Assembly (NCBI GenBank): GCA_030141605.1
Contig: JAQGDQ010000003.1
Location: forward strand, 930,001 to 994,000
DNA length: 64,000 nt
Origin: Tubiluchus corallicola
Taxonomy: Eukaryota; Animalia; Priapulida
Direction: 5' to 3'
Below are positions 1-64,000 of the stretch, piece after piece. Positions within the stretch are counted from its first letter, which is position 1. The number at the start of each line of letters is the position of its first letter. The notes below the pieces were generated by a model. The model saw nothing but the letters and a program-made list of their open reading frames with translations, did not search any database and was not told where the DNA came from. The translations under genes were made by a program, and so were the position numbers.

Positions 1-196
1 GATAACTTTGAGTTACCTTTTACGTAACATAGGTATATTACACGTAACACGTAAAGTAATTTATCAGCCAATATTATATTGTTATAATTTTATTTTTCTC
101 AATAAATCATCAGTGAACTTTTGTACTTCACTATGTTGTTGTTGCTGCGTGTTCTATTTTTTTTGTAAAACGCATTAAATGGCTTACTTATTTGCA

Positions 197-256
197 GACT
201 GACTGACTGACTGATTTACTTACTTACCTACTTACTTGCTTACTTACTTACGTACG

Positions 257-354
<98 letters not shown>
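197..354. repeat. (GACT)n/(TTAC)n tetranucleotide microsatellite
   Basis: Direct reading: gactgactgactga followed by a long tacttacttac run. Confidence 0.95.
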
Positions 355-1184
355 ATAACGACAACAGCTGCAACAGCAACAACAATAACAACAACAGGAA
401 CAATTTCTACAACGACAATGACAACGAAAAGGACAGCAGGTTCGCTTTATATTAAACTTTGTAGGCCGACGCTGAATTTTGTTTATAAAATTACCTAGCT
501 TATATAAGGTAGTAAGAAAGTCCAAGAATCCGTAATTATCACAGTTTGAGCCATATAGTGAAGTTGGAAAAGCTTATTGCTGTTAGTAGAGACCTGCGAC
601 AATCTCGAATTCGAGCGCTTCGATAGCTCAGAAGGATCAAAGGTTTATTTACTTACTGCCATACGAATTAATACAAGAGAACTGTAAATATTAGCCTGTA
701 GGGGCTTGACATTTATCTACAGCATTTATGCTACATTGATACTGAATAATCAAGTATATCAGAATAAGACTTTTATTTTTTGCATTTAAATTTTCTCCTT
801 TTCGCAGTCGTCAGCAAGAGAATGCTACAAGCCACTTAAACCTGTAGCTACTCTAATTAACTTTGTATAGAGGAACAGGCCTACACTGTTGCTGAACACT
901 AATGAAAATGAATTCTGAATGTTTTCGCATAATAAGCACTTCAATAGTGACTGCAAAACACGTGTTTACTGTATTATGTATAAAAGAAATAAAGCAATGT
1001 TTTAGCATTTTTGAAATTATACATCCCGATTAATTTGAGTTCAATAAACTCCTAATAATTGTCGCCCAAACCAGTGCAAGGCCTGTATACACTTACCCGG
1101 CTATGCGATATAATCAGGCAAATGCGTTACATACATTTTTATCTTACTATACTGATTTCGTAAGTATTCCTGATCAGCCGTTAT

Positions 1185-1494
1185 GGCGCGTTCAGACTAT
1201 TGAGTTTCTTGTTAAGTAAATTAGCCAAGTAACTCGCAAGCGTGTTCAGGCCTAGAGAGCAAAACTTGGTGCGACTTACCTTCCGACAGTAAGCGCGAAC
1301 AGACACTCACTTCTCTTGTCCTAGCAAGAAGTATCGAGAGTAACTCGACGAGGCGTTCGCAGTGGGCAGTAAATCAACTCGCAGCAACTGAAGGAGTTTG
1401 TAATAATTTCATTAACTTGCCAACAGTAACTCGCAAAATAGTTCACATTTGTGAGTTTGCTGTCAGGGAGAAAACTCGATAGTCGGGTTAGCGT
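1185..1494. mobile_element. Putative MITE with degenerate terminal inverted repeats
   Basis: Left gcgttcagactattgagtttc resembles the reverse complement of right gaaaactcgatagtcgggttagcg; internal repeated taactcgc; no ORF. Confidence 0.45.
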
Positions 1495-1531
1495 ATATTA
1501 TATTATACTCTTTATGTTGCTTTATTTTTAG

Positions 1532-23148
<21,617 letters not shown>

Positions 23149-24049
23149 TAGAATTTCCCTGTTGTCAGAATTTTACAGACGCACAATAGAAACTGCTTGT
23201 AAGACTAGCAAAACAAAAATATTCATCAAAAATGGGGAGTTTATTTTTGTAACGTTATTTAATATTTCTTTAAGCTTAATAACTAGTAGCAAAATATAAT
23301 AAACAAATAATTAGGGCCCACTAATGTTTTCTCCAAATATGGTAAGAATGTTTTAAGTGCACTTGCAACCATATATACAGCCGTAAAAAATTGGATAGGC
23401 CTACATCTCTGAATTATTTATAGCATATATACAGATGTTTGCATATTGCAGCATTACTGATATTGTAATTAAAATGAATGTTCGAATTTCCAAATTTCCA
23501 CACAAATTTTGCTATTAGAATCTGGTTCAGCACGTCTTTCATCAAGGCAGCAGGGTAGGTTTAACCCAGGTTTACCAGCTTAAGGAGAACTGCATTCAAA
23601 AGATATGATATTTTGAGTTTTGAAGTAAAGGAAACTTTGTCTGCAAACAAAGGAATGAAAAATTATGTTAAAAACCACTGACGTGTGCAAGGAATTAGTT
23701 TATAATTAAAGTTTAAGTCCCAGCAATCTGTAGCTATAATATTGTGATAAATTACATTGATGCTTTTTTTATTTTCAAGTAGTGAGATGCCAATAAAAAT
23801 TAGTTTTGTATGTTTTTGTTGTAAATTAAAATGAGCGATATAACAATCAGATTTAGCTTGTAGTAATGTAACATCCTATCTATTATATAGTTTATAGTTG
23901 ATTAGACCCTAAACTGTATAAATAAAACATACTTTAGCGCCAAAATGATCAATTATGATCAATCGACGGTCTTAGGAGTGGAGATCTGCCAACGAGTTTT
24001 CAAGCTGCTGTGTGGGATAGAACTAGCGCCCACTGGATAGTCCTTGAAT

Positions 24050-24450
24050 ATGCCTAGTCTGAGAATGCCATAAAACTACTCATTATACTTTACTGCAATC
24101 TATTAAGCGGTTGCAAACTTTTAAAGAGATTTATCAGCTGGTCACCTCTAATGGTCGATCAGCTAAGTTGACAGTGATCTTAAAAACGACTTTTGTCGCT
24201 TTATCGAGATTTCAATAACGATTTTCTGAACTCTAATTTGGTTGACGCATCTCCAACTGAAGTCTGGATAATTACCGACTGAAATTTTGGTATTATTTTG
24301 TTTGCATAGTAATGACTGAAGAAATAAATAATAGTTAGCGACATTATTAGTTTTTTCCATAAAAGCTAGTTGGTGAGCAAGAATTCGCTGGACAGTTGAG
24401 AGAGTTAGCAATCTAAAACTGGTCACAGCTGAAAATAGCGCATGTGATGG
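24050..24450 (-). mobile_element. Possible degenerate LINE endonuclease remnant
   Basis: Minus-strand fragments ISVGNYPDFSW (cf. GDFNYPDIDW) and IRGDQLINLF (cf. TRGNNILDL) in broken frames. Confidence 0.3.
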
Positions 24451-26900
24451 AATTTTTGTCGATTCAGTAGTTGTAATTGGATGACCAGAGTTGGTCGGTA
24501 GCGGCTAGACTAAAGTAACAGTTGCTCGAATTACATTTCACAACATCATTTAGTACGTATGTTAGTGGTATAACAGACAATGATAGCTTTGGTAAGGTGT
24601 TCAGTTTTTAGCAATTATATTTTAGTAATCGTGTAAATAAATAGTGTTTAAATCAATCGTTACGCGTTTCCTGTGTGTTTTCAACGTAGGCCTATAATTT
24701 CTTGTTGGTAGACAAGAAACAGCTTTAAAATAGTAACTGGTGATTTATTATTTATCCAAAAAATCTATTCATTCATGTAGGTTTAAATAATTACATTTCG
24801 CGTTGTAATCGTTTCTCAATTTAATAATTGTTTTAAGCAGCTATATTTCTATAATCTATGCAATAATTTAATTAATGGCTATATGATAAAAGTGTTTATA
24901 GTAAGCTGAGTAATATGCTTTAAACTACTGGCGTTTTTGCATTCAAAAATGTTCTACGTAATTATAATGTAGTCTCGTTTATTTTGTTAATTATGCACGT
25001 GGCTATGTAATTAGGTCTTGGGAAGTTCAATACCACAATAAATATTATTAAGTTTTAAATAACGTCAGTTAAATGTATTTATGATACATCTTTGTTATAC
25101 ATGAATTTTGCGCCGGTTTCTTAGTTTTTGTGATGAATGCTACCGTCGAAGAATATTACGGTGATGAAGCAGGACCTGTTGGGTGACTGCAATTGAAAAA
25201 AATGAAAGTGATCGTATTTTTTAAATTCTCTCTCTTTGTGTGTGTGTCGCTTCCTCTCTTGCGCTCTCTTTCTCCCTGTCTGTCTGTCTGTTTTCTTATT
25301 TCTTTCTCGTATATGCATGAGAGGAAATGGTGCTGACCAGTAACAATCAGTAGTAGTGTCCGTAATCAGTGGGAATGAGTGGCTTATTGGTATAAGTAAC
25401 CATGACCTACCTGTAGGACTAGGTGACTCAACTTTTTTCTACGCATAATCAAAGACGTGTTCAATGATTTGGACACATCCGCTATCCCCAAGTAAGCCTT
25501 TTTTCCAATAATGTAACATAAGTTTGTTGGAATAACACAATGTGACGCAGCATTTATTTATTTGGTACCAGAACAACAACAACAACGTATTTAGTATTGA
25601 ATAGAATGGAGAGCCATAAAACCAAGTCCTGCATAAAGTGCAAAAGATAATTATTCTAACACAAACAGCGTGCACTGCATCGCAGTTTGAATCTAATAAG
25701 GCGAGGGTGAACAGTCGAGTGATACAGACTTATGCTTCGCGTTCAAAGTTAAGCAATGCCGAGGCGATCATTGGTTAGTTCATGACAGCCTGCGTTCGAT
25801 ACTCGCACTGGGAAATTTAATTTGCTATATTGCTTGTGACTTTTTACCTCAATAAGGGAGGATGTATATCATCCGAATATTGGCAAGACACCTCTGGCAA
25901 TCCAGTGGCTCATACTGTCCACGTATGCTCATAAAAATTCTCAATATTTAAATTATAACAATATGCATCAGTAGATTTTTTATTTAAGTTTTCAACGCAT
26001 TTTTGCGCTAGCCGTACTTGGTTTGCCACCTTTTTTGTCACTCAGTGCTACCCACTGATCCATATCAATTACGTAGTGTCTTTGTGGCTATATAATTAAC
26101 ATCTATTGAAGTGTGTGTACCAGTTCCATACAGTGAGCATTAATTAAACAGTTAAAGATGTCTTTTTAAAGATAGCAAAAATGTCTTTTTTTAATATGAT
26201 CAACAATAGCTCATATTAATCAACAAAACTTTATTTGTACTTTACACTACACAAGAATATTCCACGTAATACTTTTTCCCAAAATTGACCACTTATAACA
26301 ACTTTCGATACTTTTGGGATTCAGGACTCTAGCAACAATATGTCTGTATGAGATATGTATAGTTTGTCCAACCTATTTCATTGTGAGTTCAGGAGACATT
26401 TTCCTAATTTTACAAGACGCTAAAACATGGCGATTTACAAACTACATGAGTAGTACTAGAATAATTCCCGGTTGAACAATGATAAAACGTAGAAAAAATT
26501 ATTCATTTGAAGCTGAGTCATCAATGATAACAAGGAACACCATCAAGTATCAAGTATTAGTTCTCCTAGGTTACAAAAGTAACTTTATTTACAGATGACA
26601 ACGCAAAGCATTTTGTACATAGCTTATTTCGGCTAGTGTTAAATTGATTATAATGGAGAATACTTGAAACCTTAAGAGCTGTGGAATACTTACACAGTTA
26701 TTAAATAACCATTTCATTGCATGATAACATTCAAAGTCGTTAATGTTAATTTTATAACAATTTAAATTCAGTAATTTTGTTAAAGATGTACATACAGAAA
26801 ACAATGTATTAAAATAAAATCAAAACGTTAACAATAATTACATCTGACATCTCAACGAGACCACTTTTGGAATTTTCTGAACAAGGGCAGCCTTCTCCGA

Positions 26901-27593
26901 TTACCATGTGTGGAGGTATGCGTTACCCGGTATTCCTAGTTTCCGGTACAAGTGAGATCCATAAGGTAGATACGTTTGATGAAATTGGTGTGGAAATATT
27001 GGCGAATGGACGTGATCATACGGAAATCTCACTCCATCAACTCGATAGTGCAGTGTCTGTTGTGAGTTGTAACCTCCACCGCCACCGCTGCCTGTAAATG
27101 AGAAGTCAAATGTTCGTTATTTGACTAATTGACTCGTTTTACCCATTCAATAATTATTATGGATATAATTATAAAGCAACAAACATTTTATATGTTTTGA
27201 TGTTTGTCCCACAATTTTTCATAGCGTTTACTCTACCAGGATAAACTAGTGTGGGAGAAGTTACCATTTAACTAAAAAAAAACTTTCATTCATTCTCCTC
27301 TGCCATGGAACAAACTATACGTGTCCACGTGTTTTATGTACATATCCATTGTCGTTAAATAATTAACAATTGCTTTTTAGTGCTATAATTCAATTTCCGG
27401 TGTGACGACTGCTCACAAGCTATTTCTAACAATATTATTATTAAAAAGTCCCGCAATAAAAAATTGAAAAGCGCGACAGTTTAGAAATTCAATCACCTCT
27501 GCATTACCTTCAATTCTTCATACCTACTATTGTACTAAACACGTCCGTTACTTACATGGTATTCTTACTATTATGTTATTAGTTATCTTTTGT

Positions 27594-27662
<69 letters not shown>

Positions 27663-27960
27663 TGTGGTTAATATGTGATTATGTTAGAAATGATTTTCTG
27701 CAATTTGAAAAAAGTGTGGTATTTCAGTACAGCAGTGTATGCTATATACATTGCTGTACTAAAATACCACACTTTTTCAAATTCGTTTATTGCGATTCTT
27801 TTTTATCAAGTTCTGTTTTGTCATGAAACAGTTAATAACAGTCATGTCATAACAATTCCGTTGGTACTACATTTAAAATATAGAGCAGCAGTAGTTGACA
27901 CTTACCGTAGGCCAAGCAAGCCAATAGAAGGCACAAGCTCAAAGTTAAAAGCCACTTCAT
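26901..27960 (-). CDS. Uncharacterised 81-aa secreted His/Tyr/Gly/Pro-rich peptide (gene A)
   Basis: Exon 1 27960-27906 (MKWLLTLSLCLLLACLAY + G, donor gtaagt) and exon 2 27091-26901 (acceptor tttacag) join in phase 1: MKWLLTLSLCLLLACLAYGSGGGGGYNSQQTLHYRVDGVRFPYDHVHSPIFPHQFHQTYLPYGSHLYRKLGIPGNAYLHTW*; AATAAA on minus at 26584-26589; tail paralogous to gene B. Confidence 0.85.
27595..27658. repeat. (CT)n microsatellite in gene A intron
   Basis: Direct reading. Confidence 0.97.
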
Positions 27961-29537
27961 TGTTCACGAGTTATCTGTCAACGGCTTCTGAAGACAAAGT
28001 GACAATTTTTCGACAGTTTCACAACCTACATAGCAGCAGATGACATCATTGTTACAGTTCAGTAAAGCTGATGAGATTGGATGACTTATCTAGGTCTTTC
28101 ATGATCATAATGCCAATTTAAATTTTATTGATGCGCGTTGATGATTCTGTCGTTCTGTCAATTTTTGTTTTTGTGCCATGGTCAGCTGTAAAAACTTTTA
28201 CGTAATTTTGATGGGTGCAATAAAGTGAAATTACTACCGTAATAATAGTTATTGCACATGTTTCTTTTTGAAACTTCCTAGGCACAATGATTTTTGGTAT
28301 CATGTACTTTACCAACACATATAAGCATATAATAATCTTACAATTGCATGGTCCTTTTCATAAATGCATTAAATCAGTGCAAGACTTATTTCAGTCAGGG
28401 TAATTAATTTACAAATTACGGTTTGTTTGGCTTTCTAGAAACACGTTTCTGCTACACCTAAGGGCTGTTTTTACAGTTACGAAAAGAAAATCTGAGTAGC
28501 TTTTACGTATAATATCGAAATAAAGATACCTCAGAATAGCAGTAAAAAACCGCTGTTCACTTTTACCATAATACCTAGCTCATAATTTTTTGTTCCATTG
28601 ATAGCATATTCTAGTCTGTCATTATAATAACGTAACTTAACATTTAGTTTTCAAGTGAAAGTGTTTTATAGAGCGTGTAGAACCGCAACGTGACAACAAT
28701 GTAAATTATAAAATCTGAGTTCATCCGAGCCGTGTCATTCCGTGACGATGCTTGTAGCGCGTCCTAAAATTTTATCATTCCGTTTAATCAATATAGGCGA
28801 CAATGATTAAAATCTACATGCTTTTGGTATTGGCCAACTGGCCTACATAAGTTGATGGAAAATATATGAAAGTGAAGGTTAGACAGTTGCTTATTGCGAT
28901 CACGTAGGTGTATCACTGGGACAGTTTTATAATACGCTCAACCTACTCATACCAATTTTGAGTAGCTGGATCGGCACTTGTCAAATTTTGAAGCCTATGA
29001 AAAGCCCGTTTTCACCAGAAAAACTGTTTCCTGAATTTACCAAAAATACTTTTCGTTATATATATATAACGAAACTATATAAATAGTTTTAATGCCAAAT
29101 TGATCGTTCGAATTTTTAGGTCGCACCTTGTTTTTCGCAACTGATTTTATTTTACAAAAAGGTTATTAGTTAACCTAAACTTTAGGTTTGTTTTTAAAGA
29201 AAATATCGGAAAGCATGCACGCATGGTGTGTTTTGGGTCACTTTTACTGGAGTTGTGGTAAAGCGACTTTGTGAGCAAGGCTGAAATTGATTGCTTTTTT
29301 ATACAGATTGACGAAATTCAGCCACATGAGACAAGTAAGAAACTGTGACTAGAAATACAGGTCTTTAGAAATGAAATTCTTAATGATACTTTATTATTGA
29401 TGAAATTAAATTTAATTGAAGCTTTTATTGCAGAATCACATAAAGAATAACAACAGTTCTGCGTAACATATGTGCTATATCACAGCAACAACAAATAATG
29501 GTCCTTGCAAACAACACTTATATACATGTATATATTA

Positions 29538-29589
29538 TACACACACACACGCATGGACGCACGTACGCAGGCACGCACGCACACACACG

Positions 29590-29659
<70 letters not shown>
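29538..29659. repeat. (CA)n microsatellite
   Basis: Direct reading. Confidence 0.97.
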
Positions 29660-29661
<2 letters not shown>

Positions 29662-30154
29662 TATATATAAGCAATCAGGAGCACAAGATTTTTTATCAAG
29701 ACAGACTGAATACGACAGACACTGTATATAATATTCCAACTATTTTACTCTGAGAGTTTTCGGTACATGATTTCGTGATGGAAAGAGGTATTTGTTCAGA
29801 TTCGTATCGAGAGAATTGAGATTGTAGTTGACAAGAAAACAATTCGCTGATAATCAGACCTATAACTAGTTTGATAATAAAAAATGACGAGCTTGCAATA
29901 CTGTTTGCAGTTTTACAGTGTTGCCTTTTACAATACAGCCACTGATTCTTCATCTAGTGGTGACGATTATCACTGCATCTCGTTATGCCCCTATAGCTCT
30001 TGGGGTGTTCTGGAACTGCAGCAGAAAATTATTCAGATACGGATTCCATCGCTGAACCAGTCTTTGTTGATATCGCCAGCATTGGACATGCAACTCCAGT
30101 ACCCAACAAATCATAAATGTGTAGTTTTACCGACATAACCAGCAGCAAAATAAA

Positions 30155-30457
30155 GGCAGCCACTGATGTCTTCTTGCCTTCAGTGCAGCCACTGATATCC
30201 TCTTGCCTTCGGTGCAACCACTGATGTCTTCTTGTCTTCAGTGCAACCACTGATTTCTTTTTGACTCCGGCGCAGCCACTGATGTCCTCTTGCCTTTAGT
30301 GTAGCCACTGACACCCCTTGCCTTCAGTGCAGCCACTGACGCCCTCTGCCTTCGGTGCTACCACTGATGTCCTCTTGCCTTCAGTGCAGCCACTGACGTC
30401 CTCTGCCTTCAGTGCAGCCACTGACGTACTCTTGCCTGCAGTGGAGCCACTGATGTC
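30155..30457. repeat. 28-29 bp minisatellite, about 11 units, consensus cagtgcagccactgatgtcctcttgcctt
   Basis: Head-to-tail units; the consensus contains the inverted repeat tcagtg-cagc-cactga. Confidence 0.92.
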
Positions 30458-30658
30458 ATTTTGTGGAAAACTTATTTTCAAAGAACACGAGACCCTCAAT
30501 CTCACCTTGGAAGCTGCATCAGTTTCGTTACGTATCTTTTCGTTACTTTCATTACATATAATAATCTCTGACATATAGATGTAGATTGTTTTTACAGGGG
30601 AGATTAAAGCCCATGGCTTGCCTTGTCTGTTGAATTTAAAGCCGACTTTAAGTAAAGG

Positions 30659-30825
<167 letters not shown>

Positions 30826-32050
30826 CAGCACGTCAAGTCTGTTACCTTCGAAGGATTGCCGTTAAACTGTATTCATCTGTTCCTCGTATTTTTGCGTGTT
30901 GAGTTTGGCATGGATTGAATTTCTGCTGAATAATTTAAATTAATTTCCGGTGAAACTTGCAACTATGACTAACTTATTACAAACTAGTCCATATCAGCTT
31001 AACCGTACTAATATTTTTAAAATTGCAAAAGTAAAAACTGCTGTATAAGAAAAGTTTCTATGTTATCCAATAGTTATTTCAAATCAATGAATATTTTTGT
31101 GCTCGTAACATTTTGCCTCTTAGTTTAACGTGGCCGTCTTTTAGAAGCAGTACCGATAGGAGGGCCGTTTTATGAATAGATTTAACTATGGTGCTTTAAC
31201 AATTTTTTGCGGATGCATGTAAACATTAATTTTGACTAGCTTAGTCTATAGCTATAACAATAAAAATATCACTACATAGGAAAAGACTAGACAACTTCTG
31301 CTGTTTCATTGACAATGCAATAGCATAATTATCAAATATCGTTTCTTGCATAATTATCAAAACCGATAATTGTGATATCGAACAAAACTTATCTCTTTCA
31401 TTCGCAAACTTCATTGTTAATAAAACTTTTGTGAATTGACTACATTCAGTTCTTGCTGATAAAATTACTCGTTAAATTGGAGTTACAAATAAACGTAGAA
31501 TACCATTCCTACAACAAATCGTGTTGCACACATGTCAACATTTAACTTTCGGTTGTTAAATTATGATCAAAATGTGAATTATACTAACAAATGTATTTTT
31601 AAATGATAAAAAATTGCATTCAGAATTGTTGCCAGTGAGTCATATCTCACGCATAAAATATTATTATACAAGAAATATCAATTAAAATCACCAGTTTTAT
31701 TCGTAATTAGGTTTGTCTTTAATTCTCTATTCCATCTTATGTCATTTTTCTAAATTTTCCCTGACCTTACAAGGCATTATTTTACAGATTATGTTACTGA
31801 TTAAAAATTCAATGATCCGCCTAATGAAACTCCAGCGCCGCCTTTCAGAAACGTTTCATTTGGCTATTTCATTGGGTTTGCCGTCTACTGAACAGATCAA
31901 TTATCATCAGTTCATTACTATTTGACTTTGAAAATAAAGTAAAAGGAAGAACAAACAATATGTAAAAAATTAGTGTTATTTATTTCACTACAAATTTTTA
32001 ATCAAATTGCTATGAAATAACGAATGTTTAAACATTTATATATGTTGGAT

Positions 32051-35000
32051 TTACCAATGGTGTAAATAAGGATTTCCAGGAATCCCTAGCCCCCTGTAGA
32101 AATGTGAACCATATGGCAGATACGTTTGGTGAAATCTGTGCGGGAACAAAGGTTGGTGCACGCGGTCGTAAGGGAAGCGGACACCTTGAACATTGTAACG
32201 AAGAGGATAATTGTGCTCCTTGCGTTGATGATGGACACGTTGAGGGTATACCACTGGCCGGACTGCAACAACTTTAGTTGGCTGTTTCTCAATAGCTACT
32301 TCCTCTGGCAATTCTTCGACGACAGATACCTCAGTTGACGCTTTTTCGACATTTTGTGGTTTCACTTCCAGTTGTTCAGATGGTTTTTTGCATTTGGTGA
32401 AATCAAGAAATGGACCTGCGGTTGGTATCGCTTCGTGTTGTCGTATTGAGCCGCTGGCTTCGTGATAACTACCAGGCCTGTACGTGTAGATATGAAATTT
32501 CTGTATAAATTCTTGTTGCATTGCACATTAATGAGTGTATTAACAACAGTAAAATTAATAAAAGAGAAACAAGTGAAGCCACAGTGAAGCCACTTTTCAC
32601 AAGAATCGAGATGGCAAACTCAGTCAAAAGTGCGACCCTATTATGTTCGACAAGAATTGCTCTAAATGTTATTAAAATCAAAATAAGCACTTCAGCTTTT
32701 AATGAATATGACACTTCTACAAATTTATAGAAAATTCGGCATTTTATATTTGCATGAAATTTTGAATGGTTTGGATTATAGTATGTCAGTATATTCTGGC
32801 GTTTGAGGTTCAAAAATCACTTTAATTCCAATGTTCAGAAAACTAAAATTTGTTAGAAAGAACACCAATCCATTTCTGAGTAGTCAGTTTAACAGCAATA
32901 ATGCATAAATTCTAGCGCTAATTTTATCGATTTACCTGTCTGGTATTAGCAAAGTCACACCATCTAAATTAACATCCTCTTCTGTCCCGTCTCCTTTTAT
33001 TGGTTTAGTAAACGCTAGTTGCTGAACATCATCAAACCGTCTTGCACCTACTAGTTCACAATTTTGAATAGCATCTATCTTGGGTGGCGTAGCTCTATCT
33101 TCGTTATACCTTACGTGGTAAACACTAAGAATTAGTGCAGGGAATATCGTAAATATATATGCACAGTTTGAAGAGCAGAAGATTCTATTCCACAACATCT
33201 TTTGTTCATAATTAGTTTTCTGCGACAGTTTTATGCAGTTAAATTTGTTGCATGTATGGATACTTTAACAAATAAATAAAATAAAATAAAGCTCATCCAG
33301 TATGCCGCACAACCAAAAAGAGCAGCAGCCACGCAGGTGGCAGTCAGTTTTGAGAGTGCTATTTTTTTAGAAAGTTTTTGTAGTGCGCTTGCTGGAATTG
33401 AACCTTACGTAGGCAGATTGCTTTGCGCCAGGATAGCGGTGTCATTGTTAGCTTGCAAGACTAAAAAATCGACAGCTTGCTTATGTAACAGAAAAGTACT
33501 TTTTGCAAGCTCAGCGTTTAAAGACTACAGTGTTCTTTCACAAAATACAAAAACAATTAGGATTATACTTGCTAATTTAGTTTCAGCTTATATATACCTA
33601 CCCGTCAAAGATTGTGCCTTTACCATCACTTGTTACCCAACCATAGCAAACGTCGGATTCAGCCTGTATAAAACATTTCTGGTTTAATTTCATTAGATTA
33701 GCTTAATCTTCAATCTTGCACTTACAGATTAAAAGATCAACCACCTGCGTGCTAGTTTGGAGAGAGGAAAGTTTGAAATCTATTCTATATATAAAAGTCA
33801 TGCGTAATTAGTCTCACATTTAACTCTTATTGAGCTGCTCTGGAGTTAACCATGCTTCCCATGTTTATGCCTTGAGTGCTGGCTGGCCTCAGTGATTTGT
33901 TTACCTGCTGAGAGTTTAATTTCGTGTAGATTAAGTGCAATTATTATGGCTTCGCAAAAGTGAAGTTTGTATAAAACATTGCGAAAACTTATTTATGAAT
34001 AGAAAATTGCGAAAAGATGTATTGCAGAAAGCAAGATTGAGAAAAAACTGTCTCAAACAGGTTTGAAACCAAAAAAGTTGCAGAAAAGCAGTGTTAACTG
34101 ATATTTTAGAAAACAACTTTCTGCCTCAATCACACACATTTCATTCGAGCACCATAAAGCGTTTTAATCTAACATAGGGAAAACAAGTCCAGTGATATAA
34201 ATCGTATAAACACACGAAAGCAATGCTAAATTAGAAAAGTTTGTAAAAGTTTACACTACCACTGGAACTCGAACTCAGGCCTTCTGCTACCCGGCCAGCT
34301 ATGCTAGCCACTACAACCACAGAAACACTCATTATACTCATATACTCATTACTCACCTCCTCAACCTTTATTGTATTTGGGACTGACCTAAATGTGTGAC
34401 TGTTTACAGAAGTACACCAACCGAAAACTTTTTTTATCTCGGACTTTACTAGAAGTCCAGAGTTCTTAGGTCAGCAGATAAAATGGGATCGGAGGGAATT
34501 ATTGGGAAAATATATGTTAAGCTGAAACAAGCAAGGTATTAAAGTGCAAAAATGCAAGTTAGCTTGTAATAGCGTTCTGAGCATACTCTTCTTTTTAAAG
34601 ATACCGCGCGGTTGACAAAAGGTTACCGTTGGTGTACTTCAATGCTTTGCATGCAGTCTGCGTTACCATTTGTAAACCGTTCTTTGAAAAGCCGAGTCCA
34701 ACCCATCCAGCAGTGCGAACAGTCAAAATGAAGAACACTTTGCCGTCTTCTGGCTCCGGCCAATACTCGAGCGCGTAAGTTTGGTCCTTATTGATCCATG
34801 TTCCATGGCAATCAAGACCTAGTTAAATATGCAACAATAAATTATTTATCCAACAATCAAACAAACAATCAGTCAGTCAATCAGTCAGTGAGTCAGTAAT
34901 GTCAAAATTGGGTGTACTTCATCGGTGTACTACAACGATTTTAAGCCCATATGCCACACTCTTCTTCATCGCAGAATGGGTACATGCTTGCGGGTTGTCG

Positions 35001-35225
35001 TTGTTGTTGTGGACAGTTTGCAGTGACGACATGCGTATACTAGGCTACTGCATCCTGGGATGTTATGGCATGCAATGATTTTATACCTTTCTGTCTCGTC
35101 TGCACATTAGCTGAAGAAAACGTCGCAAAAATTCAAAAGTTTTTTGCTAAAAACAGGAACAACAACGCTAATAACTACTAGCATCCCATTCGTGAAGCGA
35201 AAATTGTCAGTTACTGAGAGAAAGA

Positions 35226-35318
<93 letters not shown>

Positions 35319-35607
35319 CATGCACTGAATGTTAAAATTAGTGAAGGACTTAAAGCGCGTTAGGCGTGAATTAAGATACAGTTTTCAAAAATTGCTGTTT
35401 ACAATTCACATTACTACGCAGTATTATTACAAATACAAAACTATCTTACTCTACAATGAAGCAGCTAGACTAATAATATCACAGCCATTAGGAACTTTAG
35501 GTACTGCATGAAAGAGACAAAAAGATATATCACAAGAAGGTGATAAAAAAGTACTTAACGGCTACACTTACCTTCAAGTGGTGCTACCTCTGGTAGCGTT
35601 TGTGCTG
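32051..35607 (-). CDS. DOMON-domain protein with Glu/Val/Pro-rich linker and His/Tyr-rich C-terminal tail (gene B); first exon unresolved
   Basis: Phase-consistent exons 35607-35572, 35110-35087, 34818-34667, 33663-33602, 33109-32936 (alternative in-phase acceptor 33124), 32477-32051. Translation includes VFFILTVRTAGWVGLGFSKNGLQM/AESDVCYGWVTSDGKGTIFDG/YNEDRATPPKIDAIQN...LAFTKPIKGDGTEEDVNL...GSIRQH, fitting the DOMON pattern GWVGLGFS..G.M..SD...GW...D.Y...P..D..Q...F.R...D...H; AATAAA on minus at 31979-31984. Confidence 0.85.
34258..34324 (-). mobile_element. tRNA-derived SINE head in gene B intron
   Basis: Minus strand tgtggttgtagtggctagcatagc...gagttcgagttccagt carries A-box-like and B-box-like motifs. 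Confidence 0.5.
35224..35314. repeat. (GA)n microsatellite
   Basis: Direct reading. Confidence 0.97.
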
Positions 35608-36227
35608 CTGTAAAAATATGAACAAGTATAAAAACAAATAAAAATAATAACAAAAAAGTAGAATAGTAAATGCATACTTTCAAAAAATACTTGAAAATTG
35701 CACAAAAAGAAAAAGTAATGGCCGTGCATAATGAATTACTGATATTCATCACTTTCAGAACTAAACCTAAGCGTTTCGAAAAAAAAATTGTAACATATGT
35801 TAGATTTCTAAATTAAATTTCTTTATTTTATATAGAATATAAACAGTAAATAAATATTTATAAACATTCGTAAAAGACAGTATGTCTATAAAACCTTTTT
35901 TATTTAACATTTTAATTAGGCCATGAAATTAAAATGACGTAAGAGTACGTTAAGCTAAAAACTGTATGTTTGATAGTAGTAATTATGATTCATGAGTGTT
36001 TGCACTAAACAACAACCAAACCAATTAACAGACAAATAATCCAAATAATGAATTTTGAGGTTCTGCTTGTTGGATGAAAATTAATGATTCTAGTCGTATG
36101 CTGCACCAACCATTTTTAAGTGGTCACAACAAATGCTGAGGTATTTAGGTATTTGAGAAAGAGGATGCATAAAAAGGACTACCATAAAGTAAATGTAATG
36201 AGTCGTTCAGAGATCTTTGCCAATATA

Positions 36228-36235
36228 TTTATATA
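36228..36235 (-). promoter_or_regulatory. Candidate TATA box for gene B
   Basis: TATATAAA on minus, about 43 nt upstream of an ATG|gtagt (36185-36181); weak evidence in AT-rich DNA. Confidence 0.3.
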
Positions 36236-39002
36236 AAGTGTAATGAATTTCTCGTTTAGTAACGTAAAAATATACCTGCTATTATCGGAAGAAGCAACAA
36301 GATTGAGGGCTGCATGCTTTTTCACTGAAAATGTGACGTAGTTCAAACTTGTTTTGCAGTGGAAGGCTAATGTTGATGGCAACCTAAATTGTGGCATCAG
36401 TTTTCAGTGTCATTCGTTTTTATTGCTGAGAGACGTTTCAAGTTAACTAGGACATTTTTATGAGCCAAATTTGGCATTGACTTTTAAGTAGCACCATAAA
36501 ATTCAATTGTGGTAATAGAAATTCGCCGGTGGTCATTTGTAGGTGTGAGAAACGTACCAATATTGCATCGAACTTGGAAAATTTCATGTGTACCATGAGT
36601 TAAAGTAGGACATTTTCTCCTGGATAATGCAACCAATTTTCATAATCTTTTTAATACTTAATGGGACTTTTGACATTACTTAAAGAGAGCAAGATCCTTA
36701 CTACGTTTCTATAAAAGTTCAAAATAACAAGATAAGACTTGATAGGATAACAATCCTAATCGATTTTGTAACTTAAGACCGTAACTTTTCCAAGTTCAGC
36801 GCGCCATATCCACGCAACACAACACTCTCGCTTCCAAGCCGTATATATATCTGTTCAGAGATTTTGTTTGATGTTGGTGCAGTGGCTTATGTAAAAATAA
36901 AAGAGCTGATCTGAACTTCGAGAGGCAGTTAATTCTCCGTTTAGCTACGCAAGTCACTTTAAAAGTTTGGAAAAGGCACTCTTTTCAAACGCAAAAAGTG
37001 TGAAGTTCTACAAGGGCTATTGACGGTTGTGAGACCCAAAGTTGTAACACGTTTAGACTATGCCTAACTGCAGCACTGTATCACTTTAAATTTTGTTTTA
37101 CTTTGAAAATCATACAGCTGAAGCACTCGGAATCGGACTCGAACTCAGACTCCAGCAGTGAGGACTAGACGACAACAAAATGAACTGAACGAAAGTGAAC
37201 GGTAAAGAGGGTAGCGTCTTTCTCTACTCAGCTATCGTTTTAATAGAAATGAAATGATAAACAGATAGATGAAACATTATCGTTTACAAATAAAAATATC
37301 AATTTTCTAAAGTGATGAAAGAGGATACAATCACTTGTTAGAATCGCAAAAGCACAACAAGTAAAAGCACAAGGAAAACACTGTAGAAAAGAGCATCACA
37401 GGCTGTAATCAACGTAACTGGGAAAAAGACACAAACTTATGAGAGTAAAAAGATTTTGTTTCCCCCTTTATTCCCTGTGTCTCTTTTTTTCCACCTGGCG
37501 GTAAACTGCAGCCGGCGATTTCAAGCGTGTTTTTCTTTTTTCATTGTTTTAACTATTCGATTATTTTCATTTTTAATTATTCGACTATTTATTAATTATC
37601 ACTCTTTTTGCCACTAAGAATTAAATTTAAGTAATTTTGCATTTATCATGCAGATCTACTAACTCTCGTGCAAGCCAAATTTCGAAAATAGAGTGAAATT
37701 AAAGTAATCTAATGCTTGGTGACCGAGTTGTTGCTATGCCGAGCGTCGCGTCAGTGCGAGTAGTTTCAGTCAGGTCCCTAGGGCTGTGAATTCGATTTGA
37801 GTGAAAGCAGTCACGTCACATGTGATGTAAGCATTGACATGAACCACACTAGCCAGAACACCACTAAACAGAACTGAGAAATACTCTATTAAGAAACTAC
37901 AAAAAAAACCGTGAATAAGTGCGATGTCTTTATGATAAACAGTAAATAATGTCTTTATGATAAACTTATGATGGTTGTGACGAGGGCCGAGGCATATTAT
38001 TACTATAAAGACCTTTTGACTAATAAGCTGTAATTAAGACTGTACAAATTTTATATTTGTATTGTTTAGTAAATCGTAATGCAGATTATGTAAAGATGTA
38101 ATTAATTTAAATTGTACTGAGCTTCCTTGTAGCGTTTATTTGGATGCTCTAATCGTCGATTTGTAGTACATACTAAAATTTGCAGCTGTAGTGCATCGTT
38201 CTTGTTTTTAGGTATGTGTTTGATTTTTGTTTTGTGATGTTAACTATTTTGTGTGTGTGAAAATTTAAGTAGAACTAGCGAATGCCTTTTTTTCGAGTTT
38301 CCATCATACTAGTGTCCATCTCACAGCACACTGACACACGCTACTTGACGAGGTTCAGGCACCACGTTTTCACGCCAGGCTAGAGAGTACATCACGCCGG
38401 AAATGACGTCACCTATTTCCACCAAATTGCTTGGCAGTACACTGAATGTGGGTATGTGCTATGACTAGGTATAGTGCAAGCGGCGCGAAACTATTGACTG
38501 CAGCTTGATACAGCGTGGTATGAATTTGTGCGGTTCGATTAGACATGGTGCGGTGTATTGTGAGGATGTGATAGTCCAGCCCAGTGAGGTAAAGCACACA
38601 CGGTGATCACTCCACCCAGTTGTTATCCAACCCCGACTGTTTTACAAACGAAGCCATTTGGAATAGTGCAGCACTCTGTGAATCACTTTGGAATTTAGTA
38701 TTAGGAAGTCCAAAATCCACAGCTGTGCCTAAAACTCACATCACGCCGATCAATGACCGCAGCCAATTCAGCCAGCACACCATTAGCATTTCACCATTAC
38801 CAAATAACGGTGTGACTAGCTTTTAATGCTGTATATAGGACTTATACTGAGCTAAACTGACTTCTCAACAGGCATTATGGAGTGACGAGCTTCGTATTTA
38901 GTACCTTGTCTATTTCTGTAGCCAAAGACTTTGTTCTGAACGCCATATATTTATATGTACATTACGTTATCGCAGGGCATTGTACCTGTTCAACCTACTT
39001 CT

Positions 39003-39196
39003 ATGAGGTCAACAACATATACTGTCTTAAACCCGTTCTGATCTTACTTGTAGGTCTAAATAGTCTCAGTTCCGCAGTAGAATCAGCGTACCTGTTTAGC
39101 CTATTTCCTATTAGGTCAACAGCATATACTGTCTTAAAAAATCCGTCTTAGTCTCACCTGCAGGTCTAAATAGTCTGCATTTCCGCAGTAGAGTTA
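39003..39196. repeat. Two-copy direct repeat, about 108 bp period
   Basis: ggtcaaca(a/g)catatactgtcttaaa...aggtctaaatagtct...ttccgcagtaga occurs twice. Confidence 0.8.
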
Positions 39197-39608
39197 GTCA
39201 CACATAATTGTCAGTTCGTGACTGACACAGCTGGAGTGAAACACCAGTATAACGCAGGTATGGTCATTATAATTAATTGTGTCATATGTTGCATTACTTT
39301 TTAATAATACTCGGCGTAAGAATTAAATTTGTGGTAAAGACATGTCTACGTGACGTGCTTAATTGTAGAGCCAGTAACCCTAGGGTCTAGGCCTACGAAG
39401 TCTTAAAAGCTTGCATTCGGAAGGTAGGTAAAATTCTACCATTTCGTGTTCCAAAACAAAATTATGTTATTGCATATTGTTTTTAAGCTTTAAGTCCGTA
39501 ATGATTAATTACTCATTGGCTGACAATTAATTTCCTTCACTGTTTCAAATCTACCTGATTTATTTTTTGTAGCAACAAGCGTGAAATGGGTAATATATAC
39601 ATCTAGTG

Positions 39609-40091
39609 CAGTGGTTCCCAAACTTTCTCGGACCGTTACCCAAATCGGGAAACCCGGTCATGTCCATTACCCCCCACCTAGTAGTACTACTTATCGAGTC
39701 CATTACCCCCCACCCACCGAGAATCAAATTAGGCAAGTAATATTTTACGTTTCCTTAGTATCAAAAAAATAGAGAGATAGTAAAAGGGGCCTAGCTTTCT
39801 CTAAACTCTAAACGCTGTGCAGAAATGTCGATAGAGAAGAAACCAAAGAAACAATCGTGAACTTCGACTTCTCCCCAGGATCGCACCAGAGATCGTGGGA
39901 ACGTGCGAATGATGGACCCCATGACACAGTGTTGCCTGCCGGAGGCAGTCTCTTTAAGAAGAAAACTACGTAAAATGCATTCCGAGCGAAGTTTTAAAAA
40001 TTTTCAGAGGGGTGCCCGTTACCCCCCCCCCCCCCCAAAAAAAACCATATTACCCCCGGGGGGTAATTTGCCCCTATTTTGGGAACCACTG
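39609..40091. mobile_element. hAT (Charlie-like) MITE with perfect 8-bp TSD
   Basis: TIRs cagtggttcccaaa / tttgggaaccactg; identical ATCTAGTG at 39601-39608 and 40092-40099. Confidence 0.92.
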
Positions 40092-40932
40092 ATCTAGTGG
40101 ATAGTGGTTGTTACAGACTTGTTGAAGTAACATTTATTGTTGATGTGGTACACCTAATTTTTATGCTTATAACTTTAAAAAGTTGCATTATAGAACTGCG
40201 AGATACGCTGAGTACATTGTTGTAAACGTAATGCTACCTATGCAAGCTTACAAAAAAGCATTTGGGGGGATTTTGGTACAGCGCTAGGCGCAGTTAAGCA
40301 GCGCCAGATATATTATACAAGTAGATGGGTGGCTGAAGTCGAGTTAAACTCGAATAAATGCCCATGGGTATAAATACATACAACTACGCATAATACAATA
40401 TACTCTACTATTTTTACATACATCATATGTATTACAATATGTAAAAATAAATAGCTTTACTAGCATAATGTGGCAAAGTGTTATTTGTATAGCCCACGTT
40501 TGGTATTTATAGAGGCTCAGTTCAACTTGAAGTGGAACGAATTAAATTTATTGAAAGCATTAACTTTCTTGAAGTAAAAACATTTCGCAACGCACCTACT
40601 ACCAATACCATACCATGTAAATGTAACAGAATAGGGAACAATGCGTCTTTTCAAAAGTGAGGCCATTACTCGTTATCAGACAAAAGAGTCTGGATTCCGT
40701 TTAATTATATCAATTTGGTCACTATGCAAATTGCTTAAAAAGAATTGCTTTTTAATCGTACAACTTTTTTTATAACATTGGTTGATTTCCAGTTTTTATT
40801 GCACGTTTGGCTGTTTCAGCTCGAAGAGTTGTCTTAGGTATACCACTTTACCGCAATCTAGCGGAAAGTTTTGGAGTTAGATTTGGTAGTACCAGGCCGT
40901 GGAAGTCTATTGGAGGGCGACTGATTGTAATT

Positions 40933-45960
<5,028 letters not shown>

Positions 45961-48405
45961 TCAGTTTTATCAACTTTAATGGGTGCAGTTATTGTACTCG
46001 TTGTTACATTATCATACGAATTAATTAAATTTCAGTCAGATTAGTGATTTGACACGATTTTATCGTGCACCTGAAGGTTTTGTTTTTATTTTCCACTAAT
46101 ACGAGAATGATAACTTAATAATTTTTTAGTCTAACAGCTGCTAACATTCGGTAAAATATTAACTAGGTAATAATTAGTTATACCTATAGTTACTGACGAA
46201 ACGATATTAAAATTTATCATTTTCACATGGCTTAAACTTAATATTTACAGGGTTAAATCCGAATTATAGAGCAATGACTGTAAAGATCAAAACAATAACG
46301 CCTCCTACACGCTGACTAAAAAATGCAGTTAATCTTCTATGGGCTTTATTTATTAATTATGTCACCTTAGTTTGTACACATGTTTTAATGTCAACTGTTT
46401 GAATAGGAACGTCATTTATTGTTCTCATGAATCCATTTCATGAGTATGTTATTTAGAACGTCATTTAGCGATGCAATACAGTCCATTTTGTCATAAAAAT
46501 TTAAAGGCCGGGGTAAGTTTATTGTAACGTTGCAATATAAAAACTAGCTAAAAACTTATTGCACGAACAATAATGAGAACGACACGGCTTCACGGCGAAA
46601 GCAATCTGTTTATAAAGCTACGTCGCAAGCGAGCAACCTAAAAACTAATGAATATAATTGTTTGCAACCTTGCTTGCAAACACAAACCATTTTTGTTGTC
46701 ATAAGTGCTACTGACGTGTTATTTTGCGGAATGGCATATTTTGGGGATGCATATAATAATTAAAATTATTGTTAACTATATTAACCCTTTATGGCCAATT
46801 TTGAAACAAAATACTACAATTGTCCATTTTGCAGTGAATATATTAAAATTTCACACTTTACACTTACACTTATTTAGTACATAGTCTTTAAAGTCATCAA
46901 CTTAATTGTCGTGATATACTTGTGAATCTGTGCATTTTTATGTATTTACTTACTGTAATTGTTTTTATGAAATTTCGTAGCCTAGTAACTGTTTAGTCTT
47001 GTGAACTTTTCTTTAACCTGGAATGATGATTTTAGATGTTTTGTGTCTTTCAACATGCGGCCGTTTGTCTATTTGCATAGATTTGCAAACTAAATAAATA
47101 TTACTGTTAAAAATAACATTACTTTACTATTAAAATAGAAAATGTACTTTTTAATCGCAATGTTAATTTCTGTATTAGTAAGATATAAATTGGAGCTCGT
47201 TTACTAGAATGGAGAATCTTTCCTTAATACTTCCTTGTTTCAATAATTATGTAACCTTGGTTTAGTGGGCTCGGACAAATTGTATATAATAAAATGCAAC
47301 AATGAAGTGTAGTGTGCGTGTGATTGTTTGCATACATCGAAATAAATCACTTTTGTCACATTTACATACATTTTGTATTACGTGTCTGCGGTGTAAGGCC
47401 TATAACCTTTTACGCCCAATGGCAATTAGATGTTTCATTGGTCTACCTGAATAAATTAAATGAACAGAAGAAGAACACATTTCTTCCTGGTTACTCACAC
47501 TTTTAATTCTGCTCACGTTAATTATAAATTTATGTCTGTACAATTTTTATAAATACGAGTAGCATTTTCAAGTCTTTTGTTGTTAAAGTTAATATAGAAC
47601 AGTTGGTATAACGCGATAGCAGATTATACTTCGTGTAGTGAACGAGTACAGCTCGTCTTCTAAGAAGTGAAACGCCAACATGAGATTAAGAGTGTTTTGT
47701 TTCTTTATCACGTTTATGGTAAGTATACTGCAAAGAAAAATATTTTTTGCTTCTTAACATTAATTTGTGCGCAGTGATAATCATGTTAGGAAGATTAAGA
47801 TCAGGTTGTGGAATAGCGAAAAGAAGGATTTTATTAAATTCTTCCTGTTTTGAGTTTGAGTAGAAGTGGAACAATTGAAATTGTGACTTTCACTGTCTGA
47901 CATAATTGCAGACGTTCTAGTCCTAACATAATTATAGCACAAACGTGTAATTTTAAGTATATCAATTGTGTCGATTACGAATTTCCACTTTTTTTAATTG
48001 CAAACAATGACCGTATATGTATAACAGTCTTATGTTTATTTAAGATTTCTAGTAAATTCTGTTCAAAGCTCTGTAGTACTGAAACTATGAAAATTTCAGG
48101 TAATTGACTGAAAATTTTATTTCTCACTCGCGGTTGCTACAAATGGTATACGTAACCTAACTTTTTATTTTCAACATACGTGACAACACATCATTGTAAA
48201 ACAGCAAAGTATTTCATTAAATTTTGTGTAAAATGCCGCACGCTGCAGACTGATGGTGTCGCTTTCGTTATCGGAGGACAAAACTTATCTAGCCGTAGAA
48301 TTGCAATTATGTCTGAGTCTGACATAATGAAAAGGAAGCTCTAAGTAGACTATATTACGGTCAATTCACACAATATTTAGATCAAGGAGAAGAAATAGCA
48401 TCAAA

Positions 48406-51400
48406 ATGGGAAAGATTGTTTTTAAAGGAGGGCATGTGAGACTGTACAAAACTCAAAAACTGCAGGTAGGTGCAACAAGTAAACAACGTTATTTGCACCT
48501 GCATCAGAATTATGAGCAAACTCGGCATGTGTAAACTGTTGTATGAGCTTCTACTGACTTTTTTTCCAACAGGTTTCTAAAGCCATAAGCCAAAATGTTG
48601 TGACAACGGTTCTTATGGAGCGGGAAATACTACCTGACGATTTTATCGCGTCTGATCTGCCCCAACTTTTTCAAGGGGATACTGATACTGATCTCAACAG
48701 TGTGTGCACGAGCGTAGCTGTTGTAAGTATAGTTTATTCGTACAACGAGGACATCATCAATGAGGGCTAGGGGTAATTAACATGTGGCTAAAGTTTACGA
48801 TTCCCCATACACAACAAATTAGTTCGTGGAGCGGATTAGTATCGGGGTTAGAGTTGGGGTTAGGGTTAGCATATTTAATCTATGTAGGGAATTGTAAACT
48901 CCTTCCTTGAATATTACAAGCAGAGAAATGGAGAATAGGAAAAAGCATTTTTAAATCTAATATTATTGCCATAAACACACGTAGTTTATTACACTTGCAA
49001 AAGTTCTGCTCGAAATTTGCGGAATACAAATCTCGTAAATTCAAATAATGCAAATTATCAAATTTTGTAAATTCCAATAATTGATATATTTGATTATTCC
49101 GCGTTATAGAGACATTTGTGTCCGATGTGTTCAGTGCAGAATTTAGACGTAGTGAGGTTACAAGTTATAATAATAAAAGTTGGAAATCTTACGTAATAGA
49201 ACATTGGTTCGCCACAATTACAACAAAAATCTATGGATAAAATGGATGCTAAGCGCAGGTAGTTTCTTTTGAGACATGGTTCTCCTCAGAACATTTTTTA
49301 TTCTTGCTAACATATCGTTGCTGTCAGACATAAGAATAGTTATACGACGACGGAAGCTAAAACCGTTAGGCGGAATTTTTATTTCATAGCTCTTGGGATG
49401 TTGTAGGTGAGATAACGGGCAGTCAGAATCAGATGCATTCAGCAAAAAGTTCTTGTTTTCTTCGTGGTTCTAACTTTGCTAAGCAAAAGTATATATGACT
49501 AACAAAACTCTAACATATATGATAACATCACCAAACAAACACAAACAAACAAGAAAATGATGAGACGTTACAAGCATTAAGCCATTAGCAAAAACCGTAA
49601 TTTACACTCATAGCCAGAAATTTCATATAAAATAACCGATGTAACAAAACTAGTCGACTACTAAGATTTCTACGCAGAAACTACTAGCTAATAATTAATT
49701 ATCAAATGCGAAAAGCTACATCTGAGTCTTCTGACGTATGACACTCAGTTGACTAGTGTCAGTTAGCTGACAACTAATAACGAATCAAAACTTTCCAGAG
49801 CTTAAATACAAAATCAGCGACTTGAACAGGTTACAAAAGCGACAACAAACTATTAAACTACCGGATACCAAACTAAGCAAGCAGTTGGAGCCAGAAGTCA
49901 CTGTAAACAATAAGTAAAAACTACAAAAAAGCAGCCACTGCGCTACACCGCTCACTCAGCCACTAGCGTGGTAACGTAGATACGGGAAATCAAACGGAAG
50001 GGAAGTTTACAGACTCACCCGGGTGTAGTGTCCTCTAGCGGTAATCGCTCCAGAGTACGCTATCACACCGCGACAAGTTTGAATACAGTGTGTATATAAT
50101 ACAGCCTCCATACTAGGCAGCCTTATCTTCGAAGATATTTATTGCAGATCTGGGTGGCAAATTTAGTCTTTTTCTAGATAAGTCAGTTGACATTAGCAGT
50201 ACCTGTTTTTATTACTTGGACTCGGACTCGGACTCAGACTAAATCTCGAAAAGTGAGGACTTCAATAATAATAGCAAGTCATTTGTTCTCACAGTATCAA
50301 TAATTGTCGGCGGAGTTGATGATAATATTCGAAGTCTTGTAGTGTAGTTATTGTAGTCTTGTTGTGGACGAACATAAATGTTGAAGTTGTAGATAAAAGC
50401 GTGATTGTATAGTTTATTGAAGTATAAGAATCTTCATAATACAAACGAAAGAAAATGAACGCTTTACGCGAGAGCAAATAAACGTCATTAAATCACAAAT
50501 CATAATTCAATTCTTAACAGTAAGCAACAAGTCTACTGACTCGCAAATCGATAGTCAATAACTATTTTTAGAACATCTTACTTAACAACAATTAGCTTAA
50601 CACTGATTGGTTATTTGCATGACAGTGACTGTTAACTGTCAATCACCTGTGACGTCATCTAGCTCCGCCATTGGTCAGCAGCATTACAGGATATCACAGA
50701 GATGTAACTTGATCCAGAAGTTTGCCAGTGCTTAACATAGCGGCTAAATGTAACTAACATTGTATTGCATACGGACTGTGTTTTATGTTTCTAACTTGTA
50801 AGTAGTTGTTCTGTGATATTAATTTTATGAAAAATTAATAAATATAAATTATTTTAAGAAAGTATAAAATATTTAAAAACTTATAAAACATACAAAATAT
50901 TTGCGCTTCATCCTAGTACTCTCCTTTGCATAGTACACGTTGAGAATTAAACGACGAGGGCCTAAAATGAAGTTTTTATCTTTTCGTTTGTCCTTTTGCT
51001 CAAACATTTTTTGTTTACTTTAAAAGATACTAAATATAATTTTGGCTAAATAAAATTTGGCTGTTTGTAAGATTGTAAGTACTGCATGTAAAATAAATGC
51101 TTAAACTTATTAATCAATTCGGAACATTGTTTATGTTGCTTTTACTTTTCGCATAAAGACCTTAATAACAATATAATTACAAAAAAATGTTCACATCCTA
51201 CCTACATGTAAATTATGTGTAAGCCTAGCCTGGGTAATATACTGGCTGAGCAATGGAAAACGATGTGCAATGTAACGTAATGCTATGTAATGTGAATACC
51301 TATAGCGATTCTATGGCCTTTTTGTTTTTGTAGATTGAATTTCCATTTATTGGTGCAGTTGGTTCATTGGAATTCAATGAGCTAACACTGATTTCGACCC

Positions 51401-54400
51401 CAGAGGTAAGAAAACCATGTAACCCGTCTAAAATTAAAATTACCAATTAATCGCAGAAAATATCATAATTATTGTACATGTATGTTATTGATTGCAACTG
51501 TTGTAGTTGTAATTGAACAATTTACTTGTGCCTGTATTAAACTCATAGCTGGTTTCGAGTCCTGCTGTTACAGTTTTTTCTTTAGTGATAGATGTACTAT
51601 TTCTTTTCAGCCATTTCTGCATGCACCCAGGATTTCTTTCTCAGCTGACCCCCAGAAAAAATACACACTTGCAGTATTAGGTAATAACATCAGTGTTCTT
51701 GCTAAAATGATATCAGTGATATTGTGTGACTTTTGTGTTCTTTCTTTTGTGCATTTTCCTGTGCTGTGGTGTAATGCTTAATCTATATAAATACCATTCG
51801 TATTACCATTATAAAATCCAAAAGAATGAATTATTATTACTAATAAATGGTTTTTGTGCCGTTTTGTTCTTCTTTCACACCGATAAACGTCATCCTTTCA
51901 TTTTTTATTATAGTGAAATTTTAAATTAAATTAACTTGGTGGATTCTTAAGTGCTCCAAAAACTTAATTTTTTTAAATCACGTGAATTTTGTTATTCGGT
52001 GAGGGACGTCAGGTAGGTGTAGGACTTTGACGTTGCTACAGGTAATATCTAGTGTTTTTTTTTTACAATAATCACCAGAAAGCAAGATAGTGGCCTAGTG
52101 GGTTATTCTTCAAGTGAGTGAAAAAGGTACAGCAGGATGGTACAAAAGGATGAAGAAGTTCAACACATTAAATAATGTGGATATTAGTTTATTTAGGTAA
52201 CGGAATAGTTAAAAAACATGGGTGCAAATGACGTGACCCAGACTCTTTACACTGCGTAGATAAGAAGGTCAACTCTCTCTAGCTGACGCATGGGCAATAC
52301 AATTATAAGATACTACAGGCGATTTGTTACAGTAACAGTACAGACAACGATATGTATATAATTTTGTAGAAAGGCGAAGAGAGAGGAGTAAAACGAATAG
52401 CCAGAGCCGAGGTATATATATATTATTACTATATATATATATATATATATATAGATAGATACTTAGAATACGTAATGTAAGCGCTTTATACGCGAACAGA
52501 CTAGGCTTCTCTGTGATTACTTGGTGGATGTGATATCCACATATCCTCTGATGGTCTTACATCTGTACTTATTTTCATAATGAAGCCACGTAGTCACACA
52601 TAAGTGGTCAGTTAAAAATTTGAGAGCTACACTAAGAAGACCCAGTCTTTCTTTGAAGTTCAAAAGGTCTTATTGAGGATCCAACTTAGCTCATGACAAC
52701 AGTAATACTACTCAGGGCCGGATTTACCTACTTATGGCTCTTAGGCCAAACTCACAGCGGGCCATTTTATGTGGGCTTTATACAGAGGCCCCATACTCCG
52801 AGCTCTAAACGAGGTTATACGCTGGCATGCTGCGGGACAAATTAGTTTCAGTGGAACCCCAGATACCCGTGGGCCAATGGTCTACTATGCCTATGGGTAA
52901 ATCCGGCCCTGTCCAAACTCAGTGCAGGAAATGCATGATATAATGGCTAATTTGGAAGGGGCATTAACAGTTAACTAAATCCATCTAATGGGTAAAACCC
53001 TTGCTTACGAAAGCAGTGAGTTTAATGTCATACTATGGGACGCATACATCAATATACTATATGGTATGGGGAATGCATAAACATGCTCTCTAAGGCTGAC
53101 AAGGTAGGCCATCAAGATAATTCCGTGGTATGTGAATATTTATTTATTTTACTAGCCTAAAGTGGTGTTTTTTATTACTTATCAACTGGTCTGATTTTTA
53201 GATGTTGATCCAGTTGGAACAGAGACGACGAATACTGATAAATCGTACCTACTTCAATTGACGGTCAATATACCGGGCAGTAATGTTGAACAAGGATTGA
53301 CTTTGATGGAATATGAGAAAGTAGACGAACCCGAAGATGTGTCATTTTTTGGAAATGGTACTAAGTTTCATTTTCTATTAAACAGGAATGTTATTAATGT
53401 AATTAATTGTAAAACTTTTTGTTTTTAACGCTTGTAGCCCAGAGGCGCAGTGACAATGATTACCGAAATTTATGTTTAGGTCTGGCCGCATAAAAATTAT
53501 TTGGTGTCGTATGTTGTCTGTAGATGGCACTGGAACCGTATCGAATCTCTAAACGAGTGTAGAGTACCCATATAGTTACTGCGTAATATAAGGACTGTAA
53601 ATGAGTGTAGTTATACATGTGCTACAATATTGCGCTCTGTGTTGAGGAACAATAGCGTAACAATTTTGGAATCACTGAAAAGACTCTTTTTCAATAAAAC
53701 GAAACCAAATCTTGTAAATCATTTCGCATATCTCGTTTACACTATCTTCCGTTTTTCCTGTTTTGTTTGTTCCAGAATCCAGACGACTGCTTATGTTTTT
53801 ATGAAAACAAAATAGTCTCGCAAATTTACATTTTTGATAAAGAATATTTCTCATAATTACCCGTTTCATGATAGACAGAATTTTTGCTAAAATTCAAAAC
53901 ATTTTTATGAAAAACCAACCTTATAAAAATCGCTAAGAGTCCATTTGAGGTACTCTTAAAACATTAGAAGATACTGTAATGCTTTCAAAGACTAACAACA
54001 TTTTGATGATCCAAGCTACCTAATGTGTTTCTGAATCAGTGTCACTGAATGTTTTTATGGTAAGTGACTGGGATTTCTAATCACGGCAGACATCAGACAA
54101 GACTGCACCAGACAAATGGTGTTCTGCAACAATGGTCTTTCGTCAACAATGTCAGCCTCGTTGATATAATTAACTCTACGACCTTCTCCGGTGTTCTAGT
54201 TCTGTTGTGGAAATTAGTGACTAATCATTAATAGAAACCCTCAGACGGTGACAGTAGCGTCTTTCTTCACCCCGTCTCTCTCCTTAACTACTACTTTGTC
54301 ACTAACACTTTGCTGTACGTTGTTTTTGTATGAGACAAATAAATTCAAATTCAGTTCAATTCAATTCCTTAGGCATTGTGTTTTTGAACACCGGATAATG

Positions 54401-54824
54401 CCGTGCATGACTGTAAACTGCTTCGCTGTGTATACTATCTAAATATAGTAATTATTTGTCGTAATAACATTTTTCATACTTATTCGTAGTGAAATTACTG
54501 TTACGCAGATATCGTATGTGTACAGAATATAATAATGACAACGCTATAAAGCGACATCCTGTGTATTTTGAATATTCGTCACCCTGAACTCTAAATAGAA
54601 TAATTACAGCGTATATAAAGCACTCTTATTATTTCATCACATTTTGTCTAATTACAGGTGTTCATCGCATTGTTACCTTAGTATATGAGCAACCAGAAGG
54701 CAGGATCGTGTCGACAAAGACCATTTCAAATCGAAAAGATTTTGATATAAAAGCGTTTATTACTGACAGCACTAATGCTACTGATTTACTGCCACATGCA
54801 TGTAATGTGTTTGGCTTGCCGTAA
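48406..54824 (+). CDS. PEBP: Divergent PEBP-family protein (PEBP copy 2); first exon uncertain
   Basis: Exons 48573-48722, 51334-51405, 51611-51680, 53202-53357, 54658-54824, with the same intron phases as copy 1 (0,0,1,1) and the same 70-nt exon; motifs EREILPD, APRISFSADPQKKYTLAVLDVDP, TVNIPGSNVEQGLTLMEY, GVHRIVTLVYEQP, RKDFDIKAF, ACNVF. A tentative in-frame first exon is 48406-48465. Confidence 0.82.
52713..52911. mobile_element. hAT-type MITE
   Basis: Perfect 16-bp TIRs cagggccggatttacc / ggtaaatccggccctg; TSD not preserved. Confidence 0.8.
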
Positions 54825-56688
54825 ATTTCTTGTTGCAAGCAACAGTCTACAGTTTGCAGCATTTTGGCCCATAGAGCAATAATTTTGATTAATAATGAAA
54901 ACTGATAAATTTTATGCAGCTAAGTAGCGCAATCAAATGTAAACGAGGGCTGTAATAATGTTAAGTTAACATATAAATGATATAGGTTTGCTACAGTGTT
55001 TAGTTACTACATTTTTTCAAAATCATCTAACAATTACATTATATGTACAATTATATGTACTGTATTTTGTTTATAACTGTATTTTTAGGATTTAATGATT
55101 AAAAATTTAGCGCTATTATAATTTCTTATTATACGATTTGCAGTATAAGACCACGCCTCTCAGCTTTGCATTCAAAACTATTTTTAAAAAAATAGTGATT
55201 TTATTGAAATCTTATCAGGGTGATGTTGATTTAAATAAATTATGTATATTATATACAATATCACACTGTTTTACTGTCAGGTGAAAAAACAGTAACCAGC
55301 ACTAAACACAATTTAGTTAATTATAATTTATAAATACGCAAAGAATGTACAGTACAGAAAAAAACAAAAGAAAAAACAAGATATCGTCAATTTTAAGTTC
55401 TGACTTGTTTTTCCAAAATAGAAATTATCATAGAACGAATTAGCTTTGTAACGTATTTTATAAAATCTTTGCACTCCGAATTTTACTGTTTCGCTTCGTT
55501 AGCATTTAAATTAATACATTTAAGGATTTTTTTAAGGAAAACAGGTGATTTTTCATATATTTTAGCGCCTATACTAATGCTATAAGTGTTTCTGATGATT
55601 AAACAATGGGTTAGCAACTTAATGAAAGGACGGCGAGCCCAACTAGTGGTGAGGCTCTAAATGAATATAATTTTCAATAGCATAAACATTCCTCGAGCAT
55701 TTTGTAAGTATTTGCGAAAGTGAAAATTGAAGTACAGTGCTACTGTACAACATTCAGTGTGATTTAAAATATAAGATTTAATGGCATACAAAAACAAAAC
55801 ATAACAATACAGAATAAAACAACATGTGGGGTGGTACACAAAAAAAAACTCGGCAATTTTCAAGTTTAAAAGTTTAATTTCAACGACTATGCTTACGCAT
55901 AAGCTTTCAAACGTGTGCGCTGCACCACAAGATGAGCATATCTAAAGTGAGAGGTACAGAGCTTGTTTTGTTTTGGGATTCCATAATTACAGCTTTTATT
56001 TATAGAAAAATTTAAGCAATTTAACGTTTTTATGTCTTTATGTCAGAATGACATGACATGAGGAACTCAATCAACAAAAAAAAATGCACAAGGAAAAAGA
56101 ATGACGTTGCCATTGACAAGATTGTCTAGCTGCTTCTCTTCAATAAATTTGTTATGATTTTCTAACAGTATTTTCTCATGTGTGCGTTGCTGTCTTGACT
56201 ATTATTTTAAACAGGTTGCGGAAAGAAAGTTTTGTGGAGAGATGGTAACAATTTTTAGGTCTAACTTTAGAGCTCAAATGAATGCTAACAATTTCTAGGT
56301 CTAACTTTAAAGCTCAAATGAATTGATTTGAACTACAAATTAAGGCCAGCAAAGGAATTAAAGTCATAGATACCGGCGTGGGTGCCTAAGTGTGACTGAT
56401 TATTGTGCAGGTTTGAATGTACGGGATGTTCCAGAAAAAAGCAGTAGATATGCTGATATTGGAATGTTGTATAAGAACCATGTAATATTTTCGCAGCCTA
56501 CGGTGCGAAAATTTGAATCGTGCAAATGAATTCTTTTATATCATAAGATTGCCCGTGATGCAGAACTGCTGGTTCATTTTGGGCAAAGTAACAAATGTCA
56601 TTAAAACAACCTGACAGGCTTCCGTAACAATTAGTTTTTCATAGACGTTTATGTCTGTAAATTGACGGTATAAATTTCAAGCAGTTAA

Positions 56689-56873
56689 GAGGTGTTCACC
56701 AGACATCCGGAATGTGTTATGCGTTATTGCGTAAAAATCACTTTATATTGTTTTCACTGGACCGGTTTATCACACATGCGCTCTTTTTCTACATCTATTT
56801 CCCACTGATTTTTTTATACGCAGCTGGATACCCATAACGCATAACGCCTTCCCGGATGTCTTGTAAATGCCGC
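56689..56873. mobile_element. PIF/Harbinger-like MITE
   Basis: Inverted ends gaggtgttcaccagacatccggaa...ttatgcgttat / ataacgcataacg...ccggatgtcttgtaaatgccgc, flanked by TAA/TTA. Confidence 0.6.
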
Positions 56874-57767
56874 TTATCTGTAGTAAAATCTCTCGACGGC
56901 TTATTTCTACTGCATTTTAGGAACATCCTGTAGATAAAAGCATCTAAAAGAGAAATACATCATTCAGTCATCGACTGTTCTTTGAAATTAAAATCTGACG
57001 TGGGATACAGAGAATTAAAGTAACAATAAAAACTTTTCAATAAAAATTTGGAAAGTTTATAAGCACAAGACATCATCCGCGTGTTGAAGTCAAAGTTCAA
57101 GATCGAGCGGTAAGATTTCAGATTCAATGTTTTAGGCCAAAAAGATGCTATTAACTTGGAAGCAAAATTTTTTAGTGCAGAATTCAAAAAGACAAATTAA
57201 GCAATTAAGGGAGATAAGAAAATCTTTGTCACACAAAGCTAATTTTATGGGGAAGGAATTTTAAGTGGGCTACATTAGTGAGAAGTGACTGATCATTAAA
57301 GGAGGCAAGTTTGTCATTGTGATAGAATATTGAGCAGTTTGTTAAGAAACTTAAGAATACGATGCCGATGCGCACTCTGCTGAAAATGATTATTTCAAGT
57401 TTTTGTATACCTGGTTGTATCATTAGATTATTTTTTTTATAAAGTTAAAACATTTTATGAAGGAAAGCAGGTTTGTCCATCGACAATCGACAAATTCACC
57501 ACCTCTGTATTATACATGTATTAGCATGAAGTTAACAAAAGAATTATAAGGCAAACAAATTTGACAGCACCTCCTAATAACAGAATTTGATAATCGGTTA
57601 AAGGTCAACGTCACCAAACATTTATAACTTTAGTTTCATGATTCAAAACTGATGCAGTTTTTCAATAATTCATTGTACCCAAGACTTTTTGCACATAACT
57701 TAGTGGAATTCACGTGTAATTTAATTCACATTTAGTAACAACTGAAACAGTTATATTATCGGGTAGC

Positions 57768-59250
57768 TTAAAAAATTCGAGAGGCATTAGCAACCACAAA
57801 CAGAACTATGGGGATTTTCATGAAGTTTCTTAACGAGGTGGCAGAATATTTATTTGTTTTGTGAGATGATTCCAAAGAATGACCATTAACTAATCGTAAA
57901 GCATAGTTTTGAAGTACATTTAATTTGATGTATGACTCTGTTTTCACTTTTTGGAACAGTATGCAGGCATATAAATAATGAGGCAAAATTAAAGTTTTGT
58001 AAAAATTTGAATGTTTGTTTGTTTTGATAGCTGTCCTCTGGTTTGTCGAAGGCACGAAGTACTTAATGCCATTTTTATATATGTTGATGAACTGCTCTTC
58101 CCATGTAAGCATATTGTCCAACTTAGCGCCTAAAAAATTAACAACTTTTTACTGCACAAAAACAGCATTTTCTATTTGCAAAGATATAGCAGCTAAATTT
58201 TCAGTATTGTTAATTGTTGGGGATAATACCATAAATTCTGTTTTATCACTATTCAGTTCTAGCTTGTAATAATTAAATGCAATGTTGATATTCTTTATGA
58301 CTTTTTCTAAGGACTGTTTTGCAATGCTGATATTCTCGTCAGCCAGATAAATAGTCGTGTCGTCTGCATATTGCGTAATACTTGAATGTTAGAACGTTAG
58401 AAATATTGTTGATATAAAGGTTAAACAGTAGAGGTCCCAACAGTGCGCCCTGCGGGATACCTCGTTGAAAGTCAGCCCAATCTGAGAATGTTGTAGAGTT
58501 TATTTTAACCCGCGGCTTTCCATTTTGTAGGTAATCATTAATTAATTTTAATGCTGATTGTTCAAATCCAAGTTCTTTTAAATTATCTAATAGTAGGGTG
58601 TGATTTAAACTGTCGAAAGCTTTACTTAAATCTAAAAAAGCTGCTGCCACATATTTGTTTTTATCAAGATTATCTCGCCAATTTTCAGTTACGTTTATTA
58701 CAGCATCGACAGTTGAATGTATTTTTCTAAATCCGAATTGATGTTTCGATAAGAGTTCATTTTGATTGACATACGTAATAATTTGATCATAAATTACTCT
58801 TTCCCAAATTTTACTCAGACAATGAACTATTGATATTGGTCTGTAATTTATTGGTTCATCTTTAGCATTCTTTTTGTGGATTGGTGTAATATTAGCTGTT
58901 TTGCATTGATGAGGAAATTTGCCACGCATTATTATTTGGTTAGTGATATAGGTTATATGTGGAGCAATTAAATGCATAGTGTTCTTTAGAATTTTTATTG
59001 GTATGTCAGATGTGCCACTACCTTTGTTGGCATCTAAATTATTTATTATTTTTAAAATATCAGCAAAAGTAACACTGGAAAATGAAAATTGGTTATTTGC
59101 AGGTCCTACAGTTTTTAGTTTGTGTTTTATGGTATCAGTATAATCATTCCGCAAATTAACGTTTTCGAGGTTAACAAACGTCTCATTTAACAAATTTGCA
59201 ATATCTTTGGGTTTCGTTATTGTAGTATTGTTGATTTTAAGTTGATTTCA
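57768..59250 (-). mobile_element. L2/CR1-group LINE ORF2 reverse transcriptase, 5'-truncated and frameshifted
   Basis: NYRPISIV, QFGFRKIHST, AAFLDLSKAFDSLNH, GIPQGALLGPLLFNLYIN; after a frameshift near 58375, QYADDTTIY; then FLGAKLDNMLTW and LQNYALRLV. Confidence 0.93.
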
Positions 59251-61369
59251 TTTTTCAATTCACCCCACAAATCTGATTATGTTGTATGTGTGTTTGCATT
59301 TCTCGTGTATGCGTATTTCTTGGGTATGCGTTTCTCGTGTATCCCGTGTTTTCATTATCTGTATGTGAAGACCTAGCATCTTTCATTATTCGACCGGCGT
59401 TAGAATGGTCCTTGTTATTGCCTGCACAATACGAGGTGGTCAATATAAACGAGCTAGGCCTATTCACAAGTTTAAATAACGTTGCGTAAAATTTGAAATA
59501 ATAATCACATCATTCTGGCGCATTCTTTGCTAACTAATCAAACGTTTAAATTACTTTGTATTGTCAATAAGATCAATAATGTATTTTTTGGTGAATCAGC
59601 AATGCATACTGGGGACAGTGCCGCTTTACCAAGTAAGAATTTTCTTTTCCAATTACATAAGTGTTTCAAACAGGTAATGGCAATGTTTAGTAATATAACT
59701 TTGCATGGAAAGTTTTTTCGAATATATTTTAGAATTCTCTTCTTTTTTCCTTTAAATCCTTAACTGTCCATTTAAACGATGACTTTTTTGTTTCTTATCA
59801 CATTACCTTCTTATAAGCGCTCCAACTTAATAGTCCATACAGTTTACCAGTTATCACGACTCTCTACATCTATATCGTTACAATCTTTAGCTTTGTGTGG
59901 ACCTCTCTTGTAACATAGTACAACCACTTTCGTTTATTTGTACACCACAAACAGCTTACCCCCTTTTTTATATACCAACAGCTCATTTGCTAGAAAGTGC
60001 ACTTTCGAGTTATATGTAGATAACTGTTGTTTTTATTTCCACATTCCAGTGACTTTTTGTATTTCTTGTTCTTTTCTCAGTATTTCGTTTACAGTTCAAA
60101 ATCTAGAAAATGGAACTGATTAATTTTTAGGGGTTTTTGTACGCGTTCTTATACGAATTTGTCTTTTCATGAAGAGAGTAGGCCTGCCACAAGGTGCATA
60201 GAAACGTCTTACTCGTCCTAGAAAGAAAAACTTAATTTGCTACGTTCAAGTCAACTGGCACTCTTAGAAAAGAAGTGGCTACTTTCATGTTCAATAAGCT
60301 GATTTATTCCAAGATCAATAGAACATAGAACATCATACACATATCCACACAGGAGTGGTATTATTTTGTTGGTAAGTCTATTCTACTGCATGTTACGTTA
60401 CAGAGCAGTCGACTCAAGCGTTTAAAGACTAGGTTTTATGTGATTTTCAGTACATCGCCTGTATTTACATACAGGGTTGATTAACTGCAGTTCAGCAGCA
60501 TTAACTGCTTGCTCCTATATACGTGCGTGAAAGTTCTGTCGGAACCGGTTGCATTGAAAATTTACACCTGAATAGGCTCAGGCTTGGATAATTACTCCAT
60601 TATGAGCTCATGACACCGGCTGTAAGCTAGTACTACACGGTCACTACGCGTTTCAGCGTCACCATCGCGTCTACAAAACATTAATAAAATTATAACTGTG
60701 CTTGTCCAGGTAGAGTGTTTCGAAACGTCAGACGCGAGACAGGTAACTATGTATTTTCTATAATAACATTGATAACAATGAAGATAATAATAACAATGTA
60801 AAAACAAATTGCAGATTTGCATTGTAATGCTAAATTAAATCAACTATTTTGCCTTATTGAAAATAAAATGCCAAAGCGCAAGAACACGTAATTTAATAGT
60901 GAATTTAAGAGAAGTGATACAATTGATTGTAAATGTATTTAAACTTTTAATTCAGGGTTTGCAGAAATAGTATAATTGTCTTTAAGTTTTGGATGTGCAA
61001 CGAAATTCGGTCACACTTTACCAACTCAAAGTTCAAAGTTTATCTTCTCATCACTATCTAACTAATCACATATAGGTGAACGGACTAAGAAAGCAGCACA
61101 CAAATTGTTAGTGAAAGATTGTCTTGTAGGGCGGATAACTGATAATTTGAAATGACACGTATATAGGGTTATAGAGAGAGTTAAGAATACAAGGGTGAAT
61201 ACAAGGATACTAGGAATGAGTGGTCAACAAGTGTGCTGAGTCATCTATGTTAAGTAACATCGAGCCACTCAGGAAGTAGATGGGTGACCATCGGGAAAGC
61301 TACTCTCGACTGATTATCTCGTTATGGGAAACTCATATACGCATTCAAACGTGGTATTAAAACGTGGAT

Positions 61370-61690
61370 TGATATGTGCATTTACTGTTCGTCAACCTTG
61401 CAGCCGCTAGCGTGCGCATTCACGGCTGCTTTTGCACTAAACTTCTTATCCCAATTTTTAAGGAAGATGCTCTTAAGTAGGAACTCTTCTCTTTGGCCTC
61501 TAAATACCAGTAGTTTATTTGAACAATCGTTTTCTTACTGCTTCTCATACCCCCTCCCATGTTCCTAGATGTACGCACTTGTAAATAGAGTTTCTTCTGA
61601 CCTCTTCTCGCTGGAATTCTTTACCTGAAACGTATTTCCTTGTCAATTTCAAGACGGACGTCAACACGTATCCCTTTAAGAAGTTTGATT
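61370..61690 (+). mobile_element. Degenerate 3' end of a CR1/Jockey-like LINE
   Basis: Fragments LQPLA and TSSRWNSLPETYFLVNFKTDVNTY resemble the LINE ORF2 terminus LQPL...RTSRLWNSLP...FK..VN. Confidence 0.55.
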
Positions 61691-64000
61691 TTACTCACTG
61701 TGGCCATTATCATAATTGAGTACTGGCCTTGTTTGGGGCGACATGTAAATTATGTTTATAAAAATGCAAGCTATTACACGCTTATACAGCTGTGCGAGTG
61801 TACTGATTCTTAAAGAAAATGAACTAAGACGTGATAAGCGGTTCGATGGTACTATTTTTCACCTTCAATACTTGTTGACATTATATCTATTGTAATTTCC
61901 TGAGCTTACAAACATACACAAACTCACTGTGCTATCAATATACTTCTGCTATGTTGATTTTAATCGATGACGCCCACCCAGTATAATGTTACGTTTTAAA
62001 ACAGGTAAATCAACCAGGTAGATACTTTAACGAGTAATAAAACGTATTATTAACTCTTTGACTACGACAGTGGCGTTTCATAGGGTGCAGCCAATCAAGT
62101 TATTAAGTTGTAATCACAATAATTAAAGCTCTCAACAGTGTAAGAGGTGATAATCATCATTTAGGTCTTTCCTGTACTGATACTGTATTCATGTTTTGAA
62201 ATTGATTATAATTTAATCAGTCTGAATGAAGTAGAAGCTTAAGTGAGCTGTAACCAGTTGACGAGCACCTTAAAGCCTAATAGAAAAGGGTTAACTCTAG
62301 GGTTGCCGTAAATAAGACTGTCAAGAAGTTAGTGAATTAAACCCGTTTTGCACTGTGTGAAAGTTATGAAAGCCAGTTTATTTCTTTGTCACAGCAGGCG
62401 CCGACAGCGTGAAGACATGGAATTTTCGTGGACTGCGTTTCTTATAGTATTTATGGCTCAGGTACGAATTATTGCTATTACATTCTGAAGTTGATACGCA
62501 GGCCTTTATGATATACAGACCAACCATATCAGTCAGGTTTTCTAACTTTTCAAGGAACTCTGCCAAGAAACTCTGTCATAGCAGCTTTTTTTAGAACAGT
62601 TGACCAATTTCAAAATGGCCTCTCAAATATTTTTGTAAGCACGGATATCTTCACAATAATGAACAGATTGGTCAAGTCTGCAATTAGCAGCCGCTAGCAA
62701 AGCTAATTTGTATGCAGTGTGTGGGTATTTTTTCGTGGGAAAACGTGTTCTTGTTGGTTTTCCGAATGCCTTCCATGCGGCTGGTGTTGTTAGGGGCAAA
62801 TACAAGCATTGTAGTGTCATTGGACAAGCATTTTGTACAGCAATTTCTTATCAAAGGCATAGCGAGTGCTCATGGAATTCTATGCCTTCTCAAGCCCATG
62901 GTCACTGGCTGGCGGTTTTGAGGACAATTTTTCTATCAAACAAACAAAATGTGTGGACAAAAAAATGTTAAAAAGTCTTAAAAATAAGCAATTTAAATTT
63001 GGAACCAATACAAGTGCTTTTAGTTCATAGGACCAATTTAGAGCGAATCATTAAAAAGTGATGCTCAGGAACTCAGAACCCTGTGTCCTCGAGACTTAAT
63101 AAAATATTGAGTTCTAATCGTCTACTACTTTCGAAGCGACCTTCCCAAAACATGTTCTAGTCTGATTAAACAGTCTGGTCAAAATTAAAAACTATAACTT
63201 TTTATTTCAAGTTATATCCCGGGAATACCAGAGCTTAAATTTTTATTTAGACTCTTATAAAGTACATACATGAAGTACAGTATAAAAAATTATAAAGTCT
63301 AGGACTCTATGTTGCATCATATATAGCAAAAAATTTTAGCGAATTTTTTTACTGTCTCATTTACTTCGCTATTTCTGTATATGTTTTTAATCTTATTCTG
63401 GTACATTTACCAGATATTTTTTCTCCACGTAAGCTCAGACATAAAGCTAAAACAATACTATTAGCTACACCTTACGAAAGAAATCTACAAAATTTTATCT
63501 TTTGCACACTTGCTATGCAGCCAAAGGCTGCTTTAACTTCTTGAGTTAAAATTAACAAACATGACGCTAGTATTGAAACTTTTCAATAACAGTGAACTTT
63601 TTGGTTTTTTACAAAATGTTGGTTGTAACTAGCGTTGTTATCATAAGTTTTTAACAAAACTAGCTTTGTCTATTTTTCCTCAAATGGACTTTGTTTAGTT
63701 AAGTACAGGATACGATCAATTCAAATGAAAAATACCCAAGAAGGACAATAAAAATACTGTTACTCGTACGTGAGTCGCATAATCTTCACATGTACCATTG
63801 AGGCGTTGTGTATGGTTCTCTTTGGCGTGATTTTAATAATAAAAGTGCCAACAAAAGACGAAAATTTCTGAGTAAAACACAAAATTTGAGTGGCTAGCAT
63901 AGCTTTACCGTTTTAGCCTTTTATTCTAGGAAAAATAATACAGCCAACTACACAATGCTACCACACAAACCTTGAATTGTTACATGCAATTTCAGTAGTT

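Follow-up and report, generated by a model that had tools for sequence, protein, structure and literature searches.

The locus

The stretch of DNA analysed here, 64,000 nucleotides long and referred to as the window, is AT-rich animal DNA (GC about 35%), and two minus-strand genes, gene A and gene B, lie in it tail to tail with a Na/K-ATPase alpha gene (Table 1). Exons of the ATPase are at most 79% identical to the nearest proteins, two of priapulid type (among the best 120 of 4888 matches to one exon), and in trees of 24 and 10 rows, the smaller one omitting long-branched, fused and redundant rows, the protein groups with two priapulid-type sequences (100/99), a placement that is that of one gene, among rows with no identified mollusc, echinoderm, hemichordate, tunicate, nematode or kinorhynch. 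AU tests, in which the groups were named after the 24-row tree had been seen, reject a grouping with the annelid (p 2e-5), with vertebrates (p 4e-5) and with crustacean-type rows (p 5e-4). A priapulid-like ecdysozoan is, on this evidence, the more probable host. Judged by eye, the ATPase has non-vertebrate residues at diagnostic columns, which makes analogies with tunicates less apt.

Several other features are spread over the window. On the minus strand, a 302-aa reverse-transcriptase ORF at 58342-59247 (Pfam RVT_1, E 8e-26), with a frame-shifted ORF behind it at 57771-58148, looks like a decayed LINE-type retrotransposon, and just upstream of the reverse-transcriptase ORF lies one copy (59468-59757) of a dispersed repeat of about 300 nt whose other copy, 65% identical, is found at 4755-5060. 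Imperfect inverted repeats at 6810-7088 and 14153-14350, both in introns, are probably small transposon remnants, and a 165-codon stop-free frame in an ATPase intron (15525-16022, plus strand), with no Pfam match, is probably due to chance or is a repeat remnant. Between gene B and gene A, a 29-nt minisatellite of 10.5 copies (30156-30457) adjoins an (AAT)56 run (30659-30824).

Table 1. Features of the locus, with positions in the window.
Feature	Position	Strand	Remarks
Na/K-ATPase alpha	1532-23148	+	20 exons mapped, 1013 codons open; first coding exon outside the model
Candidate polyadenylation signal AATAAA, gene A	26584..26589	-	Consensus match only; another at 26235
Gene A last exon	26901..27091	-	191 nt; Gly-Ser-Gly5 start, short polar stretch, 50-aa core, stop
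50-aa Tyr/His/Pro/Gly orphan module, gene A copy	26904..27053	-	From sequence comparison with gene B
Gene A intron	27092..27905	-	814 nt, GT..AG
Gene A coding exon 1	27906..27960	-	55 nt; ATG, Lys and Leu/Cys/Ala-rich core, a predicted signal peptide; phase-1 donor GTAAGT
Gene B last exon	32051..32477	-	Probable end of DOMON, Glu/Lys/Pro/Val-rich linker, module, stop
50-aa orphan module, gene B C-terminal tail	32054..32203	-	39 of 50 residues as in gene A
Gene B DOMON exon 3	32936..33109	-	Pfam DOMON profile 65-112, E 0.021, 15.5 bits
Gene B DOMON exon 2	33602..33663	-	62 nt
Gene B DOMON exon 1	34667..34818	-	Pfam DOMON profile 2-40, E 0.0015, 19.2 bits
Gene B 36-nt exon	35572..35607	-	Phase 1-1; resembles, by eye, the loose 5' end of the X2 contig
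Gene B predicted signal-peptide exon	36276..36315	-	13 codons + 1 nt, phase 1; outside the X2 contig

Gene A encodes a small, putatively secreted peptide

The two exons of gene A join in phase and translate into an 81-aa open reading frame with a stop codon. The initial annotation had described such a hidden two-exon signal-peptide gene, and its coordinates turned out to be exact. Both splice sites score highly, the donor among the top 3 of the 3535 minus-strand GT sites and the acceptor among the top 4 of 3749 AG sites, with a matrix trained on plus-strand ATPase introns alone (19 donors and 20 acceptors). This matrix is known to be imperfect, since it scored a gene B acceptor at 33124 above the one at 33109 that is backed by a joint in the X2 contig described below. 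Exons that combine an ATG, a hydrophobic core and a phase-1 donor occur only twice in 128 kb (both strands), at 27960 and at 36315, the second being the signal exon of gene B itself; eight exons in phases 0 and 2 that pass a loose version of the filter indicate that the filter alone is not specific. Based on 205 Mb of simulated Markov null DNA, the chance of finding such an exon in the 4.9 kb from the stop of gene B to the acceptor of gene A is 4.7% with the loose filter and 0.16% with a strict one, whose thresholds were picked after the exon had been seen.

Directly 5' of the gene A ATG stands an in-frame stop codon, and a weak AG acceptor at 27988/27987 (score 2.9), 27 nt 5' of the ATG, may mark the edge of an exon preceded by a 5' UTR exon, or trans-splicing. 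An AG also sits 9 nt 5' of the signal-exon ATG of gene B (window 36325), and this shared arrangement suggests that both genes depend on a leader further upstream or on trans-splicing. Candidates for such leaders are a TATA-like box at 28670 and strong, unexplained donors at 50019 and 43417. The last exon of gene A has no in-frame ATG of its own and is therefore missing from an ATG-based ORF list, which explains the absence from the ORF track pointed out by the initial annotation. Within the intron we observed an (AG)32 microsatellite (27595-27658) and an imperfect inverted repeat (27702-27783), probably a small transposon remnant.

Two sequencing runs bear on the two genes. Run X1 spans introns without splice joints and so behaves as DNA; over 151 bases of the gene A last exon it shows a single variant, at 27045, which is synonymous. 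Run X2, counted as RNA by guess and derived from a related animal, gave no match on the gene A exons at 85% likeness, gaps in it being evidence neither way. Taken together with the evidence from gene B given below, gene A is very probably transcribed and spliced across the 27906/27091 junction, with cleavage of the predicted signal peptide.

By the -3/-1 rule, applied by eye, predicted cleavage after Ala17 or after Gly19 would fit equally, leaving 64 or 62 residues. The part after residue 19, hereafter peptide A, consists of 62 residues, including 7 His, 7 Tyr, 9 Gly and 5 Pro, with no Cys and a Ser-Gly5 start, and the composition had been counted correctly in the initial annotation; the label "His-rich" that it attached holds only in a moderate sense, the contents being 11% His, 11% Tyr and 14.5% Gly. 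AlphaFold2, run on an alignment of two rows only, returned a pLDDT of 50 and a pTM of 0.10, values that carry no information on the fold. A 10-residue repeat was considered and rejected, its p of 5e-5 having been obtained with a post-hoc motif and rising to 0.10-0.16 by unbiased self-alignment.

Gene B and the shared module

Gene B consists of six minus-strand exons, from 36315 to 32051, which are open throughout and encode 295 aa, in the order of predicted signal peptide, DOMON-like domain, acidic linker rich in Glu, Lys, Pro and Val, and 50-aa module. When exons were scanned separately, two of the three DOMON exons matched the Pfam DOMON profile in order, each below the cut-off of 32.7 bits and with a summed score of 34.7 bits; the 20-aa exon between them gave no Pfam DOMON match. 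The DOMON-like part has a Met after the G-F-S strand and His residues near the domain end, candidates for the Met/His haem ligands of DOMON domains. A single contig of run X2 (704 nt, depth 755; 571 aligned bases at 92% identity) carries gene B exons joined over three introns exactly as modelled, which indicates that gene B is spliced in the related animal, given that the run is RNA. The contig stops inside the linker, 5' of the tail, and in the window linker and tail form one open exon; no match on the gene B tail was found in run X2 at 80% likeness, where again gaps are not evidence in either direction. The linker is longer in the contig, which lacks 6 nt at one point and seems to carry one more repeat unit. 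Among the coding variants of gene B listed from run X1, two are silent and one replaces a Lys by Asn in the Arg-Lys pair that precedes the tail (one contig, depth 13). Poly(A)-like signals follow directly after the gene B stop.

A tblastn search with the mature peptide revealed a second copy of the module 5 kb upstream of gene A, at 32203-32054, with 39 of 50 residues identical (78%, E 1.7e-24). At the DNA level, similarity is 67% over 141 nt and ends at the common stop codon, and no similarity was found in introns, in flanks or between the two signal exons. The two copies differ at 36 of the 50 third codon positions, at 11 first and at 7 second positions, and 28 of the 39 identical residues are encoded by different codons, so that pS is about 1.0 as against a pN of 0.17 (Fisher p 6e-20). 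Within the core, all Tyr (6/6), Pro (5/5), Gly (4/4) and Phe/Trp (4/4) residues are conserved between A and B, as are 5 of the 7 His, the other two being His-to-Arg swaps. Saturated synonymous sites combined with a low pN mean that the duplicate is old and that both copies have been translated and held under purifying selection since. Both module copies are thus under purifying selection, and this constrained paralogue in the gene B tail is the strongest evidence for the reality of gene A, a small gene that had not been listed before and whose twin was unexpected. A third copy was not found within the window.

We infer an old tandem duplication as the origin of the pair, for which two routes can be envisaged: gene A would have shed the DOMON and linker part and acquired a new acceptor, or the module would have been captured by a DOMON gene. 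With the module retained both on its own and at the end of a DOMON protein, the pair is a clean example of tandem duplication in which a domain was either gained or split off. Small two-exon genes for secreted peptides are easily missed by annotation, and gene A is one that is backed by a constrained paralogue.

Searches for homologues

Relatives of the module were sought in several collections, and blanks are to be read with the reach of each search. A profile built from the two copies (two rows and 62 columns, hence of limited reach) gave no match at E<=0.001 over 1,835,955,588 cluster representatives, libraries outside which unannotated animal genomes lie. No candidate homologue was found among proteins of 34-109 aa, and none of 51 candidates among longer proteins was accepted. 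Neither peptide A nor the gene B last exon had a usable match in the Atlas, where blanks prove neither absence nor novelty; the best hit of peptide A among PDB sequences had an E of 0.16, and none of 71 viral stretches held a homologue. Pfam returned no family at E<=1 for peptide A and none at E<=0.1 for the gene B tail, and Rfam returned no matches. In metagenomes, the one stretch of 329 that passed (L001; 28 residues, 50%) was dismissed as a chance match, since it runs antisense in a 512-aa bacterial ORF, next to ORFs that are presumably ribosomal-protein-like.

Our literature searches found nothing that carries sequence words of peptide A, nothing relevant on DOMON in connection with His-rich, adhesive or cuticle themes, and nothing on cuticle proteins of priapulid-like animals. 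Neither peptide A nor the gene B tail could be tied by sequence to a known family of cuticle or matrix proteins. Secreted peptides restricted to one lineage are common in invertebrates, and the 50-aa module, an orphan in the libraries searched, may belong among them.

Possible roles of the module

Composition cannot by itself tell a matrix protein from a ligand or a defence peptide, and the paralogy with the C-terminal tail of gene B, which the initial annotation does not bring up, is the chief clue to the function of peptide A. The initial annotation had offered three roles, antimicrobial, metal-binding and sclerotising, of which the sclerotising or structural one fits best and metal binding is possible. 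Our preferred reading, at a probability of roughly 0.45, is that the module is a lineage-restricted "sticker" for matrix or cuticle, present free in gene A and as an anchor for the DOMON domain in gene B. Gene A would secrete the bare 50-residue module, which would bind to or be cross-linked into the extracellular matrix, probably the cuticle. The peptide is probably flexible, offering aromatic and His/Arg residues with Pro and Gly as spacers, and it would grip the matrix through cation-pi and metal-His contacts before being fixed by Tyr oxidation, halogenation or quinone-His adducts. In the gene B protein, the module and the acidic linker would keep the DOMON domain, a predicted binder of haem or sugar, fastened to that matrix. 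The conservation of the aromatic residues, together with the His-to-Arg swaps, is more easily reconciled with aromatic and cationic stickers than with a metal site of invariant His, and slow evolution at the end of a DOMON protein is in keeping with an anchor.

An antimicrobial function dependent on pH or metal, of a His/Pro-rich and non-helical kind, is one alternative for peptide A, with the gene B tail as a cryptic form to be freed by proteolysis. The peptide is small, predicted to be secreted and devoid of Cys, its computed net charge climbs from +2.5 at pH 7 to +8.5 at pH 5 (the gene B tail reaches +4.5 at pH 7), an Arg-Lys pair precedes that tail in the window allele, and Pro-rich and Gly-rich antimicrobial peptides without helices do exist. 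However, the top helical hydrophobic moment of 0.52, matched by 41% of 1000 shuffles, gives no sign of an amphipathic helix, the motif scan detected neither H-x3-H nor HExxH nor an N-terminal x-x-His, and the C-terminus lacks an amidation Gly, a Trp preceding the stop. The Lys of the Arg-Lys pair is moreover the one changed to Asn in run X1 (again a single contig of depth 13), and the 78% identity has been retained despite saturated synonymous sites, whereas paralogues of defence peptides usually diverge fast. We therefore regard this role as unlikely, and the analogy with histatins and clavanins drawn in the initial annotation fails on the missing helix, motifs and amidation Gly and on a charge of only +2.5 at pH 7. 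A module that docks specifically, or serves as a ligand, and takes up its fold on a partner, with peptide A acting as a DOMON-less competitor or tuner of the gene B protein, would account for the near-complete conservation of Pro, Gly and aromatic residues, which is tighter than usual for low-complexity matrix proteins, for the lack of a significant internal repeat (p 0.10-0.16), and for the adjacency of two genes that each have a signal exon; it would call for a partner and for co-expression of A and B, and we hold this explanation to be improbable.

Two further alternatives question gene A itself. The exon at 27091-26901 could be an alternative last exon of gene B, as the initial annotation had envisaged, or the two genes could have a common non-coding leader, the exon at 27960 being incidental. 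From 36276 and 35572, the two phase-1 donors of gene B upstream of its DOMON exons, the exon would indeed be read in frame, and an AG does stand shortly 5' of the ATG in both signal exons. Against this, the donors that follow the DOMON exons are in phases 0, 2 and 2 and do not fit, the donor of the 27960 exon ranks in the top 3, such an exon has a probability of about 0.2% of arising by chance under the strict filter, poly(A)-like signals lie right behind the gene B stop, and the product would in any case remain a secreted free module. With a strong signal exon of its own 814 nt upstream and these signals at the end of gene B, a separate gene A is the simpler reading, and the alternative-exon account is very improbable. 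That gene A is no more than a relic silenced recently, or exons put side by side by chance, and yields no peptide appears hardly credible as well: no match to gene A came from run X2, but its frame is intact, its splice sites are strong, purifying selection has acted since an old duplication, and the sole X1 variant in the 151 covered bases of the last exon is synonymous, a weak point as it concerns a single site.

The matrix reading can be pressed further, into a form to which we would grant only a small chance. The module would then be a new matrix-address domain restricted to the clade of priapulid-like worms, by which gene B pins a redox-type DOMON domain into the cuticle and gene A secretes the bare module as a substrate to be cross-linked or brominated there. 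If true, the two genes would make up a hardening kit and give a first molecular entry to the sclerotisation of scalidophoran cuticle or teeth. Should the host be a priapulid-like ecdysozoan, the module would be a short, synthesisable candidate for cuticle hardening.

Comparison with known systems

Histatins are primate salivary peptides, and an N-terminal x-x-His motif is one of their features. Like peptide A, they are secreted, contain His and Tyr and are probably unstructured in water. Histatin 5 carries HxxxHH and HExHH zinc sites, as described in PMC10004757; both sites are absent from peptide A, which gave no sequence match to histatins in the libraries searched. Clavanin A of Styela clava forms an amphipathic helix of 23 aa, is amidated and bears an i,i+4 His site (PMC10004757). 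Clavanins share with peptide A secretion, His residues, lack of Cys and a charge that goes up at acid pH, whereas peptide A has 62 residues and 5 Pro and offers no amphipathic helix, i,i+4 His pair, amidation Gly or sequence match in the libraries searched. Its features thus fit clavanins and histatins poorly, as these are described in PMC10004757 and PMC13518417.

Structural proteins offer closer parallels. The His- and Gly-rich jaw protein of Nereis is, like peptide A, a secreted invertebrate protein containing His, Gly and Tyr, in which Tyr halogenation is plausible. It has 27% His (PMC6477608), as opposed to 11% in peptide A, which is also much shorter, has far less Gly, no low-complexity repeats and no sequence match to the jaw protein in the libraries searched. 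Bromine on phenyl rings has been described in mechanical structures of several phyla, a priapulid among them, and bromotyrosine has been reported from nereid jaws, both in PMC8410824. In arthropods, moth scale structure depends on cuticle proteins with 10-15% His, and a 45%-His cuticle protein cross-links with laccase and quinones, according to PMC8062583. His-rich cuticular proteins of that type (RR-2, low-complexity) resemble peptide A in having a signal peptide, no Cys and, in the members described there, 10-15% His; peptide A differs from RR-type proteins in showing no Rebers-Riddiford match, either in Pfam or by a spacing motif.

For gene B, the nearest parallel is insect Knickkopf, a DOMON protein that organises cuticle and whose DOMON domain is predicted to bind haem or sugar (PMC4140639). 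Knickkopf and other extracellular DOMON proteins resemble gene B in the order of signal peptide, DOMON and a conserved C-terminal region of their own. To these parts Knickkopf adds a pair of DM13 domains, some 200 conserved residues in one stretch, and anchorage by GPI or in the membrane (PMC4140639), none of which is present in gene B, whose 50-aa tail in turn also exists as a separate gene. A protein of 295 aa without room for DM13, and without a hydrophobic C-terminus or GPI tail, is not a Knickkopf. By analogy with these systems, peptide A, while a member of no family tested, would act most like the matrix proteins that bear His and Tyr.
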